From assembly GCA_964556185.1 (NCBI GenBank), contig CAZKVI010000003.1:2089-66088 (forward strand): a stretch of 64,000 bases of DNA, read 5' to 3'. The translations under genes were made by a program, and so were the position numbers. Under the pieces are notes generated by a model. The model was not told the origin of the DNA. It worked only from the letters and a program-made list of their open reading frames with translations, and did not search any database. The number at the start of each line of letters is the position of its first letter. The stretch's first letter is position 1. This document shows, piece by piece, positions 1 to 64,000 of the stretch. Origin of the DNA: an uncultured Methanosarcinales archaeon. GTDB taxonomy: Archaea; Nanobdellota; Nanobdellia; Woesearchaeales; DSVV01.

Positions 1-683
1 AACGAGGTTTTGCAGTTAAACAAAAATATCTTGTAAAAACTTTTGTAATCGGCGGATTAATATTTGGATTAGTTCCAATTGCATTGTGTTTATTAGGGTT
101 TGTTGCAGCAAATCCAGCTGTAAGTATAGAAGTAGCAGATCCACAAATGGTTGGTCCATTAGTTATTGGACACTTTTTACCAAAAGCAGCATTATTGTTA
201 TTTGTATTTATGGCTTTTGCAGGTTTGTCCTCGACACTAGACTCTGCTTATTGTGCAATTAGTTCTTTGGGAACAATTGATTTGTATAAAAAATACATAA
301 ATCCAAATGCAAGTAGTAGAATATTATTAAAAGTTTCAAGAACTTTAATGATAGCCATGGCTGTAATTGGTACAGTAATTGCATTATTACAACCAAAACT
401 ACTTTGGGTGTTCTTAATTTACGGTGCACTAGCATCTGCTGCCTTATTTCCAACAATATTTAGTTTGTATTGGGATAGATTAGAGAAAAATGCTGCATTC
501 TTAGCAGTAGCATTGTCCTTAGTAATTGGATTACCACTTTCAATCTATGCCAATGTTGTTGAGAATGTAAACTTGATTGTATTAGCAGCAGTATTAAGCG
601 CAACTATTGGATTAGTTGTTTGTTTAGTTGGTGGATTCATGAATACAAAACGATATAAGTTTGAAGTTTACGAGAAAGAGTAA
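1..683 (+). CDS. sodium:solute symporter family transporter, C-terminal part (5' end outside window; frame open from position 3)
   Basis: Frame is open from the window edge. Multiple TM segments; conserved SSF-like stretch LSSTLDSAYCAISSLGTIDLY. Confidence 0.55.
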   Translation, partial: RGFAVKQKYLVKTFVIGGLIFGLVPIALCLLGFVAANPAVSIEVADPQMVGPLVIGHFLPKAALLLFVFMAFAGLSSTLDSAYCAISSLGTIDLYKKYINPNASSRILLKVSRTLMIAMAVIGTVIALLQPKLLWVFLIYGALASAALFPTIFSLYWDRLEKNAAFLAVALSLVIGLPLSIYANVVENVNLIVLAAVLSATIGLVVCLVGGFMNTKRYKFEVYEKE

Positions 684-1055
684 TCAAACCTCACAAACCA
701 ATCTAGAATTTGGCAATGGCTCAGAGATCTGTTGCATTATGATTGGATTCTTTTCTATAATTTTATTTCTAATCTCTACTTGGAACATCAATCTAATCTC
801 TAATTTTCCATCATTAACACTTACATTAAATTCCCATTTTGGAATTTTTAAAAGTTTATTCTTACTTAATTCTAAAAATTTAGATGCTTCGAATATTTGA
901 ATACCAACAATATAACCTTCTTTATCTATATCAAGAACTATGTTCTCCAATTCTATTGATTTAATATAATCTCTTTCTAATGTTTTAAAGAATAATATAT
1001 CTTGTTTAAAGTCATAATCAAATTCTCCTTTTGCTCTTAAAAATTTATCTTTCAT
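684..1055 (-). CDS. small DUF2283-like hypothetical protein
   Basis: 123-aa ORF; motif DKEGYIVGIQIFEASKF resembles the DUF2283 core. Confidence 0.35.
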   Translation of the reverse strand: MKDKFLRAKGEFDYDFKQDILFFKTLERDYIKSIELENIVLDIDKEGYIVGIQIFEASKFLELSKNKLLKIPKWEFNVSVNDGKLEIRLMFQVEIRNKIIEKNPIIMQQISEPLPNSRLVCEV

Positions 1056-1057
1056 TG

Positions 1058-1408
1058 TTATCTATGTTTAACAACAATCTTTTTCTTTATTTTGTTGTGT
1101 ACATGGTGTTTGGTTGTTTCCCAATAGAAATCTCTGAATTTTTTAATTACTGGGTTTGTTAATGCAAGTTTATACATCTTGGCTTTTCCAACAATTCTTG
1201 TATTAATTACAATTCCTTCATCTTCTAATCTTTGCCAAAATAATTTTAATGTAGAATAACCAACTCCAGATAAACTAGCTATGTCTGTCATACTGTAATC
1301 AAAGTCTTCATTAACTACAAGAAAATCTAAAACTCTCAAAATAGGAGTATCTCCAAATATTTCCAAAAATACTGTTTTTCCTTCCATTGTATACATAATA
1401 AGACACAT
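1058..1408 (-). CDS. winged-helix transcriptional regulator
   Basis: wHTH-like LRVLDFLVVNEDFDYSMTDIASLSGVGYSTLKLFWQRLEDEGIV. Minus-strand TATA tatatataaatctttc about 20 bp upstream. Confidence 0.5.
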   Translation of the reverse strand: MCLIMYTMEGKTVFLEIFGDTPILRVLDFLVVNEDFDYSMTDIASLSGVGYSTLKLFWQRLEDEGIVINTRIVGKAKMYKLALTNPVIKKFRDFYWETTKHHVHNKIKKKIVVKHR

Positions 1409-1502
1409 TTCATATATAAATCTTTCTATTTATAGCCAATATAAGCTATATATAAGAACTAAAATAAATAAGCTTTTAAATAATTACTTTATTGAATTTT
1501 TT

Positions 1503-1772
1503 ATGGGGAAAAAGTTAACTAATTCTGATTATGTAAAAATTAAGAAAAACATTCTTAAAAGATTATATTCTAAACAAGCATTTAGTCAAGGCCATTTGTT
1601 ATATGAAAGATTACGATCAAGTATCCCCCCTCATTTACATGGATTTGTAGAAGATGTTCTTAAAGATCTTATAAAAGATGGGTTAGTTATATCTTATGGA
1701 AAAACAAAACATGGAAATGCTTATCAATTAAATATTAAGAAATTAGATGAGATTGAGAATATAATAATTTAA
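1503..1772 (+). CDS. hypothetical small basic protein
   Basis: 89-aa ORF with ATG start and host-like codon bias. Confidence 0.3.
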   Translation: MGKKLTNSDYVKIKKNILKRLYSKQAFSQGHLLYERLRSSIPPHLHGFVEDVLKDLIKDGLVISYGKTKHGNAYQLNIKKLDEIENIII

Positions 1773-2914
1773 TTGAAATAACTCAAAACCCTATCTATTT
1801 TTTTATTTTTCTTATATTCTTTAGCTAAAGACATAACTTTCTTCTTGTCAATATCCAATCCACTTCTCTCGATAAACTTACCTGAAGAGAAGAATTGCAG
1901 AACTTGAGTTACATTCTTTGGTCTTTCAGAATAATTAGATCTTTCAAAGTCAATCAAATGAATTTTGTTCTTGTCGTCGATTATAATATGTTTCATTGGT
2001 TTATGCATCTCTTCTTTGTTTATGTTTAATTCATCCATTTTCTTCATCAATCGCAATAATTGTCTCATTACATCTTTTATTTCTTTTTTATTTCCTTTCT
2101 CAAATAAATCATGTATCAATTTCCCGTCAACAAATTCCATTACAAAGTAATCATCGCAACCAAAACACAATTTTGGACCTATTTTTTCTTTATTTAGTTT
2201 CTTTAGCCAGTTTTTCTCAATCTTTACTCTTGATATTGCTTCACTCATAGGATTTTTAGATTTGACAACAACTTTTTTACCTTTATAATTAGCTAAAAAC
2301 AATAATCCTCTATTACCTTTTGTAAAATATTGAACATTTGTTAATCCTTTTCCTTCTAAAGTTTTCAAAAACTTTTGTTTTTCAATAATATAAACATACA
2401 ATTCTTCAAAACCAACTTTCAACTTATCAATTTCCTTAAACTCAAATAAATTTCTATCTAAAATCTCACAAACTTTCTTTTTCTTAGATAATGAACTAAA
2501 TAATAACAATATTTTACCATTTTCAACTAAATAAGAATTAACATTATCCAAAAACCTCTCAATAAGTTCATAACCTTTTTTACCTCCATCTAATGCAATA
2601 TCTCGAGCATAATCTTTCTCAGGATCTGGTAAATAAGGCGGATTAAAAATAACTAAATCAAACTTCCCAGTAACTTTTGAGAACAAATCACTTTCAATAA
2701 CTTTTACATTCTTCAAATTTTGTTGTTTAACATTCTTTTGAACAAACTTAACAGCTTCTGGATTAATATCAACAGCTAATACATTAGCATATTTAGCAGC
2801 TTCTAAAGCAAGTATTCCAGAACCAGTACCTATTTCCAATACATTACCTTTGCAATAGTCTTTCAAATGCTTTTGCAATAGATAAGAGTCTTCTCTTGGT
2901 TGATATATTTCCAT
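1769..2914 (-). CDS. HemK/Mtq2-like N5-glutamine methyltransferase fused to a Bud32/RIO-like small kinase domain
   Basis: N-terminal VLEIGTGSGILALEAAK...DINPEAV...DLVIFNPPYLP (SAM methyltransferase with the NPPY motif). C-terminal Gly-rich loop KGNRGLLFLANYKGKKVVVK, hinge FVMEFVDG, IHLIDFERS (DFG-like). Confidence 0.55.
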   Translation of the reverse strand: MEIYQPREDSYLLQKHLKDYCKGNVLEIGTGSGILALEAAKYANVLAVDINPEAVKFVQKNVKQQNLKNVKVIESDLFSKVTGKFDLVIFNPPYLPDPEKDYARDIALDGGKKGYELIERFLDNVNSYLVENGKILLLFSSLSKKKKVCEILDRNLFEFKEIDKLKVGFEELYVYIIEKQKFLKTLEGKGLTNVQYFTKGNRGLLFLANYKGKKVVVKSKNPMSEAISRVKIEKNWLKKLNKEKIGPKLCFGCDDYFVMEFVDGKLIHDLFEKGNKKEIKDVMRQLLRLMKKMDELNINKEEMHKPMKHIIIDDKNKIHLIDFERSNYSERPKNVTQVLQFFSSGKFIERSGLDIDKKKVMSLAKEYKKNKKIDRVLSYFN

Positions 2915-2950
2915 AAAGGTAATAATTCATAACTATTTATTAATTCTTTC

Positions 2951-3451
2951 CTAAAAATCCAAATCAATTTTCCTAAAATAGTCAGTTACTCTGCTCATTA
3001 TTGGTGGTAAAACATATTGTTCAATCTTCTCCCTATAAACATCTTGTAAATCACTGAATTCAACAATTCTATAATTATTCTTAATTTTCTCAACAAGAAA
3101 AATATCTCGAAGTCTTTTAATTTGTCTTCTTACATTTGAAGAAGCCACTCCAGTCAAAGGTAATTCATAATTATTCCTTGTTTCAATTACCATTGATCTT
3201 ATTTCATCAGAACTTAAGTTCTTTCTGTCTTTTTTTGCTTCTAAAATAACATAGAGTACATCAACAATTACATCTCTACTATCACCTGGCTGTAAAAGAC
3301 CCATGCTTAAGCAGAACTTTCTTACTAATTCTCTTTTATCCAAGGAATCTGGTTTTTCATATCTTCTTAATGTGAGTTCCATCAAAGGAGTATCGCGGGA
3401 GATTGTTGCCATAATTATCACCTCAATTATATGTAGCAGCATTGAGCTCAA
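2951..3451 (-). CDS. hypothetical protein (possible DNA-binding)
   Basis: 166-aa ORF, basic. Start may be an internal Met (MATISRD). Confidence 0.35.
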   Translation of the reverse strand: MSSMLLHIIEVIIMATISRDTPLMELTLRRYEKPDSLDKRELVRKFCLSMGLLQPGDSRDVIVDVLYVILEAKKDRKNLSSDEIRSMVIETRNNYELPLTGVASSNVRRQIKRLRDIFLVEKIKNNYRIVEFSDLQDVYREKIEQYVLPPIMSRVTDYFRKIDLDF

Positions 3452-3454
3452 AAT

Positions 3455-3545
3455 TCACTCAAAGAACACATCGCGACCGTTGCGAGGGGTTGCTCCCTCC
3501 GGGAACGCAGGTCCTTTGAAACATCATCCAGAATTTTGAAGCTGC
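3455..3545. ncRNA. GC-rich island with local hairpins (GAGGG-GTTGCT-CCCTC); candidate small RNA or UTR structure
   Basis: Sharp local GC rise in a roughly 30% GC background, between the IleRS 3' end and the start of the next gene. Confidence 0.2.
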
Positions 3546-3741
3546 TATATTTATTATGATCAAACTTGTTTATATACTTCACACCAACCTGTCCAGTGTA
3601 AACAATAATACAAGCTATAACAACAAAATATAGCTAATACAAGCCATATCAACCACTCGCCAACACCTTGTCCAATACATTATTTACATATAAAAAAACT
3701 AAAATTCTGTCCACTGGATGCTAAGAAATAATAAGTAATTC

Positions 3742-6700
3742 CTAAACCTTCTCACAACTTATCAAAACTTCCATCTTTTTAATCTTCTCTTTAGAACAAT
3801 CTTGTAATGTGTCTGCTTCAACACCAACAAAGATCTCAACAGCCCCACATTTGTCTTTAATATCATCTTGCCATTTGATTAACATATCAACATATGATTG
3901 AGTACTCTGCAAATGCAATTTAATATTATCTTTTTTCTCCAATCCTAACTTTTTCCTAAATGCTTGAACTCTTCGCATGACTTCTCTGGAATAACCTTCT
4001 GCATCTAAGTCAGGAGTTCTTGTTTTATCTAAAAACAATTGTCCATGTCTATATTCTGCTTCAACTAAGTTCTCAGGCAGTTCTTTCTCAATAATAAAGT
4101 GCTCTTTTTTCAAACTTACTTTATGTCCATCTAAAACAACAGTATGTGCACCTTTTTCAACATCTGCCAAGATTTTCTCGTCAGCAACTTGTATTAATCT
4201 AGTAATTATTTTAGGAACTAATTCACCATATTCTTGACCAATTGTTCTATGGTTTGGTTTCATTTTTATCTTAACTTCAGTACACTTATCAACTAATTCA
4301 ATATGTTTGACATTTGTTTGTTTTTTAATAGTTTCATCTAACTTAGTAATAGATTCAATAGTATCATTATCAGTAACTACAATCCTAATTTTACCAACAG
4401 GCCATCTTACTCCTAGTTGTGCTCTTTCACGAGCAGCTAAAATACTTTGAATTGTATCTTTTGCAATAGAAAACTCTTTTTCTAAAGAGTTATCAATAAA
4501 CTTTGCATCAAATTTAGGCCAATCAAACAAATGAATACTCTCAACCTCAAGATCAAAGTACTCTTTCAAATCTTGATACATTCTCTCAGCTATAAATGGA
4601 GAAACAATTGCAAACATTTTCAAATTCTCTAAAAATGTTTCAAATATAACATTAAATACAACTTGTTTTTGTTCTTCCAACCCAAGAGCTGCTTTCTCAC
4701 GAACCAATTGAATATATGTTCTTGATAATTCCATAAATATTTCTTCAACTTTCAAAGGAACTTCATTTATCTTATAACTATCCATTAATTCTGTTATTTC
4801 TTTAATACCAGAATGTAATTTTGAAATCATATACTCTTCTTCTTGTTCTAAACAATTCTTATCAATTCCAGTGAATTTCAAACCATTATTCTTAGCTAAA
4901 TCAATTATAAACTTGTGCAGATTCCAATACACACCTAAATTCTTATATTTTAATTTACAGTCATCAAAATTATAATTAATATCAATTCCAGGATTAGCTC
5001 CACCAATCATATAATATCTTAATGTGTCTGCTCCGTATTTATCAACAACTTCTTGAGGTAAAATATAATTACCAAGAGATTTACTCATCTTACGTCCCTG
5101 TGAATCTTGTACAAAACCATGCATGTAAACATTTCTAAAAGAAGGTTTTTCCATGCTTACCATAGAAGCAACATGTAATAAATTAAACCAACCTCTAATT
5201 TGATCTTTTCCTTCTAAAATAAAATCAGGTGGAAACAAATTCTTAAAATTCTCTTCTTTATGTGGATAATCCAAACAAATCCATGAAGTACAACCAGCAT
5301 CTACCCAAACATCTAAAATATCTGGAATTCTTTTTTTAACACCACCACAATCACATTTGATTGTTACTTCATCAATCCAAGGTTTATGTAATTTCTCTAC
5401 TTTTTGTCCTGATAACTTTTCTAATTCAGCAACATCACCGACGACAATATAATTATCACACTCTTCACATCTCCATACTGGTACTGGTGTTCCCCAGAAT
5501 CTTTGTTTTGTAATAGAATTGTCTCTTAAGTTTTCTAACCATGAATTAAAAGCATTATAAGCAGCTTGAGGTACCCATTTAATTTTATTATTCTCTTCAA
5601 TTAACTTTTCTTTCATATCATCTACTTTAAAGAACCATTGTTTTGTAGTTTTATAGACAACAGCTTCATGACATCTCCAACAATGTGCATAACTATGATT
5701 AGTTTTACTTTGTGCAATTAAAGTGCCATTCTCATCCATTAGTTCAACAAATTTCTTATCATCTTTCTTAGCAACTAAACCAGAGAACTTTGAATCATCC
5801 TTTGGATATGTGCCATTTTCATCAATAAGATTAAATGGTTTAATACCTTTTCTTACACATAATTCATAATCAGAATCCCCGCAACCAGGTGCAAAATGCA
5901 CTAAACCAGTACCATCATCTAAATGTACATATTCATCTGATAATAAAACTGTATAAATCTTATCTTGTGTTTTTCTTGCTTCTTTAATTTGAGGAAATGA
6001 ATTTTCAAAAGAAGGAATATATTCTTTGCCTTCTAATTTCTTTCCTTTGAATTCTTCAACAATTTCATAATCTTTTCCTGCTTTTAATTTAATAACTTCT
6101 TCTGCAAGGTCTTTTGCAACAATCCAATGTTCATCACCAACTTTACATTTAACATATTCAAAATCAGGATGTACAACAACTGCTAGATTAAAAGGAATTG
6201 TCCATGGAGTTGTTGTCCAAATGATTAAATAATCATTTTCAGTTCCTCTTAATTTAAATCTTAAATAAATAGAATCATCAGTAATATCTTGGTATTCTAA
6301 TTCATGCTTTGCTAATGCTGTTGCACACGAAGCACACCAAGTCATTGCTCTTTCTCCTTCATACAATCTTTTATTTTCATGTGCTTTTTTAATTAACCAC
6401 CATTCTCCTTCAATAAATTCTTTTGAAATAGGTTGGTAAGCATTTTCAAAGCCCATCCATACACCTAATCTAGTAAAATCCTTATTCATTACATGCATAT
6501 TTTCTATAGATAGTTTTTTACATTCTTCAATAAACTTAGCAACACCAAACTTCTTGATTCCTTCTTTTCCATTAATTCCTAGTTTCTTTTCAACTGCATG
6601 CGCTGTAGGTAATCCATGCATATCATAGCCAGCTCTATCCCAAACATTGAAACCAGCCATTCTTTTATATCTAAGAACCATATCTTTTAGTGATTTGTTC

Positions 6701-6870
6701 CAAGCAGTACCTATATGAACCTTCCCAGAAGTATAAGGTGGTCCATCTAAGAAATAGTAGTCTTGGCCATCTTTACATTTATCTTTAGCTTTCTGGTATA
6801 TACTGTTCTTATCCCAGAACTCTAAAGTGCCTTCTTCAACTTCCTTGAAATCATAATTCCCTACTTGCAT
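3742..6870 (-). CDS. ileS: isoleucine--tRNA ligase (archaeal/eukaryotic type)
   Basis: HIGH motif (PPYTSGKVHIGTAW) and KMSKS motif (KMSKSLGNY), editing domain, 1040-1059 aa. Start assigned to MQVGNYDFKEVEE because the TATA box at about 6925-6935 would place the transcription start downstream of the first ATG at 6921. Confidence 0.9.
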   Translation of the reverse strand: MQVGNYDFKEVEEGTLEFWDKNSIYQKAKDKCKDGQDYYFLDGPPYTSGKVHIGTAWNKSLKDMVLRYKRMAGFNVWDRAGYDMHGLPTAHAVEKKLGINGKEGIKKFGVAKFIEECKKLSIENMHVMNKDFTRLGVWMGFENAYQPISKEFIEGEWWLIKKAHENKRLYEGERAMTWCASCATALAKHELEYQDITDDSIYLRFKLRGTENDYLIIWTTTPWTIPFNLAVVVHPDFEYVKCKVGDEHWIVAKDLAEEVIKLKAGKDYEIVEEFKGKKLEGKEYIPSFENSFPQIKEARKTQDKIYTVLLSDEYVHLDDGTGLVHFAPGCGDSDYELCVRKGIKPFNLIDENGTYPKDDSKFSGLVAKKDDKKFVELMDENGTLIAQSKTNHSYAHCWRCHEAVVYKTTKQWFFKVDDMKEKLIEENNKIKWVPQAAYNAFNSWLENLRDNSITKQRFWGTPVPVWRCEECDNYIVVGDVAELEKLSGQKVEKLHKPWIDEVTIKCDCGGVKKRIPDILDVWVDAGCTSWICLDYPHKEENFKNLFPPDFILEGKDQIRGWFNLLHVASMVSMEKPSFRNVYMHGFVQDSQGRKMSKSLGNYILPQEVVDKYGADTLRYYMIGGANPGIDINYNFDDCKLKYKNLGVYWNLHKFIIDLAKNNGLKFTGIDKNCLEQEEEYMISKLHSGIKEITELMDSYKINEVPLKVEEIFMELSRTYIQLVREKAALGLEEQKQVVFNVIFETFLENLKMFAIVSPFIAERMYQDLKEYFDLEVESIHLFDWPKFDAKFIDNSLEKEFSIAKDTIQSILAARERAQLGVRWPVGKIRIVVTDNDTIESITKLDETIKKQTNVKHIELVDKCTEVKIKMKPNHRTIGQEYGELVPKIITRLIQVADEKILADVEKGAHTVVLDGHKVSLKKEHFIIEKELPENLVEAEYRHGQLFLDKTRTPDLDAEGYSREVMRRVQAFRKKLGLEKKDNIKLHLQSTQSYVDMLIKWQDDIKDKCGAVEIFVGVEADTLQDCSKEKIKKMEVLISCEKV

Positions 6871-6991
6871 AAGAATTAGTGAATGAATGAGTGATTTATA
6901 AATATTATGGCATAATAACACATATTATATATGAAAAAGGCGTATTTTATTACACAAAAATTTAAATACTTCCTTACCAAGAAATTAAATC

Positions 6992-7219
6992 ATGGCTAAA
7001 TTATGGTTCAAAGCTAAGAAATATGGATGGGGATGGACTCCATGCACAAAAGAAGGATGGTTAATAACTTTGCTTTTTATTTTAGCTGTAATAACAATAG
7101 CAATGAGATACGCAGAAACAAATAGTATAATGTTCTTTACTTCTTTGATTGCATTAATAGCAATTTTCTTATTAATTGCTTACAAAAAAGGCGAAAAACC
7201 AAGATGGTCTTGGGGATAA
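6992..7219 (+). CDS. small membrane protein
   Basis: 75 aa, two predicted TM helices. Confidence 0.3.
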   Translation: MAKLWFKAKKYGWGWTPCTKEGWLITLLFILAVITIAMRYAETNSIMFFTSLIALIAIFLLIAYKKGEKPRWSWG

Positions 7220-7239
7220 TAAAAATCGAGGTGAATTAA

Positions 7240-7452
7240 ATGGGATTAATAAATTGGATGGAAAGTATGATAAAAAAGATGAAATGGTATGATATTTCAC
7301 TTGTTAAAATGTCAACACTATGTTCAACATTGTTTTTAATGACAGTTTGGCCAGCATTTGCAAACTTTGTATACAGCATTGCTTGGTATTATTGGTTAAT
7401 CTTAGTGTTTGTATTCGCAGCAATACCATTGAAAAGAATGTTTCTAGATTGA
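7240..7452 (+). CDS. small membrane protein
   Basis: 70 aa, hydrophobic, directly downstream of the previous ORF. Confidence 0.3.
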   Translation: MGLINWMESMIKKMKWYDISLVKMSTLCSTLFLMTVWPAFANFVYSIAWYYWLILVFVFAAIPLKRMFLD

Positions 7453-8769
7453 ACATAACATATGCTCTCTGAAGAAATTCATCTTCCGAGGGTATTTATT
7501 TATTTTTTCTATTGTTTTCTTATAATTATTTCTTAATTTAATAGCTTCTTTATTAGTCAATCCTGAAGAAACTTCATAAGTTAATCTAGGCTCCAATACA
7601 GTTCTTTGTTCTTCAATAATCTTAGTTATTTTGAATTTCTTTGGGTTTTTGTATACTTGAGAATCTTTTTGCAAACCAAATATTGAAACAGAGACTAAAT
7701 CAATATATTCATCATTATCTTTTAAGAATTGAATAGTTTCTAAGAATTCTTCTCTAGTTTCCCCTGGAAAACCAAACATTATGTAGACTACATTCTTTAT
7801 TCCTACTTCATGTGAATGTTTTAATACTTTTTCAACTTCTTCTTTGTTTGTTCCTTTGTTCATTAATTTCAAAACTCTATTATTTCCAGACTCAACACCC
7901 CAAATAACCATTGATAAACCAGATTCTTTTAATTTAACTAATGTTTCTTTGTTAATATCTTTTGGTTTTAATTGACAAGTGTAATTAACTTTTAATGGTT
8001 TTAAAACATTAGCTATTTCTAATAATCTTTTCTCATGTATCATGTCATCAATTAAAAAGAAATGTTTTTGTTTTGATTTCTTAATTGTTTGTTTTATTAA
8101 TTCTAAATTATATTCACAATAAGGTTGATTTGTAAAATGTGTACAAAAAGTACATCCTTTATAATAACAAGTTGATGATGTTTTAATTGGAATAACTGGT
8201 TCTGGACAAAAATACTCTTTTAGATTGTAAATAGAAAAATCAGGAACAATTTCACAGTTTAATTCATCATGTTTCACTTCTTCACCAATATATTTCAATA
8301 ATTCAACTTCATTATTCAAACACTTGGCCAGAGATTTTAATTTATCATTAACAGCAGGCCCACCAATTACAACATTCTTTAATTCTTTCAATAAAGCATA
8401 TGCATAAAATGCTTGACTTGAATAAACTAAACTAAATAAAACCAAATCAGGTTTCTTTTCTTGAATTTTCTTTAACATTTCTTCAAACAATTCTGGTTTT
8501 TCACCATTTACAACTGCTCTATTATTTTTCAGATATAATTTTGAAGTTATTTTGTTAAATTCTGTTGTTGTTTTTTCATAATCATCAAATTTACCTTCTT
8601 GGTAGTATTTATGATACTCTGGAAATTTCTTTTTATGAAATTCTAAATTCAAATCTAATACATCAATATTATGCTTTGAATTAGCCTTTAGAAATGAAGC
8701 TAAATAAGTCAATGAATAAGGAGGACTCGCAGGAGTACAAAACGGTAAATATACTAGTAATATGTTCAT
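7444..8769 (-). CDS. B12-binding domain radical SAM protein
   Basis: N-terminal MNILLVYLPF...PPYSLTYLASFL (B12-binding fold typical of class B radical SAM). Cys cluster CYYKGCTFC. Confidence 0.6.
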   Translation of the reverse strand: MNILLVYLPFCTPASPPYSLTYLASFLKANSKHNIDVLDLNLEFHKKKFPEYHKYYQEGKFDDYEKTTTEFNKITSKLYLKNNRAVVNGEKPELFEEMLKKIQEKKPDLVLFSLVYSSQAFYAYALLKELKNVVIGGPAVNDKLKSLAKCLNNEVELLKYIGEEVKHDELNCEIVPDFSIYNLKEYFCPEPVIPIKTSSTCYYKGCTFCTHFTNQPYCEYNLELIKQTIKKSKQKHFFLIDDMIHEKRLLEIANVLKPLKVNYTCQLKPKDINKETLVKLKESGLSMVIWGVESGNNRVLKLMNKGTNKEEVEKVLKHSHEVGIKNVVYIMFGFPGETREEFLETIQFLKDNDEYIDLVSVSIFGLQKDSQVYKNPKKFKITKIIEEQRTVLEPRLTYEVSSGLTNKEAIKLRNNYKKTIEKINKYPRKMNFFREHMLCSI

Positions 8770-8852
8770 TTCTTTAGTTAATTATCAATTGTTATTAAGG
8801 TTTTGGGTAAATAAGCATAGTCTTATATACTACCACTAATTTCACATGAATT

Positions 8853-9290
8853 ATGGGAAGATTTGAAGGTTCAAGAGGCAGAAGTTCTGGCCGTGGAAGA
8901 GACTCAAGAAGAGGCGGTAGAAGCGGCAATAGAAGAGATTCTAGTTATAGTAGAGACTCTAGCAGAAGTAATTATGGCAGAAGAGACTCTGGCAGAAGTT
9001 CTTATGGTGGAAGATCTAGCAGAGGCAGAGATTCTGGACGAAGTTATGGTGGCAGAGGCAGTAGAAGAGATAGTAATGACATTGAAATGACCAAAGTTAT
9101 TTGTGCTTCTTGTAAAGAAGAATGCGAAATCCCATTCAAACCTAAAACAGACAAGCCAGTCTATTGCAGAGATTGTTATTCAAAAGAAGGCAATGGCAGA
9201 TCATCTGGCAGATCTAATAATTCTAGCAGAGACCTTGACCAAATCAACGAAAAACTCAACAAAATCATGAAAGCATTAAATGTTGAATAA
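8853..9290 (+). CDS. Arg/Ser/Gly-rich low-complexity protein with C-terminal CxxC...CxxC zinc ribbon
   Basis: RGRDSRRGGRSGNRRDSSYSRDSSRS repeats followed by CASCKEECEIPFKPKTDKPVYCRDCY. Confidence 0.5.
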   Translation: MGRFEGSRGRSSGRGRDSRRGGRSGNRRDSSYSRDSSRSNYGRRDSGRSSYGGRSSRGRDSGRSYGGRGSRRDSNDIEMTKVICASCKEECEIPFKPKTDKPVYCRDCYSKEGNGRSSGRSNNSSRDLDQINEKLNKIMKALNVE

Positions 9291-9339
9291 ACTCTTAGTT
9301 AGGTTTATATACTGTATTTGATTTCTCTAGTATAAAGAG

Positions 9340-10713
9340 GTGGTTTTATGGGTGCAAAAATTGAGTTTAATAATAGATCCAAACGCAGCAGAAGAATTTG
9401 ATTATCAATTAGATAGATCTCTAAGAGTTGATATTACTTATGATCTTGATCTTGGTCTTTCAGAAAATTTAGAAAGAAAAATAGCAGCAGTCGCTAGTTC
9501 AAGAGAAAGACCAGATATTATTTGTGGGCAAAGATCTTCTTTAATACAATTACCTGAACCTTCTACTATTTTCAAAGGCTTTGATTTACAAGCCATACAA
9601 GTAAAAGGACATTTCTTTAGACCAACAGAAGAAAGCCGTGTTATTCATAATCCACAAATGACTATTTACACAGGAAGAGGTCATCCTGAAGTAATTTGGC
9701 ATTTCGATGATAAAGGAACACTAATTCTTATTCCAAATCCTGATATTCCTTGTGGTGCAATGCTCTTAGAAAATGCAAAACTTGAATTTAGAGCAGCAAA
9801 AGAAATGATGGAAGTAGGTTTACCTGTTGTTTGTCCAATGGGTTATGGAAATTTTCCTGATTTAGGATTTAATGTATATGATTCTATAATGGCTGCAACT
9901 CCAGGCACACTAAGTGGGTTTGCTATACAAGCTGGAGCATATGGTGATTTGGCAGCTATTAATAGAAGACAAGAAGTTGGATTTATGGTTTATGGAATTT
10001 ACACACCTGATAATTGTCGTTGTTTTGAAAGTGTTCTCAATGTAACTTCTGAATTAGATAAATCAAATAAAAGATTATTTTTAGCTGATTTCTTTAGAGC
10101 TTATGGAGCAGCACTAAGACAATTTCATGATAAAGGTTATATTCATGGGTCTCCTAATTTAGATAATCTTTCTCTTGTACCAGTTAGTGAAGCTAGACGA
10201 GGAATGAAATTACCAAATAAATTACAAACATTTTCTGTGTATGAAATTGTTTTCCATGATCTAACAGGAGACCTTGGAACTATTACGAGAAGAAAAGATG
10301 TTTCAAAAGAAAAATGGTTAAGTCATGTTATTTGGGATTTATCAGTTACAACAGGATTGTTATCTAATTTTTATTTTACACCAGAACGATGGGATATGGT
10401 TTATGGACATGATGGAGAAGCCCGTAGAAATATAATTAGAAGAAACCAAAGAATTGCTGAATTAACACAAGAAGTAGGTTATAATCCTGGTCCTGCTTTT
10501 TTTAAAGGATATTTAGGTGAAGATTTTCATAAACTTCCATCAGATTATTTTGAACATGATGGCAGTATGCTTATGCCATGCGATATAAGAACAAGAATAA
10601 CAATACCTTTACAATTAGCCATGAACAGAGGAGAAAAACCACAAGTAAACATCCCAGAATTCTGCAAAACAGAACCTTTAATGAATGTTGTTAGAAATGT
10701 TTATATGCAGTAA
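9340..10713 (+). CDS. hypothetical protein with kinase-like motif (possible pseudokinase); GTG start, true start uncertain
   Basis: GYIHGSPNLDNLSL resembles the HGDLHPGN catalytic loop with Asp replaced by Ser. Lys-poor composition. Confidence 0.35.
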   Translation: MVLWVQKLSLIIDPNAAEEFDYQLDRSLRVDITYDLDLGLSENLERKIAAVASSRERPDIICGQRSSLIQLPEPSTIFKGFDLQAIQVKGHFFRPTEESRVIHNPQMTIYTGRGHPEVIWHFDDKGTLILIPNPDIPCGAMLLENAKLEFRAAKEMMEVGLPVVCPMGYGNFPDLGFNVYDSIMAATPGTLSGFAIQAGAYGDLAAINRRQEVGFMVYGIYTPDNCRCFESVLNVTSELDKSNKRLFLADFFRAYGAALRQFHDKGYIHGSPNLDNLSLVPVSEARRGMKLPNKLQTFSVYEIVFHDLTGDLGTITRRKDVSKEKWLSHVIWDLSVTTGLLSNFYFTPERWDMVYGHDGEARRNIIRRNQRIAELTQEVGYNPGPAFFKGYLGEDFHKLPSDYFEHDGSMLMPCDIRTRITIPLQLAMNRGEKPQVNIPEFCKTEPLMNVVRNVYMQ

Positions 10714-10757
10714 ATATTATAAATACTACTTCATTTCTCTCTTTTTGGGGTTAGTTA

Positions 10758-11843
10758 ATGGGTGTTGAAGAACTTAGAGCAGCAGTAATTGGAGCAAATA
10801 AAACTAATTCAGGCTTAGGTCTATATATTGTTCAGAAATTCCATAAATTAAGTAGAGTAGATTTAGTTGCATTCTCGTGTAGAACAGAAGAATCTGCTAG
10901 ATATGCAAATACTGCTTTTAGAGAACACGGAATTGATGCAACACCTTATTATACTCATAATGGTTCTCCAGAAGATTCAATAGATGCAATGTTAACAGAA
11001 AAAAGACCAGATATTGTTGCAATATGTACACCTAATAGAACACATTTAGATTATCTTGAACTTGTTCTTGATCATAATGATACTTCTGATCGTAAAACCC
11101 ATGTTCTTCTTGAAAAACCTTTAGCAGAAAGTTCTCCAGAGCATATAGAAAGAGATCTTGACAGAGCAATTGAACTTGTAGAAAGAGCTGAAAAACAAGA
11201 CATAGTTCTTACATACAATGCTTCACTTGCTGCATTAGTTGACCCATATAAAGGAAAAGTTGGAGATTTAGATGATAATCAATTTACTGTAGCAATGCAT
11301 ATGAAACATAAAGGAGGGGAATTACCTTCTCCAAGAACACTCCAATACTCAATCTTATCCCATACAATAGGAATACTTCAAGCATATTTTGGTCCAAACA
11401 TGGGTATTGAAAATCTTGAAAGAAAAACTACTGAGCCAACAGGTGATGATAATGCAGTTGGTGCTTATCACAAATTTACATTAACATATGGTGGATGGAA
11501 AAGTGTTCCTTGCATTATTGATCTTTCTAAATCACCAGAACTTGCGAAGCATGAAAGATATTTTGGAGTTAAAGACAATTATGCTCACATTGAAAAGAAA
11601 GATGGTTTCTGGCATCTTGTTTTCAAAGATGAAGAACGAAAAGTTGAAGACTTCCAAGACACAGTTATTGCAAACATGGTAGATGTAGTCAGAACAGAAC
11701 CAAATCGTCGAGGTGTACTTGATCACCCAAAACCAATCCTCGACGGTAGAGCAATGATAATGAACCAAGTCATATTGCACACATTAATGGGAGATCTAAC
11801 ACCAGAAAAAGCTGAACAATATCAGAGAAAGTTGTATAATTAG
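10758..11843 (+). CDS. Gfo/Idh/MocA-family NAD(P)-dependent oxidoreductase
   Basis: N-terminal Rossmann fold; PDIVAICTPNRTHLDY...HVLLEKPLA (the family's EKP motif). Confidence 0.55.
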   Translation: MGVEELRAAVIGANKTNSGLGLYIVQKFHKLSRVDLVAFSCRTEESARYANTAFREHGIDATPYYTHNGSPEDSIDAMLTEKRPDIVAICTPNRTHLDYLELVLDHNDTSDRKTHVLLEKPLAESSPEHIERDLDRAIELVERAEKQDIVLTYNASLAALVDPYKGKVGDLDDNQFTVAMHMKHKGGELPSPRTLQYSILSHTIGILQAYFGPNMGIENLERKTTEPTGDDNAVGAYHKFTLTYGGWKSVPCIIDLSKSPELAKHERYFGVKDNYAHIEKKDGFWHLVFKDEERKVEDFQDTVIANMVDVVRTEPNRRGVLDHPKPILDGRAMIMNQVILHTLMGDLTPEKAEQYQRKLYN

Positions 11844-11937
11844 ATCTTATTCTACCGTAACCTTTATAAACCACCTCTCAATTCATCAGTCTATTCCCGT
11901 ACAACTATTACCAGAACGGCAATAGGAGGGCCTAAAC

Positions 11938-12585
11938 ATGAAAACAGAAGATATTCAAAAAGCATTAGAAACAATAAGAAAGGACTCTAAAAAGCGTAAT
12001 TTCCCACAAACTGTGGAATTAATTCTAGGATTACAAAACTTAGATTTGAAAAAACCTGATCATCAAGTAGAGTTCTTTACAACATTAGCAAAATCACCTA
12101 AAAAACGAAGAATTTGTGCTTTCGTAGGTCCAGAATTAAAAGATGAAGCAGAGAAAGTATGTGATTTAATAATCTCAGCAGATGACTTTAATAAATATAC
12201 AGACAAGAAAAAAGCTAAAGCATTAGCAGTAGGTTACGACTTCTTCATAGCCCAGGCAAACATCATGGCAAAAGTAGCAACTGCATTTGGTAGAACATTA
12301 GGTCCAAGAGGAAAGATGCCAAATCCAAAAGCAGGTTGTGTAGTTCCACCTAAAGCAAACTTACAACCATTATACGATAAATTACAAAGAACAATAAAAG
12401 TAAGTGCAAAAACTCAATTACAATTACAACTTTCAATTGCAAATGAAGACATGGAAGATAAAGATATTATTGAAAACATATCACATGTTTACAAACAATT
12501 AGTACATCACTTACCAACACATGAAAATAATATAAAAACTACTTATATTAAATTTACAATGTCAAAACCAGTTAGGGTGTTATAA
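11938..12585 (+). CDS. rpl1: 50S ribosomal protein L1 (uL1)
   Basis: L1 fold motifs; GGAGG ribosome-binding site; sits upstream of P0 and P1. Confidence 0.9.
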   Translation: MKTEDIQKALETIRKDSKKRNFPQTVELILGLQNLDLKKPDHQVEFFTTLAKSPKKRRICAFVGPELKDEAEKVCDLIISADDFNKYTDKKKAKALAVGYDFFIAQANIMAKVATAFGRTLGPRGKMPNPKAGCVVPPKANLQPLYDKLQRTIKVSAKTQLQLQLSIANEDMEDKDIIENISHVYKQLVHHLPTHENNIKTTYIKFTMSKPVRVL

Positions 12586-12587
12586 AG

Positions 12588-13892
12588 ATGGTAAAAAGAG
12601 CTGGAATGAAACAAAAGTTAGGAGTAATTAAGGAATTTGAAGACTTAATAGTTGAATATCCTATTATTGGTTCTGTTAATATGACTTCTTTACCAACTAA
12701 AACAGTTCAGCAAATGAGAGCTCAATTAAGAAAAAAAGGCGTTGTCCTTAAAATGAGCAAAAGAAGATTAATTAATATTGCAATAAATAATTGTAAAGAG
12801 AAAAAGAAAGGTATTGAAAATCTTCTACCTGAACTTAAAGGTATGCCAGCATTAATATTCACAAAAGAAAATCCTTTTGCATTATACAAGTTTTTATCTA
12901 AGAATAAATCATCTGCTCCTGCAAAAGCAGGCCAAATAGCTCCAAATGAAATTGTAGTTAAAGCAGGTCCAACAGGTTTTTCACCAGGACCAATTATTGG
13001 AGAACTAGGTGCTGTAGGAATTAAAGCAGGTGTTGATGGTGGAAAGATTGCAATCAAAGCAGATAGTGTTGTAGCTAAAGAAGGAGATGAAATTACAGAA
13101 CAATTAGCAGCAATATTAACAAGACTTGGTATTGAACCAATGGAAATTGGTTTAAACATGGTTGCAGTATTTGAAGAAGGTAATGTTTATGATAGTAAAA
13201 TCTTAGCAATTGATGAAGATGAATACATGAATAACATAACAACAGCAGCAACTTGGGCTTTCAACTTAGCAGTTGAAGCAGCAATACCAACACCAGATAC
13301 AACAGAATTACTATTACAAAAATGTTTCAAAGATTCCAAAGCAGTTGCAATGGAAGGAAATATTATGGCAGATGCTGTTGCAGAAGAATTACTTGCAAAA
13401 GCTGAAAGAGAAATGTTAGCTCTAAAAGCAGAAGCAAATATTAGTGATGCACCAGTAGTTGACAAAGTCAACGAAGAAGCGCAAGCTTCTGTAAAAGAAG
13501 AAGTTAAAGAAGAACCAAAAGCTGAAGAAAAACCAGCTGAAGAAGCAAAAGAAACAGAAACAAAAGAAGTTTCCGAACTTTCCGAGGGAAAGCAAGAAGC
13601 TGATAAAGCTTCTGTGGGAAACGAAGAAGTCGCAGAGACTTCTGAAGAAAAACCAGCAGAAACTACAGAAACTAAAGAAGGACCTGAAGCAGAAGGAGCT
13701 GATGAGGCACCTAAAGCAGAAGAAAAACCAGCTGAACCTGCACCAGCAGAGGAAGCAAAAGCTGAAGAGAAAGCTGATGAGGCTAAACCTGAAGCTAAAG
13801 AAGAAGCTGCACCAGAAGAACCAGCTAAAGAAGAACCTAAAGCTGAAGAAGCTCCTGCAAAAGCAGAAGATAAACCAGCTGATGAATCATAA
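12588..13892 (+). CDS. rplP0: ribosomal stalk protein P0 (uL10) with roughly 130-aa EKPA-rich C-terminal extension
   Basis: uL10 core domain, then [17 protein letters not shown] repeats. Ends ...KPADES without the conserved stalk peptide (GxGALF-type) seen in P1. Confidence 0.85.
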
Positions 13893-13933
13893 TCAAGAGG
13901 TTGATTAATTATTATAACAAGGAGGAATTAAAA

Positions 13934-14245
13934 ATGGAATACGTTTATGCCGCAATGTTAATCCACAAAGCAGGTGGAAAAGTTGATGAAGCTAATGTTA
14001 AAAAAGTTTTAGAAGCAGCCGGAGTTAAAGCTGATGATGCAAGAATCAAAGCTTTAGTCGCAGCTCTCGATGGTGTCAATATTGACGAAGCAGTCGAGAA
14101 AGCAGCAGCAGCTCCTGTCGCAGCCGCACCAGCAGCTGCTCCAGCAGAAGGAGACGCAGCACCAGCTGAAGCTAAAAAAGACGAAGCTAAAGAAGAAGAG
14201 AAAAAAGAGGAAGCAGCAGCTGGCCTTGGAGCTCTTTTCGGATAA
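13934..14245 (+). CDS. rpl12: ribosomal stalk protein P1 (aL12)
   Basis: [17 protein letters not shown]...[17 protein letters not shown] ribosome-binding site at 13921. Confidence 0.9.
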
Positions 14246-14275
14246 AGGCTTTTTAGCCTTTTTTTATTTTATTTT
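14245..14275 (+). terminator. hairpin AAGGCT-TTTT-AGCCTT followed by a T-run after the P1 gene
   Basis: Perfect 6-bp stem plus oligo-T, read directly from the sequence. Confidence 0.55.
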
Positions 14276-14307
14276 TAATAGAAGTTGACAACGCCAAGTG
14301 AGATCTA

Positions 14308-15198
14308 ATGGATAAAAAAGAAAAAGATAATTTATTGAAAGACATTTCTGATAAAAAGAAGGATGTTTCTGGGTTAAAACAACAACTCAATGACATTAAT
14401 TTAGAAAAGGAAAAATTCTATCAAGAAAAAGAAACTCATTCTAAGAAGATAAAAGAATTATTATCTAATCTAAAGTCTCTAAAAAAAGAAAGAGATAAGT
14501 TTACTAGAGCTGTAAGAGAACATAAAGGTAAAAGAGAAGTTATCAATAAACAAATTCAAAAGAAAATTAAAGTAGTAAGAGAATTTACTAAAGAAAAAGA
14601 CCAAGTAACTAAAAAACTCCAGATTAAAGACGATCCTGTAAAATTAAAGAAAACTATTGACCATTTAGAGCTTTCAATTGAAATAGAAGCAATGTCTTTT
14701 AAAAAAGAACAAGGAGTTATGAAAAAAATCAAGGAATTAAAGAAGAAATACGAAGATCTTTCTGAAATTACAGTTGTTCATAAAAAAATTAAAGAATTTT
14801 CAAAAGAAATAAAGAAATTAAAAAAAGAAGCAGACCAAATTCATAGAAGTGTTCAAGAGAATGCTAAAAACTCTCAAGAAAGACATGAAAAACTATTAGG
14901 ATTTTCTAAAGAAATTGACGAATTAAAAGAAAAAGAAAAAACAGCTTATGAAAAATTCTTAGAACAAAAGAAAGCTTTTACTAAAATAAATAATAAACTA
15001 AAAGAAATCTTGCCTGATATGAATAAATTACATGGAAAACTAAGTGACGAAAAGAAAAAACAAAGAAAAAAACACGAAGAAAAACAACAAAAAACTCTTC
15101 AAGAAAAAAAGAAACAAGTAAACGAGAAACTCAAAAAAGGCAAAGGCGTTACATTAACAATGGAAGATCTTCTAGCATTTCAATCTGGTAAAGAATAA
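14308..15198 (+). CDS. Lys/Glu-rich coiled-coil protein
   Basis: 296 aa of heptad-like K/E-rich sequence. Confidence 0.4.
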   Translation: MDKKEKDNLLKDISDKKKDVSGLKQQLNDINLEKEKFYQEKETHSKKIKELLSNLKSLKKERDKFTRAVREHKGKREVINKQIQKKIKVVREFTKEKDQVTKKLQIKDDPVKLKKTIDHLELSIEIEAMSFKKEQGVMKKIKELKKKYEDLSEITVVHKKIKEFSKEIKKLKKEADQIHRSVQENAKNSQERHEKLLGFSKEIDELKEKEKTAYEKFLEQKKAFTKINNKLKEILPDMNKLHGKLSDEKKKQRKKHEEKQQKTLQEKKKQVNEKLKKGKGVTLTMEDLLAFQSGKE

Positions 15199-15262
15199 TT
15201 CCGAGTAAATATCTAACTTTTCTACAGAAAGTAAAGAATAAGTATAAATAAAAAAAATAATT

Positions 15263-15439
15263 TTACAATTTCTCCATATAATGGCATTTACCGCAAGTCA
15301 TTCTGTTTTTGTGTTGTGCCATGAATACACCTTTACCACACTTTGGACAGAATTTATTTTTAGATTTGCCATTCTCATAGGATTTGTATAATTGTGATGG
15401 TTTTCTTTTAGTATCTTTTTTTCCTTTGTCTGCTGCCAT
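15263..15439 (-). CDS. rps27ae: 30S ribosomal protein S27ae (eS31)
   Basis: Manual translation [58 protein letters not shown] (C4 zinc ribbon). Not in the supplied ORF track. Abuts S24e. Confidence 0.8.
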
Positions 15440-15441
15440 TT

Positions 15442-15873
15442 TTATTCACTCTTTTCTGCAGGTGCTTCTGCTTTCTCTTCACCAGCGTCTTCTTTCTTTT
15501 CTTCGGCTGGAGCTTCTTTTTTATCATCAGCACTTTCTTCCTTCTTTTCTGGTGCTGGAGCTTCTTGTTCTTCCTTCTTCTCAATCACTTTCTTAAAATG
15601 CTTTGCAATTAAACCTTCGCTCTCTAATTTCTCAAGCAAGTCTTTTTTATCATAGACATGAGCAATTAATTTAGCTCTTCTTGCTCCAAATCTTTGATAA
15701 ATGTGTTTAATTATAACTAAATCAGGATTAACTTTTAATTGAGTACCTAATGCAAACTTTAATTCTAGTCTTGAAGGTGTTGTAGCTGCAAAATTAACAA
15801 ATGCAGTTACTCTTTTCCTTGATAATAAAGGTGCGTCATTTTGTTTTGTTACTTCGATTTCCATCATCTTCAC
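15442..15873 (-). CDS. rps24e: 30S ribosomal protein S24e with acidic EKAP-rich tail
   Basis: [36 protein letters not shown]...IKHIYQRFG, then [13 protein letters not shown]... tail. Confidence 0.85.
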
Positions 15874-16058
15874 CTACACTTAATTGCATATTCGCCATCT
15901 TTTTCTATGCCAATCTTCTTTGCAATCTCAGATTTTTTAACATCAGTTATTGTGATTTTCCCTTGCCAGTTATTTGTAAAAGAACTTGCCTTACAAAGTG
16001 GACATTTAGCTCCTTCAACAAAACTTTTGCATAATTTACAAACTTTTTTCTTTGCCAT
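15870..16058 (-). CDS. spt4: transcription elongation factor Spt4 (RNA polymerase subunit E'')
   Basis: CKLCKSF...CPLCKAS...NWQGKITITDVKKSEIAKKIGIEKDGEYAIKC. Confidence 0.8.
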   Translation of the reverse strand: MAKKKVCKLCKSFVEGAKCPLCKASSFTNNWQGKITITDVKKSEIAKKIGIEKDGEYAIKCR

Positions 16059-16059
16059 T

Positions 16060-16638
16060 TTACTTACCTGCTTTTGAGACTTTCTTTACTTTGCCTTCTC
16101 TTTTAGCTTTGTCCTCGTCAAACCATTCAGGCTTACCCAAACCTGATTGTCTCATTGTAAGTCCTAATTTTGGATTTGTTGGATCTTTGTAACTTACTGC
16201 AATAACCCTTGCTTTACAATCGTCACCAACTTTTAAACTTCTTTTACTTTCTTTTCCAAGTAAAACCTTATCCTTAGAAAAACTCACAAAATCATCCATT
16301 GTTTGTGATACATGAACCATTCCTTCTGTTGGTCCAATACTTAAGAAACCTCCAAAGTCTGCAATATCTTTCATTTTTCCTAAGAGAACTTCTTGCAACT
16401 CTGGTTTAAATGTGAATAAGTCAAAAACACATTCATAATAAGGGCTTCCATCGCCCGGAATTATAATTCCATCTTTTATCTCTTCAATACCACCTACATC
16501 AATAACGATTCCTAGGTCTTTTGAGATAAAACCCTCAAACTTAGCTTTGATTTGTTTAACAACTGCACTCTTTAATTCTAAATCGAATAATTCAGGAGTG
16601 ACTCTTATATGATCCCTAACTTTTGTTTTATAAAACAT
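16060..16638 (-). CDS. rpoE: DNA-directed RNA polymerase subunit E' (Rpo7) with S1 domain
   Basis: N-terminal Rpo7 fold plus S1-like domain. Conserved Spt4/S24e/S27ae neighbourhood. Confidence 0.85.
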   Translation of the reverse strand: MFYKTKVRDHIRVTPELFDLELKSAVVKQIKAKFEGFISKDLGIVIDVGGIEEIKDGIIIPGDGSPYYECVFDLFTFKPELQEVLLGKMKDIADFGGFLSIGPTEGMVHVSQTMDDFVSFSKDKVLLGKESKRSLKVGDDCKARVIAVSYKDPTNPKLGLTMRQSGLGKPEWFDEDKAKREGKVKKVSKAGK

Positions 16639-16640
16639 TT

Positions 16641-17021
16641 TTATTCAAACACCAAATATTTTTTTTGTCTTAGGAAGACTTTCCTTCCTGTCAATCTTTT
16701 TTTCAACTCTGTATCTTGCGTTGCAATAATGTAATCATCATTTAACCTTACTAATACATCATCAACATAGTCATCAGAGTCTTCTATTAACACATTGATT
16801 TTCTTTGCGTCAATTAAACTCAAAGCAAGCTTAGCTTCCCTCGAATCCTTGCCACGGCCCCTTTCCTGGATTCTCTCCAGTTCTTGCTTGGACTTTTCCA
16901 AGACAAAAAGCTCATAGGGGAAATCACACATTTCCTCAAACTTCTCAAAGATATCTACACCAAGACTGGCTGGTATCATCAAAAAGTTTGTATCAAGTAT
17001 GATTTTCTTTGCCACAGGCAT
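16641..17021 (-). CDS. PIN-domain protein (conserved partner of the rpoE' operon)
   Basis: ILDTNFLMIP... PIN signature with acidic residues; position in the operon. Confidence 0.7.
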   Translation of the reverse strand: MPVAKKIILDTNFLMIPASLGVDIFEKFEEMCDFPYELFVLEKSKQELERIQERGRGKDSREAKLALSLIDAKKINVLIEDSDDYVDDVLVRLNDDYIIATQDTELKKRLTGRKVFLRQKKYLVFE

Positions 17022-17113
17022 TTATAGAGAAGATTTGAAGGGGATTTATAAATGTTTAGGTCCTTACTACTATTTTCCATTACATACAGAAGCTAACGCT
17101 TCTTACTTTACTG

Positions 17114-17129
17114 CGTAAAGTTTATATAT
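17114..17129 (+). promoter_or_regulatory. BRE/TATA box (gcgtaaagTTTATATA)
   Basis: Matches the recurring promoter consensus, about 35 bp upstream of the ATG at 17165. Confidence 0.5.
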
Positions 17130-17164
17130 GAACTAATCCCTAAAATACTAAAAGAGGGGACAAT

Positions 17165-19261
17165 ATGGCATTCTTTGGATCAGGATATAAAGGAGAAATG
17201 AAAGAGTACTTCTCAAGTCCAGCAGGTTATTTAGGTAGTTTTGGTGATAATCCTAGAGCTCCAAACATAGAAGCACCAATTATAGGTGTGAAAGATCTTG
17301 GCCAGAGCGTTACAGAAGGTCAAAGATTTGGTAGCTTATTACAAACTTCTACAGAAGCAATAAGAAGAGGAGCAGGTAATATGGAACTTGCAACTATTGC
17401 AGGTGGTCAAGAACCAGGCGGTGCAGAATCTTATGGTGTAGAAGCTAGACAAGCACTAAGAGAATTAGCAAGAGCAAATAATATTTACTTTACTTCAGTC
17501 CATTCGCCTGTTCAAGTTGGAAATGTTTCTGGATTTAATCCTCAAGAAAGAGGTTTTAATGATGAATTTAGACATAGAAGTGTTGAAGAAGTTAAAAGAG
17601 CAATTGAATTTGCAGCAGATGTAGGCGCAGGCGCAGTTGTTGTACATACAGGAGAAGCACAAAGAGATATGTCTCAAGCTCCTTGGAATAGAGAAATTGC
17701 TCCAGGACTGATGGAAATGATGAGTTTTGAAGAAGAACCAGGCAGACAAGTTCTTTATATGGTAGACAGAAGAAATGGTAAATTAATTACAGAAGTTAGA
17801 AAATCTCAAATTGTTTTCGAACCAGAATATGAAAGAGTAGAAATAGCAAACGGTGATTGGAGATATGTATCTGCAGATGGAGATATATTAGATGAGAATA
17901 ATGTCGACCATCTACTACTGAGAGTACCAAAATGGGATAATGAAAGAGCTAAGTTTAAAACATTTAGAAGAGATTGGGATTGGTTTAAATATAAAGCAGA
18001 ACGTTGGGATAAACTTTATCCAAGACCAGATAAAAGAAACTGGACAGCAGAAGAAATGTTTTTTAGAACACAAATGGAAACCAGAATTTTACAATCAAGA
18101 GGTCATTCTTTATTCTATGCAGGTAGATATGAAAAACAAGTAAAACAAAGAGATAGATTATTGAAAGCATTGGAATATTATGGGGAACTTGAGAAAAATA
18201 TACCTGAAGAAGAACTTTGGAAAATTATGAGAGAAGATACTGTATTTTATGGTGCTGCAGGCCAGATTGTCCACGGTGAAAAGAAAAAACCATCTGAAAT
18301 ATTAAAAGATGAACTTAGAGAAACAAATTTAAGTCTAAGACAGATTCATGAAGCTTCTTCTGCAGCAGACGCGCAAGCGGACGAGTATGAAGAAACCCTA
18401 TTACATGTCATGCCAGTTGTTGATTATGCAAAAGATAAAACATCTAGAAGTTATGCAGAAGCAGGAATCTTAGCAATGGATGTAACCCAAAATAATAAAA
18501 ATGTTCAACAAGATGTTTTTGTTGCTCCAGAAAACCTTTGGCCAGAGATGGGTTATGGAACACACCCTCAAGAATTAATTGAATTAGTGTCTGGTGCAAG
18601 AGAACGAATGGTTCAAATGCTTACAGAACAAATGATACCTGATCCTCACGAGCGAAGAGATGAAAAAGGACACCTTCTTATGGTTCCAAATCCTAATTAT
18701 CAGAAAATGGAGAAAGGCAAAGCACAAGAATATGCAAAAAGACATATTAGAGCAACATTTGATACACAACATTTAGGTATGTGGTGGAAACATTTTCAAC
18801 CTTTACCAGGAGAAACAAGAGATAAAAGAAGAGGACGTTTTAAAAAATGGTTTAAGTCTCAAGTTAAAGATATGTTAAAAAAAGATATTCTTGGTCATGT
18901 GCATGCAGTCGATGCTCTTGGTGGTGGTCATCATCACTTACCAATTGGTCAAGGTGACTTACCAGTTAAATGGGCCTTAGAATATCTAAAAAAGAAAGGT
19001 TTCAAAGGAACAATGGTTTCAGAAGGTCATGAAGAAGAATCAAGATTTGGTGCAGGAAGACAATTAACAGCTTCTTGGAGACACTTAGGCACAAATATTA
19101 CTGGTTCTCATGCTGGTGCAGGTGGTGCTGTACCAGGTGGTGGAAATTGGAATGATATTCAATATTCTTATTTCAGAAATATGCAATCTCCTTATTTTAT
19201 TTTCGGAGCTTATTCACCAAGCAATGATTGGCAATTATGGTCACAAGTACCAATGGAATGA
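17165..19261 (+). CDS. large xylose-isomerase-like/AP-endonuclease-2-type TIM-barrel protein with roughly 400-aa insertion
   Basis: N-terminal part ELATIAGG...VHSP...DVGAGAVVVHTGE. C-terminal part HVHAVDALGGGHHHLPIGQGDLPVKWALEYLKKKGFKGTMVSEGHEEE (typical barrel end). Lys-poor. Confidence 0.45.
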   Translation: MAFFGSGYKGEMKEYFSSPAGYLGSFGDNPRAPNIEAPIIGVKDLGQSVTEGQRFGSLLQTSTEAIRRGAGNMELATIAGGQEPGGAESYGVEARQALRELARANNIYFTSVHSPVQVGNVSGFNPQERGFNDEFRHRSVEEVKRAIEFAADVGAGAVVVHTGEAQRDMSQAPWNREIAPGLMEMMSFEEEPGRQVLYMVDRRNGKLITEVRKSQIVFEPEYERVEIANGDWRYVSADGDILDENNVDHLLLRVPKWDNERAKFKTFRRDWDWFKYKAERWDKLYPRPDKRNWTAEEMFFRTQMETRILQSRGHSLFYAGRYEKQVKQRDRLLKALEYYGELEKNIPEEELWKIMREDTVFYGAAGQIVHGEKKKPSEILKDELRETNLSLRQIHEASSAADAQADEYEETLLHVMPVVDYAKDKTSRSYAEAGILAMDVTQNNKNVQQDVFVAPENLWPEMGYGTHPQELIELVSGARERMVQMLTEQMIPDPHERRDEKGHLLMVPNPNYQKMEKGKAQEYAKRHIRATFDTQHLGMWWKHFQPLPGETRDKRRGRFKKWFKSQVKDMLKKDILGHVHAVDALGGGHHHLPIGQGDLPVKWALEYLKKKGFKGTMVSEGHEEESRFGAGRQLTASWRHLGTNITGSHAGAGGAVPGGGNWNDIQYSYFRNMQSPYFIFGAYSPSNDWQLWSQVPME

Positions 19262-19498
19262 TTAAGGTAAGAAATCAAAGTCAGCTGGATGTCTATAAAT
19301 TTTAGGATTAACAGGTTTTTTGTTTTTCTTATAACAATCTTTACAAAAAAAGAATTTCTTATAAGTGTTAGGAATTTTTCTAGCATGCATATGTTCTTTA
19401 CAAATATACATACCACAATGATCACAGAACATATCTGTATGGGCTTTGCATTCTTTACACTTTCCGTCGACATGCATACGAATTCCCAATAAAATCAC
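19262..19498 (-). CDS. small Cys-rich zinc-finger protein
   Basis: Three CxxC pairs in 78 aa. Confidence 0.4.
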   Translation of the reverse strand: MILLGIRMHVDGKCKECKAHTDMFCDHCGMYICKEHMHARKIPNTYKKFFFCKDCYKKNKKPVNPKIYRHPADFDFLP

Positions 19499-19505
19499 CT
19501 ATTAA

Positions 19506-19775
19506 TTATTTAATTAGTTCATCTAATTTATCAGTTGCTTTTTCATCACCAGGTTGCTTTGCAGCCATTTCCTTAGCTTGTGCTTCTAAATCAACACCTA
19601 AATCCTTAAGTCCTTTAACATGCATTTGCATTAATTGCTCTACAATATTTAAGATCTTAATCATTTCTTCTCTTTCTTTTGCTAATGTAGCTAATGCTCC
19701 CTTGTGAAAACCTATTTGTTCTTCTTTACTTGCTGCAGGAACTTGAGCAGCAGGTTGTGGTTGTTCTTCAGCCAT
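19506..19775 (-). CDS. hypothetical small acidic protein
   Basis: ORF with internal Met start MAEEQPQ. Confidence 0.3.
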   Translation of the reverse strand: MAEEQPQPAAQVPAASKEEQIGFHKGALATLAKEREEMIKILNIVEQLMQMHVKGLKDLGVDLEAQAKEMAAKQPGDEKATDKLDELIK

Positions 19776-19856
19776 TATGTACACCTCATAATCTTGATAA
19801 AGTTGATTAAATTACAATCATATATAAATTAATCGCTTAAAATTATTTATTCTAAT

Positions 19857-19877
19857 AGCGTAAACTTTATATATCTC
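19857..19877 (+). promoter_or_regulatory. BRE/TATA box (cgtaaacTTTATATAT) for the histone gene
   Basis: Consensus promoter about 25 bp upstream of the ATG at 19897 (leaderless). Confidence 0.5.
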
Positions 19878-19896
19878 TACATACTAAATCAACAAC

Positions 19897-20112
19897 ATGG
19901 GAACAAAAAGATCAACAATAATACCAAAAGCACCTTTAGCAAGAATTCTAATGAATGCAGGTGCAAAAAGAGTTTCAGCAGATGCAGTAAATGCACTAAC
20001 AGATGCAATGGAAGATTTCGCAGAAAGAATAGGAACACAATCTGTTAAAATCGCAAAACACTCAGGTAGAAAAACAGTACATGAAGGAGATGTTAAATTA
20101 GCTGCAAAATAA
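19897..20112 (+). CDS. archaeal histone (HMfB family) with short N-terminal extension
   Basis: PLARILMNAGAKRVSADAVNALTDAMEDFAERIGTQSVKIAKHSGRKTVHEGDVKLA (histone fold). Confidence 0.9.
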   Translation: MGTKRSTIIPKAPLARILMNAGAKRVSADAVNALTDAMEDFAERIGTQSVKIAKHSGRKTVHEGDVKLAAK

Positions 20113-20144
20113 GTTATTTCTTTTATTATTTAATTTAGAATTGA

Positions 20145-21065
20145 TTAAGCTGCAGGTCTAGGTTGTTGTTGACGTACTGGTCGAGGTCTTGCAGCAAGAT
20201 ATGTTCCAGTAGCATCTTCTAAAGAATATGCATGAACATCTATTCTTGTTTCTATTGTTGTAGTTGCATCAGCTTCAATAATTTTTGGTCTTGATCTAGC
20301 CTTAGCAGCACAAGCCATCATCGCATCAATTGTACTATTAGCTCTTGTTGATCCATCATATTTATTGAAAGCTCTCATTGTATATTGAAGTCTTTGATCT
20401 TCCATTCTTTGTTGTATCTGTAAATCTTCTTCACGAGCAGCATCTTCTGTTTCTCTATATCTATCAACTGCTGCAACTAAAGTAGATCTATTAACTTCTC
20501 TCTTAATAGGTTGCCTTAGTGGAACTACATTAGCAGGTCTTTCTAAATACTCATCAACTGCTGTAACTATTCCTGGTTTAGTACCAGAAGCTCTCCTACT
20601 ACCTACTAAATCTCCATAAGAATAACCTGTTGCAGCCCTTGTTCTTGCTCTTTGCTTAGCAGCTGTTTGAGAATATTGTCTAACTTGAGGTTTAGCATAA
20701 CTTTTTCCACCATATGCTGAAACCATATCTGCATGACTTGGACTATTTCCATAAGCTGATCTTCCAGAACGTACAGCAGGTTTTCTTTCTGAGTCTGCAT
20801 ATGTTATAGCAGGAAGATTTGCATACCATGTTCTATATGCTTGAGCTCCAGCTATTACTGCAGCACCTACCAAAGCAAATAATGATGAAGTTTTATCAAA
20901 TCCATAAGTTAATGCTTCATTAATACCAAAAAGAACTCCACCTAATCCAGCTGCTTGAGCTGTTCTAACCATCATTTCTGTAAGTAAATCTACTTCTCCT
21001 ACTGCTGACTCAACTACATCATCTATTGTTCTAGTTATTGAGGTCATCCCATATCTATTAAACAC
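20145..21065 (-). CDS. hypothetical protein with atypical composition (Ala/Arg/Thr/Gln-rich, about 3.5% Lys) and one hydrophobic segment
   Basis: Long ORF with locally higher GC. No recognisable domain. Confidence 0.45.
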   Translation of the reverse strand: MFNRYGMTSITRTIDDVVESAVGEVDLLTEMMVRTAQAAGLGGVLFGINEALTYGFDKTSSLFALVGAAVIAGAQAYRTWYANLPAITYADSERKPAVRSGRSAYGNSPSHADMVSAYGGKSYAKPQVRQYSQTAAKQRARTRAATGYSYGDLVGSRRASGTKPGIVTAVDEYLERPANVVPLRQPIKREVNRSTLVAAVDRYRETEDAAREEDLQIQQRMEDQRLQYTMRAFNKYDGSTRANSTIDAMMACAAKARSRPKIIEADATTTIETRIDVHAYSLEDATGTYLAARPRPVRQQQPRPAA

Positions 21066-21228
21066 TTCAATTATTTAAAATTTTACTTATTATCACCTAA
21101 AAGTTTATAAATAACCCCGAAAAAACAGACTATAGCCTGTGACTAATGAGAATCGAAAGGTTTGAATGAGGCCATAAGTTCTATTAGTCATTTACTATTA
21201 ATTAAAGGCATATTGGAGGTAAATAAAA

Positions 21229-21545
21229 TGGCAGACAATGATAAAGTATACGAAGCTATTGAAGTAGCAAAAGCTACTGGAAAAATTAGAAAAGGTACAA
21301 ATGAAGTTACAAAAGCAATTGAAAAAGGCAATGCAAAATTAGTTGCAGTTGCATCTGATGTTAATCCACCAGAAATTACAATGCATCTTCCTTTATTATC
21401 AAAAGAAAAAGGTGTTCCATGTTTTACAGTTGGAAATAGAGAAGAACTTGGAGCTGCTGCTGGTTTAGGAGTTTCTACAACTGCTGTTGCAATTGTTCAA
21501 GAAGGAGAAGCAAAAAACCTTATTGGAAGATTATCTAAAGAATAA
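21229..21545 (+). CDS. rpl7ae: 50S ribosomal protein L7Ae
   Basis: [29 protein letters not shown]...VPCFTV. GGAGG ribosome-binding site. Confidence 0.9.
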
Positions 21546-21556
21546 GGTGTAATAAG

Positions 21557-21847
21557 ATGGCAGCAATAAAGAAAATGGTTAAAAAACCTGGCAAAGAAGA
21601 AGCCTCTGCAAAAGGTCAAGTTAATTTTTCTTATGCAGTTCCTGCAAAAGTTGAAGAAGTAATTGGCAGAACTGGATCAAGAGGAGAAGCTACTCAAGTA
21701 AGATGCAGGGTTTTAGATGGTCGTGATAAAAACAAAGTATTGAGAAGAAATGTTAAAGGTCCTGTTCAAAAAGATGATGTGTTAATGTTAAGGGAAACAG
21801 AAATCGAAGCTAGACCATTAACAAAAGCAGGAAGAGGACAAGGGTGA
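21557..21847 (+). CDS. rps28e: 30S ribosomal protein S28e
   Basis: [46 protein letters not shown]. Confidence 0.9.
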
Positions 21848-21852
21848 TTATA

Positions 21853-22035
21853 ATGGTTAAATGTACTTTTTGTGCAAACGAATTCCCTAAAGGAACTGGA
21901 AAGATCTTTGTTAAAAAAGATGGAAAAATATTTTATTTTTGTTCAAGCAAATGCGAAAAAAGTCTCTTAAAATTAAAGAGAAATCCAAGAAAAACTTCAT
22001 GGACAGAAACATGGAGAAAAATAAAAAAGAAATAG
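21853..22035 (+). CDS. rpl24e: 50S ribosomal protein L24e
   Basis: MVKCTFCANEFPKGTGKIFVKKDGKIFYFCSSKCEKS. Confidence 0.85.
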   Translation: MVKCTFCANEFPKGTGKIFVKKDGKIFYFCSSKCEKSLLKLKRNPRKTSWTETWRKIKKK

Positions 22036-22524
22036 GTGATGTTAATGATTCAACAAACATTAGTTTTACTAAAACCTGATGCAGTCGAAAGAGGACTTAC
22101 AGGTAGAATAATTGATAGGTTTGAAACAGCTGGATTAAAACTTATAGCTATGAAAATGGTTTGGATTGATAAGGAGTTTTCAAAAAAGCATTACAAAGCT
22201 CACGTCGACAAACCTTTTTATGCAGGTCTTGAAGAATTTATTGTTTCAGGTCCAGTAGTTGCAATAGCTATTGAAGGTATTGAAGCTGTTGAACTTGTAA
22301 GAAAAATGGTTGGTGCAACAGAACCAAAAGCTGCTCAACCTGGTACAATTAGAGGAGATTTTTCACATCACTCTTATGGTTATGCTGACGAAAAAGGCAT
22401 AGCAATCAAAAACCTAGTTCATGCTTCTGGTAGCTTAGATGATGCTAAAGAAGAAATGAAAATTTGGTTTACAGAAGAAGAACTACATAAATATGATTTA
22501 GTTCATGAAAAACATACAAGATAA
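22036..22524 (+). CDS. ndk: nucleoside diphosphate kinase
   Basis: LVLLKPDAVERGLTGRIIDRFE...; NDK catalytic His region. Confidence 0.9.
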   Translation: MMLMIQQTLVLLKPDAVERGLTGRIIDRFETAGLKLIAMKMVWIDKEFSKKHYKAHVDKPFYAGLEEFIVSGPVVAIAIEGIEAVELVRKMVGATEPKAAQPGTIRGDFSHHSYGYADEKGIAIKNLVHASGSLDDAKEEMKIWFTEEELHKYDLVHEKHTR

Positions 22525-22549
22525 ACAAAAGAATTAGTGAGGTAGTAAA

Positions 22550-24718
22550 ATGGGAGAAAAGATGGTAGATAGGGTTACAAGAAGTATGAAGAACAAAGAA
22601 CAAATTAGAAATATTGCTATTTGTGCTCATATTGATCATGGTAAAACAACATTCTCAGATAACTTATTAGCAGGAGCAGGAATGTTGAGTGAAGAAATCG
22701 CAGGAAAAGCTTGTGTTCTTGATTTTCACGATGACGAACAAGAAAGAGGAATCACAATTGATTCTGCAAGTGTATCTATGGTTCACACTTTCAAAGAAAA
22801 AGATTACTTAATTAACTTAATTGATACTCCTGGTCACGTTGATTTTGGTGGAGACGTTACAAGAGCAATGCGTGCAGTTGATGGTGCAATTGTTTTAGTA
22901 GACGCTGTTGAAGGTGTTATGCCACAAACAGAAACAGTTCTAAGACAAGCATTAAAAGAAAGAGTTAAACCAATACTTTTCATTAATAAATCTGATAGAT
23001 TAATCAAAGAATTACAATTAACACCAGAACAAATGCAAGAAAAGTTTGTCAAAGTGATTACACATGTTAATAAATTAATCAAAGATATTGCAGGCGAAGA
23101 ACTTGGAAACAAATGGCAAGTTAATGTTCAAGACGGTTCTGTTTGTTTTGGATCTGCTTTCCACAATTGGGCACTTTCTATTGACTACATGCAGTCAAAA
23201 GGAATTTCTTTTAAAGATATTATTGATGCTTATGAAGCAGGCGAAGAAGCTTACAAAGAACTTGGAAAAAAAGCACCTTTGCATGAAGTTATCTTAAATT
23301 CTGTTATTACACATCTACCAAATCCAGATGAAGCTCAAAGATATAGAATTCCAAAGCTTTGGAGAGGAGATATGGAAAGTGAAGACGGAAAAGGATTAAT
23401 ATCATGTGATCCAAATGGCCCTTTATTTTTTATAATTACAAAAATTGTTGTTGATCCTCAAGCAGGAGAAATCTCTGCCGGTAGATTATTCTCAGGAACA
23501 ATGAAAAAAGGGACACCTGTTTACTTAAACAGAGCAAAGTGTAATTTAAGAGTACAACAAGTGTTTATTTACAATGGATCTAAAAGAGAAATTGTCGACG
23601 AGGTTCCAGCAGGAAACATTATTGGTGTAGCTGGATTAAAAGCAGCTCCTGGAGAAACAATTACATTAGAACCTTCAGAACCTTTTGAAGAAATTAAACA
23701 CATTTTTGATCCTGTTGTTACAAAAGCAATTGAAGCAGCAAGACCAAGCGATCTTCCAAAATTAATTGAAGTCTTAAGAATGGTTCAAAAAGAAGATCCA
23801 ACAATTAAAATTGAAATTAATGAAGAAACAGGCGAACATTTAATGAGTGGAATGGGTGAACTACACCTGGAAGTAATTGAAAATAGAATTAAGACAGAGA
23901 AAAATGTAGAAGTAAAGACTTCACCACCTGTTGTTGTTTACAGAGAAACCATTACAAAAACATCTGAAATATTTATGGGTAAATCCCCTAATAAACACAA
24001 CCATTTATTCTTTAGTGTGGAACCAGTTCCACAAGCTGTAGCTGATGCAATTAAGTCTGGCGACATCCCATCTGGAAGAATAAAGAAAAAAGACATTGAA
24101 TTAAGAGACAAATTGGTTGATTTAGGAATGGACTCTAAAATGGCTTCACAAGTTAAAAATATTCATGAAGGAAATATGTTATTTGAAACCACACGTGGTC
24201 AAGTACATATTGGAGAAATCATGGAAATGGTTAACGATATGTTTGAAGATGTTATGCATGCAGGTCCAGTTGCTAGAGAACCATGTACAGGAGTTTTAGT
24301 GAAATTTGTTGATTGTAAATTACATGAAGATGCTATTCACAGAGGTCCTGCACAAATGTACCCAGCAATTAGAGAAGGTATTAGAGAAGCAATGGCACAT
24401 GCAAAACCAATGATCTTTGAACCAGTACAAACCCTTCAATTCGAGGCTCCTGAAGAATTTATGGGAGAAGTTTCCAAATTAATCTCTAACAAAAGAGGAC
24501 AACTATTAGACATGCAACAAGATGCAGGTACAGTAGTTGTAAAAGGTAAAATGCCAGTTGGAGAAATGTTTGGGTTAAGTAATGATCTTAGATCTGCAAC
24601 AGGGGGAAGAGGAAGCTCTTCTTTAGTTGATCAGACATTCGAAAGACTACCTGATGAATTACAGCAAAAGATCATAAAACAAATTAGAGATAGAAAAGGG
24701 CTAACAGATGCTCAATAA
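22550..24718 (+). CDS. fusA: elongation factor 2 (aEF-2)
   Basis: AHIDHGKTT G-domain; diphthamide-loop HRG (DAIHRGPAQ); 722 aa. Confidence 0.95.
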   Translation: MGEKMVDRVTRSMKNKEQIRNIAICAHIDHGKTTFSDNLLAGAGMLSEEIAGKACVLDFHDDEQERGITIDSASVSMVHTFKEKDYLINLIDTPGHVDFGGDVTRAMRAVDGAIVLVDAVEGVMPQTETVLRQALKERVKPILFINKSDRLIKELQLTPEQMQEKFVKVITHVNKLIKDIAGEELGNKWQVNVQDGSVCFGSAFHNWALSIDYMQSKGISFKDIIDAYEAGEEAYKELGKKAPLHEVILNSVITHLPNPDEAQRYRIPKLWRGDMESEDGKGLISCDPNGPLFFIITKIVVDPQAGEISAGRLFSGTMKKGTPVYLNRAKCNLRVQQVFIYNGSKREIVDEVPAGNIIGVAGLKAAPGETITLEPSEPFEEIKHIFDPVVTKAIEAARPSDLPKLIEVLRMVQKEDPTIKIEINEETGEHLMSGMGELHLEVIENRIKTEKNVEVKTSPPVVVYRETITKTSEIFMGKSPNKHNHLFFSVEPVPQAVADAIKSGDIPSGRIKKKDIELRDKLVDLGMDSKMASQVKNIHEGNMLFETTRGQVHIGEIMEMVNDMFEDVMHAGPVAREPCTGVLVKFVDCKLHEDAIHRGPAQMYPAIREGIREAMAHAKPMIFEPVQTLQFEAPEEFMGEVSKLISNKRGQLLDMQQDAGTVVVKGKMPVGEMFGLSNDLRSATGGRGSSSLVDQTFERLPDELQQKIIKQIRDRKGLTDAQ

Positions 24719-24738
24719 TTCTTTCTTTATTTTTCTTA

Positions 24739-26331
24739 TTATTTTTTCAATTGCTCAGATTTAGCAAAATCTCTATTTGCTTCATCTTGTCTATCCATCC
24801 TTTCTAGTGCACAACCTCTATTGTTATAACATGTAGCCAAGAATTCATCTGAAACGTCTTCTGCTTTATCAATTACAATTGAATATTGTTCAAATGCATT
24901 TTCATTATCTCCTTTTTTAAGGTAAGCATATCCTAATCCTGATATTGCATCATAATCATCTGGTTCTAATTTTAATTGTTCAAATCTACACTCAATAGCT
25001 AAATCATATTCTTCTAAGCTTACAGCTGCAACTGCAGCATTATTATAAACAGCTTTTTGTGTTCCTTCCTCTAATTCATTTCTAACTTCTATTAATATTT
25101 TATAATGACGTAGTGCATCTTCTTTATTTCCAAGTTCTCCATTAGCATAAGCTACACCAAAACGTGCATCATGATTATTTGGATCAAAAGCAAGTAAATA
25201 ATAACCATCTACAATAGCACCTTTCCAATCACCGACTTCTCTTCTTGCACCAAAACTATTAGTTCGTATATACATACAATTAGGAAATAAAGAACTTGCT
25301 CTATTCAAACAATCAGAAGCTTTTTCCATACATTGCTCTTTTTCACCTTCTTCAGCAATATCAGATCTTACTATCCATTCATATCCTAAGTTCCCATACA
25401 TAATTCCAGCAATTTGTTTTTTATTAAGACCTTTCATATATCCTCCTCTTTCTAATTCATCTCTACCTAAACCAAATTCTTCAATATATTCTTCATCACT
25501 CCTTGCAATTCCTGCAGTAGTTTCCCAATTCACATGACTACCATCAAATTTCCCCCATCTTACAAACATATGTTCTGGGCCTAATACAGCTTCAATAGGG
25601 AAATTAAGTACTTGCCCAATTGCAAGATAAATCATTGACATATTGTCACAATCCATTTGGTAAAATCCTTGACTATATTTTTCTATTTTTCTTCTTCTTG
25701 AACCTCTTCTATATTCACTAAGGAAAGAGAAATAACCAGAAGGAGATTGAGTACGTAAAATATGATCATTTATGAAATCATTTACTTCTTCTGATGCTTC
25801 TGTAAATTCATCTCCTTCAAAATCAATAATTTTTTGAGCATTTCCTTCATCTTTTAGATATTCTACAATTTCTCCTTCTTGTTTTGTAAATGCTGAACCT
25901 AGTCTATTATTTTCTTTATAAACAACATTAAATATATCAGAAAGAGCTTCATCAATCCATCCCATAATCTTTCTTATGTCATCTAGATCATATGTTTCTA
26001 TCATTTCACTACTAAAAGCTGAGTCAACTCCTTCCTCACCAAGCCTTGAACCTAAAGATACTCTTTCTGGGCTTGCAATTTCTGCTTTATATTTTGTTCT
26101 AATTTCATGAATAACAGAATCTAAGAAATCATAATTTTCTTGAGTTACTTCAAAACCTTGTAGATGTTCAGCATCTAAAAATGAATGAGCATATGTATTA
26201 TATCTAGAATCAAATCCAGATCTTTCTCTCTCAATTGCCAAGGCTGTAACAGGTGCAAAACTAGTCACAATTGCTGCCAAACCAGCTGCAGCTCCACTAG
26301 CACCCAAAAACCACCTTCTACTCCTTTCCAT
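24739..26331 (-). CDS. Tat-signal transglutaminase-like cysteine protease-fold protein with C-terminal TPR repeats
   Basis: SRRWFLGASGAAAGLAA (twin-arginine signal motif). Cys-His-Asp core QMDCDNMSMIYL...PEHMFVRWG...NWETT. TPR-like C-terminus. Confidence 0.55.
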   Translation of the reverse strand: MERSRRWFLGASGAAAGLAAIVTSFAPVTALAIERERSGFDSRYNTYAHSFLDAEHLQGFEVTQENYDFLDSVIHEIRTKYKAEIASPERVSLGSRLGEEGVDSAFSSEMIETYDLDDIRKIMGWIDEALSDIFNVVYKENNRLGSAFTKQEGEIVEYLKDEGNAQKIIDFEGDEFTEASEEVNDFINDHILRTQSPSGYFSFLSEYRRGSRRRKIEKYSQGFYQMDCDNMSMIYLAIGQVLNFPIEAVLGPEHMFVRWGKFDGSHVNWETTAGIARSDEEYIEEFGLGRDELERGGYMKGLNKKQIAGIMYGNLGYEWIVRSDIAEEGEKEQCMEKASDCLNRASSLFPNCMYIRTNSFGARREVGDWKGAIVDGYYLLAFDPNNHDARFGVAYANGELGNKEDALRHYKILIEVRNELEEGTQKAVYNNAAVAAVSLEEYDLAIECRFEQLKLEPDDYDAISGLGYAYLKKGDNENAFEQYSIVIDKAEDVSDEFLATCYNNRGCALERMDRQDEANRDFAKSEQLKK

Positions 26332-26569
26332 TAAATCAAGGAATAAATTGGCTATATATAATCCTTTCTATAGCGTATTATTTCTAAGTAAATACGCTTT
26401 ATTCAGCTAAAAAACCCAAAAAAAGCCCATTTTCAGCTTTAGAATACGTAACCTTTTTAAATCACTGAAATTTTATCCCTAATACATAAAAAGAGGCAAA
26501 GAAGCCTTTAAATCATGAATAGGGCTCAATTAAGGCTCAAAATCAAGAAAACAGTTGGAGGAATAGAGA

Positions 26570-27862
26570 ATGGCAGATAAAAAAATCCATATAAACCTTG
26601 TTTTTATCGGACACGTCGATCACGGTAAATCCACTACAGTAGGAAGACTACTTTTCGATTCAGGAAATATTGATGAAGCAGCAATGAGAAAGTTAAAAGA
26701 CAAAGCACAAGAGCTTGGAAAAGGTGGCTTTGAATTCGCTTTTGTCATGGACAACTTAAAAGAAGAAAGAGAAAGAGGAGTTACAATTGATCTAGCTCAC
26801 AAAAAGTTTGAGACAGACAAATACTACTTCACTATTATCGATGCACCAGGTCACAAGGACTTTATCAAGAACATGATTACAGGAGCATCACAAGCAGATG
26901 CAGGTGTTTTAGTTGTAGCTGCAAATGATGGTGTAAATGCACAAACAAAAGAACACGTCTTCTTATCCAAAACACTTGGAGTTAACCAATTAATTGTTGC
27001 AGTTAACAAAATGGATATCTCAGGTGTTGACTATGCTGAAGCAAAATTCAATTCAGTTCAAGAAGAAGTAGGAACACTTTTGAAATCAGTAGGTTATAAA
27101 GCAGATGAAATTCCATTTGTAGCAATCGCTTCTTTACCAGGAGATAATGTTGTTAAGAAAACAGACAAAATGCCATGGTATAAAGGAAAATCATTATTAG
27201 AAACAATCAATGATCTTAAGGAACCTGAAAAACCAACAGAACTTCCACTAAGACTTCCAATCCAAGATGTTTATAACATCACAGGTATTGGTGTTGTCCC
27301 AGTTGGAAGAGTTGAAACAGGTGTACTAAAAGTTGGACAAAAAGTTGTAGCAATTCCAGGAAGAGAAGGAAAAGGAGTTCCAGGCGAAGTTAAATCTATT
27401 GAGATGCATCACGAACAATTACAAGAAGCTGTTCCAGGTGACAACTGCGGATTTAATGTTCGAGGCTTTGGAAAAACAGACATTGCAAGAGGCGATGTTA
27501 TTGGTCCAGCAGATAATGCACCAACATTAGCAACAGAATTCACAGCACAAATTGTTGTGTTAAATCATCCATCTGTTGTAACTGTCGGTTACACACCAGT
27601 ATTCCACATACATACAGCTCAAGTTGCATGTCAAATTACAGCAATTGAGAAAAAGCTAAATCCAGCAACTGGAGAAGTTTTAGCAGAAAATCCTGACTTC
27701 ATCAAAAATGGTGACGCAGCAATTGTTAAAATTAAACCAGTACAACCTTTAGTAATTGAAACACAAAAGGAAATTCCACAACTTTCAAGATTCGCAATCA
27801 GGGATTCCGGTGCAACAGTTGCAGCAGGTATGTGTACAGCTTTAACTAAAAAGGAACTTTAA
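26570..27862 (+). CDS. tuf: elongation factor 1-alpha (aEF-1A)
   Basis: [21 protein letters not shown] motifs. GGAGG ribosome-binding site. Confidence 0.95.
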
Positions 27863-27926
27863 ACCTTTTTATTTTATTTTATTTTTTTCATGATCATTCA
27901 CACGGTTTTCATGAGGTAAACAGAGA

Positions 27927-28235
27927 ATGCAAAAAGCAAGAATAAAGATAGCAAGTACAGACATAGACAAGATTAATAATACTTGTAGGTATATTTCTGA
28001 TATAGCTGATAAAACTGGTGTTGATATGCGTGGTCCTATTCCTTTACCAACTAAAAAATTAAAATTAACTACTCGTAAAACTCCTTGCGGAGACGGAAAA
28101 GCTTCCTGGGAAAGATACGAAATGCGAATTCATAAAAGATTCATTGATCTCGGCTTAGATGAAAGAGCTTTAAGATTGGTTATGAGGGTACCAATACCTG
28201 AAGGCTTGAACATAGAAATTGAAATGATTGATTAA
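27927..28235 (+). CDS. rps10: 30S ribosomal protein S10 (uS10)
   Basis: KARIKIASTDIDKINNTCRYI... Conserved EF1A-S10 gene order. Confidence 0.9.
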   Translation: MQKARIKIASTDIDKINNTCRYISDIADKTGVDMRGPIPLPTKKLKLTTRKTPCGDGKASWERYEMRIHKRFIDLGLDERALRLVMRVPIPEGLNIEIEMID

Positions 28236-28297
28236 GTTTGTTCTTGATTAACTCTTAGAATTGAGGCCGAAAGGCTCGAAGTCGAAGACTTCGCCCG

Positions 28298-28336
28298 CCT
28301 GAAGGCTTGAACATTGAGATTGAAATGATAGACTGA
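28298..28336 (+). repeat. degenerate 39-bp direct repeat of the S10 gene 3' end (about 34/39 identical to 28197-28235)
   Basis: cctgaaggcttgaacatTgaGattgaaatgatAgaCtga versus the gene end cctgaaggcttgaacatagaaattgaaatgattgattaa. The 62-bp insert between the copies holds a GAA-triloop hairpin. Confidence 0.7.
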
Positions 28337-28390
28337 TTCTACCCAAAAGCTTTTATTTGATACTTGATTTCTCTCTATTTAGGGTGCAAA

Positions 28391-28828
28391 ATGGCTAAAG
28401 TTAAGAGTAATGCAATTGGAAAACTTGAAGATGGTACTGAAGATAATAGAGCATATAATGCATTGGTTCGTCAATATGGTGTTGCATTTAAAGAATTATA
28501 TGATAATTTTCCAAGAGAACCAAAACCAAGATTAGGTCTTTATATGATGAGTATTAAAAGACCTGAAGGAGTCTTACGTCTTACACCAGGGGTTGTTGGT
28601 AGTTCATCAGATGGGATCCAGAAAAGAGTTCAAGCACATCTAGGAAAATGCTTAGATCAAATTGGATTAGATGATTTATGTATGGACGTTTTTACAGTTT
28701 CTTGTAATAGTACGAGCAGTGTTTGTGAAATAACTCCTTACACACTTGAAGCTAGAGCTTATTTAAAACATTATGGACAACAAATACTTGTTCCAGAAAT
28801 GCGAAGATTAAGATCTCAATCAAAATAA
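28391..28828 (+). CDS. hypothetical protein
   Basis: ORF with internal ATG start (MAKVKSN). No recognised domain. Confidence 0.3.
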   Translation: MAKVKSNAIGKLEDGTEDNRAYNALVRQYGVAFKELYDNFPREPKPRLGLYMMSIKRPEGVLRLTPGVVGSSSDGIQKRVQAHLGKCLDQIGLDDLCMDVFTVSCNSTSSVCEITPYTLEARAYLKHYGQQILVPEMRRLRSQSK

Positions 28829-29232
28829 TCTTCATAAGCAAATTTTCTTTTTTCAAATGTACAAGATCCTTTGTCTTCAATAACATTTCCATCTAGAGAA
28901 TTCCTAAATCTAGCAATTAATGCATTACAATCACTACATCTTCGAAAACAAGTTCCAATTTCCACTTCAAAACCTTTTTCATTTAATTGTTTTAACTTAG
29001 TTGGCACTTCTGCTCTTTCTCTGAAGACATTATAAACATTATGAACAAAAGAAGAATCAATTATTGCATCAGAGAGTCTAATTTGAAGTTTACATTTCTT
29101 AGGTGCTTTAGTTTCAACAACATCTTTCCTTATAAGGATACATCTAGAATTCTTTAGTCTATTCTCTCTATCTTGCTTTTGCTTTGCAAACTTATCAGGA
29201 AGTTTAATACTTCCATCAGGATTGAATTCCAT
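28816..29232 (-). CDS. hypothetical Cys-containing protein (5' end trimmed to avoid the tRNA)
   Basis: The ORF-track N-terminus overlaps tRNA-Lys. Internal start MEFNPDGS chosen. Contains CFRRCSDC. Confidence 0.35.
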   Translation of the reverse strand: MEFNPDGSIKLPDKFAKQKQDRENRLKNSRCILIRKDVVETKAPKKCKLQIRLSDAIIDSSFVHNVYNVFRERAEVPTKLKQLNEKGFEVEIGTCFRRCSDCNALIARFRNSLDGNVIEDKGSCTFEKRKFAYEDYFD

Positions 29233-29236
29233 TTTA

Positions 29237-29356
29237 CGGGCCCACGGGGATTCGAACCCCGGGCCTATGGCTGTCTGTGCGTAAGCAAAGACCCAGTGGA
29301 TCTTTGATCCTAACGCGTAAGAGGCCACCGCTCTAACCAGGCTGAGCTATGAGCCC
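29237..29356 (-). tRNA. tRNA-Lys(CUU) with about 45-nt intron after position 37
   Basis: Manual fold: GGGCTCA/TGGGCCC acceptor, GCTC/GAGC D-stem, GTGGC/GCCAT anticodon stem, loop CU-CUU-A, T-arm CGGGG-TTCGAAT-CCCCG, discriminator G. Confidence 0.7.
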
Positions 29357-29443
29357 ATAAAGGGCTTGACTGACCAAAGGGAAGGAAACCCTTCTTGCGT
29401 GTCGACCGAGCGTAACCAGTCGCCACGGGTGAGATTGAGCCCA
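29357..29443 (-). ncRNA. GC-rich structured segment immediately 5' of tRNA-Lys; also begins GGGCUCA; identity unknown
   Basis: Local GC above 50% with stems (AAGGG...CCCTT). No T-arm, so not called as a tRNA. Confidence 0.2.
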
Positions 29444-29485
29444 TATTATTCTCAGAATTAAATATTAATTTATAAAAGTTCTTGA

Positions 29486-30367
29486 TTATCCTTGATAAAA
29501 ACCAATTAACTGTCTTTGTCTCTTAACATGTCTTAATTTTCTTAAGGCTTTTACTTCGATTTGTCTTATTCTTTCTCTTGTTAAATCAAATACTTGACCA
29601 ATCTCTTCAAGAGAATAATGACGAGGATGATCAATTCCATATCTCATTTTCATAACTTTTTCTTCTCTGGGTGTTAATTCAGCAAGTACACTTCTAACAG
29701 CCTTTGCTAAATCAGAATCCCCTACATTTTCATCAGGTCTTCGAACACTAGCTCCTTCTATAAAATCACCTATGGTTGCATCTGATTCATCACCAACTTT
29801 TTGCTCTAATGATAATGGTTCTCTTGCAAGCCTATAAATATCTTCAATTTTTTCAACTGGTTCACCTAACCAATCTGCAATTTCTTCAGAAGTTGGTTCT
29901 CTACCAAGATCAGTAACAAGTTTTCGAGCCGTTCTTCTAACTTTAGTAACCATTTCTAATTTATAAATTGGAATTCTTATTGTTCTTACTGTAGCTTCTA
30001 TTCCTCTAATAACACTTTGTCTAATCCACCAAGAAGCATATGTAGAAAATTTATATCCTCTTCTATATTCAAATTTTTCAACAGCTCTTATTAAACCTAA
30101 ATTACCTTCTTGAATTAAATCACCAAGTGGCAAGCCTCTATATTGGTATTGTCTTGCAATACTAACAACTAGTCTTAAATTGCCTTTTATTAAATCTTCT
30201 TTAGCTGTAGCTGCTTCATAAGGAGTGCCTTCTTCCATTGTTGTAGCTAATCTAACTTCATCATCTCTAGATAATAATGCTACAGCCCCCATTTGATTCA
30301 TATACTTCCTTAGAACTCTAGGATCATCTCTATATCTTGGCCCACCTTGATAATGACTAACACCCAT
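29486..30367 (-). CDS. bacterial-type RNA polymerase sigma-70 family factor (regions 1.2, 2, 3, 4)
   Basis: Region 1.2 [28 protein letters not shown]. Region 2 [58 protein letters not shown]. Region 4 [15 protein letters not shown]...[29 protein letters not shown]. Confidence 0.8.
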
Positions 30368-30406
30368 TTCATAAGGTAATCAATAGTTACTTTTAAACCT
30401 TCCTAG

Positions 30407-31510
30407 GTGGTCTGTGTTGATTATACCCATTCTCAAGTAGTTAAAAACAGAAAGGCTTATATATGGGATAAAGTACCTTCATATATAAAGTGGGGTTTAA
30501 ATATGAGTAAAGCAAGACAGCTTATACAAAGAGCATTGGCAGCAAAAGATGATGAATTTTTTGATGGTGTTTATAGATTTAAAAGAGGAAATGTGTTTTC
30601 ACCAATCCCTATAGACACAGCTGACCATCTTGATCTTTATAGTTCTATAGTTCAGCTTTTGAGACCAAGCAGAACACCAAGAAAATCTATTGGGGCAACT
30701 CTACTTTATCTTTTCTTAGTATCTTCACAGGAGTTTTATGGTCAAGGACCTAAAAATTATACAACTTTTGGAAGAAGAGGAAGAGATCAAATGAAAGAAC
30801 AATTGGAAGCATATTGTAGTTCTATATCTGCTTTAGAAATTGTTTATCATGATAATAATACACCAGATGGAGCTAATGCAACTGTAGGTAAATTTGATGA
30901 ACATAGCACAAGACATGAATTAGAAGATTTACTAGATCTTGTTCGAACTGATGAATGGAGAGAAGGAAGAAGTTATGAAATTGTTTATGTACAATCACCA
31001 GGAGATCTTGTTAGTGAAGATGGCAGAGAAGATATTGTAGCAGGTAGTTTATCTCAAAGATTTATAGAAGGACTTAGAGTACACGAAGATTATTTTGCAA
31101 CAAATGATACATTTAGAGAAGAAGTACCTGATGAAGATTATGCACACCTTTTTGAAGGTGATGTTAGTCATAGGGAAACATATGAACTATGTGATCAATA
31201 TCTTGTAGATCACCAAGAACTTTCAGATACAACAAGAGAACATCTTGAAGGATTTAGAGCTAGAATGTTATTCATGGCATGCTCACAAGAACAAGACCCA
31301 AAGGCGGAAGCTTTCTTTGATGGATTAGTTGCCCAAGTTTTACCAGCTCTCCCAACAGAAGAGTTTTACATAAATCAACTAGCTAGAAACGTTGCACAAA
31401 CTGGCGGTGTGTTAATTCTTGAAGGATTCCAACAACAAGAAGTAGAAGGTTTCGAACTTCTCCAAGAAGATAGGAATGTTCGTTTATACACTAGAGTTGT
31501 TGAGGAATAA
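30407..31510 (+). CDS. hypothetical acidic protein (Lys-poor)
   Basis: 367-aa ORF. True start may be at MSKARQL (30503). Confidence 0.35.
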   Translation: MVCVDYTHSQVVKNRKAYIWDKVPSYIKWGLNMSKARQLIQRALAAKDDEFFDGVYRFKRGNVFSPIPIDTADHLDLYSSIVQLLRPSRTPRKSIGATLLYLFLVSSQEFYGQGPKNYTTFGRRGRDQMKEQLEAYCSSISALEIVYHDNNTPDGANATVGKFDEHSTRHELEDLLDLVRTDEWREGRSYEIVYVQSPGDLVSEDGREDIVAGSLSQRFIEGLRVHEDYFATNDTFREEVPDEDYAHLFEGDVSHRETYELCDQYLVDHQELSDTTREHLEGFRARMLFMACSQEQDPKAEAFFDGLVAQVLPALPTEEFYINQLARNVAQTGGVLILEGFQQQEVEGFELLQEDRNVRLYTRVVEE

Positions 31511-31561
31511 CTCTAACTATTTATCAATAAACTTTAAAAGGACTTAATTTATTCCTAATTT

Positions 31562-32260
31562 ATGGATAACTCATTTATTGCTGAAGTTTTGAAATATTCT
31601 AATATGATGAATGTTGAGCAAGGTATGAATATTTATCATTTATTAAGTCAAGTACTTGCACAAGATATTCCTGGAGAAATAGTTGAACTTGGGTGTTATG
31701 AAGGTATTACAGGTGTTCTTATCCAGAAAACATTAGATCAAGCAAATAGTAAAAAAGAATTACATTTATTTGATTCTTTTGAAGGCTTACCAAAAGTCTT
31801 ACCAGAAGATGGTCTTACTACAGCAAAAGAAGGTATGTTACGAACAGCAAAAGATAGTGTTATAGCAAACTTTAACAGATTTAATTTAAAACAACCTACT
31901 ATTTTTGAAGGTTGGTTTAAAGATACTTTACCAACTAATCTACCTGATAAAATATGTTTTGCACATTTAGATGGAGATATGTATTCTTCAATAATAGAAA
32001 GTCTTAATTATATTTATCCAAAACTTTCTAAAGGTGCAATTGTTATTATTGATGATTATTATTGTCGTGAAGGCCATATGAAAATAGAAAAAAGAATGAA
32101 TGAAAATTCATACCAACAATTTCGTAATATAATAACAGAAGTCAAAGATATTCTTCCAGGTGTAAAAAAAGCATGTGATGAGTTCTTTGAAGATAAACCA
32201 GAGAAAATAATTGTTTTAATGGCAGGTTGCGAAAGACATGCATATTTTAAGAAAATGTAG
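31562..32260 (+). CDS. TylF/MycF-like class I SAM-dependent O-methyltransferase
   Basis: GEIVELGCYEGITGVLI...LHLFDSFEGLP...FAHLDGDMYSS...IVIIDDY. Confidence 0.55.
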   Translation: MDNSFIAEVLKYSNMMNVEQGMNIYHLLSQVLAQDIPGEIVELGCYEGITGVLIQKTLDQANSKKELHLFDSFEGLPKVLPEDGLTTAKEGMLRTAKDSVIANFNRFNLKQPTIFEGWFKDTLPTNLPDKICFAHLDGDMYSSIIESLNYIYPKLSKGAIVIIDDYYCREGHMKIEKRMNENSYQQFRNIITEVKDILPGVKKACDEFFEDKPEKIIVLMAGCERHAYFKKM

Positions 32261-32295
32261 TTAAATTTATAATACATTGCTTCTAATCTAAGAAA

Positions 32296-32973
32296 ATGGA
32301 AAAACTACACAGAGTTCAGAAATTATTAAGCAACTACGGCTATTGTTCTAGACGAAAAGCTGAAACATTAATCCAAGATGGAAGAGTTAGAGTAAATAAC
32401 AAAAGAATTACAATTGGTGATAAAGCTACTGAGAAAGATAATTTATATGTAGATAATAAACTAGTAAATAAAGAAAGTAAAATATACATAATCTTCAACA
32501 AACCTGTTGGTTGTGTAACTGCAGTAAGAGACAGAGATTACAAAACAGTTATGGATTTTGTAAAAGTTAAAGAAAGAGTTTTCCCAATTGGAAGATTAGA
32601 TTTCAACACTTCTGGATTATTATTGTTAACAAATGATGGAGACTTTGCTAACAAAGTAATGCATCCAAGATATGAAGTAGAGAAAACATACATCGTAGAA
32701 ATTGACAGACAAATTAGTAAAAAAGATATGCTAAATATCCAAAGAGGAGTTAAATTAAGAGATGGATTCACTTCCCCAGCTAAACTTAGAAGAATTAACT
32801 TAGATATAATAGAAATTAAAATCCACGAGGGCAAAAACAGAGTTGTAAGAAGAATCTTCAACAAATTAGGTTATAGAATTAACTCATTAGAAAGAGTTGC
32901 AATTGGTAAACTAAGATTAGGCAAATTACAATCTAAAAAATACAAAATTCTAAAAACAGAACCAAGAATTTAA
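32296..32973 (+). CDS. RsuA/RluB-family pseudouridine synthase with N-terminal S4 domain
   Basis: S4 domain LHRVQKLLSNYGYCSRRKAETLIQDGRVRVN. Catalytic VFPIGRLDFNTSGLLLLTNDGDFANKVMHP. Confidence 0.85.
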   Translation: MEKLHRVQKLLSNYGYCSRRKAETLIQDGRVRVNNKRITIGDKATEKDNLYVDNKLVNKESKIYIIFNKPVGCVTAVRDRDYKTVMDFVKVKERVFPIGRLDFNTSGLLLLTNDGDFANKVMHPRYEVEKTYIVEIDRQISKKDMLNIQRGVKLRDGFTSPAKLRRINLDIIEIKIHEGKNRVVRRIFNKLGYRINSLERVAIGKLRLGKLQSKKYKILKTEPRI

Positions 32974-35222
32974 CCCCAAGAATAATCAACAACTATATGC
33001 ACTGGAACTATTGTGCCACCATACTCAAAATTTCCCATACCTGCTCCTTGTAATCTTGTTGCATCGTTATTTAATTCTGCTAAAACATCTGGATTATTTG
33101 GATAATGAGGAACAACACTAGTCTTACTTGTAGATGAATCATGGAAATATCCAAATGGATCTGGTGTTGCAATTCCCCAGAAATCACATGTTCTTGAGAA
33201 CTCAGAAGACTCCCACCAAGATAATAACCAGTCAGTACTTCCATCATAAACATTCAAATTAACTTCATAAGCAGAAGGATCATCTTCAGAAGCTTCTAAT
33301 CTTGTTGGTGCTTTACTTGAAGAAGGATATTTCTCATCAACTTCCCATGTATTATATTCAGAACCACTTACAGTACTTGAATCACTTTCCCATTGCAGAC
33401 TACATGATCTTGCGTATTCTATAAATTGGTGTTCATTATAACTATAATAAAGCATTTGATCTTTAACAACAAACTCATCATTGTCCTCGTCATAAACCAA
33501 TGTATCTCTTGACATCATATATCCTCTTTCAAACCAAGATCCTGTTCCAGGATCTCCTGATAAAGTTAATTCAGACATATCTACAGATGTACTATAACTC
33601 CATGAATAAGTTGTATAACCACTCCATTCAGGAGCACATTTACCTTCTGCATCAATATCAAATTGAGTAAATGCAATATTATCTAAATGTGAATTTGCAA
33701 CAATAACAACTGCTACATCTATTTCTTCTGTTGGTCTTGTTCTACAAAATTTTAACTTTTTCAACTCAGAAACATCTTGGTAAAACCAATGCTCTCCAAT
33801 TTTATAAACTATTTGTGTTGCAAAGTCTGGTTGAGAATCTGTAGTAATTAAACTAAAATCAAACTCAACTCTATCAATATCATCTTCAAAGAAATAATAA
33901 TAATACATTATTCCTCCTGGGTTTAAATTAACTTCTTGAGTGTATTTTTCTTTATTCTCAAATGTTTTCTTTTTCCTACTTTGTCCATATGGTTTTTTTG
34001 TTGGTTTATTATTATGATCATAATAAAACTTAAATGGTTCTGTATTGTAATTGTATAAAGCATATTGTTTAAACTCTTCATAAAAGTCTGGTCTATTTTT
34101 TATTGCATCTTTCATACCTAATAAACCTGCTTCATCTAACATTTTCTTGACGACCATTCCATCTTTTCCATATCTATGTGATAAAAACCAAGGCCATAAA
34201 TAAGAACCATATTGATGATAAGTTACATTATCAGAGTCAAAAAAATCTTTATTAAAATAAGGAAAAATATTACTATCAAAACCATGCTCTGTATTAACTT
34301 CAGGATATGTAAAATCTTCTGACCATGTTGCAGTTGATTCCCAAATCCATTCTTCTGTAGAATATGACTTCAAAGGAATATATTGTTGAAAACAATGAAA
34401 TAATTCATGTGCTGTTGATGTTTTTAATGCATCATCACTTTGTGAAGTACTAATTAAAATATGACATCTATTAGCTCCTTCATGATCATCCATATATTGT
34501 TGTCCATCATCTTCTAAGCTTTGTACTTTTACATAAATCCAATCTGTTGGTTCTTTCATTCCAAGATTTTTATATTTATTATAAGAATGTTCTAAAGCAG
34601 CTTTTACAATATCTGCTTTATCAGTTATCCAAGGATCATCATAATGCACTTGCCATTTTCCATCAATTGGATGTTCATTATCCATTGCATTTACTGAAGG
34701 TATAATAGCTACTGCATCTAAAAATTCCCTTGCTAAAGATTCATCTTCTTGATTAATTTTATACCAATAACTTTCAGGATCATCAGGATTTGTAACAAAA
34801 GGTCTTAGAATATCTTGTGTTTCCTCAGAGAAATCATCAATTCTATCATTAATCATCAATAATAAGAAAGAACTATCTCTTCTTTCTGCTCTAATTGATT
34901 TGTATTCATTTGGTAAGTTTTTATGATCAAATGCTTCCAAAACTCTTAGAATATAATACTCTTCTTCTGTAATTATTCCTTTATTATGATAAGCATCATT
35001 GATTAATGTTAGAGATAATGGTTCTTCAGGTTCCTCTGGTTCTCTTTCTTCATAAATATCTAATAACCAGTCTTCAAAATCACTTGTATCTACATTACCA
35101 CCACCAATTGAAAATCCACTATCATCACTTCCACAACCTTTGAATAACAAGAATAGAATTACTAATATTACAATACCTACAATTGCAAGAAGAATAGTTT
35201 TCCGCCCCATAGGCATTTCCAA
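32970..35222 (-). CDS. large secreted/membrane-anchored protein with HExxH zinc-metallopeptidase motif
   Basis: N-terminal TM/signal segment (ILLAIVGIVILVILFLLFKGCGS); TAHELFHCFQ. Confidence 0.5.
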   Translation of the reverse strand: MEMPMGRKTILLAIVGIVILVILFLLFKGCGSDDSGFSIGGGNVDTSDFEDWLLDIYEEREPEEPEEPLSLTLINDAYHNKGIITEEEYYILRVLEAFDHKNLPNEYKSIRAERRDSSFLLLMINDRIDDFSEETQDILRPFVTNPDDPESYWYKINQEDESLAREFLDAVAIIPSVNAMDNEHPIDGKWQVHYDDPWITDKADIVKAALEHSYNKYKNLGMKEPTDWIYVKVQSLEDDGQQYMDDHEGANRCHILISTSQSDDALKTSTAHELFHCFQQYIPLKSYSTEEWIWESTATWSEDFTYPEVNTEHGFDSNIFPYFNKDFFDSDNVTYHQYGSYLWPWFLSHRYGKDGMVVKKMLDEAGLLGMKDAIKNRPDFYEEFKQYALYNYNTEPFKFYYDHNNKPTKKPYGQSRKKKTFENKEKYTQEVNLNPGGIMYYYYFFEDDIDRVEFDFSLITTDSQPDFATQIVYKIGEHWFYQDVSELKKLKFCRTRPTEEIDVAVVIVANSHLDNIAFTQFDIDAEGKCAPEWSGYTTYSWSYSTSVDMSELTLSGDPGTGSWFERGYMMSRDTLVYDEDNDEFVVKDQMLYYSYNEHQFIEYARSCSLQWESDSSTVSGSEYNTWEVDEKYPSSSKAPTRLEASEDDPSAYEVNLNVYDGSTDWLLSWWESSEFSRTCDFWGIATPDPFGYFHDSSTSKTSVVPHYPNNPDVLAELNNDATRLQGAGMGNFEYGGTIVPVHIVVDYSWG

Positions 35223-35294
35223 TGTCTTCTACTATTTAAATTTTAAGAAAATCTTTATAAATAACTATATTAATTAATTCCATGGGGTGATATA

Positions 35295-35828
35295 ATGAAA
35301 TACTTAGCAATAATCTTAGCAATTTCACTTTTATTTTTAGCAGCCTGTGGTGGAGATAATGATGACCAATCTGCTCTACAACAAAGAGCAGCTGAAAAAC
35401 AAGTTGAATATGCAGCAGACGCAGCTGAAGATGCTGCAGAAGAAGCAGCTCACGAAGCTTCACAAGAATTAGTAAACTTCAAATGTGTAATTGCAGACAT
35501 GCAAACAATATATTTCTACAAAGAAAAAGCCAAAATAAAATCTGATTGGAGTGAATCATGGTTAAATGATGATGGTTCTTTTGTAGTAATGGAATTAATG
35601 GGTGAAGAATATCTTGTTCAATACCCAGCAGATCAATCTGAAATGGATAGAGAAGGAATGATGACAACTTATCACACTTCTAAAACATTAGATAATATTG
35701 ATTGTGAATTAGATGTTGTCACAGAAGCAGACGTAACTCTTCCAGACTTAGAAATAGTTAGTGACGAAGAATTCCAGAACTTATTAATGGAAGATATGAT
35801 GGCTGGTTACGAAGATATGTATGAATAA
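35295..35828 (+). CDS. acidic lipoprotein
   Basis: Signal peptide with lipobox LFLAACGG. Confidence 0.5.
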   Translation: MKYLAIILAISLLFLAACGGDNDDQSALQQRAAEKQVEYAADAAEDAAEEAAHEASQELVNFKCVIADMQTIYFYKEKAKIKSDWSESWLNDDGSFVVMELMGEEYLVQYPADQSEMDREGMMTTYHTSKTLDNIDCELDVVTEADVTLPDLEIVSDEEFQNLLMEDMMAGYEDMYE

Positions 35829-35846
35829 TTATTTCTTTTTTTCTTT

Positions 35847-36605
35847 TTATTCTTTTGCTTGTTTCCATAAAGTCTCAAAAAACTTTCTAAAACCATCAAC
35901 TGTTTCTTGATTTTTCATTAAAATTCCAATTGGTTTTTTCTGAGAAATAAACAAAAGCACATATTCATTATAAACATAAGTTTCAACTAATGTTTTTTGA
36001 TGTAAATATCTTATTTCATGTAATTTACAATTATCATAATATATATGTCTTTGTTTTCTTTTTCTCATGTCCTCATTAAAGATTATTCTAACTTTGAAAC
36101 CTCGTTTCTCAACTCTAGCTTGGTGTTTTCTCCAAAAAATATCACCAACTTCAGGTTCTTTTCCAGCACTTGCTCCAAAAACTAAACTTTCATCTCCTTT
36201 TGACATAGAATTCTCAAGAGTTAAAAAAGCAGTTTTCAATCCATCCCAACCATAAAAGACTTCAACATCAACACTTTCTTCTGTTTTTTGATACTTCAAC
36301 AATAATGTTGGTAATAATTCTTCAACTAAAGTTTCTTCTTCAATAATCTCTTTTTTCTTTTCTTGAATAAAGTCCTTTAGTCTTTTAGGATTCGCAGCAC
36401 TAAAATGAATTACTCCATTTTTCTTTACAGATGAGATAATACCTTTTTCTAATAATCTATTTGCTATTTCATAAACCTTTGAAGAAGAAATACCAGATTT
36501 CTTAACTAGTTTTGTTCTAGTACTTTCACCTAATTCTAATAAAGCATTGTATACCTTGATTTCACCTTCTGTAAGCCCTATTTTCTTTAAATCTTTGAGA
36601 TCCAT
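35847..36605 (-). CDS. TrmB-family transcriptional regulator
   Basis: N-terminal LGLTEGEIKVYNALLELGESTRTKLVKKSGISSSKVYEIANRLLEKGII plus C-terminal effector domain. Confidence 0.7.
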   Translation of the reverse strand: MDLKDLKKIGLTEGEIKVYNALLELGESTRTKLVKKSGISSSKVYEIANRLLEKGIISSVKKNGVIHFSAANPKRLKDFIQEKKKEIIEEETLVEELLPTLLLKYQKTEESVDVEVFYGWDGLKTAFLTLENSMSKGDESLVFGASAGKEPEVGDIFWRKHQARVEKRGFKVRIIFNEDMRKRKQRHIYYDNCKLHEIRYLHQKTLVETYVYNEYVLLFISQKKPIGILMKNQETVDGFRKFFETLWKQAKE

Positions 36606-36705
36606 ATATTTAGATTATATTAAGAATATATAAATCTTTCTATAGTTGCCCCTGAAGGGGGTGCATGAGTTTAAATACCTAATACTATTCAGTAGTAATA
36701 AAATG

Positions 36706-38541
36706 TGCGGAATAAATGGAATAGTGGATTATAAAGCCTCAATTGATGATTCAATAGTTCATGCTATGAATGATTCATTAGCACATAGGGGTCCAGATGG
36801 TGAAGGAATTTTCACATCAAGAACCAGGAATGTCGCATTAGGGAATAGGAGATTAAGTATTGTTGATATTGACAATGGTTCACAACCTGTTGTTGTAACT
36901 CACAATGGTTATGAATTTGCAATAACTTATAATGGTGAAGTTTACAATCACAAAGAGTTAAGACACGAATTAGAAAGCAGAGGATATAAATTTAAAACAA
37001 ACTCTGATACAGAAGTTGTATTAAATGCATATGTTGAATTTGGAGAAAGATGTGTAGATAGATTTAATGGTCAATTTGCTTTTGCAATCTATGATGGAAA
37101 AAAAGATTCAGTTTATTTAGCAAGAGATAAATTTGGAATTAAACCTTTATATTATGCTAATGTTAATGGTGCACTTGTTTTTAGTTCAGAACCAAAAGGA
37201 ATTTTAACTCATCCTAATTTTAATGCTAAACCAAATTTAGAAACAATTGCAGACTTTTTTTTAACAATGGATATATTTACAGATGGCCATATTTCATTAA
37301 ATAGAACTTTTTTTGATGGAATTCATGCACTTGAACCAGGAATGTATTGTGTTGTTGATAGAAATGGTTCTGAAATACAAAGATATTGGGATGTTAATAT
37401 TCATACAGATAATCCGGATGAAATTACAGAAGAATTAATTAGAAATGCAGTCTCAATTAGAATTCCTGATGAAGTTAGAGTAGGAACTGCTTTAAGTGGT
37501 GGTTTAGATTCAAGTATTGTAACTTATTTAACATTACAACAAGGACACCAACTTCCTGCTGCAACTGTTAAATACAATGGTGTTAAGTACAATCCAGATT
37601 GGGATCATGCACAATTATTTGCAGACGAGTTTGGAGTAGAAAATCTTTGTGTAGGATTAGATGCAAACACACTACTTGATGATATTGATCCAATGATTAG
37701 AGCAATGGATGAACCACATACTTCAATAAGACAACTTGGGTTGTATGCAACTTATAGGGCTTTAAGTAATGCAGGTTGTAAAGTTGTATTGGTTGGAGAG
37801 GGTGCAGATGAATTTAACATGGGTTATTTCTGGGATTATCCTGGGTTTTTTAAAGATCATGATAAAGTCGCTAGTGCAAATTCACTAAGAACATTCATGC
37901 AAAGAAAAGTAGGATTTGTTTCAAGATATTTTACAAGAGATTTTTTAGATGGGATTAATTTTAACACAGTAATTGATTCTACAATTGAAAATTATTACAG
38001 TAGATGTAAACATCCAGATAAATTTGAAAGAATGAGATATTATTATGCTAAAAAATTCTTAAAATATAGATTGGATGCTAATGATAAGTGTGGAATGGCA
38101 CATTCAGTTGAAGCTCGTGTCCCATTTTTAGATCCGGGTGTTGTGGCTGCAGCATTAAGCATACCTTACAAAGATCATTTAAGATTTGGAAGTGAAAAAT
38201 ATCCTTTAAGACATGCATTTGAAACCCAACTTCCACAAGCAATCATTGATAGAAGAAAATATTCTTTTCCTGAGAGCCAAGATGTTAGATTTCATAAAAT
38301 GGTTGCAGATGAATTAGATAGAAATATGTATGGAATTAATAGTGAAGTTTGGGATATTTTTGATAGAAATTATGTAACAGAATTAAATACAAGATTCAGA
38401 AGAAAATTAAGTTTATTACATGGAAAAGACGCTACTGATTTAACCACTGAAACAGCAATGAATGAAGATGATGATGTCAGAATAAAACATGTATTTAGTG
38501 TATTAACATTCATGCGTTGGTTTGAGATGAATTTTGGTTAA
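36706..38541 (+). CDS. asnB: asparagine synthetase (glutamine-hydrolysing) / AsnB-family amidotransferase
   Basis: N-terminal MCGINGI (Cys2 nucleophile); SGGLDSS PP-loop. Confidence 0.85.
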   Translation, partial: CGINGIVDYKASIDDSIVHAMNDSLAHRGPDGEGIFTSRTRNVALGNRRLSIVDIDNGSQPVVVTHNGYEFAITYNGEVYNHKELRHELESRGYKFKTNSDTEVVLNAYVEFGERCVDRFNGQFAFAIYDGKKDSVYLARDKFGIKPLYYANVNGALVFSSEPKGILTHPNFNAKPNLETIADFFLTMDIFTDGHISLNRTFFDGIHALEPGMYCVVDRNGSEIQRYWDVNIHTDNPDEITEELIRNAVSIRIPDEVRVGTALSGGLDSSIVTYLTLQQGHQLPAATVKYNGVKYNPDWDHAQLFADEFGVENLCVGLDANTLLDDIDPMIRAMDEPHTSIRQLGLYATYRALSNAGCKVVLVGEGADEFNMGYFWDYPGFFKDHDKVASANSLRTFMQRKVGFVSRYFTRDFLDGINFNTVIDSTIENYYSRCKHPDKFERMRYYYAKKFLKYRLDANDKCGMAHSVEARVPFLDPGVVAAALSIPYKDHLRFGSEKYPLRHAFETQLPQAIIDRRKYSFPESQDVRFHKMVADELDRNMYGINSEVWDIFDRNYVTELNTRFRRKLSLLHGKDATDLTTETAMNEDDDVRIKHVFSVLTFMRWFEMNFG

Positions 38542-38647
38542 TTTCCTCAGTAAACCTTAAATACTTGTTCTGTATTCTAACTAATGATAAGGGCTCTTTG
38601 AACAATAGTTTTCTATTGGCTTGATGATAAGTATTTAGAGGAATATT

Positions 38648-39094
38648 ATGCTAGACGGAAAACAAATTGCAGATGTTGTTAGAGCTTTTGAAGAAGAAGT
38701 ATTAAGCCAAATAGCTCCTGATCAAGCAGCAGATGCAGCTGCAGATCTTGATATGAGGTTACGTAGAGATTTATTAGGTGATGCAGTGTTCGGTGATATT
38801 GTTTTTAAAGATGGTTATTATTATAGCACAAGTTCCCAGTATGGCAAACAAAAAGCAGACTCAACACCAGGTCTTATCTTAAGGTATTTATTGGACCATG
38901 AAGGAGAAACTTTCTCAAAAGATGAACTCTTTCCAAACATTCCACGTGAAGACAGTACTTGTTCTGGTGCATTAACACTTGATGTTATTCCTTGGGTAAA
39001 TGAATATTCAAAAGTCTATGAAGCATTTAAAGAAGGATATGCACCTACAAAATATGGAATAAGAAGAATACAAGAAGCTCCTCAAGATACTTAA
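38648..39094 (+). CDS. hypothetical acidic protein
   Basis: 148-aa ORF with no recognised domain. Confidence 0.3.
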   Translation: MLDGKQIADVVRAFEEEVLSQIAPDQAADAAADLDMRLRRDLLGDAVFGDIVFKDGYYYSTSSQYGKQKADSTPGLILRYLLDHEGETFSKDELFPNIPREDSTCSGALTLDVIPWVNEYSKVYEAFKEGYAPTKYGIRRIQEAPQDT

Positions 39095-40038
39095 TCTTCC
39101 ATATCTTTTATTTTCTTCCAATCTTCTTCCATCTCTCGCAACAATTCAATATCAAATTTCTCAGATAACTTTTTCCTTAATTTTGCAGCACCAGGAACAC
39201 CTTTTGTGAAAAAGAATGCGTGCTGTTTTAAGTCATTGAAATCAAGATTAAACTCTTTCCATAACTTAAGATACTCTTCAAACATTTCAACTTTCGATTT
39301 CTGCTCCAAAACTTTCCCAGTCCTAAGATACTCATCAATCTGTTTAAACAAAAATGGATTTCCACATGCAGCTCTTCCAATCATTATTCCATCACAATTA
39401 GTCTGTTTCAATAATAACTCTGCACTTTTGCAATCAACAACATCTCCATTTCCAATAACTGGAATATTTAATTCATCCTTAACTTCCTTAATCACAAACC
39501 ATTTTGCTTTGCCAGAATAAGATTGCGCAACTGTTCTACCATGAATAGTTATTGCAGATGCTCCTGCCTTCTCTATCACCCTCGCAATCTTCAAACAATT
39601 ATGCTTTTTAATACCAGATCGAATTTTCGCAGTAACTGGTTTATCAGTAGAAGAAACCATTGCTTCAATAATTTCTTTAATCTTTGCAGGCCTTTTCAAT
39701 AAAGCAGAACCAGCACCTTGTTGTATAATTTTTCTAGCAGGACAACCAAAATTAAAATCAATTATATCTGCTTTTTTCTCAATAATTGAAACAGCTTTTT
39801 TAATAACATCTATTCTAGTTCCAAATAATTGCATTGCTACTGGCTTATCTCTAGCACAAGTAGCTGTCATTCTTATTGTAGCTTTATTATTCCTAGATAA
39901 GGCATTTGCATTGATCATCTCACTAACACATAATCCAGCATTATACTTATTACACATAACCCTAAAAGCCACATTTGAAACACCTGCCATAGGTGCCAAT
40001 ATAAGGTTATTCCTTAACTTTAGCTTGCCAATCTTCAT
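39091..40038 (-). CDS. dus: tRNA-dihydrouridine synthase
   Basis: KLRNNLILAPMAGVSNVAFR...FNFGCP... FMN-binding TIM barrel. Start set at MKIGKLKL. Confidence 0.85.
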   Translation of the reverse strand: MKIGKLKLRNNLILAPMAGVSNVAFRVMCNKYNAGLCVSEMINANALSRNNKATIRMTATCARDKPVAMQLFGTRIDVIKKAVSIIEKKADIIDFNFGCPARKIIQQGAGSALLKRPAKIKEIIEAMVSSTDKPVTAKIRSGIKKHNCLKIARVIEKAGASAITIHGRTVAQSYSGKAKWFVIKEVKDELNIPVIGNGDVVDCKSAELLLKQTNCDGIMIGRAACGNPFLFKQIDEYLRTGKVLEQKSKVEMFEEYLKLWKEFNLDFNDLKQHAFFFTKGVPGAAKLRKKLSEKFDIELLREMEEDWKKIKDMED

Positions 40039-40091
40039 ATATGTGAAGAAATTCATAATATTTATAAAACCTTCCAACTTCGCAATTTTCT

Positions 40092-42887
40092 ATGTCAATA
40101 CAACCTACAAAGAAAAACCCAATATTCTCATTTATTATACCGATCTTAATTGTAATTTTCTTTTCATCAACTAAATTAATCAATTTAGTAACAGATTATT
40201 GGTGGTTCGATGCATTAGGTTTCAAAGAAATCTTTATGATCAGCTTAAAAGCTAAATTAACATTATTCATAGCAGCAGCATTATTCTTCTTCATATTCGC
40301 ATTAATTAATCTAACTATCTCAACCTATCTAAACAAGAAAATAACAATGCCAAAAGGTGTTAAACCAATACCATTTAGATTCAAACTTTTATTAACATCT
40401 TTAGTGGCTTTATTTGTTGGTTTTGTATCTTACAATTCTTGGTTTAATGTTTTGCAATACTTAAATCAAACACCTTTTAATTTACAAGATCCAATATTTT
40501 TTAGAGATGTTGCATTCTATGTGTTTTCATTGCCATTTTTCTTATTTGCCTGGAAATTTTTAATGGCAACTTTAGTAATTACAACAATTATTGTAGCTAT
40601 AGATTATTTACAAGCAATATTCTTTTCATTACTTAAGAAAAAACATGACAAACCACAAGTTGTTGATGCAAACGGAATCCCAAGAAGTACTGGTCAAATA
40701 AACATAGCTGAAATATTCAAAAACATAAAACAATATGCATTAGTACATCTAGCTTTCTTAGGTTCATTATTTTTCATTTTATTAGCTGTAAAACATTATT
40801 TAACAAAATTCTCAATTATGTATTCAGAAGCAGGAATTGTCGTCGGAGCCGGTTATACAGATGTAGTAGTTTTTGTCCCAATTGTAAAATTACTTACAAT
40901 CTTAGCAGTCATTGTGTCTGTATTATTCTTTGTCTGGATTTTTGTAATATCAAAATCACAAAGATTAAAGAAAAGACATATTTTAGCTTACTTCGTAATC
41001 CTATATTTGATATTTTTCTTTATAGCACCAACAGTAATCCCAGGTGTAATTCAAGCATTAAAAGTTGATCCAAATGAAATCAATCTAGAAAAACCTTATA
41101 TTGAAAACAATATTGAATTTACAAAAATTGCTTACGGTTTAGAAGATGTTGAAGAAACAGATTTCTCAGTAGAAATGTCATTAACACCAGAAATCTTAGA
41201 AGAAAATCCAGAAACAATTGATAATGTAAGAATATTAGATTGGAGACCATTAACACAAACATATAAACAAACACAAGAAATAAGGTTGTATTATGATTTA
41301 GCAAATATTGATATTGATAGATATACAATTGAAGGAAAATATACAGAAGTCATGCTCTCACCAAGAGAAATTAATCAATATCAAATCATAGATAATGCAC
41401 AAACATGGGTTAATTTACACATGGTTTATACTCATGGTTATGGTGTTGTAGTAAGTCCTGTTAATAAAGTCACAGAACAAGGAATGCCTGAGTATCTTGT
41501 ACAAGATATTCCATCTGTGTATAATGTTGATGAACCTTCTTTAATTGTAGAAACACCACAAATATATTATGGAGAAATAGACAATGATTTTATCTTAACA
41601 AACACATTAACTCCAGAATTTGATTATCCAAAGGGAAACACAAATGAATACCTGCATTATGATGGAAATGGCGGAATTGTTCTCGACACTTTCTGGAAAA
41701 AAGCATTAATGGCATTAAGATTCATGGATATTAAGATATTATTATCAGATGATTTAACTATAGAAAGTAAGATAATGTTTACAAGAGCAATCCAAGACAG
41801 AATTGCAAAATTAACACCATTCTTAATGCTTGATTATGATCCTTATTTAGTTATCAATGATGGAAAATTATATTGGATACAAGATGCTTACACTTATACA
41901 GGGAACTTCCCATACTCTGAAAAATACAACATGATTAATTACATGAGGAACTCTGTGAAAATTGTAGTCGATGCATACAATGGAGATGTAACTTATTATA
42001 TTGTTGACACAGAAGATCCATTAATTGCAACATATGCAAAAATCTTCCCAGATCAATTTAAGTCATTCGAAGAATTCCCAGAAGGATTAATTGAACATAT
42101 TAGATATCCTGAAAACTTATTTGATATACAAGCTTACATTTATAGTACATATCATATGAATGATCCAACTGTCTTTTATAATAAAGAAGATGCATGGGAT
42201 ATTCCTACAGAAGTCTATGGTACTGGTCAACAAATATATGTTGAACCATATTATATTATTATGAAATTACCAGGAGAAGAATCTGAAGAATTTGTTTTAA
42301 TGACTTCATTTACTCCAATAAGTAAAGATAATATGATTGCATGGCTAGCAGCAAGATCTGACGGAGATAATTATGGTAAACTATTGTTATACAAATTCCC
42401 AAAAGATAAATTAATCTATGGTCCATTACAAATAGAAGCTAAATTTGACCAAGACTCAGAAATATCTCAGCAATTAACACTTTGGTCTCAACAAGGTTCT
42501 AGTGTTACAAGAGGTAACTTATTAGTAATTCCAATTGATGATAGTATTTTATACATTGAACCACTTTATATCCAAGCAGAAACAGGTCAATTGCCAGAAT
42601 TAAAAAGAGTTTTAGTTTCAGATGGAGAAAGAGTAGTAATGGAACAATATTTATCAGATGCATTAGAAATTCTATTCGGAAAATCATCAACAGTTGAAGA
42701 TACAGAAGACGACAGGGAATATACTGGAGATGTAGAATACTCAGGCGATGAAACAGATGAAGAATTAATGCAATCTGCTCAAGATTACTATGATTCAATA
42801 TTAGAATCTATGGAATCTGGTGATTGGGTAGAATTTGGAGAAAACTTTGACAATCTTGGCCAAGTTTTGAATGAATTGAATAATTAA
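40092..42887 (+). CDS. UPF0182 (COG1615) family large membrane protein
   Basis: 931 aa; N-terminal polytopic TM region, large extracytoplasmic domain, acidic C-terminus. Confidence 0.55.
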   Translation: MSIQPTKKNPIFSFIIPILIVIFFSSTKLINLVTDYWWFDALGFKEIFMISLKAKLTLFIAAALFFFIFALINLTISTYLNKKITMPKGVKPIPFRFKLLLTSLVALFVGFVSYNSWFNVLQYLNQTPFNLQDPIFFRDVAFYVFSLPFFLFAWKFLMATLVITTIIVAIDYLQAIFFSLLKKKHDKPQVVDANGIPRSTGQINIAEIFKNIKQYALVHLAFLGSLFFILLAVKHYLTKFSIMYSEAGIVVGAGYTDVVVFVPIVKLLTILAVIVSVLFFVWIFVISKSQRLKKRHILAYFVILYLIFFFIAPTVIPGVIQALKVDPNEINLEKPYIENNIEFTKIAYGLEDVEETDFSVEMSLTPEILEENPETIDNVRILDWRPLTQTYKQTQEIRLYYDLANIDIDRYTIEGKYTEVMLSPREINQYQIIDNAQTWVNLHMVYTHGYGVVVSPVNKVTEQGMPEYLVQDIPSVYNVDEPSLIVETPQIYYGEIDNDFILTNTLTPEFDYPKGNTNEYLHYDGNGGIVLDTFWKKALMALRFMDIKILLSDDLTIESKIMFTRAIQDRIAKLTPFLMLDYDPYLVINDGKLYWIQDAYTYTGNFPYSEKYNMINYMRNSVKIVVDAYNGDVTYYIVDTEDPLIATYAKIFPDQFKSFEEFPEGLIEHIRYPENLFDIQAYIYSTYHMNDPTVFYNKEDAWDIPTEVYGTGQQIYVEPYYIIMKLPGEESEEFVLMTSFTPISKDNMIAWLAARSDGDNYGKLLLYKFPKDKLIYGPLQIEAKFDQDSEISQQLTLWSQQGSSVTRGNLLVIPIDDSILYIEPLYIQAETGQLPELKRVLVSDGERVVMEQYLSDALEILFGKSSTVEDTEDDREYTGDVEYSGDETDEELMQSAQDYYDSILESMESGDWVEFGENFDNLGQVLNELNN

Positions 42888-43204
42888 TCAACTTTCATAT
42901 CTTTTAATTTCTTATTTATTGTAATTTCAATTAAATCTAAATTAATATTTTCATAACCTTTAGATATTCTTAATTGTAACTCTGCATTTACTTTTCTGTT
43001 TAATTTATTCTTAATATTTTCAATATCTTTATCTGGCAATACTGTATAAGTTGGATTTATCTTCTCTCTGTATTTCATAGAAATATCAAAACTATTCTTA
43101 AGTTCTTTATCATAATGTTTTCTAATGTTGTCGTCATCAATGGCTTTAGATAATATTTCATGGATTATTGAATTTGATAAGTTACCAATAAATAAGTCTA
43201 TCAA
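42884..43204 (-). CDS. hypothetical protein
   Basis: 106-aa ORF directly downstream of the palindromic promoter element. Confidence 0.3.
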   Translation of the reverse strand: MIDLFIGNLSNSIIHEILSKAIDDDNIRKHYDKELKNSFDISMKYREKINPTYTVLPDKDIENIKNKLNRKVNAELQLRISKGYENINLDLIEITINKKLKDMKVD

Positions 43205-43208
43205 TTTA

Positions 43209-43300
43209 TACTAAAAGTGATTAATTTTCGTACAAATTAATCACTTTTGTATATACCAGAGTGTAAAATAATTTGACTTTATTTTACACTTTAAGTATAT
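43209..43300. promoter_or_regulatory. palindromic operator/promoter module, copy A (AAAAGTGATTAATT-n9-AATTAATCACTTTT, TATATA, AGAGTGTAAAATAA-n6-TTATTTTACACTTT)
   Basis: Same module as 50043..50122. AAAGTG/CACTTT half-sites flank a TATA box. Confidence 0.6.
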
Positions 43301-43302
43301 TT

Positions 43303-44100
43303 CTATTTTGAACCACTTTTAATCCCTCTCAAAATCTTTGTTTCTAATTTCTTATACAATTTCTTGTATTTTCTAAGAAATCTCTTTTTATCACTTATTA
43401 TGTTCTCTTTTATTTCTTTGTATGCATTCTTTCCGAACAATTTATCAATTTCCTTGTCAACTTTATCTTTACTTATCTTATTTTTATTTAAAAACAATGA
43501 AATAGAAACAACATTCCTTAACATTTCATATTTTTCATTACCATTTAACATATTAAAGTTTTCAATTAATAATTTGCTTTTTAATAAGTGCAAATCTAAT
43601 ATTTTATAATTAATTTTATGTTTTGTTTTATAGATAAATCTTTTTCTAGTAATACATTTACTTAACATTGTTTGATACAATGGATCTGTATTCAAACCAT
43701 TAATTAAGGCTTTATTATTTATTAGAATTATGTGCGGTTTAATACCTAATTTATTTTCTAATTCTTCTTCAAGATATTTCTCATCAATTTGATCATCCAT
43801 AATAACTAATACATCAATATCATTAAAATGAAACCCTTTTTCTAAAAATGAACCTGTTATGATTAGGTTATCATAAGTTTTGAATATTTTATCTATATTC
43901 TCAAATATTTGGCTGATTATATTAACTTTTACAGGCTCTAAGAAGTCAATATTATAGAAAAATGGTTTCTCAATAGGTCTTTCTAACTCTTGTAATGGTT
44001 TTATGGTTACATGACTACCTACTTCAAACCCAAGCCTTCTTTTTGGGATGTATATTTGATCCATCCTACTTCCTTTACTAATCTTACTTATTAGTTTCAT
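43303..44100 (-). CDS. AbrB/MazE-like N-terminal domain fused to a minimal nucleotidyltransferase domain
   Basis: SKGSRMDQIYIPKRR...EVGSHVTI (swapped-hairpin-like), then ITGSFLEKGFHFNDIDVLVI (GS...D.D). Confidence 0.45.
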   Translation of the reverse strand: MKLISKISKGSRMDQIYIPKRRLGFEVGSHVTIKPLQELERPIEKPFFYNIDFLEPVKVNIISQIFENIDKIFKTYDNLIITGSFLEKGFHFNDIDVLVIMDDQIDEKYLEEELENKLGIKPHIILINNKALINGLNTDPLYQTMLSKCITRKRFIYKTKHKINYKILDLHLLKSKLLIENFNMLNGNEKYEMLRNVVSISLFLNKNKISKDKVDKEIDKLFGKNAYKEIKENIISDKKRFLRKYKKLYKKLETKILRGIKSGSK

Positions 44101-44140
44101 ATTACGTAATATTACGTAATAATATATAAATCTTTCGGTT

Positions 44141-44443
44141 TTATTTCAGGCTTTTATTATTTAATCTAGCTTTTCTAATTTTAATAAGCTTCTTAATCTT
44201 CTTATTCCATCTTTTAATATCTAAAAATTTAGCAAAACAAGATTTATCACTTCTTAATTTTGTTCTGTCATCATAACCTCTAAATCCATCTCTATAATTT
44301 GTCCAATCATCATACATTTCTTTTGGTTCTAGACATTCTTCAATTAGTTTACTCTTTTTTAACTTAATGGTTGAGTTAGGAGTAACTCTACCACTATGTC
44401 TTCTTTTCTTTCTGTTCATTTTATTAGAATACCCTAATGACAA
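44141..44443 (-). CDS. hypothetical basic protein
   Basis: 100-aa ORF. Confidence 0.3.
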   Translation of the reverse strand: MSLGYSNKMNRKKRRHSGRVTPNSTIKLKKSKLIEECLEPKEMYDDWTNYRDGFRGYDDRTKLRSDKSCFAKFLDIKRWNKKIKKLIKIRKARLNNKSLK

Positions 44444-44556
44444 GGCTTTTACCTTGCCATTTTAAGATTATATCTATTAAGGGTAGCAGCACATGGCTTT
44501 GCATCTTTTCTCACCATCTGTCCAAAAGTACATGACTTATTTTTATTGTTCTTGGA

Positions 44557-44904
44557 CTATGAGTTAATTGTTGGAGAAGTTTTACTAATCTCTTCAATAG
44601 ATTTTAAAGCTTCTTCAATTGCTTTAATCTTTTCTTCAGAGATCTCTTCTTTTTCCACAATCCTTTGTTTCATATTATCATATTCTTGTATGGCTTTCTC
44701 AATCTCTCTTTCTTTATTCCTTTTTTCTCTTTTTATGTCTTCTTCAATATCTTTGTTCCAGTTTTCTAAATCAATCTTTAATTCTTCTATTTGTTGTTCT
44801 TTGTGTTTTAATTTTTCCTTAAATGTTGACTTGGTAGTCATGATGTCAAGTTTTCTTCCTGTAAGTCTTTCCACAATACTATATCTTGATTGACTTTCTG
44901 TCAT
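44557..44904 (-). CDS. coiled-coil protein
   Basis: E/K-rich heptads. The opposite-strand ORF is low complexity. Confidence 0.3.
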   Translation of the reverse strand: MTESQSRYSIVERLTGRKLDIMTTKSTFKEKLKHKEQQIEELKIDLENWNKDIEEDIKREKRNKEREIEKAIQEYDNMKQRIVEKEEISEEKIKAIEEALKSIEEISKTSPTINS

Positions 44905-44927
44905 GTTCTCACCTCATTTTTTTACTG

Positions 44928-45063
44928 TTAATAGCGCCAGGGACGGGAGTTTCAGTAACTTCAAAGAGTTACACCCCATCAGTTGACATTTGAACCCACG
45001 TGACATTCAGGGGACGAATGTCAACTGGATCATCAGTCCAGCGTCTTGAGCCAGACTCGACCA
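44928..45063 (-). tRNA. tRNA-like gene with Ile(GAU) anticodon arm interrupted by two insertions (possible non-canonical introns) or a pseudo-tRNA
   Basis: Minus-strand TATA about 25 bp upstream. Acceptor GCCAGGG/CCCTGGC, anticodon arm CTGGA-CUGAUGA-TCCAG, GGGTTCAAAT T-loop. A 9-bp hairpin insert and a 40-nt insert interrupt it. Confidence 0.3.
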
Positions 45064-45100
45064 CCCTGGCCTCGCCAACAGTAAAGTTTATATACTTGTT

Positions 45101-45146
45101 TGAATATACAATTAATTAAGGGGACGAATGTCAATTTGGATTATCA
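45101..45146. repeat. degenerate duplicate of the anticodon-arm/hairpin segment of the adjacent tRNA-like gene
   Basis: ggggacgaatgtcaaTttggatTatcaAtccag versus ggggacgaatgtcaaCtggatCatcaGtccag at 45002-45033. Confidence 0.6.
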
Positions 45147-45224
45147 ATCCAGTTTCTTTGGCCAACTTGGCCTTTTTTCTTTTTCAATATTCATTTTATA
45201 TATTGGCTCTATAAAGAACCATTA

Positions 45225-45725
45225 TTGGTAACCAATATAGATTACAATAAATATATAAAGTTTTCGGTTACTAATATATATTGTAATATGTATCCAGCTA
45301 AAAAAGAAAAGATAATTCATACAAAAATTATTGAATTTTTGAGAAATAATCCAAAAGGCCTTACTATGACTCAATTAGTAAGAGCCACAAAATTCTCTAG
45401 AAAGGCCATTGAAAAGCACCTAGAAGTATTAATATTGGAAAATGAGATTTATATGAAAAAATTTGGAGTTACAAAGGTTTATTACCCAAACCATAGAATT
45501 CATCACTTTGATTTTGAAAAATTGAGCTTTAACAACAGAACTATTTGGTTTGATATTTTAGAGAATGAATACGGGAAATATTTATTGATACAAAAAAAGA
45601 AAAAAGTAGAAGATAAATGGGAACATGAGCATTCAATCACAATACCATTAGAAAAAAGCAAAGAATTCTTAAAAACATTAGATAATCTTTTGAAATCAAG
45701 TAGAATGAAGAAATTGATTAAATAA
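45225..45725 (+). CDS. probable winged-helix DNA-binding protein
   Basis: KIIEFLRNNPKGLTMTQLVRATKFSRKAIEKHLEVLILENEIY. Confidence 0.4.
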   Translation: MVTNIDYNKYIKFSVTNIYCNMYPAKKEKIIHTKIIEFLRNNPKGLTMTQLVRATKFSRKAIEKHLEVLILENEIYMKKFGVTKVYYPNHRIHHFDFEKLSFNNRTIWFDILENEYGKYLLIQKKKKVEDKWEHEHSITIPLEKSKEFLKTLDNLLKSSRMKKLIK

Positions 45726-45766
45726 CCATCAATAAATTTATTAATACATCAATCAATAATCTTTCT

Positions 45767-46648
45767 ATGAACAAATCAATTATAATCTCATTAATACTTA
45801 TACTTGTCTTAATCACATCAGTTTATGCATTAGAAGGTTCTAGAACTGAATTAGAAAAAGCATCTGCTCAAGAATATGGCTATGCAAGAGGATATGACCA
45901 AGCTTCTGATGGAATGTCAAAAGATCCAAATTGGGTTAGCAAATATACAAATAGATTAAGTAGTATTGCAAGACACTATGTAATTGATGTAACTGAAGAA
46001 GAAATTGAAGCATATCAATCAGCAAAAGGTACATATTTGTTAGCATATAAACAAGGCTATGATGATTATAAACAAGGAGAACCTGAACCACAAACTAAAA
46101 AAGTTGAAAAAGTTGAAAGATATGGAACAGTTACAGAAGAAATAACAGAATCACCTTTAACAAATATAGATTGGGATAAATCTACAGAAGAACTTGGTTA
46201 TGAATTCGGTGTTTATGATGCACAACAAGGCAATGCAAAATCTCCTTATACAATTTTGAATAAACTTAGTTGGGATACTTCTTTGAAAATAAAAGCACGA
46301 AGAATAGTTAATGAAAAAGTAGACTTTATCAAAGCATACAAAAAAGGATATGAAGCATCTGATTCTGTTGAAATAGTAAGACAACAAGACAAAGGCATGG
46401 CTGAAAAAGGAGAATCTGAAATAATTGGCTGGGCACTAGGTTATTCTCATGCAATTAATGGCCAAGAACAAGACTCAGGAGTTATTTATGATTACACATA
46501 CCTTAGCAGGCTTCCTAAGGATCTATTTGACAAAAGTGTACATCATATGTTACCACGTAGATTAAAAATCAGTCCTAATGAAAGACATTGGTTTGAACAA
46601 GGCTATAACAATGGCTATGCAGATGGTTTGCTGAAGTTAGAAGAATGA
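45767..46648 (+). CDS. secreted acidic protein with six GY-containing repeats
   Basis: Signal peptide; repeats YGYARGYDQASDG / AYKQGYDDYKQGE / LGYEFGVYDAQQGN / AYKKGYEASDS / LGYSHAINGQEQD / FEQGYNNGYADG. Confidence 0.5.
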   Translation: MNKSIIISLILILVLITSVYALEGSRTELEKASAQEYGYARGYDQASDGMSKDPNWVSKYTNRLSSIARHYVIDVTEEEIEAYQSAKGTYLLAYKQGYDDYKQGEPEPQTKKVEKVERYGTVTEEITESPLTNIDWDKSTEELGYEFGVYDAQQGNAKSPYTILNKLSWDTSLKIKARRIVNEKVDFIKAYKKGYEASDSVEIVRQQDKGMAEKGESEIIGWALGYSHAINGQEQDSGVIYDYTYLSRLPKDLFDKSVHHMLPRRLKISPNERHWFEQGYNNGYADGLLKLEE

Positions 46649-46755
46649 TGGTAATTATATAACATTAAATATTGTTTATCACAACATCTGATGTTAAACT
46701 AAAGTTCTCTAAAATTAACAGATTGTTAATAACAAAGAACAAGTGAAAAACTTCT

Positions 46756-47571
46756 CTACTTAAAGTCATGTTCTTTGTATTTCTTAAGAAGTCCTAAAAT
46801 TTCCTTATCTTTAATATCTTTCAATTTTAAAATAATATTATTTATATCATCGCCTTCTTCACTATTGTCTTCTTTTCTAAAACTTATTGAAATTTTATCA
46901 TCTTGCCAAATAAAATATCTCAATATCTCAATATCTTTATCATTAGAGTTGTCCTCTAGCCATTTTCCAAGCTTTTTCTTTAATTTAAATAAATCTTCAT
47001 CATATTTTGGTGTTTTAGTATAAAGTGCTCTAGCGAAACCCTCTAATCCAATAATACTATTAAGTTTTTTCTTTGTTTTTCTTGAATAATATTCATAGTC
47101 TGTTCTACTAATTGGTTTTTCCTCAATAATCCTTTTAATTATTTGTTTTTCTTTTTTTGTGAAAATTTGAGATAGCCACATCTGTAGATTTCTCTCTGCA
47201 TAGATTTTTTGCTTGTCAATTATTAATTCAGATTTTTTTAATCTAGCTAATTGCAATTCAAACTCTTGTTTAAATTCATCATAATCAAGATTTCCTTTAT
47301 TACTAAACTCAGGCAATTGTTTATCAATATTATTCTCTTCAAATATTATTCTTGTAAAAGCTAATATTTGGCTAAAAATCTTTTTTTTAGGTGTTTTTTG
47401 ATATAATTCTTCAATATCTAAGTCATACTTATAAATTAGAAATGGAATAGCTTTCAAATATCTTATATTCTCAGTCTTCAAAATAGATAAAATTAGTTTT
47501 TCTTTGCTTTTATCTGCACCAAGCATCCTGTAGCCTGCATCAGTAAGCTTTTTCTCTATTGCTGTTGCCAT
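46756..47571 (-). CDS. hypothetical protein, second gene of the cassette operon
   Basis: Overlaps the upstream nucleotidyltransferase gene by 16 nt. No recognised domain. Confidence 0.4.
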   Translation of the reverse strand: MATAIEKKLTDAGYRMLGADKSKEKLILSILKTENIRYLKAIPFLIYKYDLDIEELYQKTPKKKIFSQILAFTRIIFEENNIDKQLPEFSNKGNLDYDEFKQEFELQLARLKKSELIIDKQKIYAERNLQMWLSQIFTKKEKQIIKRIIEEKPISRTDYEYYSRKTKKKLNSIIGLEGFARALYTKTPKYDEDLFKLKKKLGKWLEDNSNDKDIEILRYFIWQDDKISISFRKEDNSEEGDDINNIILKLKDIKDKEILGLLKKYKEHDFK

Positions 47572-48176
47572 TTTTTAACCTCATTTATTATTTCTTTATT
47601 TTCCATATTCCATTCTTTAAATTTTATTTCAATTAGATCTAATAATTTTTGTTTATAATTTGCAACAATAGATGTTTGCATAGTTTCTTTATATCTACTA
47701 ACAAGTTCTTTAAGATCTATTTTCTCTTTTTCAAAAATTCTTTTTACATCATCAAAGTCTCTAGAATCACCTCTTGCTAATTTACTTATTATAACATCAT
47801 ACAAAGATAATGTATAAAGTTCAATCTTACCAAATGATTGAATATGTTTGGATTTTTCTAAACAATCTGGAAGTAAATCAGTTCCTAAAATATATGAACT
47901 ATGAAAGACATCAAAAGCCAAACCTTCTTGTGTAATCCAGCGAATATGTCCTGTTTTCTCAAATCCAATCTGTTCAAATATCTTACAGATATATTTGTAT
48001 TCTTTATCTGAGTGGATATTAATATCTATGTCTAATGTTGATTGTTTGATATTAAGTATTGTTAATGCTGTTCCACCTAATGCATACATCTTAGTTTTCT
48101 TTTCAATAAATTTTGATAGGGATTCAAGTAATTCAAAGAGTTCATTAGCATTAATTTCTTTTTTATTGTGAGGCAT
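47556..48176 (-). CDS. AbiEii/DUF1814-like nucleotidyltransferase (putative toxin/abortive-infection component)
   Basis: YALGGTALTILNIKQSTLDIDINI matches the GGTAL...S.DIDf nucleotidyltransferase motif. Confidence 0.45.
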   Translation of the reverse strand: MPHNKKEINANELFELLESLSKFIEKKTKMYALGGTALTILNIKQSTLDIDINIHSDKEYKYICKIFEQIGFEKTGHIRWITQEGLAFDVFHSSYILGTDLLPDCLEKSKHIQSFGKIELYTLSLYDVIISKLARGDSRDFDDVKRIFEKEKIDLKELVSRYKETMQTSIVANYKQKLLDLIEIKFKEWNMENKEIINEVKKWQQQ

Positions 48177-48544
48177 ATTACTAATAAAACAGCTTTAGTA
48201 TATAAATCTTCCTATTTTTGTACGTATATATACAATTATTGTATAAAAAACTCACAAAGAAGGCTATAACAATGACTATGCAGATGGATTGTTGAAGTTG
48301 GAAGAATGAATATAAACAAAGAAAACTAGCAAATAATGTAGTGGTTAACTTTTTAATAAATTACTATTTAATATGTAAAATGTAGTGGTTATATATTTCT
48401 CTAAATTAGGTGTCTACATTTATGGTGTTTTGTAGTCACCCATATATTGATTATTTATTTCTAACTAGTTCAATTAATTTCATTCTTACTTTGGTTCAAA
48501 TTAAGACCAAAAAAGTTCTTCTTAAGATTTGAGTATGGATTGTA

Positions 48545-48600
48545 AGAAAAAAACGCCACGACCCGGACTTTCAAACCACAGGTTTGAACCTTTTGGTTTT
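48545..48600 (-). repeat. degenerate partial duplicate of the tRNA-Ser 3' end with an internal hairpin insertion
   Basis: tatcccggttcaaa...tccgggtcgtggcg versus the tRNA 3' end tatcccggttcaaatccgggccacagcg. No valid cloverleaf. Confidence 0.5.
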
Positions 48601-48649
48601 TGAACCGGGATACAATATGAGCTTTGCTCATATGTACAAAAAATTAAAA

Positions 48650-48763
48650 CGCTGTGGCCCGGATTTGAACCGGGATATCCCGGAGGAAACAAGCTAAACA
48701 GTGCATGCCTTGAAAATACATACATTTCCAGGCTTGCGCAGTACCAGGTTGTGCCACCACAGC
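48650..48763 (-). tRNA. tRNA-Ser(GGA) with about 30-nt anticodon-loop intron and long variable arm
   Basis: Acceptor GCTGTGG/CCACAGC, anticodon stem CAAGC/GCTTG, loop CU-GGA-A, T-arm CCCGG-TTCAAAT-CCGGG, discriminator G. Confidence 0.55.
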
Positions 48764-48772
48764 AAAAAAAGG

Positions 48773-48897
48773 TGGCAGTGGCGGGATCTGAACCCGCGGC
48801 TTCTAGATCGCCCAGATATAAAGTTTAATCATCGGCATGAGCCTCATCACTCAAATCTTATGAGTCTAGCACTCTAACCAGGCTGAGTTACACTGCC
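48773..48897 (-). tRNA. tRNA-Met/Ile2(CAU), elongator type, with 50-nt intron
   Basis: Acceptor GGCAGTG/CACTGCC, D-stem ACTC/GAGT, anticodon stem CTAGA/TCTAG, loop CU-CAU-AA, T-arm GCGGG-TTCAGAT-CCCGC. Intron contains GUGAUGA. Confidence 0.7.
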
Positions 48898-48914
48898 TTA
48901 ATTATTGTTTAGAA

Positions 48915-49334
48915 CTAGTGGTCTTTTAAAAAGCTTACTATCTTTTCCTGTACAGATTCAGCTTCTCCTTCTGCATACTGGCCACCTGGCCAATGTTGAT
49001 AACCATCATTTGGTATCCTTGGAATAACATGAATATGAGCATGGAATACTATTTGTCCAGCTACTGCTTTGTTATTCATTATCAAATTAACACCAGATGC
49101 TTCAGTAGATTCAAGTATTGCAGTAGATATCTTCTTAGCAACAGCAATCATATTCTTAGAATCTTCCTCTGGCAAATCAACAATATCAGCATAATGCTTT
49201 TTTGGAATAACTAATGTATGCCCAGGATTATTTGGAGCAATATCTAAGAATGCAAACACATTGTCGTCTTCATAGACTTTTTTACAAGGAATATCTCCTT
49301 TGATAATTTTGCAGAATATACACTCATCTGTCAT
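48915..49334 (-). CDS. HIT-family (histidine triad) nucleotide hydrolase
   Basis: CIFCKII...; HAHIHVIP histidine triad. Confidence 0.9.
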   Translation of the reverse strand: MTDECIFCKIIKGDIPCKKVYEDDNVFAFLDIAPNNPGHTLVIPKKHYADIVDLPEEDSKNMIAVAKKISTAILESTEASGVNLIMNNKAVAGQIVFHAHIHVIPRIPNDGYQHWPGGQYAEGEAESVQEKIVSFLKDH

Positions 49335-49375
49335 TGTAATCTCTAGGAGAATATAGTTGTTAAAAAATGTTTTGG

Positions 49376-49879
49376 TTAATAACTACCTTGCATTTCTTTG
49401 ATTTTTTCTTTAAGAACTTCGATTGTTCGTGCATTATCTTGTTGTTGTAATAATGTACCACATTCAGGACACTTAAACTCTAACTCTGTACTTTGCTCAA
49501 AATCTAATCTAGCGCAAGCATTTGTGCATAAAAAGAAACATCCTTTGTTTGATTCTTCTCTTTCAAGTCTTTCTTGTAGTTTTTCTAAGCGAGTACTATG
49601 AATAACAGAAGCAACATCTTTAAGTCTTTTAGGAAAATAAGTCCAATAACTGATATAATAACCTTTTTTAGAGTCTTTTTTTCTTTTATATGTAGCAAGA
49701 TTCATACTATGCATTCTATATAAGATATTTCTTACTTGATGGATCTCAATCTCAGTTTTCTCAGAAATTATAAACTCAGAAATATTTTTCCTATTTTTAA
49801 GGAAATCTACAATAGGTAAACAGTCTTCACCGATTGCATTTGTTATTGTATCTTGAGCCATCTTATTTGTCATACGCAT
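49376..49879 (-). CDS. tfe: transcription factor E (TFE / TFIIE-alpha homologue)
   Basis: N-terminal winged helix plus C-terminal zinc ribbon CFFLCTNACARL...CPECG. Confidence 0.8.
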   Translation of the reverse strand: MRMTNKMAQDTITNAIGEDCLPIVDFLKNRKNISEFIISEKTEIEIHQVRNILYRMHSMNLATYKRKKDSKKGYYISYWTYFPKRLKDVASVIHSTRLEKLQERLEREESNKGCFFLCTNACARLDFEQSTELEFKCPECGTLLQQQDNARTIEVLKEKIKEMQGSY

Positions 49880-50042
49880 AAGTCTCTTCCCCCATTCTCG
49901 GAGCGACAGAGTCCTATGTTTTGGAGTCTTGTTTTACTTCCCCAACAACACATTACTCTCAATTCCCCGTATAGTTCCTCTGGTAACTTATATAAAAACT
50001 TTTTCATTGTGTCATATATACGTTTTCTGAGGTTTCTGTTTA

Positions 50043-50122
50043 TACTAAAAGTGATTAATCACTTTTGTATATACAAAAGTGTGAAATAATGAAATTATTT
50101 TGCACTTTAAGTATATATATAG
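50043..50122. promoter_or_regulatory. palindromic operator/promoter module, copy B (AAAAGTGATTAATCACTTTT; CACTTTTGTATATACAAAAGTG; AAAGTGTGAAATAAT-gaa-ATTATTTTGCACTTT)
   Basis: Three overlapping perfect or near-perfect palindromes sharing AAAGTG/CACTTT ends. Homologous to 43209..43300. Confidence 0.6.
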
Positions 50123-50269
50123 CGAAGTTAGAAGTTCAACAAGAACTTCTCATTATTACCCATATACTGGATAATAACCTTCATATCAATATTAATGCCA
50201 TAGGTTATATATAAACCTTTCGGTTATGTAGTTACTTTAGAGGAGTTAATATATAAAAGAAAGTATATA

Positions 50270-50341
50270 TGGACTCACCGAGATTTGAACTCGGAGTCTC
50301 CCCGAAGCCAACGGGGTGCGATACCATTTCGCCATAAGCCC
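50270..50341 (-). tRNA. tRNA-Ala(GGC), no intron
   Basis: GGGCTTA acceptor with the G3:U70 Ala identity pair; D-stem GCGA/TCGC; anticodon stem CCCCG/CGGGG; loop UU-GGC-UU; T-arm CCGAG-TTCAAAT-CTCGG. Confidence 0.8.
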
Positions 50342-50508
50342 ATACAATGCTAGCTACATATATGCTTATATATAATTTACGCTAATTTCTCACTATATGT
50401 AGTACTTGTACACATTACATAACTTTCTAATAAAGCAATCCTAATATACAAATCATAACCTTTTTATATCACCTTAGTCATACTTTGACTTAACACGGGG
50501 GTGTTTAA

Positions 50509-50895
50509 ATGGTAATTTTATTTGATAGATTCAATATGCCGGATGATGTTTTCGAAGTCATCTTCGCTACACCACAACAGAAAATAGTTGGTAAACTTCT
50601 AATTAAAATGATAAAAGAAAAAGGTGGAGAAATTACTAAAACAGAAATGAGCACTTTTGCAATGGCTCTCCATGAAGGAAGACTAGTAACAAATGAAGTT
50701 GATGATCCACAATACAAAAATAAAGAAGTCAAACTAAGTTATAACAAAAGACAATTCTACGACAGAATATTGACTCCAATGAAAGGTATGGGTTTAATCG
50801 ACTACGATCTTTACAAAAAGACATACAGAATCTCAGACAAATTCAACAAAGCAATGATAAAAGTAGGATTAATGTGGATGAGAGAGATAAGGTAA
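50509..50895 (+). CDS. hypothetical protein
   Basis: 128-aa ORF. Confidence 0.3.
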   Translation: MVILFDRFNMPDDVFEVIFATPQQKIVGKLLIKMIKEKGGEITKTEMSTFAMALHEGRLVTNEVDDPQYKNKEVKLSYNKRQFYDRILTPMKGMGLIDYDLYKKTYRISDKFNKAMIKVGLMWMREIR

Positions 50896-51297
50896 TCATC
50901 CACCAATCTTTTTATCTATATCTTCAGCTATTTCTTTAAGACTATCAAAAGTCCTATGCATATCCTTCTCTAACTCATCAATTAATCTACTCAAGTTGTG
51001 AACTCTTAGAATATAACCTTTCTTTTCCTGCACTACAATCCCTGAATCCATTAACTTATGCAAGTGATGCACTACAGTGCCCCTAGATAATTGCAATCTA
51101 ACAGCTAATCCATCACTAGAAATAGGCTCATCTTTCTTTGCTTGCTTTAATAATTCAATAAATATTCTAAAACATGATCGATCTTTATCACGTAAACTAA
51201 ATAATCCAAGAGAAGTACCAAACCACTGCAATTTCTCATTAATATTACTTCTCACAGGCCTTCTAATCTTGATTATAGTGATTCTTCGTTGCTCCAT
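50896..51297 (-). CDS. ArsR-like winged-helix transcriptional regulator
   Basis: CFRIFIELLKQ...SDGLAVRLQLSRGTVVHHLHKLMDSGIV. Confidence 0.5.
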   Translation of the reverse strand: MEQRRITIIKIRRPVRSNINEKLQWFGTSLGLFSLRDKDRSCFRIFIELLKQAKKDEPISSDGLAVRLQLSRGTVVHHLHKLMDSGIVVQEKKGYILRVHNLSRLIDELEKDMHRTFDSLKEIAEDIDKKIGG

Positions 51298-51340
51298 ATT
51301 AGAAATTGATGTAGAAGATGTTTATAAATATTCTTTAATT

Positions 51341-51583
51341 TTACTGTAAATCTTTATGATATAAAGCAATAATATAAATGACTCTTTTTTCAATCCTATA
51401 TGATAATCTAAATGGAGGAATATACAACTCTCTTGTCCCTTTTCTATTATACATCATAGGTTTGCCAATCTCAGGATTATCTTTTATTTTAGAAATTTGT
51501 TTGATGATTTTCTGTTTAAGGGCATTATTCTTAATCTTACTAAATTCCTTCTTAAATAAAGAATCAAAAATAACTTCTACCAC
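51341..51583 (-). CDS. relE: RelE/ParE-family toxin
   Basis: 80 aa; NRKGTRELYIPPFRLSYRIEKRVIYIIALYH. 7-nt overlap with the upstream antitoxin gene. Confidence 0.7.
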   Translation of the reverse strand: MVEVIFDSLFKKEFSKIKNNALKQKIIKQISKIKDNPEIGKPMMYNRKGTRELYIPPFRLSYRIEKRVIYIIALYHKDLQ

Positions 51584-51843
51584 TTTTTCATTTCCTCAAG
51601 AAAATCATCAAATTCCATTTTAATGCCTTTACCTTCTTCAATTCTCTTCCAAGCTTGTTCTGTTCTTTTTGCAAATTCTAGATCTTCTTTTAGATTTTTC
51701 TCTAATTCTGTAGCTTTCTTCATAATTAATTGATGGTCATTCTTAATAATGATTAATTTATCTCCTTCATGAAGATCTCCTCTCATTTCATTAGGAATTA
51801 CAACTTGGCCTTTTGAACTCATTCGTGTTATAGCAACATCCAT
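51577..51843 (-). CDS. AbrB/MazE/SpoVT-type antitoxin
   Basis: MSSKGQVVIPNEMRGDLHEGDKLII. Confidence 0.7.
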   Translation of the reverse strand: MDVAITRMSSKGQVVIPNEMRGDLHEGDKLIIIKNDHQLIMKKATELEKNLKEDLEFAKRTEQAWKRIEEGKGIKMEFDDFLEEMKKW

Positions 51844-51906
51844 ATTATCACCAAGTAAGATTAATCTTACTTAGTATATAAAGTTTACGGTTTTACACGT
51901 AAACTA

Positions 51907-51923
51907 AGAAGTCGAAGACTTCT
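51907..51923 (-). terminator. GNA-triloop hairpin AGAAGTC-GAA-GACTTCT followed on the minus strand by a U-rich tract; probable terminator of the 51961..52386 gene
   Basis: Perfect 7-bp stem. The same hairpin occurs at 28277..28293, and a variant at 53170..53188. Confidence 0.45.
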
Positions 51924-51960
51924 GTATCTTTCTATTTTAGTATATAAATTAGTATAATAT

Positions 51961-52386
51961 TTACTGTAACCAAATAGGCAACATTGGACTAACTATTGGA
52001 GCTACTAATTCCCATGCATATGGTGCTAATATGATAATAACTCCTAAAATCAATGTATGATACCAACGTTCACCAACTTTTCCTGCAATAGCTGCTGCAC
52101 CAGCAATTTTAAACATTGCAATAATACCTATCACAACCCTAATACCAAATTCTACAAACCAATCAGCTGTAAAAGCTAAATTCATCCATCCAAGAACAAA
52201 ACTAATATTCATACTTACAAAAACAAAGAATAATGTAAATGGCAGAGCATGCAAAGCATGAGTAAACCAACCCATTCCTGCTTCATCACTATGTACAAAC
52301 ACAACTTCAATAAGCCCAATCAAAATACCCATAACAATAGCAGGCCCTATAACATATGTTTGTACAACTATCTCTTCTGTCACCAT
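51961..52386 (-). CDS. polytopic membrane protein
   Basis: 141 aa, four hydrophobic helices. Confidence 0.4.
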   Translation of the reverse strand: MVTEEIVVQTYVIGPAIVMGILIGLIEVVFVHSDEAGMGWFTHALHALPFTLFFVFVSMNISFVLGWMNLAFTADWFVEFGIRVVIGIIAMFKIAGAAAIAGKVGERWYHTLILGVIIILAPYAWELVAPIVSPMLPIWLQ

Positions 52387-52469
52387 CTTGTCAATAATTC
52401 TGAAGATTTTCCTATAAAAACTTTTCTATTGTGACAATATTTAAATATGAGTAATCTGCAAATATACCT

Positions 52470-53072
52470 ATGCAGTGGAAAAAACTATCTCCATACATAT
52501 TATCTTTCTTTGTGTTACTTACAGCAGTTTATGCAAGAACTAGGTTTCCAACAGGAGAATTAAGAGATGTTATGAATGTATTTGGAGATATTTACAACCA
52601 AGCACCATATTTAGTTGATGCATTAGTATTATTAATTATATTTGTACCTTTAGCAAGGAAGATCCTAGGAGAAAGACTAGGTAAAGTCCCAGCAACAGGC
52701 TTAGGATTTTTATTAGTGCTTTCAGTTATTGTTTCAGAAGCAAAATTCGATTATAGTATTATTAGGGATTTTAGTATTCCAGCAGTTATAATCTTATTAT
52801 CAATGTTTGGAATTAGTTTATTTGTTATGTTAAAACAATTTGATGCAAATACTTGGTTAGCAGTCAGTGCTGGTTGGGTAGCTGTTGTCGTAGTATCTTA
52901 TTTTGCAGTCCCAGATGTTGTTGAAATGATACAAAGAGATTATGAAGTCATTTGGTGGTTTTTAATTGTATTAACTGGATTTTTTATACTTGCATTTGTT
53001 TTTAGTATGTTCTTTGGCGGTGGCGGAGGGGGCCATCATGAACCAGCAGCTCCAGCAGCACCTCATCCTTAA
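52470..53072 (+). CDS. membrane protein with Gly/His-rich C-terminus (paralogue of 53136..54143)
   Basis: TM helices; ...FFGGGGGGHHEPAAPAAPHP tail; IYNQAPYLVDAL motif shared with the next gene. Confidence 0.4.
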   Translation: MQWKKLSPYILSFFVLLTAVYARTRFPTGELRDVMNVFGDIYNQAPYLVDALVLLIIFVPLARKILGERLGKVPATGLGFLLVLSVIVSEAKFDYSIIRDFSIPAVIILLSMFGISLFVMLKQFDANTWLAVSAGWVAVVVVSYFAVPDVVEMIQRDYEVIWWFLIVLTGFFILAFVFSMFFGGGGGGHHEPAAPAAPHP

Positions 53073-53135
53073 TTACTTTTAGTATAAAATCAAACTAAAC
53101 ATTTATATATACTATTTCTTAGAAATTATACTATT

Positions 53136-54143
53136 GTGGGTAATCAATTAAACTTTCCGAAGGAAAGCAAGAAGTCGATGAGACTTCTGTGGAAGAGGAT
53201 AATATTAGTTTTATCTATATTTCTTGCTACATTGCAGACTACTCTAGCTTATTCTTGGAGTGAGTTTGTAAGCACAACAATGAAAATATACAATGCTCAA
53301 GCAGATTTCTTTTCTAATATATTTAATGCAGCACCTCCTTTATTCCATGCACTCTTTTATTGGCTTTTTATCTATATTGCAATCTTCAGAAAATATGTAA
53401 AACCAAAATTAGGAGCAGGTTTTGCATTGGGAATGCCTGTTTTATTAGCTCTTGGGGTTGTTACAGCTGAACGCTTAACAGGAGTAAGCTTTTTTTGGAT
53501 GTTTTTAATCTTTTTTGGAATATATAAAACATTGTTTGTAATTCTTGCATTCAGAAAAGCTAATTTTCCAGTAATTTTAATTGGATCATTAGCTTTTATT
53601 ATTGCATTTGTTCTTTTATTATTTTACCAACCAGCATGGTTTATTGATTTTAGACAAGATCATCCACTTATTATGTTATTAGGATATATTTTGTTTGCAA
53701 TCTTTTCAATAATTACTTTATTTGGTGCTTTTAGATACATAATTGGTGGAGGTTATAGTAATATTCAATGGCCACCTCCATTTAGACAAACATATAAAGA
53801 TTTATATGGTGATCCAGGATCCTCCTCCTCTTCAGGTCAATCAACACCAAATATGTCAAGATTACATAGAAAAGCTGAAAAGTTTCTTGCAAATTCTGCA
53901 GAATACGCTGCTGCAGAACAAAAGTATGCACAAATGAATGCATCACAAAGAGCAAAAGTAGAAAAAGATATGCAAGATAGTCGAATTTCTTTGATAGCAA
54001 GGGGAACTGCAATAAGAAATCATAAAAAATATGAAAGAGATGTTCCACAAGATGTTAAACATAGATTTGAAACAGCATTTAATGCTATTATGACTCAAGG
54101 TGGCTCACATGGTGGAGCAGGTGGCGGAGGCCCTGGCCATTAA
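53136..54143 (+). CDS. membrane protein with Gly/His-rich C-terminus; probable start at the ATG at 53178
   Basis: MRLLWKRIILVLSIFLA... TM helices; tail GGSHGGAGGGGPGH. A hairpin overlaps the start codon. Confidence 0.4.
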   Translation: MGNQLNFPKESKKSMRLLWKRIILVLSIFLATLQTTLAYSWSEFVSTTMKIYNAQADFFSNIFNAAPPLFHALFYWLFIYIAIFRKYVKPKLGAGFALGMPVLLALGVVTAERLTGVSFFWMFLIFFGIYKTLFVILAFRKANFPVILIGSLAFIIAFVLLLFYQPAWFIDFRQDHPLIMLLGYILFAIFSIITLFGAFRYIIGGGYSNIQWPPPFRQTYKDLYGDPGSSSSSGQSTPNMSRLHRKAEKFLANSAEYAAAEQKYAQMNASQRAKVEKDMQDSRISLIARGTAIRNHKKYERDVPQDVKHRFETAFNAIMTQGGSHGGAGGGGPGH

Positions 54144-54176
54144 CCAGGACATTAAAATAAAGAAAAGAGGGAATAA

Positions 54177-55388
54177 ATGGGAATAAGAGATCTTTTTGAA
54201 TCACATCTACAAAGAGTCTTTGAAGATGCAATGGCTAAAGTAGAAGAAGATCTAGAATACTTAGAACAAGAAATAGCTAAAATAAAAGCTAGAGCAGAGA
54301 AAAAAAGACAATTAATTTTACAAGCACAACAATCTGGTCAATATACAGAAGCTCAAGCAGCAGAGCAATTAAGATTTGTAAATGGCAAAGAAGAAAGAGA
54401 ACTAAATAGATTAAGGCAAGGTTTGGATTTAGTTGATGGAACTACCCCAGAAAAAGAAACAGCAGCAAAAGCAGAAATCCCTCGAAGAAAAGAATTTGAT
54501 TCTTTAAGTCATCAAGTTGAAGGTTGTGCAGATGATGCAGAACATACTTTAGCTAAAACTAGAAAATATCTAAATTACTTAAAATCACTTTTGGTTCTAA
54601 GAGTTAGAGAAACACATGAAATTGAAGCAGATATGCAAAAAATAAGAACTCTACTTTCAAATTTTCAACATGCAACGGAATCTGAACAATTAAAACAAGA
54701 TTCAACAAGAATGCAAAAAATAAAACACAATGCTCTTAAAGAATTAGAGGTACTTATAATGCAAGCATCTCATTTTCTTAAATTAGAAGAAAGAGCAGAG
54801 AGAAAAGTAGTAAGAATTGAGAGAAGAATCTTTAGCACAGAAGCAGATTTTGAAAAAGCAGACCAACAATTACAACAATTTATTCTTAAAACAGAATATT
54901 TTATTAAACAAGCATGGCATAATCAACAAGCTTATCAAAAAGCAGAACAACAATTTGGTCAATTAAACTCAGCTTTACATTCCCTGAATGATGATTTTAT
55001 TAATGTTTATAGGCCATTATTAGCAATGACAAAAAAAGTTTATCTAAGAGAACAAAGAATGGAATCTGCATTAAAACAAGTAAGGAACATGGTAGAAACA
55101 TTAGATACTTCATCTAATCAATTACAAAATGCACAAACTTTTAGAAGATTATTTGAACAACTTAGTTTAATTGAACAAGTTTTACAACAAGAAATGGGTA
55201 CTGGTTCTATCCAAGAGTTCTTTCCAGGAATACAAGGAGAAGTGCGAGCATTAAGAAGAGCTGAACAAGATATAGATAGAATGATCCAAGTTCTTGAACA
55301 AATAAATTCTATATTTGATGAATTAAGAAAAATGGAACTTGAAGCAATACAACAACAATCTCCTGAATTAATAGAGCTAGCAGCATAA
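54177..55388 (+). CDS. Gln/Glu-rich coiled-coil protein
   Basis: 403 aa of predicted coiled coil; 33-bp spacing to the upstream gene. Confidence 0.4.
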   Translation: MGIRDLFESHLQRVFEDAMAKVEEDLEYLEQEIAKIKARAEKKRQLILQAQQSGQYTEAQAAEQLRFVNGKEERELNRLRQGLDLVDGTTPEKETAAKAEIPRRKEFDSLSHQVEGCADDAEHTLAKTRKYLNYLKSLLVLRVRETHEIEADMQKIRTLLSNFQHATESEQLKQDSTRMQKIKHNALKELEVLIMQASHFLKLEERAERKVVRIERRIFSTEADFEKADQQLQQFILKTEYFIKQAWHNQQAYQKAEQQFGQLNSALHSLNDDFINVYRPLLAMTKKVYLREQRMESALKQVRNMVETLDTSSNQLQNAQTFRRLFEQLSLIEQVLQQEMGTGSIQEFFPGIQGEVRALRRAEQDIDRMIQVLEQINSIFDELRKMELEAIQQQSPELIELAA

Positions 55389-55389
55389 A

Positions 55390-57348
55390 ATGAAAAACAA
55401 ACTTATTCTTATAATTTGTATCTCAATCTTTTTAATAATTCCATTATTTTCCACAATATCTTTTGCACAAGCTGGCCATTTAAAATTATTAGCAGTAACT
55501 TCTGAGACTAAAGGTGTAGAAGCAAACCTTGATTTAAGACTAATGCCAGGTACTGGAAGTGTTTTTATTGCAACATCTCCTTTAACAAAAATAGATACAC
55601 AATTATCTACAAGATTTGCTAAAGATATTGCATGCAAATTCCTCGAGAAGGATTGTTCAAATTTAGATTTCTTTTATACAATAACAAGTAATGCATCTAT
55701 TGTTGGTGGCCCAAGTGCAGGTGCAGCAATAAGTGCTTTAACAATAGCCTTACTTGAGGGCTATGAATTAGATGAAAGCTTTACAATAACAGGAACAATT
55801 AATTCAGGTGGTCTAGTCGGAAGTGTAGGTGGCTTAAAACCTAAAATAGAAATTGCTTCAAAAATTGGAGTAAAGAAAGTTTTAATACCTGCAGGAGAAA
55901 GATTTATCATAAATGAAACAATTATTTCTTTAAACACCACTGGATCAAATGCAACATTAAATTCATCAATCAATAATATTAACAATACAAACACTAATAA
56001 TAACACAACAAACACCAATTCAACACTTACTGCAACTATAAACAATACAATTGATTTATACGAATTTGGTAAAGAATTTGGAATAGAAGTAAAAGAAGTT
56101 GCAAATTTATATGATGTTATGTATGAATTTACAAATATAACTTATGAACAACTCTCAGGAGAAATCACACCAGATGATTGGTATATTGAAACAATGAGAA
56201 ATATTTCTAATGATCTTTGCGAAAGAAGCAATAACTTACAAAATGAACTTACTACACCTGAAAACACATCTAGTGATTACTTGTTTTACTCAACAGGATT
56301 AAATTTAACACAAAATGCAGAATCTGCATTATCTGAACAAGATTATTACTCAGCAGCATCATTTTGTTTTGGAGCAGCAGGTAAATTTGGTTATTTATTT
56401 CTAAAAAAACAAAATATGACAAACAATGAAACCTTAATAATACTTAATGAAACAAATGGTTCTATTGATTCAATAAGACAAAAAATAAACAATATTAATT
56501 TACAAACAATCACAGATATTCAAACTTATGTTATTGTAAATGAAAGATTAAAAGAAGCAGAGAACACATTAACTCTTGTTAATGATGCTCTTCAAGAATA
56601 TATTAATATGACTTTAACTTTAACAAATGCTAATATAACAGAAACAAATAACACAAAACAACAACTTGAACAAGTTCATGATATACTTTTACAAAAATTA
56701 GCTTATTCAATAGAAAGATTAAATAGTGCAGTTGCCTGGAGTAGCTTTTTCAATAAACCAGGTTCTACTTTTAACTTTAGCCCAGAATCTATTCATCAAT
56801 CATGTATAATAAAACAAAAAGAAGTAGAAGAAAGAATAAACTATATTCAAATTATTACTCTATTAGGTTTAGAAGGTGTAAAACAAGGTTTAGATGATGC
56901 AAAACAAGAAGAAAAAAGAGGTAATTTTATTCTTTGTCTTTTCAAAGCATCTAAAGCAAAAGCAGAAGCAGATACTGTAATGAGTATGATTGGAGCTAAA
57001 GAAGACTCAATTCAAGGTATTATTGATACAAGATTAACATTAGCTACAGATGTTATACTAAAACAACAACGCCAAGCTAGTTTCCCAATATTTGGTTATA
57101 GTTATTATGAATATGCAAAGACATTACAAATTGATGATCCTAGTTCTGCTTTGATATATTCTCATTATGCTCTTGAATTAAGTAACCTTGATATGTACTT
57201 TGAAAAAGAGCTTGATTTAGCTACTTTAGATACAGAGCTAACTAAAGATCCTGGCAATACATTCTATTTTATAATTGGATTTATTCTAGGAATATTAGTA
57301 ACAATACTCTATGTAATGAATTTTAAACCAAAGAAATCAAAAAAGTAA
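55390..57348 (+). CDS. secreted Lon-like (S16) peptidase-domain protein with Asn/Thr-rich linker and C-terminal TM anchor
   Basis: Signal peptide; GGPSAGAAISALTIALL (Lon catalytic Ser motif) ... IGVKKVLIPAGE; N-x-S/T-rich region; C-terminal FYFIIGFILGILVTILYV. Confidence 0.55.
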   Translation: MKNKLILIICISIFLIIPLFSTISFAQAGHLKLLAVTSETKGVEANLDLRLMPGTGSVFIATSPLTKIDTQLSTRFAKDIACKFLEKDCSNLDFFYTITSNASIVGGPSAGAAISALTIALLEGYELDESFTITGTINSGGLVGSVGGLKPKIEIASKIGVKKVLIPAGERFIINETIISLNTTGSNATLNSSINNINNTNTNNNTTNTNSTLTATINNTIDLYEFGKEFGIEVKEVANLYDVMYEFTNITYEQLSGEITPDDWYIETMRNISNDLCERSNNLQNELTTPENTSSDYLFYSTGLNLTQNAESALSEQDYYSAASFCFGAAGKFGYLFLKKQNMTNNETLIILNETNGSIDSIRQKINNINLQTITDIQTYVIVNERLKEAENTLTLVNDALQEYINMTLTLTNANITETNNTKQQLEQVHDILLQKLAYSIERLNSAVAWSSFFNKPGSTFNFSPESIHQSCIIKQKEVEERINYIQIITLLGLEGVKQGLDDAKQEEKRGNFILCLFKASKAKAEADTVMSMIGAKEDSIQGIIDTRLTLATDVILKQQRQASFPIFGYSYYEYAKTLQIDDPSSALIYSHYALELSNLDMYFEKELDLATLDTELTKDPGNTFYFIIGFILGILVTILYVMNFKPKKSKK

Positions 57349-57658
57349 TATCTATATTAGTTATTCTAAAAAGCTCTAAATAATCTTCTTTTAACTAGAA
57401 ACGGTTAAAAAACCCCGCAAACACTCCCGAAGGAATGTTTGCGCGGGAAAAAGAGGTGATCGTGATTGTTATCTGGCCAATGGCCAATAAATCCCCAAAT
57501 TAGCTTAAGATACCTACTTCATTTATTAAGACCATAATCATATTTAAACCTTTCCATTCTAGAGTGGTGACATTTGTTTAGGAGTTTAGAGTGAACTTGG
57601 GATACATACTTCATGTTACCGGAAAATTTATATACCTTATTTCAGAGAAATAAGACTT

Positions 57659-58192
57659 ATGGCCACTGGTAAGAATGTCGACAGAAGTTTATTACAAGTT
57701 GTACGTTATAGGGGTATTTTTGATATAGAAGCAGTCTATAAAGCTGTATATGATTGGTTGAGATCAAGAGGTATGGAAGTCCAAGAAACAAAATTCAAGA
57801 CATATGATAGGGCATATGGAAGAGAACATCAAATTAAATGGAGTGCTTGGAATAATGAAACTGACTTTGTAAAAAATTGGATATTTATCACATGGAGATT
57901 TATTGATGTTGTAGAATTAGAAGTAGTTAAAGATGGAAAAAAGAAAAAGTTAAGTAAATGTCAAGCAGATATTAGAATTCAACACGCAATGGAGTTTGAT
58001 TATAGTGAACGTTTTACAAAAACAGTGTACCAAATCCGCGCATTGGAATTTATTACAGGTTGGTTATTTAGAAAAAAGATAGATACTTTATGGGAAGATA
58101 AGTTAAGGTTTAAATGTTATGAATTGCAAAATGTTGTAAAAGAAACATTAGAAGCTCAAACAAAAGGTAATGAGCATTATGATGTATGGTAA
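57659..58192 (+). CDS. hypothetical protein, tandem paralogue A
   Basis: Shares VYDWLRSRG / VVKDGKKKKLSK motifs with 58215..58715. Confidence 0.4.
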   Translation: MATGKNVDRSLLQVVRYRGIFDIEAVYKAVYDWLRSRGMEVQETKFKTYDRAYGREHQIKWSAWNNETDFVKNWIFITWRFIDVVELEVVKDGKKKKLSKCQADIRIQHAMEFDYSERFTKTVYQIRALEFITGWLFRKKIDTLWEDKLRFKCYELQNVVKETLEAQTKGNEHYDVW

Positions 58193-58214
58193 TTAGATAA
58201 ACAAAGGTATTAAT

Positions 58215-58715
58215 ATGGTCGAGAGAAGAATTGTTGTAGATACAATGAGGATGCATTACCAAGGTCTTCTTAATGTAGTTGAATTTATGGAATTTGTAGA
58301 TCGTTGGCTTCGTGAAAAAGGTTATTATAAAAAAATTGGCAGAACAGATGAAAAAGTTTTCAAAGAAAACAGACAAGTAGAAATTGAATGGGAACCTTGG
58401 AAAAAAGTTGATGAAAATGCAAAAATAGTTATTCAAATGAAATTCTTATTCACAAATGTAAAAGATGTTGTTGTAGAAAAAGACGGAATGAAGAAAAAAC
58501 TTCAACAAGCCAAGATCTCAGTTACAATGATGGGACTTATGGAATCAGACTGGGAACACAAATGGGAAAAAAGACCTTTTTACTTCTTATTCTTCTCAGT
58601 TATTGATCAGTTTGTCTGGAAAATTCATTCTGATAAGTACTTTGGTTTAGTAGCAGAAGACTGCACAGAACTAAGAAACGAAATGAAAGCTTTCTTGAAT
58701 TTGTATAGGTTCTGA
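58215..58715 (+). CDS. hypothetical protein, tandem paralogue B
   Basis: FVDRWLREKGYY / VVEKDGMKKKLQQ align to paralogue A. Confidence 0.4.
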   Translation: MVERRIVVDTMRMHYQGLLNVVEFMEFVDRWLREKGYYKKIGRTDEKVFKENRQVEIEWEPWKKVDENAKIVIQMKFLFTNVKDVVVEKDGMKKKLQQAKISVTMMGLMESDWEHKWEKRPFYFLFFSVIDQFVWKIHSDKYFGLVAEDCTELRNEMKAFLNLYRF

Positions 58716-58772
58716 GTCACAATACAAACATTTTTAAATATTCTAAATTTCATTTGAAAAAGACCAGATATT

Positions 58773-58938
58773 TGTGGGGGTAGCCCGTAAGAAGATTCTT
58801 TGGGTTCCCTAGAGCAAAGTCTGGTCAAATGCGCAGGACTTAAGATACACTGAAGACAGCCTTCACGGCAAAGTCTTTGTTTTGAATTAGACATCCTGTC
58901 ACTTAGTGTGTTCGGGGGTTCGAATCCCCTCCCCCACA
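58773..58938 (+). tRNA. tRNA-Leu(UAA)-like gene with two introns (about 29 nt near the D-arm and about 48 nt in the anticodon loop)
   Basis: Acceptor GTGGGGG/CCCCCAC. AGTCTGGTCAAATGCGCAGGACTTAAGA matches the archaeal Leu D-loop and anticodon arm; TCCTG is found 48 nt on; long variable arm; T-arm GGGGG-TTCGAAT-CCCCT; discriminator A. 166 nt = about 87 mature + 78 intron. Confidence 0.5.
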
Positions 58939-59036
58939 TTTTATTCTTTATTTTCTATTTTATGTGCGTACTGCTTTGCAAAGCAAATGCAGTACTCGCT
59001 GACTTTTTCCCAAGTTTTTACGAACGTAAAAAGCTG

Positions 59037-59058
59037 GTGGGGATCATCCTCCCCCACA
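59037..59058 (+). repeat. degenerate duplicate of the tRNA-Leu 3' end (ggtggggATCATcctcccccaca), separated from the tRNA by two strong hairpins (58968..58995, 59015..59032)
   Basis: Compare the tRNA 3' end gggggTTCGAATcccctcccccaca. Hairpins GTACTGCTTTGC-AAA-GCAAATGCAGTAC and TTTTTACG-AA-CGTAAAAA. Confidence 0.55.
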
Positions 59059-59083
59059 TTTTCTTTTTGATTTTGATTAAGAA

Positions 59084-60844
59084 TTAAGGTTCAGTTGGTT
59101 CATCTAGTGATGCACTTGTTTCTAAGCCACTTCTTCTTAAACCTTTAAGAGTATAAGTTGGATCTTCAAGATAACTCTCACACTGTGCTTTAATTCCAAG
59201 AGCAGCCATAAGCATTTTATCTTTATCATCGTAAATTTCTCTAATAGAATCTCTATCTTTCATTGTTCTTGGATTAAATACTTCTGATAAAATTCCATCA
59301 AAAGAAAATTCATCTGCTGATTCAGATTGTTCTGTTACTTCACCAAATCCTCCTTTTGCTTTATAAGTTTCATAAAGCCTATGGATTTTATAAACTTTAT
59401 AATGGCTTAAGGAAGAAGAATCACTTGTATGGTAAGAACACAAATGATCAATTATTTGGTTTGTTTCTTCTAAAGTTTTTCTTACTAATACAAAGTTTTG
59501 AACATCTGGAATTTCACGACCTTCTTCGGCTTTCCATCTTCTGTAAGCATTTACAAGAATAACATTTTTGTATAATCTGTATAATCTTTCAAATCCTGCA
59601 TAATATTTTGTTCCTTTTCTAACATTTATTATTGGGTGTTTTTCAGCTAATGCATTTGCTCTTTCCTTTAATTGAGTTCTTATATCTCTTGTCCCATGTA
59701 AATCTTGTCCACTATATGCTGCAATAATTTCATCATAAGTTATTTCTTCAATTGACTCACCATCATCAGTTAATCTTTTTCTTTTCTTACTTCCATGTTC
59801 TCGTCTGCGAATTTCATCAGTATTTGCATGACAATCTGCAAACTTAACCATTATAGCTCTTTCTATATCTTCTTCTTTTATTGCTCTCTCTTTTCCTCCC
59901 CAACAAATTATTCCATCCCAGTCACTAGGTCTAAATATTTTGTTTACAGAATCATAATAATTTTGTTTAGTCCCCTTTGTCAAAAGATAACTAGTAACAG
60001 CAACTCCTCCAATCATTTCAACCATTGTACTATCAATAGCACCACCAAGGTCTTTCATGTAATTTTCTAAACAATTATAAATCCCATGATCGACAAAAAT
60101 ATCAGCTACTCTTTCCCCTTTTGTCATTAATTTACCTCTAACTTCAGATTTCTCTGAGAAACCATGTTTTCTTATTTCATCCCTCTTTTCTTGGATAAAT
60201 TTCTTCTTCTCAATAATTTCTTCTTCAACTCCCTCTAGTTCTTCCATTCTTTCTGCAACCTTTGCTTTATAACCATCTCTTCTTTTCCCTTCTAATTGTT
60301 TAATACTTCTTGTTAAGAAACCATGTCTTTCTATCAATCCACCAAGTTCTTCATGTTCAGCCATATTATAAATTCTAACAGTGTCTCTGATATAATGATC
60401 AATAAATTCTTCAGCAGTATCATGATATAATGCTGCAATAATTGTTGTAAGATCAGTAACACCAGCTTTGATGAGTGTTCTTGTAACTCTTAGTGGATGT
60501 TGTACAAAAGGTGCTCCTGTTAATTTTCTATCTGGTGCAATTCTATATTTCTCAAAACTATCATACAATGCAACTTTTAAGAATGTTTGTTCATCATCTT
60601 CTAAAGCAGAATAAGCTTCTTCTTGACCTCTATAAAGCATTCCAACAACGCTTTCGAGTTTTTCTTCTTTGTCTTTAAAATCAACTTTAAAGCTATCATC
60701 AGAATCTTTGTTTGTAAAGAAAGCAACCATTCCATGATCTATTCGACTTAAATAAAGCTCATTTCTTCCAATAAGCCTTTCAAGATTTACATGGCCACTA
60801 TGTGGACTTGGACTAACACCCATCTTCTCTTCAAATAATCTCAA
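59084..60844 (-). CDS. HD-domain phosphohydrolase related to the RelA/SpoT (p)ppGpp hydrolase domain, with N- and C-terminal extensions
   Basis: PFVQHPLRVTRTLIKAGVTDLTTIIAALYHDTAEE matches the Rel/SpoT HD signature HPL..A..L......D..T..AALLHD..ED. Confidence 0.6.
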   Translation of the reverse strand: MRLFEEKMGVSPSPHSGHVNLERLIGRNELYLSRIDHGMVAFFTNKDSDDSFKVDFKDKEEKLESVVGMLYRGQEEAYSALEDDEQTFLKVALYDSFEKYRIAPDRKLTGAPFVQHPLRVTRTLIKAGVTDLTTIIAALYHDTAEEFIDHYIRDTVRIYNMAEHEELGGLIERHGFLTRSIKQLEGKRRDGYKAKVAERMEELEGVEEEIIEKKKFIQEKRDEIRKHGFSEKSEVRGKLMTKGERVADIFVDHGIYNCLENYMKDLGGAIDSTMVEMIGGVAVTSYLLTKGTKQNYYDSVNKIFRPSDWDGIICWGGKERAIKEEDIERAIMVKFADCHANTDEIRRREHGSKKRKRLTDDGESIEEITYDEIIAAYSGQDLHGTRDIRTQLKERANALAEKHPIINVRKGTKYYAGFERLYRLYKNVILVNAYRRWKAEEGREIPDVQNFVLVRKTLEETNQIIDHLCSYHTSDSSSLSHYKVYKIHRLYETYKAKGGFGEVTEQSESADEFSFDGILSEVFNPRTMKDRDSIREIYDDKDKMLMAALGIKAQCESYLEDPTYTLKGLRRSGLETSASLDEPTEP

Positions 60845-60893
60845 TTAATATTTAAATCTTCCCAACATTAACCACTATAAAGTGGAATAGAAA

Positions 60894-61373
60894 TTAAGCA
60901 ATATTCCACATGTCATCGCCTACATGGTGGATATTCTCAATGACTTTCCCAGAATTCATTCCTAACATTTCCTCAGAATTAAACAAAACCTTACCAATTG
61001 CCAGAGCTTTTCCATGTGTTTCATCAACAATAACTACAAACTCACCAACTTTAATTCCTTCATCAATCTTTGTAATACCTGGTCTCATAATGTCTGCACC
61101 AGATGTTACAAACTTTATTGCACCCATATCAACTGTAATATTTTTCAATAACTCTAAATTGTCCATAACCAATTTCAAACAAGGAATTAAAACATCATCT
61201 TGAAAAAAGAAATACAACTTTTGATTTACAAAAACTAAATTATTTTCTTTCTCAACTTTATCTTTTTTACTTAGAAAGTTCTCTTTTCCATACAATTCAA
61301 AAATCTTAGAATTCAATTCTTTAATTTCTGACTTATTAAGCTGTTTCCTCATAAGGTACAACCTCAATCTCAA
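60894..61373 (-). CDS. PUA-domain RNA-binding protein
   Basis: MGAIKFVTSGADIMRPGI ... VVIVDETHGKALAIGKV. Confidence 0.6.
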   Translation of the reverse strand: MRLRLYLMRKQLNKSEIKELNSKIFELYGKENFLSKKDKVEKENNLVFVNQKLYFFFQDDVLIPCLKLVMDNLELLKNITVDMGAIKFVTSGADIMRPGITKIDEGIKVGEFVVIVDETHGKALAIGKVLFNSEEMLGMNSGKVIENIHHVGDDMWNIA

Positions 61374-61746
61374 TTTTCATCTTATGATCTTTTGCTTTTT
61401 CTCTAAATTCATCAGAAAAATCTATAGAAGCTTTGTTTGTATTAAATGCAAGTGTTCTATTATCTAAGAAATCAGATTTTCTAACAACAAATTCATGATC
61501 ATCGTCGTAAAACTCATTATATTCTGCAATTACTTCTTCAACAACATCATCTGCAGTAATTTTAATTAATAATTTTCCACCATTACCAACTTTCTCACCA
61601 ACTTTTTGCAATTCTTTCTTATCAAAAGTTGATTTAATTCCACAAATACAATTACCTTTCCATGTTACAAAATCATCTTTTGTAAATTCAAAAGTAGTTT
61701 CGTGGTTAGCTCTAATTTCTCTATGTCCATATGCAAAGAATTTCAT
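61336..61746 (-). CDS. hypothetical protein
   Basis: 136-aa ORF overlapping the start of the PUA gene. Confidence 0.35.
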   Translation of the reverse strand: MKFFAYGHREIRANHETTFEFTKDDFVTWKGNCICGIKSTFDKKELQKVGEKVGNGGKLLIKITADDVVEEVIAEYNEFYDDDHEFVVRKSDFLDNRTLAFNTNKASIDFSDEFREKAKDHKMKIEIEVVPYEETA

Positions 61747-61799
61747 AAAATAAATTAATTATGTGTTAGTTATAAACTTTCCGGTGTTTTTGTCGTTAT

Positions 61800-61995
61800 T
61801 TTAGTTACCATCAATTTACGAGGCTCTTTAAGTTTTATATGAACAAGCAGAGGGGGTTGCCCCATCCGGGGAGATGCTGCTCTTTGAATTAAGCATAGAA
61901 AGCTGAGTCGATGGTAACTCAATAGAATTATGAAAAAAGTCATGGCCCGTTTCAACAATTCTGTGGGGTGGGGGTTTAGAATTAAGATCAGTATC
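61800..61995. ncRNA. GC-rich structured intergenic region (9-bp closing stem GTTACCATC/GATGGTAAC, GGGG-TTG-CCCC and GGCCCG...CGGGCC stems); candidate ncRNA of unknown class
   Basis: GC content and stems read from the sequence. No RNase P or SRP consensus recognised. Confidence 0.25.
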
Positions 61996-62101
61996 TACGG
62001 GCCTGACCTCTAATCTATATTATAGTTAAACTAGTATATAAATGTTACGTTTTTGTATACTGGTGTGGTTATTCTATATTTAAAGAGTATATCTTCACTA
62101 T

Positions 62102-62133
62102 AAAGTGATTAATATAACGAAAGGTTTATATAC
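62102..62133 (+). promoter_or_regulatory. AAAGTGATTAAT half-site immediately upstream of BRE/TATA (cgaaaGGTTTATATA) for the gene at 62168
   Basis: Shares the half-site with the palindromic modules at 43209 and 50043. Confidence 0.45.
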
Positions 62134-62167
62134 ACCCTACAGATTACGTTTTCAAGGAGTTTAGAAA

Positions 62168-63631
62168 ATGAAACATGGAGTTTTGGGTAGTCTAGCTGGA
62201 TTAGTATCAATCTTATTCACAGCTCTAGCTCCAGGCAATGCAGGAGCGATTTCTCCTGACTTAAGAAAACAATTAGCAAGTGAAGAAGATAGACAAGAGC
62301 AAGTTGAATACACTCCAGATGTTTCTCAATTACAAATTGGTTTGTCAAGAGATGTTTCAACTTTAGAAGGTTGTTTAGATATTGAAGGAGAAGTTCTTCC
62401 TTGGAATGTTTATCATAAATTCAAACATAGAGATAATTTAGGCCAAGAATTAATTGCATATGCTCAAAACATTGATTCATTAACAACACAAGGAAATGAA
62501 CCAGAACAATTTGAGTTATTATTAAATGGATTACAAATTTATGCTCAGAATTTAGCTATTATTGGAAATGCACCAGAGGATCCACAAAAAGAACGACAAC
62601 TATTAGAAGATATAACACAAGCTAGAACTACTTTACAAGATTATAACACACAACAATCACATCTGGCCAATAATGATTCAATACTTCAACAATATGTAAA
62701 TAATCTAGATCAAAGTTCACTAAATCAAAGACAACAAACTCAATTATTCCAAAGACTTTTTACTTTGGATGATAAGCCACAATTACAAACACAAATTGCA
62801 ACAATTCTTAAACAAAGTTTTGAAAACATGCCAGGAGATAAGATTGGAATTATTGGTACAAATGATATTCCTTATGCAATTGCTGACAACAGAGTTGCTC
62901 AACTTTCTATTTTAGGAGTAGATATTCAAGATACAAATAGAAAACTCTTAAGATCAGGACCAGTTAGAGCTATTGACAGAGAATTAAATCCTGTTGATGG
63001 TTTTTATTTATTAAATGCTGAAAGATTAGCTCATTATGGAATTAATCCAGATGATACAATAACAATAGAAGGTGAAACAGGACTTGTTTATGCAACTGGT
63101 GATACAACTACAACTGACTTTTTATTTAGTTTATATGAACAACTCCCAATAAATCCAACACAACAACAAAGACTTTTAGTTAATTACATGTTCTCAGATA
63201 TTGATCCAGATAATATTTCTGGTCAAGTAACTCAACCTAGAAACAGAGGAAAATCTGTTGTTTTTTCATTTGTTCCAATGTTAGACACAACTGTTGAAGT
63301 TTTACATCCATCTTCTCAAAAATATTCAACAACAACACTTTATATATCTCCAGAAATGGAACAAGGTGTAGAAGATTATAAATTACCTGCATGGGGAGTT
63401 TCTCCTATTGATTTACAACAAATACAATCTTCTTTAGATCAATATGATCAAGCTTTTGCAGACTATGTAAGAGCAAATCTTCCTGAACTTGAACAGAGTG
63501 CAAGAGAACAAGCAGAAGCTTTTTCTAGAATGATTACACCATATCTACAAATAGCTAGTAATCCAGCTCTAGAATATACTATTGATGCAAATAGCTCTCA
63601 AGAACCAAATGAACACCTACCAATAGAATAA
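62168..63631 (+). CDS. secreted Gln/Asn-rich protein
   Basis: Signal peptide MKHGVLGSLAGLVSILFTALAPGNAGA. Lys-poor. Confidence 0.4.
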   Translation: MKHGVLGSLAGLVSILFTALAPGNAGAISPDLRKQLASEEDRQEQVEYTPDVSQLQIGLSRDVSTLEGCLDIEGEVLPWNVYHKFKHRDNLGQELIAYAQNIDSLTTQGNEPEQFELLLNGLQIYAQNLAIIGNAPEDPQKERQLLEDITQARTTLQDYNTQQSHLANNDSILQQYVNNLDQSSLNQRQQTQLFQRLFTLDDKPQLQTQIATILKQSFENMPGDKIGIIGTNDIPYAIADNRVAQLSILGVDIQDTNRKLLRSGPVRAIDRELNPVDGFYLLNAERLAHYGINPDDTITIEGETGLVYATGDTTTTDFLFSLYEQLPINPTQQQRLLVNYMFSDIDPDNISGQVTQPRNRGKSVVFSFVPMLDTTVEVLHPSSQKYSTTTLYISPEMEQGVEDYKLPAWGVSPIDLQQIQSSLDQYDQAFADYVRANLPELEQSAREQAEAFSRMITPYLQIASNPALEYTIDANSSQEPNEHLPIE

Positions 63632-64000
63632 TCACTTACTTATTTTAATAGCTCTTAATTTATCACAAACACTTCTTGAATATGCTAATCTGTCTTTTGT
63701 ATCAGAATAAATTGTAAATAATTTATCTCCTGGTTTAACATGATCTCCTGTATGCACATGCAAATAAACTCCTGCTTCTTTATCATGTGGTGCACCAGCA
63801 AACCTTGCAAATTTATTTATTAAATTATTGCCAATATGTAAAACTTTTCCAGGCCTATTTGTTTTTACAGTATAAAAGTGTTTAGCCAATCTAATTTTCT
63901 CAGCTTTAACTTTTTTGCCATTCTGTGCTTTAATAATTTCCCAGAATTTCTTCTCAGCTTTTCCACTCTCAAGAATTTCTCTTGCTAATTTCTTACCTTT
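63632..64000 (-). CDS. C-terminal part of a thymidine/AMP phosphorylase-like protein (PYNP_C domain); 5' end beyond the window
   Basis: Frame open to the window edge; ...HVHTGDHVKPGDKLFTIYSD resembles the PYNP C-terminal domain. Confidence 0.4.
   Translation of the reverse strand, partial: KGKKLAREILESGKAEKKFWEIIKAQNGKKVKAEKIRLAKHFYTVKTNRPGKVLHIGNNLINKFARFAGAPHDKEAGVYLHVHTGDHVKPGDKLFTIYSDTKDRLAYSRSVCDKLRAIKISK

Follow-up and report, generated by a model that had tools for sequence, protein, structure and literature searches.

Two described enzyme families are the closest counterparts of the protein reported here. The first is Mtq2/HemK2–Trm112, represented by yeast and E. cuniculi Mtq2, human N6AMT1 and H. 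volcanii Mtq2. Residues Y15, E19 and D20 of yeast Mtq2 are essential and position the GGQ glutamine, and the corresponding mutants are inactive (PMC3152332). Two acidic residues of helix alpha1, D26 and E29, which face the basic surroundings of the GGQ motif, are essential for eRF1 recognition, on evidence from yeast only, and in H. volcanii Trm112 is dispensable for methylation in vivo. The second family is ArkI (AQ578/COG2112), described in 2022 together with its product Up47. No stable internal phosphorylation of RNA had been reported before, and this one was read as an adaptation to heat. The T. kodakarensis enzyme (TkArkI) carries a DFE motif, loses activity upon the substitution D149A and depends functionally on its N/T helix and YKR motif; its Km for ATP is exceptionally high (1.2 mM), which its authors read as possible energy sensing (PMC9095486). 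[quoted passage not shown]

In the 64-kb stretch of DNA analysed here (the window), members of both families are joined in one protein, which differs from the Mtq2/HemK2–Trm112 enzymes in having an additional C-terminal kinase domain. A homologue search seeded with TkArkI returned Thermococcales proteins only, and these are stand-alone kinases (120/120 listed, 180–223 aa, mostly ~215 aa), as is Geoglobus Ark1 (175 aa), whereas here the kinase makes up just the C-terminal half of a longer chain. The hosts also differ, being low-GC DPANN archaea that are apparently mostly non-thermophilic.

Two domains with intact active sites in one reading frame

The complete open reading frame of the Mtq2–ArkI fusion protein (1769..2914, on the minus strand, as are all features given below) runs from an ATG start to a TAA stop and encodes 381 aa, as seen from the ORF list and the sequence itself. 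A sequence-only reading of the window had proposed a single ORF spanning both domains and had suggested checking for a missed stop between them; the frame is indeed uninterrupted, with neither stop nor frameshift between the halves. Full-length homologues (> 100, 45–92% identity) come from independent Woesearchaeota and Nanoarchaeota contigs and are 368–468 aa long, with query coverage of 90–100% (120/120 among the database matches listed), both halves lie in-frame together at 66/80 metagenome loci, and AlphaFold2 models the whole 381-aa chain (mean pLDDT 91.7, pTM 0.84). The join is therefore not an assembly artefact: one real gene encodes an enzyme of two domains. In 121 fused sequences no catalytic residue of either half varies, far beyond what chance would produce, and every motif listed in the sequence-only reading (NPPY, Gly loop, the Lys of VVK, the ME..DG hinge and IDF) was found in the ORF.

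The N-terminal domain (aa 1–178; 2381..2914) is a class I SAM methyltransferase of the HemK2/Mtq2 type, with GxGxG, the motif-II Asp and the adenine-binding Asp-Leu all present. The complete NPPY methyltransferase that had been claimed is thus real, and is an archaeal HemK2/Mtq2 scoring above curated NCBIfam cut-offs: 197.7 bits for NF011529 (cut-off 162) and 161.8 bits for TIGR00537 (cut-off 87), models that are both matched by 63/63 members of the fusion family. Its active-site motifs are Y4-Q-P-R-E8-D9-S10 (2885..2905), in which Y4, E8 and D9 correspond to yeast Y15, E19 and D20 and are invariant (121/121), the SAM-binding motif I G29-T-G-S-G33 (2816..2830), also invariant, and motif IV, N91-P-P-Y94 (2633..2644; invariant in 121/121), which binds a planar amide or amine nitrogen. 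A Trm112 gene (PF03966, 42 bits) lies 1.4–4.5 kb downstream of the fusion gene at eight related loci and was not detected within the window; the aRF1 gene is absent from the window and from the related loci examined. A second methyltransferase-profile match, at locus L028, turned out to belong to a zinc-dependent alcohol dehydrogenase rather than an Mtq2 paralogue.

The C-terminal domain (aa 181–381; 1772..2374), with a net charge of ~+20, belongs to the ArkI family (AQ578/COG2112) of tRNA 2'-phosphate kinases, not to Bud32/RIO. A protein-kinase-like fold is recognised in this half, in the same reduced ePK form as in ArkI, without the activation segment and without subdomains VIII and X. The kinase half matches TkArkI (7vnx) in phmmer (E 3.3e-9, residues 21–219), ArkI at 2.8e-18 in a profile search in which the next non-ArkI match is at 1.7e-7, and ArkI again in HHalign (99.8%, E 6e-29, 185 columns). 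Its P-loop, G200-N-R-G203 (2306..2317; G200, R202 and G203 invariant), is followed by the invariant ATP-anchoring K218 of 'VVK' (2261..2263), a hinge reading 'VMEFVDG', and 'LIDFER' at aa 320–325, which includes the invariant metal-binding loop D322-F-E-R325 (1940..1951) with DFE, as in ArkI, rather than DFG. Alignments equate N334-V-T336-Q337 (1904..1915) with the start of the ArkI-specific helix (N160 and T162 of TkArkI), N334 being invariant and T336 conserved at 96% across the fused family, and Y367-K-K369 (1808..1816; Y367 invariant) with the YKR motif of the C-terminal helix. The catalytic loop K300-E-E302-M-H-K-P306-M-K308-H309 (1988..2017; K300, E302, M303, P306 and H309 invariant, K308 98%) differs from the H-G-Q...K-H of TkArkI, with H130 replaced by K300 and Q132 by E302 while K137 is kept as K308; the K-E-E-M loop of G. 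acetivorans Ark1 (8yv4/8yv5, crystallised with ATP) is identical to that of the fusion. A literature search found no publication reporting activity for the Geoglobus enzyme, nor a paper on its structure. The kinase half is covered by neither Pfam nor NCBIfam, and all such proteins are therefore annotated simply as 'methyltransferase'.

Fused, split and stand-alone forms coexist in DPANN archaea

The survey of relatives that the sequence-only reading had recommended shows that fused, split and stand-alone forms coexist. In split pairs the stop and start codons overlap, and relatives also include stand-alone kinases and kinase–PF01035 fusions; no Mtq2 gene was found near either of the latter, thus the pairing of Mtq2 and kinase is not obligatory. 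The DPANN ArkI subfamily is large (1030 representative clusters at 50% identity), with many members from environments without a thermal look, and the kinase is covalently joined to Mtq2 in most of the members sampled. Across this large family the data establish which two domains are present, that both active sites are intact, and that fused proteins occur alongside operonic split pairs and stand-alone forms. A scan of contigs with a single protein as query recovered only three unrelated bacterial methyltransferase loci (L001–L003). In a neighbour-joining tree of the kinase domains fused and stand-alone forms are interleaved (39 parsimony changes), but the tree is weakly resolved and hence does not discriminate between a single fusion followed by many fissions and several independent fusions. 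The fusion had been called not commonly described, which is accurate for the literature on ArkI/AQ578/COG2112, the Geoglobus RNA kinase and PrmC–TrmB fusions, where we found no paper describing an Mtq2–ArkI fusion; yet the pairing is common in DPANN archaea, where it goes unannotated; both kinds of domain were already known.

Directly upstream of the fusion gene lies a gene for a conserved 153–166 aa protein with no assigned function (2951..3451; 166 aa and without a Pfam match in the window), orthologues of which (63–85% identical) precede the fusion gene at loci L005 and L006 and at 12/38 metagenome loci. The 36-nt spacer between the two genes contains TTAATAAATA (2934..2943), a putative archaeal TATA box ~20–30 nt before the ATG. 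A scan for sigma-70 promoters gave 17 sites against 13.8 +/- 3.5 expected (no enrichment) and a scan for intrinsic terminators gave 0, both being inapplicable to archaea. The neighbours of the fusion gene are housekeeping genes (IleRS, TFIIB, Trm112, ribosomal proteins, EF-1-beta), and synteny around it is kept across a whole archaeal order.

Proposed function and alternative explanations

We propose, as a reading that is probable though far from certain, that the protein is a bifunctional modifier of the translation apparatus, which would methylate the GGQ motif of aRF1 and phosphorylate the 2' position of tRNA U47, the two substrates, like any physical coupling of the domains, being inferred. 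The N-terminal domain, as an archaeal Mtq2/HemK2 orthologue, would most likely use SAM for N5-methylation of the aRF1 GGQ glutamine, possibly aided by Trm112, and the ArkI-family domain would most likely transfer a phosphate from ATP to the 2'-OH of the variable-loop nucleotide U47 in class I tRNAs. Chemically, neither activity probably depends on the other. The fusion seems to have arisen by the joining of two translationally coupled genes and guarantees 1:1 co-expression, and the very basic kinase domain may keep the methyltransferase close to tRNA and to tRNA-like translation factors. Several observations weigh against this reading. The catalytic loop departs from that of the biochemically characterised TkArkI, the helix-alpha1 positions that are acidic in yeast Mtq2 are mostly Lys or Arg in the fused proteins, and kinases with no Mtq2 gene near them occur. 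The sole tRNA of the window has C47, not U47, as do five further tRNA-Ala genes in related loci, while the remaining class I tRNA sampled (n = 7, window and related loci), tRNA-Val (L065), reads A-G-G-U-C. The source metagenomes of the fusion family, as judged from contig names, appear largely non-thermal, so that the thermostability rationale for Up47 is not obviously applicable.

It is also conceivable, but in our view unlikely, that both domains act on a single substrate, the ArkI-type domain binding the tRNA variable loop and elbow and perhaps phosphorylating U47, with the Mtq2-derived NPPY domain retargeted from aRF1. The latter would then modify an exocyclic amine on a tRNA base in the vicinity, or otherwise act sequentially with the kinase. 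The two acidic residues with which helix alpha1 of yeast Mtq2 recognises eRF1 (D26 and E29) are indeed replaced by K15 and K18 in the 381-aa fusion, and among fused proteins position 15 is Lys or Arg in 93/121 and position 18 in 112/121. However, both positions vary in the split forms (E/E at L077), and Lys/Arg-rich surfaces are frequent in AT-rich DPANN proteomes. The Y4/E8/D9 and NPPY constellation that grips the GGQ glutamine is invariant, the methyltransferase domain passes curated equivalog thresholds for the Mtq2 family, and Trm112 adjoins the fusion in some relatives, all of which argue against a shared substrate.

A broader reading, to which we attach little probability, makes the ArkI-type kinase the hub of an unrecognised three-part DPANN module in which an Mtq2-derived NPPY methyltransferase and a PCHR alkyltransferase-like domain (PF01035) would act jointly with it on one nucleic-acid substrate. 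The members are fused or adjacent in varied combinations, and the substrate would most plausibly be tRNA. Mesophiles would then possess a new route for modifying or repairing RNA; its methyltransferase would have ceased to serve aRF1, or to serve aRF1 alone, and Up47 would be unrelated to thermotolerance.

It seems very unlikely that the kinase half is not an RNA kinase but a protein kinase or ATP-sensing regulatory module, phosphorylating aRF1 or another translation factor or controlling the attached methyltransferase. Its protein-kinase-like fold, generic ePK matches (E 1e-5 to 1e-7) and catalytic loop unlike that of TkArkI are compatible with this idea, as is the high ATP Km of TkArkI with its suggestion of energy sensing (1.2 mM; PMC9095486). 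Against it, the domain has, like ArkI, neither an activation segment nor subdomains VIII and X, which bind the substrate; the ArkI-specific helix is conserved along with the RNA-binding YK(K/R) motif, the strong positive charge is consistent with RNA binding, and class I tRNA is the only target of ArkI homologues in total RNA.

Still less credible is a sequence of reactions like that of WbdD (E. coli O9a), in which the kinase would add a phosphate and the methyltransferase would methylate it, yielding a methyl-phosphate cap at the 2' position of tRNA. WbdD has the same order of methyltransferase and kinase in one chain and is the top whole-chain Foldseek match (E 2.5e-14). However, identity is only 14% and TM 0.38–0.44, and the domains are oriented differently to each other; the fusion has no coiled-coil, both domains come from different subfamilies, and comparison of the two proteins revealed no shared geometry. 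WbdD, moreover, acts at the end of a polysaccharide, where it methylates the phosphate that it has itself added.

The sequence-only reading had recognised correctly a methyltransferase fused to a small kinase, but its identification of the latter as a kinase of the Bud32/RIO type, with a link to KEOPS/t6A or to ribosome biogenesis, has almost no chance of being right and is effectively refuted in favour of ArkI. The kinase half shares with these atypical kinases a small bilobal ePK-like fold, the lack of a long activation segment and an ancient archaeal lineage, and gives weak, sub-threshold matches to Bud32 models (27–29 bits). Taken alone it reaches 29.5 bits with the best Bud32 model (cut-off 372) and 17.8–27.4 bits with the others (cut-offs 188–246), 6- to 13-fold too low; the Pfam profile RIO1 was not detected in it and Kdo gave 13 bits against 21.3. 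The profile search places ArkI 11 orders of magnitude ahead of any other kinase, no Bud32/RIO structure is among the top fold matches, and the fusion has the ArkI-specific helix and YKR-type motif instead of a link to Kae1, its immediate neighbours being IleRS and the 166-aa protein, with Kae1 not adjacent. A role in anti-phage defence of the MADS type, which combines a methyltransferase and a kinase and to which PADLOC matches point (mad2, 88 bits, methyltransferase half; PD-T4-6, 33 bits, kinase half), is equally far-fetched and was rejected on score and genomic context, since the mad2 region scores 198 bits with the Mtq2 model, and the housekeeping neighbours and order-wide synteny are unlike a mobile defence island.

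Comparison with the PrmC/TrmB fusion

Under the preferred reading, in which aRF1 and tRNA are modified by one bifunctional protein, the fusion is a Rosetta-stone link between the maturation of a translation termination factor and modification of the tRNA variable loop, and it raises the question of what purpose tRNA 2'-phosphorylation serves outside thermophiles. The protein also offers biochemists a compact, naturally occurring construct. If its domains cooperate on one substrate, this would constitute a new logic of RNA modification; if they do not, the annotation of these proteins is still corrected and the known range of ArkI extended.

The link echoes the bacterial PrmC/TrmB fusion (NF002421), which is found in Rickettsiales and likewise combines, in organisms with reduced genomes, a methyltransferase for the release-factor GGQ motif with a modifier of the tRNA variable loop. 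The two activities of PrmC/TrmB are those of a release-factor N5-glutamine methyltransferase and a tRNA m7G46 methyltransferase, and position 46 adjoins position 47, the target of ArkI. Six fused DPANN proteins match NF002421, through their methyltransferase half. However, the first domain is bacterial PrmC in one case and archaeal Mtq2 in the other, and the second domain of PrmC/TrmB is a SAM methyltransferase, unrelated to the ATP-dependent kinase of the fusion described here. The likeness between the two systems is a convergent analogy, rather than a sign of common descent of the fusion.

A methyltransferase and a kinase domain in one reading frame

The fusion gene lies at 1769–2914 on the minus strand of the window, where both the ORF list and direct reading of the DNA give 381 codons from ATG to TAA. 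The sequence-only reading had placed a HemK/Mtq2-type methyltransferase joined to a Bud32/RIO-like kinase at exactly these coordinates, leaving the strand unstated, and every motif it listed is found in the ORF. Reading of the DNA revealed no stop codon or frameshift between the domains, a single open frame spanning the boundary, and an A/T-rich spacer of 36 nt separates the gene from the stop codon of its upstream neighbour. The best 120 database relatives, from many separate contigs, are all 368–468 aa long (90–100% query cover, 45–92% identity), and a metagenome scan found both halves in one frame in 66 of the 80 best loci. An AlphaFold2 model of the protein (63-sequence alignment) has a mean pLDDT of 91.7 and a pTM of 0.84, its sole disordered stretch being residues 101–111, the loop after NPPY. 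Given these full-length relatives, one-frame loci and confident model, the join is not an artefact. Both halves have intact active sites and are under purifying selection, and no paralogue of either was found elsewhere in the window.

We assign aa 1–178 to the archaeal HemK2/Mtq2 methyltransferases, as the sequence-only reading had done: two NCBIfam models exceed their curated cut-offs (NF011529, 197.7 bits vs 162; TIGR00537, 161.8 bits vs 87), and both match 63/63 aligned family members. Yeast Mtq2 is inactivated by mutating Y15, E19, D20, N122 or the SAM-binding aspartates (Liger et al., PMC3152332); the equivalents of these essential residues (Y4, E8, D9, N91, D49) are invariant in 121 fused proteins, across which D76 and L77 are almost so. 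Helix alpha1 carries K15 and K18 at positions that are acidic in eukaryotic Mtq2 and at which the yeast D26K/E29K charge-reversal double mutant is inactive (PMC3152332); position 15 is K/R in 93/121 fused proteins and position 18 is R/K in 112/121. The comparison covered fused and split forms, the latter varying at both positions, and we therefore regard this difference as a caveat rather than a sign that the substrate has changed.

Family identity of the kinase half

For aa 181–381 neither Pfam nor NCBIfam returned anything above threshold, Pfam Pkinase reaching 17–19 bits against a cut-off of 31.7. The Bud32/RIO identity first proposed did not hold, as Bud32 models scored 18–29 bits against cut-offs of 188–372 and RIO1 went undetected with Pfam; the closest family is instead ArkI, an archaeal RNA kinase forming 2'-phosphouridine at tRNA position 47 and assigned to the AQ578/COG2112 family (PMC9095486). 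The top kinase matches among solved structures were 8yv4 and 8yv5 (E 1.5e-11), a stand-alone protein of 175 aa whose PDB titles read 'G. acetivorans RNA kinase Ark1', and T. kodakarensis ArkI (TkArkI, 7vnx) matched at E 3.3e-9 over residues 21–219 of its 223-residue chain. A profile of 41 kinase domains, from which TkArkI is absent, finds TkArkI at E 2.8e-18, the next non-ArkI match being a generic protein kinase (E 1.7e-7); no Bud32/RIO structure is among the 60 matches listed, and the 8yv4 match is circular because Geoglobus sequences are in the alignment. Profile–profile comparison with 25 Thermococcales ArkI sequences gave 99.8% probability (E 6e-29) in an alignment of 185 columns that spans almost the whole protein, and we classify this half as an ArkI-family kinase domain.

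Residues of TkArkI tested by mutagenesis (PDB chain numbering being the paper's plus 7) map onto this half as follows: K137, D149, N160 and T162 correspond to K308, D322, N334 and T336, Y200-K201-R202 to Y367-K-K, H130 to K300 and Q132 to E302. A K-x-E-M-x-x-P-x-K-H loop followed by DFER characterises almost every one of the top 150 search representatives, and its residues do not vary among the fused proteins; Geoglobus Ark1 has the same loop, whereas the catalytic loop of the characterised TkArkI is unlike it. Only ~10 residues separate DFE from the next helix, so the domain is without an activation segment, and its net charge is about +20. Neither Pfam-A nor NCBIfam release 20 holds a model that recognises ArkI, even the crystallised Ark1 falling below threshold, which leaves hundreds of fused proteins with 'methyltransferase' as their only name.

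Fused and split forms and their neighbourhoods

Searched exhaustively, the kinase half matched 1030 representative clusters (50% identity) at E ≤ 1e-3, of which 588 reach E ≤ 1e-10. The top 150 representatives comprise 93 methyltransferase–kinase fusions, 53 stand-alone kinases of ~185–250 aa and 4 kinase–PF01035 fusions; the fused proteins carry the source names Candidatus Woesearchaeota, Nanoarchaeota and Nanoarchaeia, and many source metagenomes seem to be non-thermal, judging by contigs named, for example, after Hainich groundwater or the White Oak River. The survey of relatives proposed in the sequence-only reading recovered fused, split and stand-alone forms alike. Alongside the 66 fused cases, the best 80 metagenome loci include 8 cut at a contig end, 1 truly stand-alone kinase and 5 in which a separate Mtq2 ORF lies directly upstream of the kinase ORF. 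Four of these five show the kinase ATG overlapping the methyltransferase stop codon or lying ahead of it (L087 ~7595–7619, ATGA; L077 ~1218–1278, TAATG; L066 ~2127–2157, ATGTTAG; L062 ~9977–10020, overlap ~40 nt), and L063 has a 45-nt spacer (2258–2304). We interpret the overlaps as translationally coupled genes, not sequencing frameshifts, and the separate ORFs as natural split versions of the fusion. No Mtq2 neighbour occurs beside stand-alone kinases (L009, L058), a kinase–PF01035 fusion (L007) or Geoglobus Ark1 (L011). Fused and unfused kinase domains are interleaved in a neighbour-joining tree, which is too weak to count events but suggests that the fused state is labile.

In the kinase–PF01035 fusions (P0130, P0213, P0239, P0254; L007 8001–8969) the alkyltransferase-like module (O6-alkylguanine-DNA alkyltransferase C-domain) sits at the kinase C-terminus and retains the PCHR cysteine, so ArkI-type kinases have two alternative fusion partners. 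A free-standing ~100-aa PF01035 gene with intact PCHR also follows the fusion gene within 100 nt in 16/71 loci, and a PF01035 gene lies ≤3 kb downstream in 13/32; examples of PF01035 genes are L005 11404–11697, L004 11712–12047 and L006 12756–13112. Trm112, the Mtq2 partner (~51 residues, zinc-ribbon CPxC...CxxC), is encoded 1.4–4.5 kb downstream in 8 related loci, often past a TFIIB gene (L005 12894–13049; also L025, L033, L043, L049, L053, L059, L082). Neither gene was detected in the window.

Upstream in the window are a conserved 166-aa protein (2951–3451, minus) and IleRS (3742–6921, minus), an order repeated in L004–L006. Orthologues of the former (153–166 aa, 63–85% identity) directly precede the fusion gene in L005 and L006, and this protein type adjoins it upstream in 12/38 metagenome loci, usually downstream of IleRS; it has no Pfam family, its orthologues showing no more than a weak HVO_A0261_N winged-helix match that stays below threshold. 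Downstream, synteny with relatives breaks; here lie a convergent 89-aa ORF (1503–1772, plus; its end overlaps the fusion gene at the stop codon by 4 nt), a 116-aa HTH-like protein (1058–1408, minus; weak PADLOC PDC-M05A matches) and a DUF2283 protein (684–1055, minus). The first ~8 kb have 28–30% GC and GC skew to -0.38, and the ribosomal-protein and elongation-factor region at 8–32 kb has 31–35% GC, a difference probably due to strand and gene content. ORFs 24739–26331 (minus) and 62168–63631 (plus) have Ala/Gly-rich signal-like N-termini, one resembling a twin-arginine signal.

The sole tRNA in the window, tRNA-Ala(GGC) (50269–50342, minus), carries a G3:U70 identity pair, and its variable loop reads A-G-A-C-U, so that position 47 is C and not the U targeted by ArkI; C47 recurs in five tRNA-Ala genes of related loci, and one tRNA-Val there has the canonical G46-U47-C48. 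In four related loci, L024 (8399–8472), L031 (951–1023), L039 (9287–9361) and L060 (9388–9459) (also L052, 3664–3736), the 3' end of a tRNA-Ala(CGC) gene falls 1–2 nt before the ATG of the fusion gene (...GAGTCCA|T ATG), an abutment absent from the window. This suggests that tRNA and mRNA are transcribed together, and that maturation of the tRNA 3' end would release a leaderless message encoding a tRNA-modifying enzyme.

Probable function and a bacterial counterpart

An Mtq2 orthologue is present in all archaeal phyla, and that of H. volcanii methylates the GGQ glutamine of the release factor aRF1, dependent on aEF1A-GTP, with Trm112 dispensable in vivo (van Tran et al., PMC6144793). We somewhat favour a bifunctional enzyme performing both parent-family reactions, and infer its substrates from family membership: the methyltransferase half would transfer a methyl group from SAM to N5 of the aRF1 GGQ glutamine, and the kinase half a phosphate from ATP to the 2' position of U47 in class I tRNAs. 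The fusion apparently arose from a coupled gene pair. Counting against this reading are the catalytic loop unlike that of TkArkI, the C47 of the window's tRNA and of five tRNA-Ala genes in related loci, and the seemingly non-thermal origin of many source metagenomes. The main alternative is that both domains cooperate on tRNA with the methyltransferase retargeted. In its favour are the basic residues of helix alpha1, the strongly basic kinase domain, the association with PF01035 and the neighbouring tRNA-Ala genes, but it is unlikely given that the residues binding GGQ are invariant and that the domain passes the curated Mtq2 cut-offs. That the C-terminal half acts as a protein kinase or a regulator is distinctly improbable. 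We give still less credence to a WbdD-like methyl-phosphate mechanism, WbdD being the best whole-chain Foldseek match but at TM 0.38–0.44 and 14% identity. Scarcely credible are the Bud32/RIO reading and a role in defence, for which PADLOC matches to mad2 (88 bits) and PD-T4-6 (33 bits) fall short of the matches to the two families and the neighbourhood is one of housekeeping genes with no defence island.

Both domains belong to known families, and we found no description of an Mtq2–ArkI fusion in the searchable literature, in keeping with the earlier remark that it is not commonly described; the ArkI discovery paper (PMC9095486) mentions no methyltransferase fusion in its main text, nor any fusion in its supplement. 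The finding, which alone overturns nothing, corrects the annotation of proteins named only as methyltransferases, extends the range over which ArkI is known far into the DPANN archaea, and connects the modification of release factors with that of tRNA in a way open to direct testing. A helpful parallel is the bacterial bifunctional PrmC/TrmB, for which NCBIfam has the model NF002421. There a release-factor glutamine methyltransferase is joined to an enzyme modifying tRNA variable-loop position 46, adjoining position 47 of ArkI. The same pairing of functions in two unrelated reduced-genome lineages suggests co-regulated maturation of the translation apparatus, which would need no shared chemical step.

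Follow-up and report, generated by a model that had tools for sequence, protein, structure and literature searches.

The closest described proteins belong to a catalogued family with a small four-Cys domain, entered as TIGR04272 ('cxxc_cxxc_Mbark', NCBIfam) and PF23477 ('zf_Tbcl_2, probable treble clef zinc finger'), and many of them have already been named 'CxxC-x17-CxxC domain-containing protein' by NCBI and JGI. Two such proteins from Methanosarcina mazei, A00184 and A01980, have been purified and found by ICP-MS to bind zinc; the group of small proteins that includes them ranked among the detections of highest confidence in proteomics, and a transcriptional role was proposed for these proteins from a Cys spacing common to TFIIB-family ribbons (PMC12704099). 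This was the only paper on the domain in the library searched; our literature search on the family entries, and on RGG proteins in DPANN archaea, otherwise returned nothing specific.

Proteins with RGG/RG motifs are a motif class and not a homologous family; one criterion of the class is, for example, three RG dipeptides spaced by 0–4 residues in a disordered region. Cold-shock proteins and DEAD-box helicases are canonical RNA chaperones. Plant CSPs, Lin28, and CNBP act as RNA chaperones with an OB-fold cold-shock domain, Gly/Arg-rich spacers, and small zinc modules, and DEAD-box RNA helicases, e.g., those of the bacterial RhlE type, carry basic Arg/Gly-rich C-terminal tails. SR proteins join an RS domain to an RRM. 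The FET proteins (FUS/EWS/TAF15) are arranged as RGG, RanBP2-type Cys4 finger, and RGG, and RGG/RG tails, including the RGG/RG regions of the FET proteins, bind RNA with degenerate specificity (PMC5570134).

The DNA analyzed here, referred to as the window, is a stretch of 64,000 nucleotides, archaeal, with a GC content of 31%. The gene under study (8853–9290, + strand) starts with ATG at 8853, stops with TAA at 9288–9290, and is a complete CDS for a CxxC-x17-CxxC domain protein of 145 aa with a pI of 10.3. For comparison, 80 homologous loci were fetched from species-level genomes labeled Woesearchaeota, Nanoarchaeota, or with placeholder names, and 69 of these were analyzable. The initial annotation had described a low-complexity Arg-rich tract, a Cys4 zinc domain, and a helical tail in one ORF; this arrangement is real, the frame being open in 69 of the 69 loci.

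The protein begins with a conserved short motif, MGRFEGSR (8853–8876; family consensus MARFERSR), in which F4 and S7 are at least 90% conserved. Residues 1–77 (8853–9083) constitute an Arg/Ser/Gly/Asp tract containing 22 R, 20 S, 17 G, 7 D, and 4 Y (at 32, 41, 51, and 65) and no K, with a net charge of +14. Intrinsic disorder, which the initial annotation had proposed to check, was borne out by composition and by the AlphaFold2 model, in which residues 1–75 have a pLDDT below 50. The richness in R, S, and G is far beyond chance: the best 60-aa stretch of the tract is 82% R+S+G, the next among the 77 ORFs of the window reaches 40%, and the background frequencies used were 4.7% (R), 5.4% (S), and 5.9% (G). 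Dipeptide counts in residues 1–77 were 5 RG, 11 GR, 6 RS, and 6 SR, with 6 RDS and only one strict RGG. RG dipeptides at 8, 14, and 20 are separated by 4-residue spacers within the predicted disordered region, the pattern of clustered RG/RGG repeats. The earlier label 'RS/RGG' thus holds for its RS/SR and RG/GR repeats and not for strict RGG, and 'RS/RG-like mixed-charge' describes the tract better than 'RGG box'. A 30-nt tandem repeat (8952–9014, + strand; 2.1 copies, 84% match) encodes the 10-aa units RDSSRSNYGR and RDSGRSSYGG and accounts for the placement of the four Tyr residues, indicating that the tract grows by repeat slippage.

The Cys4 zinc domain spans residues 78–112 (9084–9188), with predicted zinc ligands C84xxC87-x17-C105xxC108 (9102–9176). 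These residues matched TIGR04272 with 59.5 bits (cutoff, 36) and PF23477 with 58.2 bits (cutoff, 27); in the Pfam search of the 145-aa protein at E ≤ 1, nothing besides PF23477 and a weak DUF7245 match was found. The protein has both the 2-17-2 Cys spacing and the core E-[VI]-P-F-[KR]-P ... K-P-[VI]-[YF]-C, corresponding to EVPFKP...KPVYCxxCF of the family, and 68 sequences all keep E92, P94, F95, P97, K101, and P102. It is therefore a true member of TIGR04272/PF23477, and the gene adds one member to a catalogued family; the more novel part is the family-level hypothesis developed below. The entry covers a 37-residue domain only, whereas the window protein has a three-part architecture (MARFERSR motif with Arg-rich disordered tail, zinc domain, and INEKLNKIMKAL helix), a description of which was not found in the literature search. 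Judged from its sequence, the domain is a putative zinc binder through its four Cys residues. M. mazei A00184 and A01980, described as small proteins, resemble the window protein in domain name and Cys spacing, the comparison being by description only.

In the AlphaFold2 model, the domain consists of a hairpin (80–83/90–93) and a helix (106–114) with pLDDT values of 74–85; the two CxxC motifs are brought together, and the second sits at the start of the helix. In a treble clef, one ligand pair sits on a zinc knuckle within a β-hairpin and the other at the N-terminal end of a helix. The model suggests this arrangement and not the two hairpins of a classical ribbon; the CxxC-x17-CxxC pattern behind the earlier term 'zinc ribbon' is present and the ribbon fold itself is not what is predicted. 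A search of PDB sequences with the family profile gave chance matches only (E ≥ 0.88), and fold searches gave no significant match, the weak Foldseek matches including eS27 (E about 5–6). The fold bears on whether the protein is a transcription factor or an RNA-polymerase accessory with a TFIIB/TFIIS-like zinc ribbon, as the suggestion made for the M. mazei proteins from Cys spacing would have it (PMC12704099), and one homologue from Patescibacteria does adjoin greA. However, Pfam gave no match to a TFIIB or TFIIS ribbon, the model suggests a helix-capped treble clef, with a helix following the second CxxC, and transcription genes did not recur among the neighbors in 160 loci; we consider such a role highly improbable.

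Downstream of the zinc domain, a flexible S/N/G/R-rich linker (residues 113–125, 9189–9227; pLDDT below 50), which differs in length between homologues, leads to a conserved amphipathic C-terminal helix, RDLDQINEKLNKIMKALNVE (residues 126–145, 9228–9287; modeled as helix over 126–141). Its heptad core L128/I131/L135/I138/L142 has 3-4-3-4 spacing, and no variation was seen among 68 sequences at I131, K134, K137, I138, and L142. The helix is likely an element for self-association or partner binding. In three metagenome loci (L109, L148, and L165), a helix resembling the INEKLDKI C-terminal helix, DIAGLINKMQEQLVSLEKKIDIL, was observed N-terminal to the low-complexity region and ribbon, and on account of this placement the helix looks like a movable module.

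The same DNA is present in the public JGI contig Ga0118720_1000645, where it is annotated differently, as a 67-aa ribbon-only protein starting at Met79 plus a 75-aa ORF in another frame (8863–9090, + strand; 5777–6004 of L001). The latter is Glu/Ala/Val-rich, derives from the AGA/GAA-rich repeat, and was judged spurious. If the JGI call were right, the only product would be the 67-aa protein, and the upstream frame would be untranslated or part of ORF 8863–9090; besides the call itself, the high conservation of Met79 favors this. Comparison of the 69 loci argues strongly against it. The long frame upstream of the ribbon is without a stop in all 69, over 40–112 codons, whereas the JGI alternative frame is open in only 5 and contains 102 stop codons in total; the N-terminus of the long ORF carries a MARFERSR-like motif conserved across the 69 loci; and a TATA box lies 30 nt upstream of its ATG, with none upstream of Met79. 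Met79 itself lies within the Pfam match, which starts at residue 78, and the equivalent Met is kept in the internal ribbons of multi-ribbon relatives. On frame openness, the conserved N-terminus, and TATA placement, the alternative-frame ORF and the Met79 start were rejected; the JGI version is extremely improbable, and with Met79 inside the domain the 145-aa protein is taken as the product and the public split as an annotation error. Since 5 of the 13 nearest database proteins are likewise ribbon-only calls, truncation at the internal Met together with a spurious alternative-frame call may be systematic across the family. Such calls hide the disordered domain in public protein sets.

The promoter (8816–8830, + strand) comprises a BRE-like CATAG followed by the TATA box TTATATA (8823–8829), which starts at −30 from the ATG. 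In 63 of the 69 loci a TATA box begins 28–32 nt upstream of the long-ORF ATG, with the consensus cATAnCCTTATATAC, and TTATATA is often preceded by CATAnCC in these loci. No Shine-Dalgarno sequence was found upstream of the long-ORF ATG in the window gene or in the 69 loci. The distance from the TATA box to the transcription start is approximately 26–27 nt in archaea. Taken together, this geometry and the lack of a Shine-Dalgarno sequence predict a leaderless mRNA with transcription starting at the ATG. A TATA box at about −30 also marks about 15 other first genes in the window. The 15-mer 8816–8830 was considered as a repeated element and rejected, as its exact sequence is found at a single place in the window. 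In many loci (L005–L084), a further conserved element, ATTTCTAA-like, was observed at about −14 to −7, downstream of the TATA box and ahead of the ATG; the window has ATTTCAC at this position.

A search of a library of 50%-identity representatives with the family profile returned 5,866 proteins at E ≤ 1e-3, of which 2,647 were at E ≤ 1e-10, and a word-indexed search returned 3,928. Three classes were distinguished. They included 1) proteins of about 120 aa from DPANN archaea (Woesearchaeota/Nanoarchaeota), with a MARFERSR start, an R/S/D/G-rich tail, one ribbon, and a C-terminal INEKLNKIMKALKIE helix; 2) proteins of about 220 aa, whose named examples are Patescibacteria, with two or three ribbons joined by R/G-rich linkers, a similar helix, usually a Lys-rich tail, and a MGNFNR start in place of the archaeal MARFERSR; and 3) short forms of about 55 aa. 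A disordered Arg-rich N-terminus is present in nearly all relatives, across classes. In the viral collection, the single match was a 43-aa short-form ribbon protein, MNFDLEMHKAVCSECGKECEVPFKP..., at 3992–4123 of a 109-kb IMG/VR contig (L170); the family is essentially absent from viral contigs, and no link to viruses was found.

Among the 69 archaeal homologues, all have a tract of similar composition, 40–112 aa long, with a pooled composition of R 26%, S 16%, G 12%, D 9%, K 6%, E 6%, and F 5%. The window protein ranks first among them in Ser, fourth in Gly, and third in Tyr content and has almost no K, E, or F, which places it at the 'RS/RG-like' end of a wider mixed-charge continuum. The initial annotation called such tracts rare in archaea, a view that does not hold for this clade, given the 69 Woesearchaeota/Nanoarchaeota homologues and the thousands of relatives. 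The proposed search for ribbon homologues likewise showed the tract to be family-wide and not a lineage-specific expansion, in a family that is not a known DNA-binding family. Arg-rich disordered tails on zinc modules are thus common in these prokaryotes and not restricted to eukaryotes.

'Eukaryote-like', as the protein had been called, can stand as an analogy only, since no RRM, RanBP2-type, or CCHC domain was found (Pfam, E ≤ 1). By sequence, the window protein is an analogue of eukaryotic RGG proteins and not a homologue; with the defining domains all absent, it is not related to SR, FET, or CCHC-knuckle proteins, nor to TFIIB/TFIIS-ribbon or ribosomal zinc-ribbon proteins. With the FET proteins it shares Arg/Gly-rich disorder beside a small Cys4 finger and spaced Tyr residues, but the RanBP2-type finger is C-x2-C-x10-C-x2-C as opposed to the 17-residue spacing here, and the tract, with its one RGG, is richer in Ser and Asp. 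The likeness to SR proteins consists of 12 RS/SR dipeptides in 77 residues, which are interleaved with G, D, and Y and do not form long RS runs; no RRM was matched at E ≤ 1, and archaea are not known to have an SR-protein kinase system.

In the window, the gene is flanked by a divergent gene for a radical-SAM/B12-binding-domain protein and, downstream, by a 457-aa ORF and a GFO_IDH_MocA oxidoreductase gene, followed by L1, P0, and P1. The initial annotation was therefore correct in placing it upstream of L1-P0-P1 with two intervening genes. The 457-aa ORF (9340–10713, + strand) had no Pfam match, was conserved only in very close relatives (L002–L004), and apparently has its own TATA box at about 9305–9311. 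In all-against-all clustering of ORFs from the 80 loci, no neighbor exceeded 11 loci, and the window neighbors did not recur. Proximity to L1-P0-P1 was thus rejected as meaningful, because the neighborhood is not conserved in the 80 loci, and as a hint it is uninformative.

This result weighs on the possibility that the protein is ribosome-associated, either as a lineage-specific ribosomal protein or as a hibernation or assembly factor, like zinc-ribbon ribosomal proteins or RG-rich Stm1/SERBP1. A small, basic, putative zinc-binding protein with a strong promoter would suit such a role, the gene lies 2.6 kb upstream of L1-P0-P1, L15e is a neighbor in 4 of the 80 loci, and eS27 is among the weak Foldseek matches. 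Nevertheless, 3 of the 4 L15e cases are from near-identical genomes and no ribosomal-protein cluster recurs, no ribosomal-protein Pfam entry (e.g., one for a zinc-ribbon protein such as eS27) was matched at E ≤ 1, and a tail of 40–112 aa evolving by repeats would be unusual for a stoichiometric ribosomal protein. Association with the ribosome is accordingly regarded as quite unlikely.

Genes for RNA remodeling, on the other hand, recurred near the family. Among the 80 genome loci, DEAD-box genes (Pfam DEAD + Helicase_C) were found in 11 and cold-shock-domain genes (Pfam CSD) in 6; in a second, independent collection of 80 loci from metagenomes (383 kb), the counts were 4 and 10, respectively. 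When the 160 loci were pooled, 13 of the 16 CSD genes and 10 of the 15 DEAD-box genes were within 700 bp of the ribbon gene, a zone that makes up 18.6% of the flanking bases (binomial p = 1e-7 and 6e-5, respectively, with kinship handled only by clustering at 70% identity). The density near the ribbon gene was about 19-fold higher than that farther away for CSD genes and 9-fold for DEAD-box genes. At 70% identity, the 23 adjacent cases fell into 17 clusters, located on both sides and in both orientations and involving one-ribbon, two-ribbon, and short forms, which suggests that the association arose or was kept repeatedly. Because most adjacent cold-shock genes are encoded on the other strand, the association does not imply co-transcription. 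Neither type of gene was present in 130 of the 160 loci, and the window itself has no cold-shock or DEAD-box gene near 8853–9290. The contexts in Patescibacteria, from three look-ups, were heterogeneous (NYN and acetyltransferase genes; ABC transporters; greA).

The adjacent DEAD-box helicases often have R/S/G/Y-rich C-terminal tails (L076, L162, L030, and L038; e.g., ...GRRGGRSSGRRSYGGKSSGRRSSSGRDRR...) that closely resemble the N-terminal tract of the window protein in composition, those of L076 and L162 being near-identical R/S/G/Y tracts. In contrast to these helicases, the window protein bears its tract as a separate small protein lacking an ATPase domain. An RNA link of the kind originally proposed is therefore plausible from the CSD/DEAD-box adjacency and the helicase tails, and the part of the proposal that leaned on the ribosomal operon is unsupported. 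As a parallel to plant CSPs, Lin28, and CNBP, 13 of the 160 loci have a cold-shock domain encoded by a neighboring gene, and in SSB-type relatives an OB fold is fused directly. The zinc module is of another family (no zf-CCHC match) and the window has no adjacent cold-shock gene, so that the comparison is one of analogy only. By that analogy, the protein may work like eukaryotic RNA chaperones that pair RGG tracts with zinc fingers or cold-shock domains with zinc knuckles.

Domain fusions provided a further link to nucleic acids. About 20 of the top 120 homologues of an SSB carry, in one protein, an SSB-type OB fold, an RGG-like linker, and a CxxC-x17-CxxC domain; most homologues of that SSB (about 150 aa) are without the extra zinc domain. 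The SSB-type fusions (L121, 4650–5234; proteins P0277–P0331) were observed to have a single OB fold with the zinc domain C-terminal, and the named relatives are Bathyarchaeota and the 'miscellaneous Crenarchaeota group'. These fusions, in some sources annotated 'replication factor A1', would also be expected of a DNA-binding nucleoid or chromatin protein or a single-stranded-DNA accessory, in which the basic tail and zinc domain coat or bridge DNA. The high pI and the Lys/Ala-rich, histone-H1-like tails that end the Patescibacteria relatives point the same way; the SSB fusion and these tails fit DNA binding as well as they fit RNA binding. However, the recurrent neighbors are RNA-remodeling genes of the cold-shock-domain and DEAD-box types, with no such recurrence of replication or repair genes; archaeal one-ribbon proteins, the window protein among them, are without the Lys-rich tail; and RNA helicases bear the same type of tract. 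Such a role on DNA appears unlikely, though it deserves some weight.

A different fusion was found in L125 (4974–5771), where one protein contains the zinc domain, PKPVVE repeated eight times, and a complete GrpE domain (129.5 bits), tying the zinc module to heat-shock chaperone machinery in at least one lineage. This fusion, and the fact that the recurrent neighbors are classic temperature-shock genes, could be taken to mean that the protein is a stress-response adaptor or a protein-chaperone cofactor, that the zinc domain is a protein-protein module, and that the cold-shock, DEAD-box, and GrpE links reflect temperature-stress co-regulation and not common RNA substrates. We find this very doubtful, as the GrpE fusion was seen only once, and nucleic acid is indicated by the Arg-rich tail and by the links to SSB and helicases.

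From the CSD/DEAD-box adjacency, the SSB fusions, the similar helicase tails, and the binding behavior of RGG/RG tails, we infer RNA or single-strand nucleic-acid binding or a chaperone role. Specifically, the protein is proposed to be a small basic nucleic-acid binder, most likely of single-stranded or structured RNA, serving as an RNA chaperone or tether, a proposal to which we give about an even chance. Its own consensus TATA promoter would produce a leaderless monocistronic mRNA translated from 8853, and the protein is probably abundant. The 77-residue Arg-rich disordered tail would bind RNA through multivalent electrostatic and aromatic contacts that are degenerate in sequence, in the manner of RGG/RG tails, and the Cys4 zinc domain would offer a small rigid surface for an RNA or protein partner. 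Self-association or partner docking through the C-terminal heptad helix could then multiply valency, and Patescibacteria relatives may reach an equal valency by tandem duplication of the zinc domain. The analysis itself established the gene structure, reading frame, promoter geometry, family membership, family-wide architecture, and neighbor statistics; RNA binding, chaperone activity, oligomerization, and abundance are all inferred. The protein would share a process with cold-shock-domain proteins and DEAD-box RNA helicases. For the family, this amounts to a concrete and testable hypothesis, i.e., chaperoning of RNA or single-strand nucleic acid together with these two kinds of protein. The family is very large and spread across DPANN archaea and Patescibacteria, whose minimal genomes are expected to retain mostly genes that matter.

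A bolder extension, which at present seems doubtful, is that this pervasive family of ultra-small DPANN archaea and CPR/Patescibacteria, with at least 5,800 clusters at 50% identity, is the prokaryotic functional counterpart of the eukaryotic RGG-zinc-finger proteins. Its members would be multivalent, Arg-rich disordered scaffolds bearing a zinc domain and an oligomerizing helix. These would form condensates with RNA and, acting in trans with cold-shock proteins and DEAD-box helicases, make up a minimal RNA-chaperone/RNA-granule system.

Several other features of the window and of related genomes were observed. Many metagenome-assembled genomes labeled 'uncultured Methanosarcinales archaeon' (binchicken; L007, L016, L018, L021, L023, and others) carry the Woesearchaeota-type gene and promoter, and the taxon label on these genomes is probably a placeholder or an error. 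P0 (12588–13892) is 434 aa long and has an acidic, E/K/A/P-rich C-terminal extension of about 150 residues ending in ...KPADES, apparently without the common C-terminal stalk motif, and P1 (13901–14245) ends in the usual AAGLGALFG stalk peptide. Three tRNA genes on the − strand (29237–29356, 48650–48763, and 48773–48897) are 114–125 nt long, compared with 71 positions in the model, which indicates that they contain introns and fits an archaeal origin.

Follow-up and report, generated by a model that had tools for sequence, protein, structure and literature searches.

An orphan second end of the ribosomal protein S10 gene behind a hairpin insert in a Woesearchaeota genome: a possible scar of 3'-end displacement

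Why should a complete gene for ribosomal protein S10, ending in its own stop codon, be followed a short way downstream by another copy of its last codons? The question is raised by a locus in the window, a 64-kb stretch of DNA from an uncultured archaeon of the Woesearchaeota (DPANN). Its lineage is called W here and L-numbers denote the related S10 loci and contigs compared with it. A preliminary description reported that the final 39 nt of S10, including the stop codon, recur after 62 bp with five substitutions, and that the intervening 62 nt contain the perfect hairpin CGAAGTC-GAA-GACTTCG. Coordinates and counts of the repeat agreed with our own (Table 1), and the hairpin, with 7 bp and a 3-nt loop, lies at 28277-28293.

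The two copies, which start 101 nt apart, are identical at 34 of 39 positions. Under a simple binomial (p ~0.3 per base), a match of this quality within 200 nt is expected less than 1e-5 times per 64 kb. From copy 1 to copy 2 the changes are ATA>ATT, GAA>GAG, ATT>ATA, GAT>GAC and TAA>TGA. All five are synonymous or stop-to-stop, so that both copies translate to PEGLNIEIEMID followed by a stop; the preliminary description had not mentioned this. Copy 2 has no start codon, no open reading frame runs into it, and it is probably not translated. Its terminal ATGATAGACTGA, together with the TTCT that follows, matches the native S10 end plus flank of the distant, insert-less locus L122. TTCT directly after both stop codons was found in W and L172 only.

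Table 1. Features of the S10 locus and of related structures elsewhere in the window (positions within the 64-kb stretch).
Feature	Position	Strand	Basis or remark
EF-1alpha gene	26570..27862	+	ORF with Pfam GTP_EFTU domains; near-identical in close relatives
Ribosomal protein S10 gene, complete, 102 aa, with copy 1 as its end	27927..28235	+	ORF; Pfam Ribosomal_S10 (PF00338); directly 3' of EF-1alpha
Copy 1: last 12 codons of S10 plus TAA, the gene end in use, CCTGAAGGCTTGAACATAGAAATTGAAATGATTGATTAA	28197-28235	+	Repeat comparison
Insert	28236-28297	+	62 nt between the copies; no ORF in it
AT-rich spacer, 27 nt	28236..28262	+	Resembles native S10 3' flanks of other Woesearchaeota (comparison by eye)
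GC-rich double-hairpin module: GGCC-GAAA-GGCT, CGAAGTC-GAA-GACTTCG, then CCCG	28263..28297	+	
Long imperfect stem-loop, predicted	28253..28319	+	First 22 nt of copy 2 serve as its 3' arm; fold of the S10 sense strand includes G.U pairs; MFE of 28236-28320 is -28.3 kcal/mol
Copy 2: orphan end of S10 (12 codons, then TGA), CCTGAAGGCTTGAACATTGAGATTGAAATGATAGACTGA	28298-28336	+	Repeat comparison
Native flank and promoter region of the next gene	28337..28390	+	Homologous to post-stop S10 sequence in insert-less relatives (TTCTACCCAAAGGCTTATATTTAATACTTGATTTCTCTCTATTTAGGGTGCAAAATG in L177, L182 and L184)
145-aa gene, function unknown, first of the variable region	28391..28828	+	Missing in some same-species relatives
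Second gene-end duplication: 72-nt repeats 46596-46667 and 48257-48328	46596..48328	+	Repeats flank two minus-strand ORFs
Double hairpin with identical GAAGTCGAAGACTTC core	51882..51923	+	Intergenic; no gene-end duplication
Related double hairpin CTTTCC-GAA-GGAAAG plus AGAAGTC-GATGA-GACTTCT	53151..53199	+	82% identical to 13576-13624 within the L10/P0 gene

Comparison with insert-less relatives, which the preliminary description had proposed, revealed a polymorphic unit of insertion or deletion. Across S10 and approximately 2 kb downstream, L177 and L172 have no mismatches and differ only by 95 nt that are missing from L177, precisely one repeat and the insert. A homologous insert is present in L172, L175 and L179. 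The nearest relatives of W (L182-L184; 99% amino acid and 94-95% nucleotide identity) all lack the insert and likewise differ from the window by one repeat plus insert. The preliminary description had also pointed to conservation of the segment as a regulatory element in distant relatives as an observation that would count against its reading; occurrence in distant lineages was patchy and close relatives were without the insert. The insert is neither private to this genome nor a conserved regulator.

The arrangement of S10 end, hairpin insert and second S10 end recurs in about one sixth of the Woesearchaeota S10 loci examined. Downstream repeats of the S10 end, comprising its last 4-14 codons and the stop, were found in W, L016, L017, L026, L027, L033, L036, L040, L045, L058, L098, L102, L103, L111 and L172, and reverse-strand and upstream controls gave none. 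Orphan ends were detected by exact C-terminal amino acid match, a criterion that favours intact copies; a scan at the nucleotide level returned nearly the same set. Three copies of the S10 end are present in L016, L033 and L040. L016 is a true tandem array, whilst the array in L033 holds two different inserts at one site. Decayed relics of S10 ends occur in L138, L051 and L116. Across lineages the repeat measures 15-45 nt, its left boundary lies 4 to 14 codons before the stop depending on the insert family, and no core common to the families was identified.

The inserts are either hairpin modules of 24-150 nt or toxin-antitoxin cassettes, such as the ParE cassette that sits at S10 in L111. In every insert family the novel junction lies at the hairpin foot. 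Loci with a duplication account for essentially all strong hairpins found up to 120 nt from the S10 stop (mean -13.7 kcal/mol with a duplication vs -7.5 without). One family (W, L172, L036, L045, L026 and L102) has the same junction throughout, the hairpin foot followed by CC(T/A)GAAGG, at an S10 protein identity of only 77-83%, indicating that the family is old or has spread horizontally. The hairpin structure is kept by selection. In the homologous inserts of L036, L045, L026, L102 and L172 the apex hairpin is preserved by compensatory changes at 5-6 of its 7 pairs, with essentially no mismatches, and its most plausible role is that of a stem-loop at the 3' end of the S10 transcript. The spacer of W, GTTTGTTCTTGATTAACTCTTAGAAT, resembles by eye the native S10 3' flank of L185, GTTTCGGATTAATGACTTCTTTAGAAT, and a similar stretch of native flank in L017.

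Where did the second gene end come from? We compared 16 copy pairs from different lineages, covering 161 codons and 78 nucleotide differences. Codon differences were synonymous in 70 cases (12 of them stop-to-stop) and nonsynonymous in 2. In a simulation that left half of the hits unconstrained, 29 nonsynonymous differences were expected, with a minimum of 22. This pattern indicates that the copies are xenologous, having diverged as working genes in different genomes. In-gene and orphan ends differ at synonymous sites only, so the replacement terminal codons came from another genome. The L172 copies differ at 4 sites, though their background is otherwise identical to L177. Copy 1 of L172 is native on its left and foreign on its right; copy 2 has a foreign first codon and is native on its right. 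The copies are nearly identical in L102, L098 and the first L016 pair.

Differences between W and its nearest relative L182 are also concentrated at the gene end, with 3 in nt 1-251 of S10 and 11 in nt 252-309, the last 58 nt; the downstream sequence is 10-30% diverged. At the level of sequence, this shows a recombination breakpoint inside the S10 3' end. The end types relative to the insert are swapped between W and L172, so a single crossover within the repeat is insufficient to relate the two. As to which copy is resident and which incoming, the codon patterns of the L045/L036/L026 clade are suggestive, with too few sites to decide. Beyond the locus, gene content 3' of S10 varies even inside one S10-identical group. 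In L173-type contigs S10 is followed directly by a 138-aa gene, and a LAGLIDADG ORF approximately 1.1 kb away is confined to the L172 lineage. On the best reading, EF-1alpha and S10 form a conserved block that anchors recombination.

We also checked the window for similar structures. The S10 hairpin is a member of a small family dispersed in this genome: GAAGTC-N3-GACTTC occurs twice in the window and GAAGTC-N3-9-GACTTC four times, with none in 100 shuffles. Among the related S10 loci screened, the GAAGTC-type motif was found only at the S10 site of the W and L172 lineages. None of the other hairpin copies in the window has a gene-end duplication. The 51.9-kb hairpin showed no presence/absence difference, a copy being present in all three other contigs recovered. 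A 12-13-nt direct repeat around it, TTTAGTATATAAA, was rejected as a target duplication because this promoter-like motif recurs in the genome. The parallel drawn in the preliminary description with the cassette at 46.6-48.3 kb is real. Its 72-nt repeats are 81% identical and each ends at a stop codon; the two ORFs encode a 271-aa protein of unknown function and a 206-aa DUF6036 nucleotidyltransferase. No change of arrangement was seen at this cassette among the contigs recovered. This cassette and the S10 locus are the only protein-gene-end duplications within the 64-kb window.

Several explanations can be weighed against these results. The copies do resemble two alleles, and several contigs break at the hairpin, as might be expected if an assembler had stitched two strain alleles of the S10 end in tandem. 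The junction from insert to copy 2 must nevertheless exist in real reads. The W arrangement was assembled independently and identically in at least four samples with different assemblers, the L172-type arrangement was recovered in at least three, and homologous arrangements are present in assemblies of many unrelated studies. An artefact is thus hardly credible. Duplication in place followed by drift, whether as the target-site duplication of a transposase- or casposase-like hairpin insertion or as a local tandem duplication, would account for direct repeats around a small structured insert, for the near-identical pairs in L102, L098 and L016, and for the tandem array of L016. It does not account for four differences between the L172 copies in the background of the empty-site L177, for the ratio of 70 to 2, for a foreign end type that is the native end of another lineage, or for a variable repeat length with different sequences 3' of the two copies. 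This explanation is already contradicted for W and L172 and is very improbable overall. A functional RNA device in the 3' UTR, with copy 2 itself under selection, is somewhat less improbable but we still doubt it. Here the segment before the apex hairpin would have two possible partners, the start of the translated copy 1 and the identical start of copy 2, giving a translation-sensitive switch or a protective stem on the EF-1alpha-S10 transcript. The covarying apex hairpin and the freedom of copy 2 from nonsynonymous change are in line with this proposal. Alifold found one compensatory pair in the outer helix with copy 2, and the sense fold was more stable than the antisense in 14 of 15 cases (one tie), an asymmetry that may reflect G+T content. 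Against the device, pairing of the outer arm in a duplex test of insert against copy 2 was only marginal relative to shuffles (p <0.1 in 5 of 15 cases), and it would constrain only the first ~22 nt and not the codon pattern up to the stop. Variation confined to third positions in copy 2 is a signature of coding and not of RNA structure. Decayed copies exist, and the closest relatives do without the unit, which is hence dispensable.

The preliminary description itself favoured a miniature element that targets gene 3' ends and rebuilds the terminal codons. In its full form, this would be a non-autonomous integrative element flanked by att-like sites and moved by a recombinase acting in trans, possibly one that reads the folded hairpin. 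Small circles would bring in a copy of the S10 end, integrate, restore the gene and leave repeats like attL and attR, and toxin-antitoxin cassettes would share the system. Part of the description holds: the segment is an insertion/deletion unit, its terminal codons are foreign with synonymous-only changes, versions with cargo exist (L111 and 46.6-48.3 kb) and the hairpin is dispersed in this genome. As at att sites, the direct repeats are the 3' end of a conserved target gene and the empty site in relatives consists of one repeat. The two inserts at one site in L033, a crossover within the carried gene-end copy that would fit L172, the TTCT after both stops in W and L172, the hairpin abutting the junction in every family and the restriction of strong hairpins to duplications all agree with it too. 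Targeting of gene 3' ends fared less well. Pfam scans found no integrase or recombinase in the 62-nt insert or among 17 window ORFs, and none lay between the repeats of any locus; the cargo cassettes hold only ParE with its antitoxin, or DUF6036 and a protein of unknown function. The duplication is not of fixed length, no core common to the insert families was identified, the window's other hairpins lack a gene-end copy, and there are only two gene-end duplications in the 64-kb window. IMG/VR contained no match to a degenerate 30-nt pattern for the S10 end or to the hairpin module of W, and yielded no free or viral form with an S10 end; the bare 17-mer hairpin had 20 matches, judged uninformative. 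A double-stranded circle of 95-101 bp would also be physically awkward. We regard such an element as possible but rather unlikely. Recombination at the border between gene and island fits the data at least as well as targeted integration.

We therefore lean towards a scar of S10 3'-end displacement, to which we give roughly an even chance of being correct. The scar would have arisen by recombination with DNA of relatives at the border between the EF-1alpha-S10 block and the hypervariable region. The enzymology was presumably homologous or illegitimate recombination. Such recombination with the DNA of related archaea would have kept one complete and one truncated, xenologous gene end in tandem. 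The order would then read as S10 ending in copy 1, a 27-nt 3' flank of S10 type, the GC-rich double hairpin, copy 2 and finally the flank of insert-less relatives. With S10 coding homology on both sides, ordinary homologous recombination can carry the unit into other genomes, and recombination between the two copies would remove it precisely. The codon-clean state of copy 2 would mean either that it is young or that incoming S10 ends overwrite it repeatedly during swaps of the downstream region. For an old or widely spread insert family, a refresh process of this kind would be needed. Several features typical of 3'-end displacement are present here: an intact gene with an orphan 3' fragment behind it that retains a conserved piece, two xenologous ends, a border between conserved and variable sequence, and triple-copy arrays (L016, L033 and L040). 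Some observations sit less easily with displacement. The junction at the hairpin foot and the confinement of strong hairpins to duplications would not be expected from plain recombination and hint at a mechanism specific to the hairpin. The refresh needed by an old insert family and the swap of end types between W and L172 also count against it.

Known classes of element and RNA were also considered. A transposon, MITE or casposon with target-site duplication was rejected on the 15-45-nt repeat length, the differing L172 copies in a clonal background and the 70:2 ratio, and a simple tandem duplication because the sequence 3' of copy 1 differs from that 3' of copy 2. In the predicted fold, a 4-bp helix (AGGC/GCCU) is flanked by internal loops of 3x3 and 1x3, a layout not kept in L036, L045 and L026. 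A bulge-helix-bulge intron was rejected since these are internal loops instead of bulges, the geometry is not conserved and the gene is complete without splicing. A diversity-generating retroelement does not fit either: the changes (A>T, A>G, T>A, T>C and A>G) are not confined to adenines, the repeat is 39 nt and the peptide is the same. The neighbouring genes scanned did not include a reverse transcriptase. Integrons are known from archaea. Inspection of 28236-28320 found no RYYYAAC...GTTRRRY core sites at the stem base as expected of attC, and there was no IntI. Against Rfam 15, only four tRNAs in the window passed the gathering threshold, and a permissive search of 28100-28450 gave a best E value of at least 2.4, far below gathering. 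A K-turn, a box C/D RNA, a small ORF ending in copy 2, stop-codon readthrough and ribosome bypass were rejected on inspection by eye and folding. In-frame stops lie shortly before copy 2 in L045 and shortly behind copy 1 in W. Bypass or splicing would also lack a rationale, as the same protein would result.

Displacement of C-terminal regions, leaving orphan 3' regions, has been described in rhs, CDI and T6SS effector loci and attributed to homologous and homology-facilitated illegitimate recombination (Kirchberger et al. 2017, PMC5361080; the same attribution is credited there to Jackson et al. 2009). As in those loci, xenologous DNA gives a new 3' end to a gene with a conserved 5' part, the old end is pushed downstream with a short conserved direct repeat, successive events build arrays and no integrase is involved. 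The rhs, CDI and T6SS ends are different toxin tips under selection for diversity, whereas the two S10 ends specify one and the same 12-residue C-terminus of an essential ribosomal protein, the inserts are hairpin modules of 24-150 nt or toxin-antitoxin cassettes, and the host belongs to the DPANN.

ICEs, IMEs and CIMEs integrate at the 3' ends of conserved genes, for example fda, rpsI, rplL and rpmG in streptococci and tRNA genes in archaea, and integrase-less derivatives exist. The S10 unit shares with them the conserved, often ribosomal-protein gene end, the replacement terminal codons, repeats like attL and attR, and tandem accretion. It differs in that no integrase was found near it, known CIMEs exceed the inserts in size by up to 100-fold, and repeat length and left boundary vary by family with no shared core identified. 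In fungal mitochondria (Allomyces atp6, Glomus), insertions of mobile ORFs come with duplicated C-termini, and GC-rich double hairpins or GC clusters occur. The likeness extends to an AT-rich genome with dispersed GC-rich double hairpins, polymorphism between close relatives, and a hybrid gene with a foreign C-terminal piece whose resident C-terminus is left downstream. The mitochondrial insertions are organellar and carry homing-endonuclease ORFs, whereas the S10 insert is archaeal and has no such ORF. Restriction-modification units of Helicobacter reportedly insert with long target duplications (work of Nobusato and Kobayashi). These too are small selfish cassettes, comparable with the toxin-antitoxin cassettes at S10, with tens of bp of duplicated target and no transposase. 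In that model the target is duplicated in place, whereas the S10 copies are xenologous. Like REP and BIME sequences, the S10 modules are short GC-rich hairpins just after stop codons, dispersed (here four GAAGTC-N3-9-GACTTC hairpins in 64 kb) and variable in sequence with structure kept, and a role in mRNA 3'-end stability is plausible. Unlike REP and BIME sequences, the S10 unit includes a duplicate of the upstream gene's end, no RAYT/TnpA was identified, and there are only 4-5 copies in 64 kb.

A broader reading, which we put forward tentatively and consider rather doubtful, is that DPANN archaea harbour a class of integrase-less, homology-armed mini-cassettes, each bearing a copy of the final codons of an essential conserved gene and consisting of either a hairpin module of 25-150 nt or a small toxin-antitoxin cassette. 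The codon copy might serve as both landing pad and insurance of gene integrity. Movement could rely on host recombination or on an undiscovered recombinase cutting at the hairpin foot, and the S10 3' end could be a preferred dock across Woesearchaeota. Toxin-antitoxin cassettes appear to share the route. Should the hairpin module have a mobilising enzyme of its own, it would represent a new kind of miniature archaeal mobile element.

Under 3'-end displacement, a streamlined genome could accept foreign DNA directly at the 3' terminus of a gene for an essential ribosomal protein. A full set of terminal codons would be brought or left by the foreign piece, so that the gene would never be broken. 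The scar would provide an easily scored presence/absence marker for recombination in uncultivated DPANN archaea, with the S10 3' end marking the edge of a hypervariable region. There is also a practical warning for annotation and assembly. Orphan ends can mislead gene callers, and contigs break at the hairpin in several assemblies, at 28278 in three of them; one contig begins at 28282.

The window region is archaeal (G+C ~31%), and its nearest genomes are all Woesearchaeota/Nanoarchaeota MAGs. As the preliminary description stated exactly, the last 39 nt of the ribosomal protein S10 gene (copy 1, 28197-28235) are repeated with five substitutions (copy 2, 28298-28336; 34/39 nt identical) beyond a 62-nt insert carrying a perfect hairpin, CGAAGTC-GAA-GACTTCG (28277-28293), with a GGCC-GAAA-GGCT hairpin just before it. 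All five substitutions, counting TAA to TGA, are synonymous, and both copies encode PEGLNIEIEMID*. No ORF in the window runs into copy 2. The same arrangement was found in assemblies of at least four independent samples, indicating that it is real DNA and effectively excluding an assembly artefact. Contigs end at exactly 28278 in three independent assemblies (L004, L005, L006) and another contig (L171) begins at 28282, both positions lying within the 5' arm of the hairpin. These breaks suggest that positions 28279-28281 vary in the population or are joined in an alternative way. In one contig of the same lineage (L002 1643-2936, ENA scaffold_9774) EF-1alpha is called as two ORFs of 192 and 230 aa, suggesting a frameshift or sequencing error.

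Features of the window and of related S10 contigs (window positions unless a contig is named)
Feature	Location	Strand	Details
EF-1alpha gene	26570-27862		430 aa; directly before S10
Ribosomal protein S10 gene	27927-28235		102 aa; after EF-1alpha
Two-gene cassette	46596-48328		toxin-antitoxin-like; encodes an unknown protein (271 aa) and a DUF6036 nucleotidyltransferase (206 aa)
tRNA gene with long insert	29237-29356	-	114-125 nt class; Rfam tRNA model
tRNA gene with long insert	48650-48763	-	114-125 nt class; Rfam tRNA model
tRNA gene with long insert	48773-48897	-	114-125 nt class; Rfam tRNA model
Related double hairpin	53151-53199
Related double hairpin	13576-13654		inside L10/P0 gene
9-nt near-copy after S10 stop	L177 1810-1818
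9-nt near-copy after S10 stop	L184 448-456
9-nt near-copy after S10 stop	L173 1810-1818
9-nt near-copy	L172		after copy 2

A protein search recovered S10 proteins 95-99% identical to that of the window. Contigs encoding a 95% identical protein occur in three states, in which S10 is followed directly by a 138-aa gene, by a 148-aa gene, or by a window-homologous insert (hairpin CGAAGTC-AAA-GACTTCG), a second gene end and the 148-aa gene. The insert-bearing relative L172 and its insert-less counterpart L177 show no mismatches across S10 and ~2 kb downstream, their sole difference being a stretch of 95 nt that comprises one repeat and the insert. Exactly the L177 sequence would result if the two L172 copies recombined. 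The insert is also missing in all three nearest relatives of the window, L182-L184 (99% amino acid and 94-95% nucleotide identity); in L182 and L184 S10 is joined to the sequence found after copy 2 in the window, and L183 has another downstream flank. Acquisition or loss of the unit, repeat plus insert, happens on the time-scale of strain divergence. The preliminary description had proposed relatives lacking the insert as a comparison and conservation as a regulatory element as the contrary reading. Such relatives exist, and the contrary reading is rejected, since L172 and L177 differ by the unit and L182-L184 are without the insert.

Across 16 copy pairs (161 codons, 78 nt differences), 70 codon differences are synonymous (12 stop-to-stop) and two nonsynonymous. 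If half of the differences had arisen unconstrained on one copy, ~29 nonsynonymous codons would be expected (minimum 22 in 3000 simulations). In L172, whose sequence otherwise matches the empty-site strain L177, four sites distinguish the two copies. In-place target duplication is thus effectively excluded. The unusual end ATGATAGACTGA plus TTCT, copy 2 in the window and copy 1 in L172, is the native S10 end and flank in the more distant, insert-less lineage L122, and the spacer 3' of copy 1 is similar to native S10 3' flanks of two further loci (L185 and L017). By these sequence comparisons the copies are xenologs rather than an in-place duplication. Lineage-specific C-terminal residues (ID, IE, IDV, IDS, IGT, MV, VEG) are always common to copy 1 and copy 2, indicating that the source DNA came from fairly close relatives.

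Compared with its nearest relative L182, the window S10 gene differs at three positions within nt 1-251 and at 11 within nt 252-309. The sites at which it differs from all eight relatives (261, 279, 280, 282, 285 and 288) cluster in this 3' stretch, and the variants at 279-285 (GGC TTG AAC) are present in both window copies. Downstream of S10, divergence is 10-30% and genes vary even between contigs with an identical S10 protein. The last ~50 nt of S10 are thus the junction of a conserved block with a hypervariable region. Near relatives carry a free-standing LAGLIDADG_3 ORF (245 aa) or a radical-SAM gene (L172/L175/L177 from ~2945, L173/L176 from ~2516) where the window has a tRNA and a sigma factor, marking the stretch after S10 as a hot spot of gene-content variation in a group identical in S10. 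The sigma factor is a bacterial-type sigma-70 family gene (29486-30367, minus strand; Pfam Sigma70 r1_2, r2, r3, r4) in an archaeal genome, ~1.2 kb from S10; L180, a relative with 95% S10 identity, has it in the corresponding position, indicating a stable resident, not contamination.

The region 3' of each stop was scanned for a re-encoded C-terminus in 160 S10 loci from species-representative genomes and metagenomes. The last 4-14 codons plus stop were repeated within 24-650 nt in L016, L017, L026, L027, L033, L036, L040, L045, L058, L098, L102, L103 and L111. In control scans, run upstream and on the reverse strand, no match exceeded three residues. Requiring an exact C-terminal match biases detection to intact copies, and a nucleotide-level scan gave nearly the same set, with 14 loci exceeding a score unreached by any reverse-strand or shuffled control. 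The structure occurs in ~1/6 of loci with at least 70% S10 identity. Inserts belong to several unrelated families; three loci (L016, L033, L040) have three gene-end copies each, and L138, L051 and L116 retain decayed relics. The L111 insert (608 nt) contains a cassette of two genes, the second encoding a ParE-family toxin, and mirrors the window cassette at 46596-48328. In insert-less relatives, a 9-nt near-copy of the last two S10 codons plus stop (ATTGATTAA) stands right after the stop as ATTCATTAA (or ACTAATTAA, ATACATTAA), perhaps a short remnant left earlier by the same process.

A strong hairpin lies at the novel junction in every case. In the insert family sharing the apex hairpin (the window, L172, L036, L045, L026, L102), its sequence has nearly all changed and pairing is kept, with compensatory double changes at 5-6 of 7 pairs; the copy 2 junction is identical throughout (hairpin foot, 3-4 nt, CC(T/A)GAAGG). 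In all insert families copy 2 starts within the 3' arm of a longer imperfect stem, of which the outer arms are statistically marginal. Within 120 nt of the S10 stop, strong hairpins are all but restricted to duplication loci (mean -13.7 vs -7.5 kcal/mol in others; shuffles -10.6 and -7.1). In 14 of 15 cases the sense strand folded more stably than the antisense strand (one tie), compatible with either an RNA role or base composition. In the window, the same 15-nt core, GAAGTCGAAGACTTC, recurs at 51908, and related double hairpins lie at 53151-53199 and 13576-13654; the related S10 loci screened held no others. None of these other hairpin copies has a gene-end duplication, and they showed no strain polymorphism. 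The second GAAGTCGAAGACTTC hairpin (51882-51923) adjoins a ParE-toxin and MazE/AbrB-type antitoxin pair (51341-51843, minus strand) and is flanked by two copies of a promoter-like motif, (C/T)TTAGTATATAAA, also present at 48193-48206. The L10/P0 gene (12588-13892, plus strand) is unusually long (434 aa), and its acidic low-complexity tail holds in-frame double-hairpin sequences, including a 49-nt stretch 82% identical to the intergenic/5' copy at 53151-53199. The loop of the second hairpin of that copy holds the start codon of a signal-peptide-like ORF.

Displacement of the 3' end at the conserved/variable border, brought about by recombination with xenologous DNA, is the account with the best support. 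A full S10 end, followed by its own 3' flank and hairpin, lies in tandem with a truncated one whose continuation is the flank of insert-less relatives. The same logic applies to rhs, CDI and T6SS loci, where C-terminal displacement leaves orphan 3' regions and homologous and homology-facilitated illegitimate recombination are held responsible (PMC5361080). S10 coding homology on both sides of the unit makes possible its precise deletion (L177), expansion by unequal exchange (L016) and transfer by ordinary double crossover. A refreshing step is also inferred to be needed, as a single insert family with one junction spans lineages only 77-83% identical in S10: incoming S10 ends may pair with copy 2 when the downstream region is replaced, which would keep the right-hand part gene-like. 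The S10 unit is a variant of 3'-end displacement or of gene-end-restoring insertion. Of the miniature element originally proposed to target gene 3' ends and rebuild terminal codons, the rebuilding by foreign DNA and the unit's behaviour as an indel are supported; autonomous targeting is not. Three features make the unit notable: the gene affected encodes an essential ribosomal protein, the unit is frequent in DPANN archaea, and toxin-antitoxin cassettes occupy the same site.

A hairpin-recognising recombinase acting in trans on att-flanked mini-elements is kept alive by the junction hairpin, the two end types swapped around the insert between the window and L172, and the breaks around 28279-28281. 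A scan of 17 ORFs yielded no recombinase, and we consider this mechanism unlikely. An RNA switch requiring copy 2 is more doubtful still, as it accounts neither for codon-pattern conservation through the stop codon nor for dispensability in sister strains. Other classes found no counterpart: the S10 insert matched no Rfam family, BHB geometry was not kept among relatives, the insert has no integron attC core sites, there were no DGR signs (adenine-specific mismatches or a reverse transcriptase), and no viral contigs carried the S10 end or hairpin module.

Only two protein-gene-end duplications were found in the window, S10 and the 46596-48328 cassette. The likeness drawn between them was upheld: the cassette sits at the 3' end of a 293-aa gene between 72-nt gene-end repeats, whose codon differences are three synonymous and two nonsynonymous. 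The four further contigs recovered all have this arrangement. The long inserts of the three tRNA genes are presumably introns; ARAGORN reported only a tRNA-Ala at 50269-50342 and missed all three. On the minus strand 3' of the 48650-48763 tRNA (48553-48649), a T-run is followed by a hairpin, ATATGAGC-AAA-GCTCATAT, after which 14 nt of the T-arm are repeated exactly (TATCCCGGTTCAAA, 48599-48612). Beyond an inserted hairpin this repeat carries on as a degenerate tRNA 3' end, in which the acceptor strand is a different one (TCCGGGTCGTGGCG). The structure resembles the S10 orphan end in a tRNA-linked form.

Follow-up and report, generated by a model that had tools for sequence, protein, structure and literature searches.

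A bacterial-type sigma-70 gene beside an intron-bearing tRNA-Lys gene in a DPANN archaeon: probably a mosaic of separately acquired genes rather than one integrated island

The window, i.e., the whole 64,000-nt stretch of DNA analyzed here, carries archaeal translation and transcription genes spread across its length, among them those for aEF-2, aEF-1alpha, S10, L7Ae, Rpo7, and L1/P0. A histone gene lies on the source contig, which is present in identical form in JGI and NCBI/ENA. The host is a Woesearchaeota-like DPANN archaeon. An earlier note on this DNA had described a run of genes directly beside tRNA-Lys, comprising a sigma-70 gene, an acidic, Lys-poor hypothetical gene (hyp367; the orphan hereafter), a TylF-like methyltransferase, an S4-domain RsuA-type pseudouridine synthase, an HExxH protein, and a lipoprotein. 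These gene calls, including that of the tRNA, were all confirmed (Table 1), and Pfam and NCBIfam assignments agreed with the view that several genes of the block are of bacterial type. Such genes are not confined to the block, however, since the bacterial-type tRNA dihydrouridine synthase DusB, which exceeds its equivalog cutoff, lies outside it as a conserved anchor on the far side.

Table 1. Features of the tRNA-Lys/sigma-70 region and their positions in the window
Feature	Position	Strand or side	Basis
154-aa and 138-aa lineage-specific hypotheticals	28364-29232	plus (154 aa), minus (138 aa); tRNA-Lys 3' side	sequence; no families
tRNA-Lys(CUU) with intron	29237-29356	minus	Rfam RF00005, 55 bits vs. 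gathering score 29
86-nt GC-rich structured element	29357-29442	minus	9-nt direct repeat ATGGGCTCA at its bounds
Sigma-70 family factor, 293 aa	29486-30367	minus	Pfam and NCBIfam; regions 1.2, 2, 3, 4
Divergent intergenic region sigma-70/orphan, 135 nt	30368-30502		alignment; TATA-like boxes
Acidic Lys-poor orphan hyp367, 367 aa	30407-31510	plus	no family
TylF-like SAM-dependent methyltransferase	31562-32260	plus	PF05711, 124 bits
S4 + PseudoU_synth_2 pseudouridine synthase (RsuA/RluB/RluF family)	32296-32973	plus	Pfam and NCBIfam
750-aa membrane-anchored or secreted HExxH protein	32970-35222	minus	HELFH motif; N-terminal hydrophobic helix
177-aa acidic lipoprotein	35295-35828	plus	lipobox LAAC in sequence
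TrmB-family regulator	35847-36605	minus	Pfam and NCBIfam
Asparagine synthase AsnB	36646-38541	plus	Pfam and NCBIfam
Bacterial-type tRNA dihydrouridine synthase DusB	39091-40077	minus	TIGR00737, 320 bits vs. 293 cutoff

The most unusual observations at the locus concern the tRNA-Lys gene itself. Its 5' exon (29356-29318) and 3' exon (29272-29237) are separated by a 45-nt intron (29317-29273) at the canonical 37/38 position, and because of this intron the gene was missed when ARAGORN was run on the window; it is detected by Rfam. The orthologue in the related lineage L008 is a 75-nt, intron-less gene that ARAGORN calls as tRNA-Lys(ctt), and the orthologue in L012 carries insertions in the D-loop and T-loop with good bulge-helix-bulge (BHB) motifs. 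The intron complement of this gene differs among all four closely related lineages.

Between a conserved TATA-like promoter and the 5' end of tRNA-Lys lies the 86-nt element, which is 100% identical within the L011/L036/L037 lineage and absent in L008 and L012. It folds with a minimum free energy of -30.7 kcal/mol (z = -2.6). Three identities were considered for it and rejected: a known RNA family, as an Rfam search gave no match; a repeated mobile element, as it is single copy in the 64-kb window; and a BHB intron, as none of 10 possible splice registers combined a central helix with flanking helices into a convincing BHB. A strict BHB scan that recovers the L012 introns likewise returned nothing for this element.

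The sigma-70 protein spans regions 1.2 to 4.2, lacking both region 1.1 and a non-conserved insertion, and its domains all score above their cutoffs (PF04542, 71 bits; PF04539, 76 bits; PF04545, 69 bits; PF00140, 35 bits). It matches RpoD structures in the PDB with E = 3e-87 and falls below every NCBIfam equivalog cutoff, scoring best against RpoD NF004208 (377 vs. 555 bits), with 313 bits against a cutoff of 354 for RpoD_Cterm and 266 bits against 379 for RpoS. The stretch DLIQEGNxGLxxAVEKFxxxxGxKFSTYAxWWIRQ and a second, 16-residue motif are nearly intact, and where bacterially invariant columns have changed, the substitutions are conservative.

Could this gene have been transferred by chance and now be slowly decaying, a passenger without function? 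Its dN/dS of 0.33-0.52 in the archaeal lineages, compared to 0.08-0.27 in the bacterial sister clade, is also above that of host housekeeping genes and would fit such a fate, as would a host in which a bacterial core polymerase is not expected and a block around which sigma-70-type promoter motifs show no enrichment (60 found vs. 68 ± 8 in shuffles). Nonetheless, four lineages, dS ~0.3-0.4 apart, all retain an intact reading frame, and 113-117 of the 128 bacterially invariant columns (~90%) are kept, regions 2 and 4 being the most constrained. In the divergent intergenic region, ~110 of ~150 alignment columns are invariant across the four lineages, and TTTAAAAG, a conserved TATA-like, archaeal-type promoter, stands ~25-30 nt upstream of the sigma-70 ATG. 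Moreover, L011/L036 carry a second, tandem sigma-70 gene, and the complete GC3 amelioration described below implies long residence without loss. Slow decay is thus very unlikely; purifying selection still acts on the gene, less strongly than in bacteria but with the same pattern.

The origin of the gene was examined with a neighbor-joining tree of the best 120 homologues, in which the four archaeal sigma-70 lineages are monophyletic and sister to a bacterial clade (P0006-P0019). Three members of that clade sit in conserved bacterial contexts (TatAC, ExbBD, GGDEF, DivIC, and RNase D) on contigs with a GC content of 68-71%; NCBIfam models run on the neighbors of sister-clade sigma genes gave no lineage-specific match, and the nearest named matches, at ~60% identity, come from Myxococcota/'Deltaproteobacteria' MAGs. 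Scanning GTDB representative genomes for the sigma protein with highly specific peptide patterns yielded distant bacterial matches only. The lysine and arginine contents of the archaeal protein (6% and 11.6%) are bacterial-like, typical window genes having ~10% and 4.5%. A protein identity of 67-73% to the sister clade might point to bacterial contamination or a chimeric assembly, but we give this practically no credence: GC3 is 0.105, the same as in flanking archaeal genes, vs. 0.94 in the bacterial relatives; the gene order was recovered independently in at least eight contigs, which come from different samples and represent four diverged lineages; and the promoter region is conserved and of archaeal type. 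A viral origin was also rejected, because no relatives of sigma-70 or TylF were found in IMG/VR contigs and the PHROG matches were generic only, i.e., to sigma-factor families for sigma-70 and to methyltransferase/glycosyltransferase families for TylF.

Together, these results provide good support for a genuine interdomain transfer of sigma-70 from high-GC bacteria into a narrow DPANN clade, old and by now ameliorated. In the earlier note, the entire block had been seen as old and ameliorated; a reading of this kind is well supported for sigma-70 alone. Sigma-70 genes without anti-sigma factors have been reported in Woesearchaeota (Castelle et al. 2021, PMC8204110; fam00359), and the gene in the window is an addition to those already published. 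Since no named Woesearchaeota protein is found among its 120 best homologues, it may represent a separate, younger acquisition, seen in four closely related lineages with one high-GC bacterial sister clade.

The orphan, which probably begins at the ATG at 30503 (MSKARQ...) rather than at 30407, contains 17.4% D+E and 3.3% K, evolves at a dN/dS of 0.56-0.88, and is divergently paired with sigma-70 at every related archaeal locus. Four homologues were found among 5.8e9 proteins, and a profile search of 1.84e9 representatives gave 21, which form a family of Lys-rich proteins. There was no Pfam, PDB, or PHROG match, including in profile searches of Pfam and PDB; the AF2 model has a mean pLDDT of 54, and Foldseek, run with this model against the PDB, returned no match with E < 0.1.

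The constant pairing of the two genes across a conserved intergenic region in four archaeal lineages raises the idea of a joint transfer from a bacterium or virus, with the orphan as a partner or anti-sigma factor and the other genes native. K/(K+R) is 0.31 for both proteins, and the gene directly upstream of sigma in the bacterial homologues (PF10023, 'Aminopep') matches the orphan in length (367-369 aa). However, the thought that the orphan might be a diverged copy of this bacterial neighbor was rejected, since comparing the two gave no sign of homology (BLAST E = 0.11; hhalign probability 0.2%). Neither bacterial-looking homologues of the orphan nor viral relatives were found, its family is Lys-rich as noted, and its nearest outgroup member, in L039, adjoins an archaeal Dus gene, 77% identical to the DusB of the window, without sigma. 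Joint transfer is therefore quite unlikely. Because of the L039 arrangement, the orphan would appear to predate sigma-70 at the locus, the sigma-less state being represented by one outgroup locus that has a different tRNA and does not run directly from tRNA-Lys into the orphan.

The remaining genes have histories of their own. The synthase scores above the TIGR00093 cutoff (142 vs. 109 bits), contains both expected domains (PF01479, 46 bits; PF00849, 75 bits) and the GRLD catalytic-loop motif, and has RluF/RluB/RsuA as its best equivalog-level matches, all below the E. coli equivalog cutoffs. Its best 120 matches are 59-96% identical, and all named ones among them are from Woesearchaeota or 'Nanoarchaeota'; in outgroups, it occurs in three unrelated archaeal neighborhoods without sigma. 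With a dN/dS of 0.06-0.18, it appears from these comparisons to be a vertically inherited, Woesearchaeota-wide gene and not island cargo. The HExxH protein reaches 58 bits against NF045524 (MXAN_6640; cutoff 140) and has no Pfam match at E ≤ 0.01, DUF6055 being recorded for its orthologues in relatives. It is 83% identical to the L008 orthologue (dN/dS 0.29), and the lipoprotein is 91% identical to a 179-aa protein of L008; both are conserved in the clade. Conversely, TylF (PF05711 cutoff 23 bits; profile positions 78-241 of 264) is found only in the window's own lineage and is absent in L008, L012, and L036, and its nearest metagenomic relatives, 53-56% identical, lie in a Bacteroidota context (GldA equivalog) and in a sugar-biosynthesis cluster. 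TrmB and AsnB had been taken as the native flank of the block, yet the L008 and L036 lineages have neither gene at the equivalent place; both, like TylF, are confined to the lineage of the window.

How do these histories bear on the proposal that the whole block is one ancient island integrated at tRNA-Lys, with its integrase lost and its composition ameliorated? Classical integration replaces the 3' part of a tRNA gene, and an island is expected 3' of the tRNA. The block instead begins at 29486, on the 5' (promoter) side of the minus-strand tRNA-Lys, whose 3' end is at 29237. On the 3' side there is no cargo in the window, because the 138-aa gene begins 4 nt past the tRNA end; this gene and the adjoining 154-aa gene are 88% identical to those of relatives (dN/dS 0.11-0.20) and belong to no families. 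In agreement with the earlier note, no integrase family was matched in the ~40 window ORFs scanned, and none in PHROGs. The far att site that it had proposed to look for, a repeat of the tRNA-Lys 3' part, was not found either, since a blastn-short search with 29200-29470 as the query gave no partial tRNA-Lys copy in the 64 kb, the matches being generic 15-16-nt D-arm/T-arm ones at 48.9 kb and 58.9 kb. No relevant repeats were found within 27-41 kb, and block genes show no compositional anomaly by GC3 (0.105-0.197; other genes of the window have ~0.08-0.39, mostly 0.1-0.25).

Comparison with relatives gave a similar picture. Rather than being missing between tRNA-Lys and TrmB/AsnB, the core block (sigma-70, orphan, synthase, HExxH protein, and lipoprotein) keeps its gene order in the L008, L012, and L036 lineages, and it is TylF and TrmB/AsnB that are missing there; in outgroups, the block components are scattered separately. 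Conserved synteny and archaeal phylogenies, which had been named as evidence against an island, were found in part: the gene order is conserved and the relatives of the synthase are archaeal, whereas the sigma-70 phylogeny is bacterial. What still speaks for an island is the position of the block next to a tRNA, the several bacterial-type genes, the Arg-rich, Lys-poor composition shared by sigma-70 and the orphan, and the variability of tRNA flanks in the clade, with the outgroup L039 showing a tRNA followed on its 3' side by an integrase and then by TIR/SDH-protease cargo (no att repeat for this tRNA within 10 kb of sequence). In the sister lineages, however, the variable cargo is on the tRNA 3' side, and the TrmB/AsnB boundary is itself lineage-specific. 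Combined with the 5' location, the lack of an att-like repeat and of an integrase match, a synthase that is lineage-wide and elsewhere in outgroups, and an orphan that apparently predates sigma-70, these observations make a single island at tRNA-Lys highly improbable.

We conclude that the region is probably a mosaic of genes that arrived or moved at different times. In the scenario we favor, a short primary-like sigma-70 gene (regions 1.2-4.2) would have passed from a high-GC bacterial lineage to the common ancestor of a narrow group of archaea, settling between the tRNA-Lys promoter and the pre-existing archaeal orphan gene. Its domestication would have comprised fully archaeal synonymous sites, an archaeal TATA-type promoter, and a duplication in one sub-lineage. 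The RsuA-family synthase and DusB would be much older bacterial-type genes, present lineage-wide, of which the synthase was only relocated here; the HExxH protein and lipoprotein would be clade-level additions, and TylF and TrmB-AsnB recent additions in the window's own lineage.

Since the sigma-70 protein lacks the autoinhibitory region 1.1 and its -10/-35 and core-binding motifs are almost intact, it most likely still binds DNA. In the archaeal cell it may act as an accessory regulator of transcription, possibly through binding to the host RNA polymerase at its clamp coiled-coil. A further reading is that sigma-70 and the divergently transcribed orphan form a domesticated module, in which a bacterial initiation factor operates in the archaeal machinery, for example through the RNA polymerase clamp coiled-coil, or is exported into a partner bacterium so as to redirect the polymerase there. 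Were the target a polymerase or promoter of bacterial type, core-binding and -10/-35 motifs that stay near-intact after complete codon amelioration would be expected; even so, we consider such a module unlikely.

The locus bears on the role of a bacterial sigma factor beside an archaeal TBP/TFB-dependent RNA polymerase, a question that reportedly goes back to the first finds of sigma-70 genes in genomes of DPANN archaea. It offers a clean test case, with an identifiable donor-side sister clade, complete amelioration, and ~90% of invariant residues kept, and its value is increased by the conserved archaeal promoter, the constant orphan neighbor, and one lineage-specific duplication. It also carries a caution: finding bacterial-flavored genes beside a DPANN tRNA is not enough to infer an island, as genes of bacterial type occur dispersed in such a genome and differ widely in age.

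Multi-intron archaeal tRNA genes with non-canonical BHB introns are known from Thermoproteales and DPANN (PMC5829648). The L012 orthologue, with BHB insertions in the D- and T-loops, resembles them, as does the window's gene with its intron at the canonical position, whereas the 86-nt 5' element, without a convincing BHB, does not. The synthase is like the S4-domain rRNA synthases RsuA, RluB, and RluF in its S4 and PseudoU_synth_2 domains, its TIGR00093 score above cutoff, and its GRLD motif, and unlike the E. coli equivalogs in scoring below their cutoffs and in being lineage-wide in Woesearchaeota. With tRNA-integrated islands, the block shares its position next to a tRNA, its foreign-flavored genes, and variable content near the tRNA among relatives; it differs in lying on the 5' side, in having no integrase, att, or compositional signal, and in a core conserved in relatives. 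The arrangement expected of such islands is found in the outgroup relative L039 rather than in the window. Compared to the sigma-70 genes of PMC8204110, that of the window likewise has complete regions 2-3-4, an unambiguously archaeal contig, and no recognizable anti-sigma gene nearby, and it is set apart by best homologues of which 0 of 120 are named Woesearchaeota proteins. Finally, the protein resembles bacterial group 1/2 sigma factors (the C-terminal part of RpoD, RpoS, and SigB-type) in its regions 1.2, 2, 3, and 4; unlike them, it resides in an archaeon, is preceded by an archaeal-type promoter, and evolves under relaxed constraint.

We examined the identity of the host and its gene content. 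The sequence (GC ~31%), which is also represented by contigs in JGI (56 kb) and NCBI/ENA (69 kb), carries the archaeal markers aEF-2, aEF-1alpha, S10, L7Ae, Rpo7 and L1/P0, together with three intron-containing tRNAs. The source samples are JGI 3300009374 and 3300009405. Since the best 120 homologues of the pseudouridine synthase (59-96% identity) are, where named, all "Candidatus Woesearchaeota" or "Nanoarchaeota archaeon," the host is identified as a Woesearchaeota-like DPANN archaeon. Every gene that the earlier note had listed beside tRNA-Lys was confirmed with Pfam and NCBIfam. Just beyond the edge of the block, the genes for DusB and a UPF0182 protein are more bacterial-flavoured genes of this archaeal genome.

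Features of the window and of related loci (L008, L011, L012 and L036, close archaeal relatives; L039, an outgroup archaeal locus)
Feature	Locus	Positions	Strand	Details
S10 3'-end duplication	window	28197-28231 and 28298-28332		last 35 nt of S10, repeated 101 nt downstream; 91% identity
tRNA-Lys(CUU)	window	29237-29356	-	Rfam 55 bits, gathering score 29; canonical 45-nt intron at 37/38, relaxed BHB
tRNA-Lys with 86-nt element	window	29237-29442
86-nt GC-rich element	window	29357-29442	-	between conserved promoter and tRNA 5' end; bordered by 9-nt direct repeat (ATGGGCTCA)
sigma-70	window			regions 1.2, 2, 3 and 4
acidic orphan (hyp367)	window			no family; K 3.3%, D+E 17.4%
TylF	window
pseudouridine synthase	window			S4 + PseudoU_synth_2; TIGR00093 exceeds cutoff
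HExxH protein	window			750 aa; HELFH motif; weak MXAN_6640-family match
lipoprotein	window			lipobox LAAC
TrmB and AsnB	window
DusB	window	39091-40077		bacterial-type; above equivalog cutoff; outside block
UPF0182 protein	window	40092-42887		931 aa; 910 bits to PF03699
tandem intron-containing tRNAs	window	48650-48763 and 48773-48897	-	114 and 125 nt; Rfam-only detection
T-arm-like match	window	58915-58929		15 nt; in intergenic gap 58716-59083
tRNA-Lys	L008	7060-7134		no interruption
LAGLIDADG_3 ORF	L008	7096-7833	-	245 aa; free-standing homing endonuclease
tRNA-Lys	L012	2989-3115		D-loop 29 nt + T-loop 59/60 21 nt, both with good BHB motifs
tRNA-Lys	L011	3205-3398		T-loop ~31 nt + 86-nt 5' element
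second sigma-70	L011	2264-3154		296 aa
second sigma-70	L036	6947-7837		296 aa
multi-intron tRNA	L039	7736-7878	-	~143 nt; missed by Rfam and ARAGORN
phage-type integrase	L039	6419-7624	-	3' of the tRNA

The sigma-70 gene is well supported, by its phylogeny and composition, as a real interdomain transfer. Its best matches form three tiers. The first holds four archaeal sequences (75-100% identity), the second fourteen sequences (64-69%) and the third hundreds (~55-61%), the named ones being MAGs of Myxococcota, Deltaproteobacteria or Proteobacteria. A neighbour-joining tree placed the archaeal sigmas as a monophyletic group, sister to the second-tier bacterial clade and nested within the bacterial radiation. 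Three contigs of that sister clade, with a GC content of 68-71%, have a common bacterial gene order (methylmalonyl-CoA mutase, TatAC, GGDEF, DivIC, ExbBD, sigma, PKD protein, RNase D). While protein identity between the two groups was 63-73%, GC3 was 0.90-0.96 in the bacteria versus 0.105-0.122 in the archaea; synonymous sites have therefore been fully ameliorated. The protein is still Arg-rich and Lys-poor (K 6%, R 11.6%), like its bacterial relatives, which accounts for the Lys-poor look noticed earlier. Two observations exclude misassembly: the codon composition, and the same gene arrangement in eight or more independently recovered contigs from four diverged lineages. The description of an old, ameliorated bacterial import, which the earlier note had applied to the whole block, holds for the sigma gene alone.

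We then considered whether the block entered as a single old island at tRNA-Lys. The adjacency to tRNA-Lys is real, but the tRNA 3' end lies at 29237 and the block runs from 29486, that is, on the 5' (promoter) side; the classical 3' integration side is empty in the window. No partial copy of tRNA-Lys was found anywhere in the window, and a search of 27-41 kb yielded no relevant repeat. In line with the earlier note, no integrase was matched among the roughly 40 ORFs scanned or in a PHROG search. The block shows no compositional anomaly, its GC3 being native. Nor was it missing from close relatives, which have a common backbone of S10, a 138-aa gene, tRNA-Lys, sigma, orphan, synthase, HExxH protein, lipoprotein and, further on, Dus. 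Around this backbone, TylF and TrmB-AsnB occur in the window only, a 190-aa gene in L008 only and a second sigma in L011/L036. Small variable cargo lies 3' of the tRNA: in L008 an ORF for a LAGLIDADG endonuclease, in L036 a radical-SAM gene (split in L037). Since TrmB-AsnB is window-specific, absent at this position from close relatives, this supposed native flank consists of recent additions. The nearest metagenomic relatives of TylF (53-56% identity) lie in one Bacteroidota context (GldA equivalog) and one sugar-biosynthesis cluster. Given the 5' location, the lack of an att repeat, the native GC3, the shared synteny and the differing gene histories, a single island is not supported, and we consider it likely that the region is a mosaic neighbourhood.

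The histories of the synthase and the orphan differ from that of sigma. The RsuA-type synthase is a bacterial-type enzyme whose gene is lineage-wide in Woesearchaeota-like archaea. Because its homologues in three outgroup lineages (65-72% identity) lie in three unrelated archaeal neighbourhoods, none of which contains a sigma factor, its arrival was separate from that of the sigma gene. Only four of 5.8 billion proteins proved homologous to the orphan, and each of them adjoins sigma in this clade. An exhaustive profile search of 1.84 billion representatives recovered 21 family members, P0256-P0272 among them; the distant members are rich in Lys and similar in length. No relatives were found in Pfam, PDB or PHROG, and a fold search with a poor AF2 model (mean pLDDT 54) gave no result. 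An equally long gene upstream of the bacterial sigma was not homologous. The alignment of the intergenic region points to ATG at 30503 as the likely true start of the orphan. The nearest outgroup homologue, P0254, is on an archaeal contig (L039), directly beside a Dus gene 77% identical to the window DusB, and has no sigma gene at its locus; the orphan would therefore be older than the sigma acquisition, with sigma inserted beside it.

On the other side of P0254 lie a multi-intron tRNA and, beyond it, a phage-type integrase accompanied by TIR and SDH-protease genes. This arrangement resembles a genuine tRNA-associated defence island. A manual parse of the tRNA gave the acceptor GCCCCGU/ACGGGGC and a possible Glu-CUC anticodon; no att repeat for it was found within the 10 kb examined.

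To assess constraint on the sigma gene, we compared dN/dS values, which were 0.33-0.52 in the archaeal lineages and 0.08-0.27 in the bacterial sister clade. The corresponding values were 0.09 for S10, 0.13 for EF-1alpha, 0.06-0.18 for the strongly constrained synthase, 0.29 for the HExxH protein and 0.56-0.88 for the orphan. Of the 128 alignment columns that do not vary across 24 bacterial homologues, each archaeal sigma retains 113-117, and most changes at the others are conservative. Conservation is highest in regions 2 and 4, as it is in bacteria, and the window protein matches RpoD structures (E = 3e-87) with region 2.x and 4.2 motifs nearly intact. Across four lineages, the 135-nt divergent sigma/orphan intergenic region, at 30368-30502 in the window, is highly conserved; it carries TATA-like boxes, one of which precedes the sigma ATG by ~25-30 nt. 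Sigma-70-type promoter motifs were not enriched in 26-41 kb (60 observed versus 68 ± 8). As the function of sigma in the archaeon, we infer a retained DNA-binding and polymerase-binding regulatory role, which we favour over a decaying passenger. The second sigma gene, in tandem with the first in one sister lineage, is very divergent, with a very long branch, which points to a duplication and rapid divergence thereafter.

ARAGORN missed the tRNA-Lys gene because of its intron; in a relative, the orthologue without an intron was identified as tRNA-Lys(ctt). No two of the four closely related lineages have the same set of interruptions, which implies that introns here are gained and lost very rapidly. 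The free-standing LAGLIDADG_3 ORF of L008, also present in L009 and L010 of the same lineage, lies directly 3' of the intron-less tRNA-Lys with a slight overlap and may be connected with this turnover. The 86-nt element is 100% identical in the L011/L036/L037 lineage, even though the tRNA stems there carry compensatory changes and neighbouring genes have a dS of ~0.3. It is single-copy, matches no Rfam family and lacks a convincing BHB. Possible readings are a 5' leader, a small co-transcribed RNA and an insertion that was recently mobile. The S10 duplication is confined to the strain of the window itself (L001, L002) and absent from relatives; it may be the scar of a past insertion or deletion. 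The T-arm-like match may be another interrupted tRNA, called by no tool.

According to Castelle et al. 2021 (PMC8204110), sigma-70 genes in DPANN are "particularly prevalent in Woesearchaeota"; they come without anti-sigma factors, and their mechanism is unclear. The window locus is a further example of this phenomenon. It adds a high-GC bacterial sister clade that can be identified, fully ameliorated codons alongside an amino-acid composition that is still bacterial, an archaeal promoter that is conserved, and a constant orphan neighbour.
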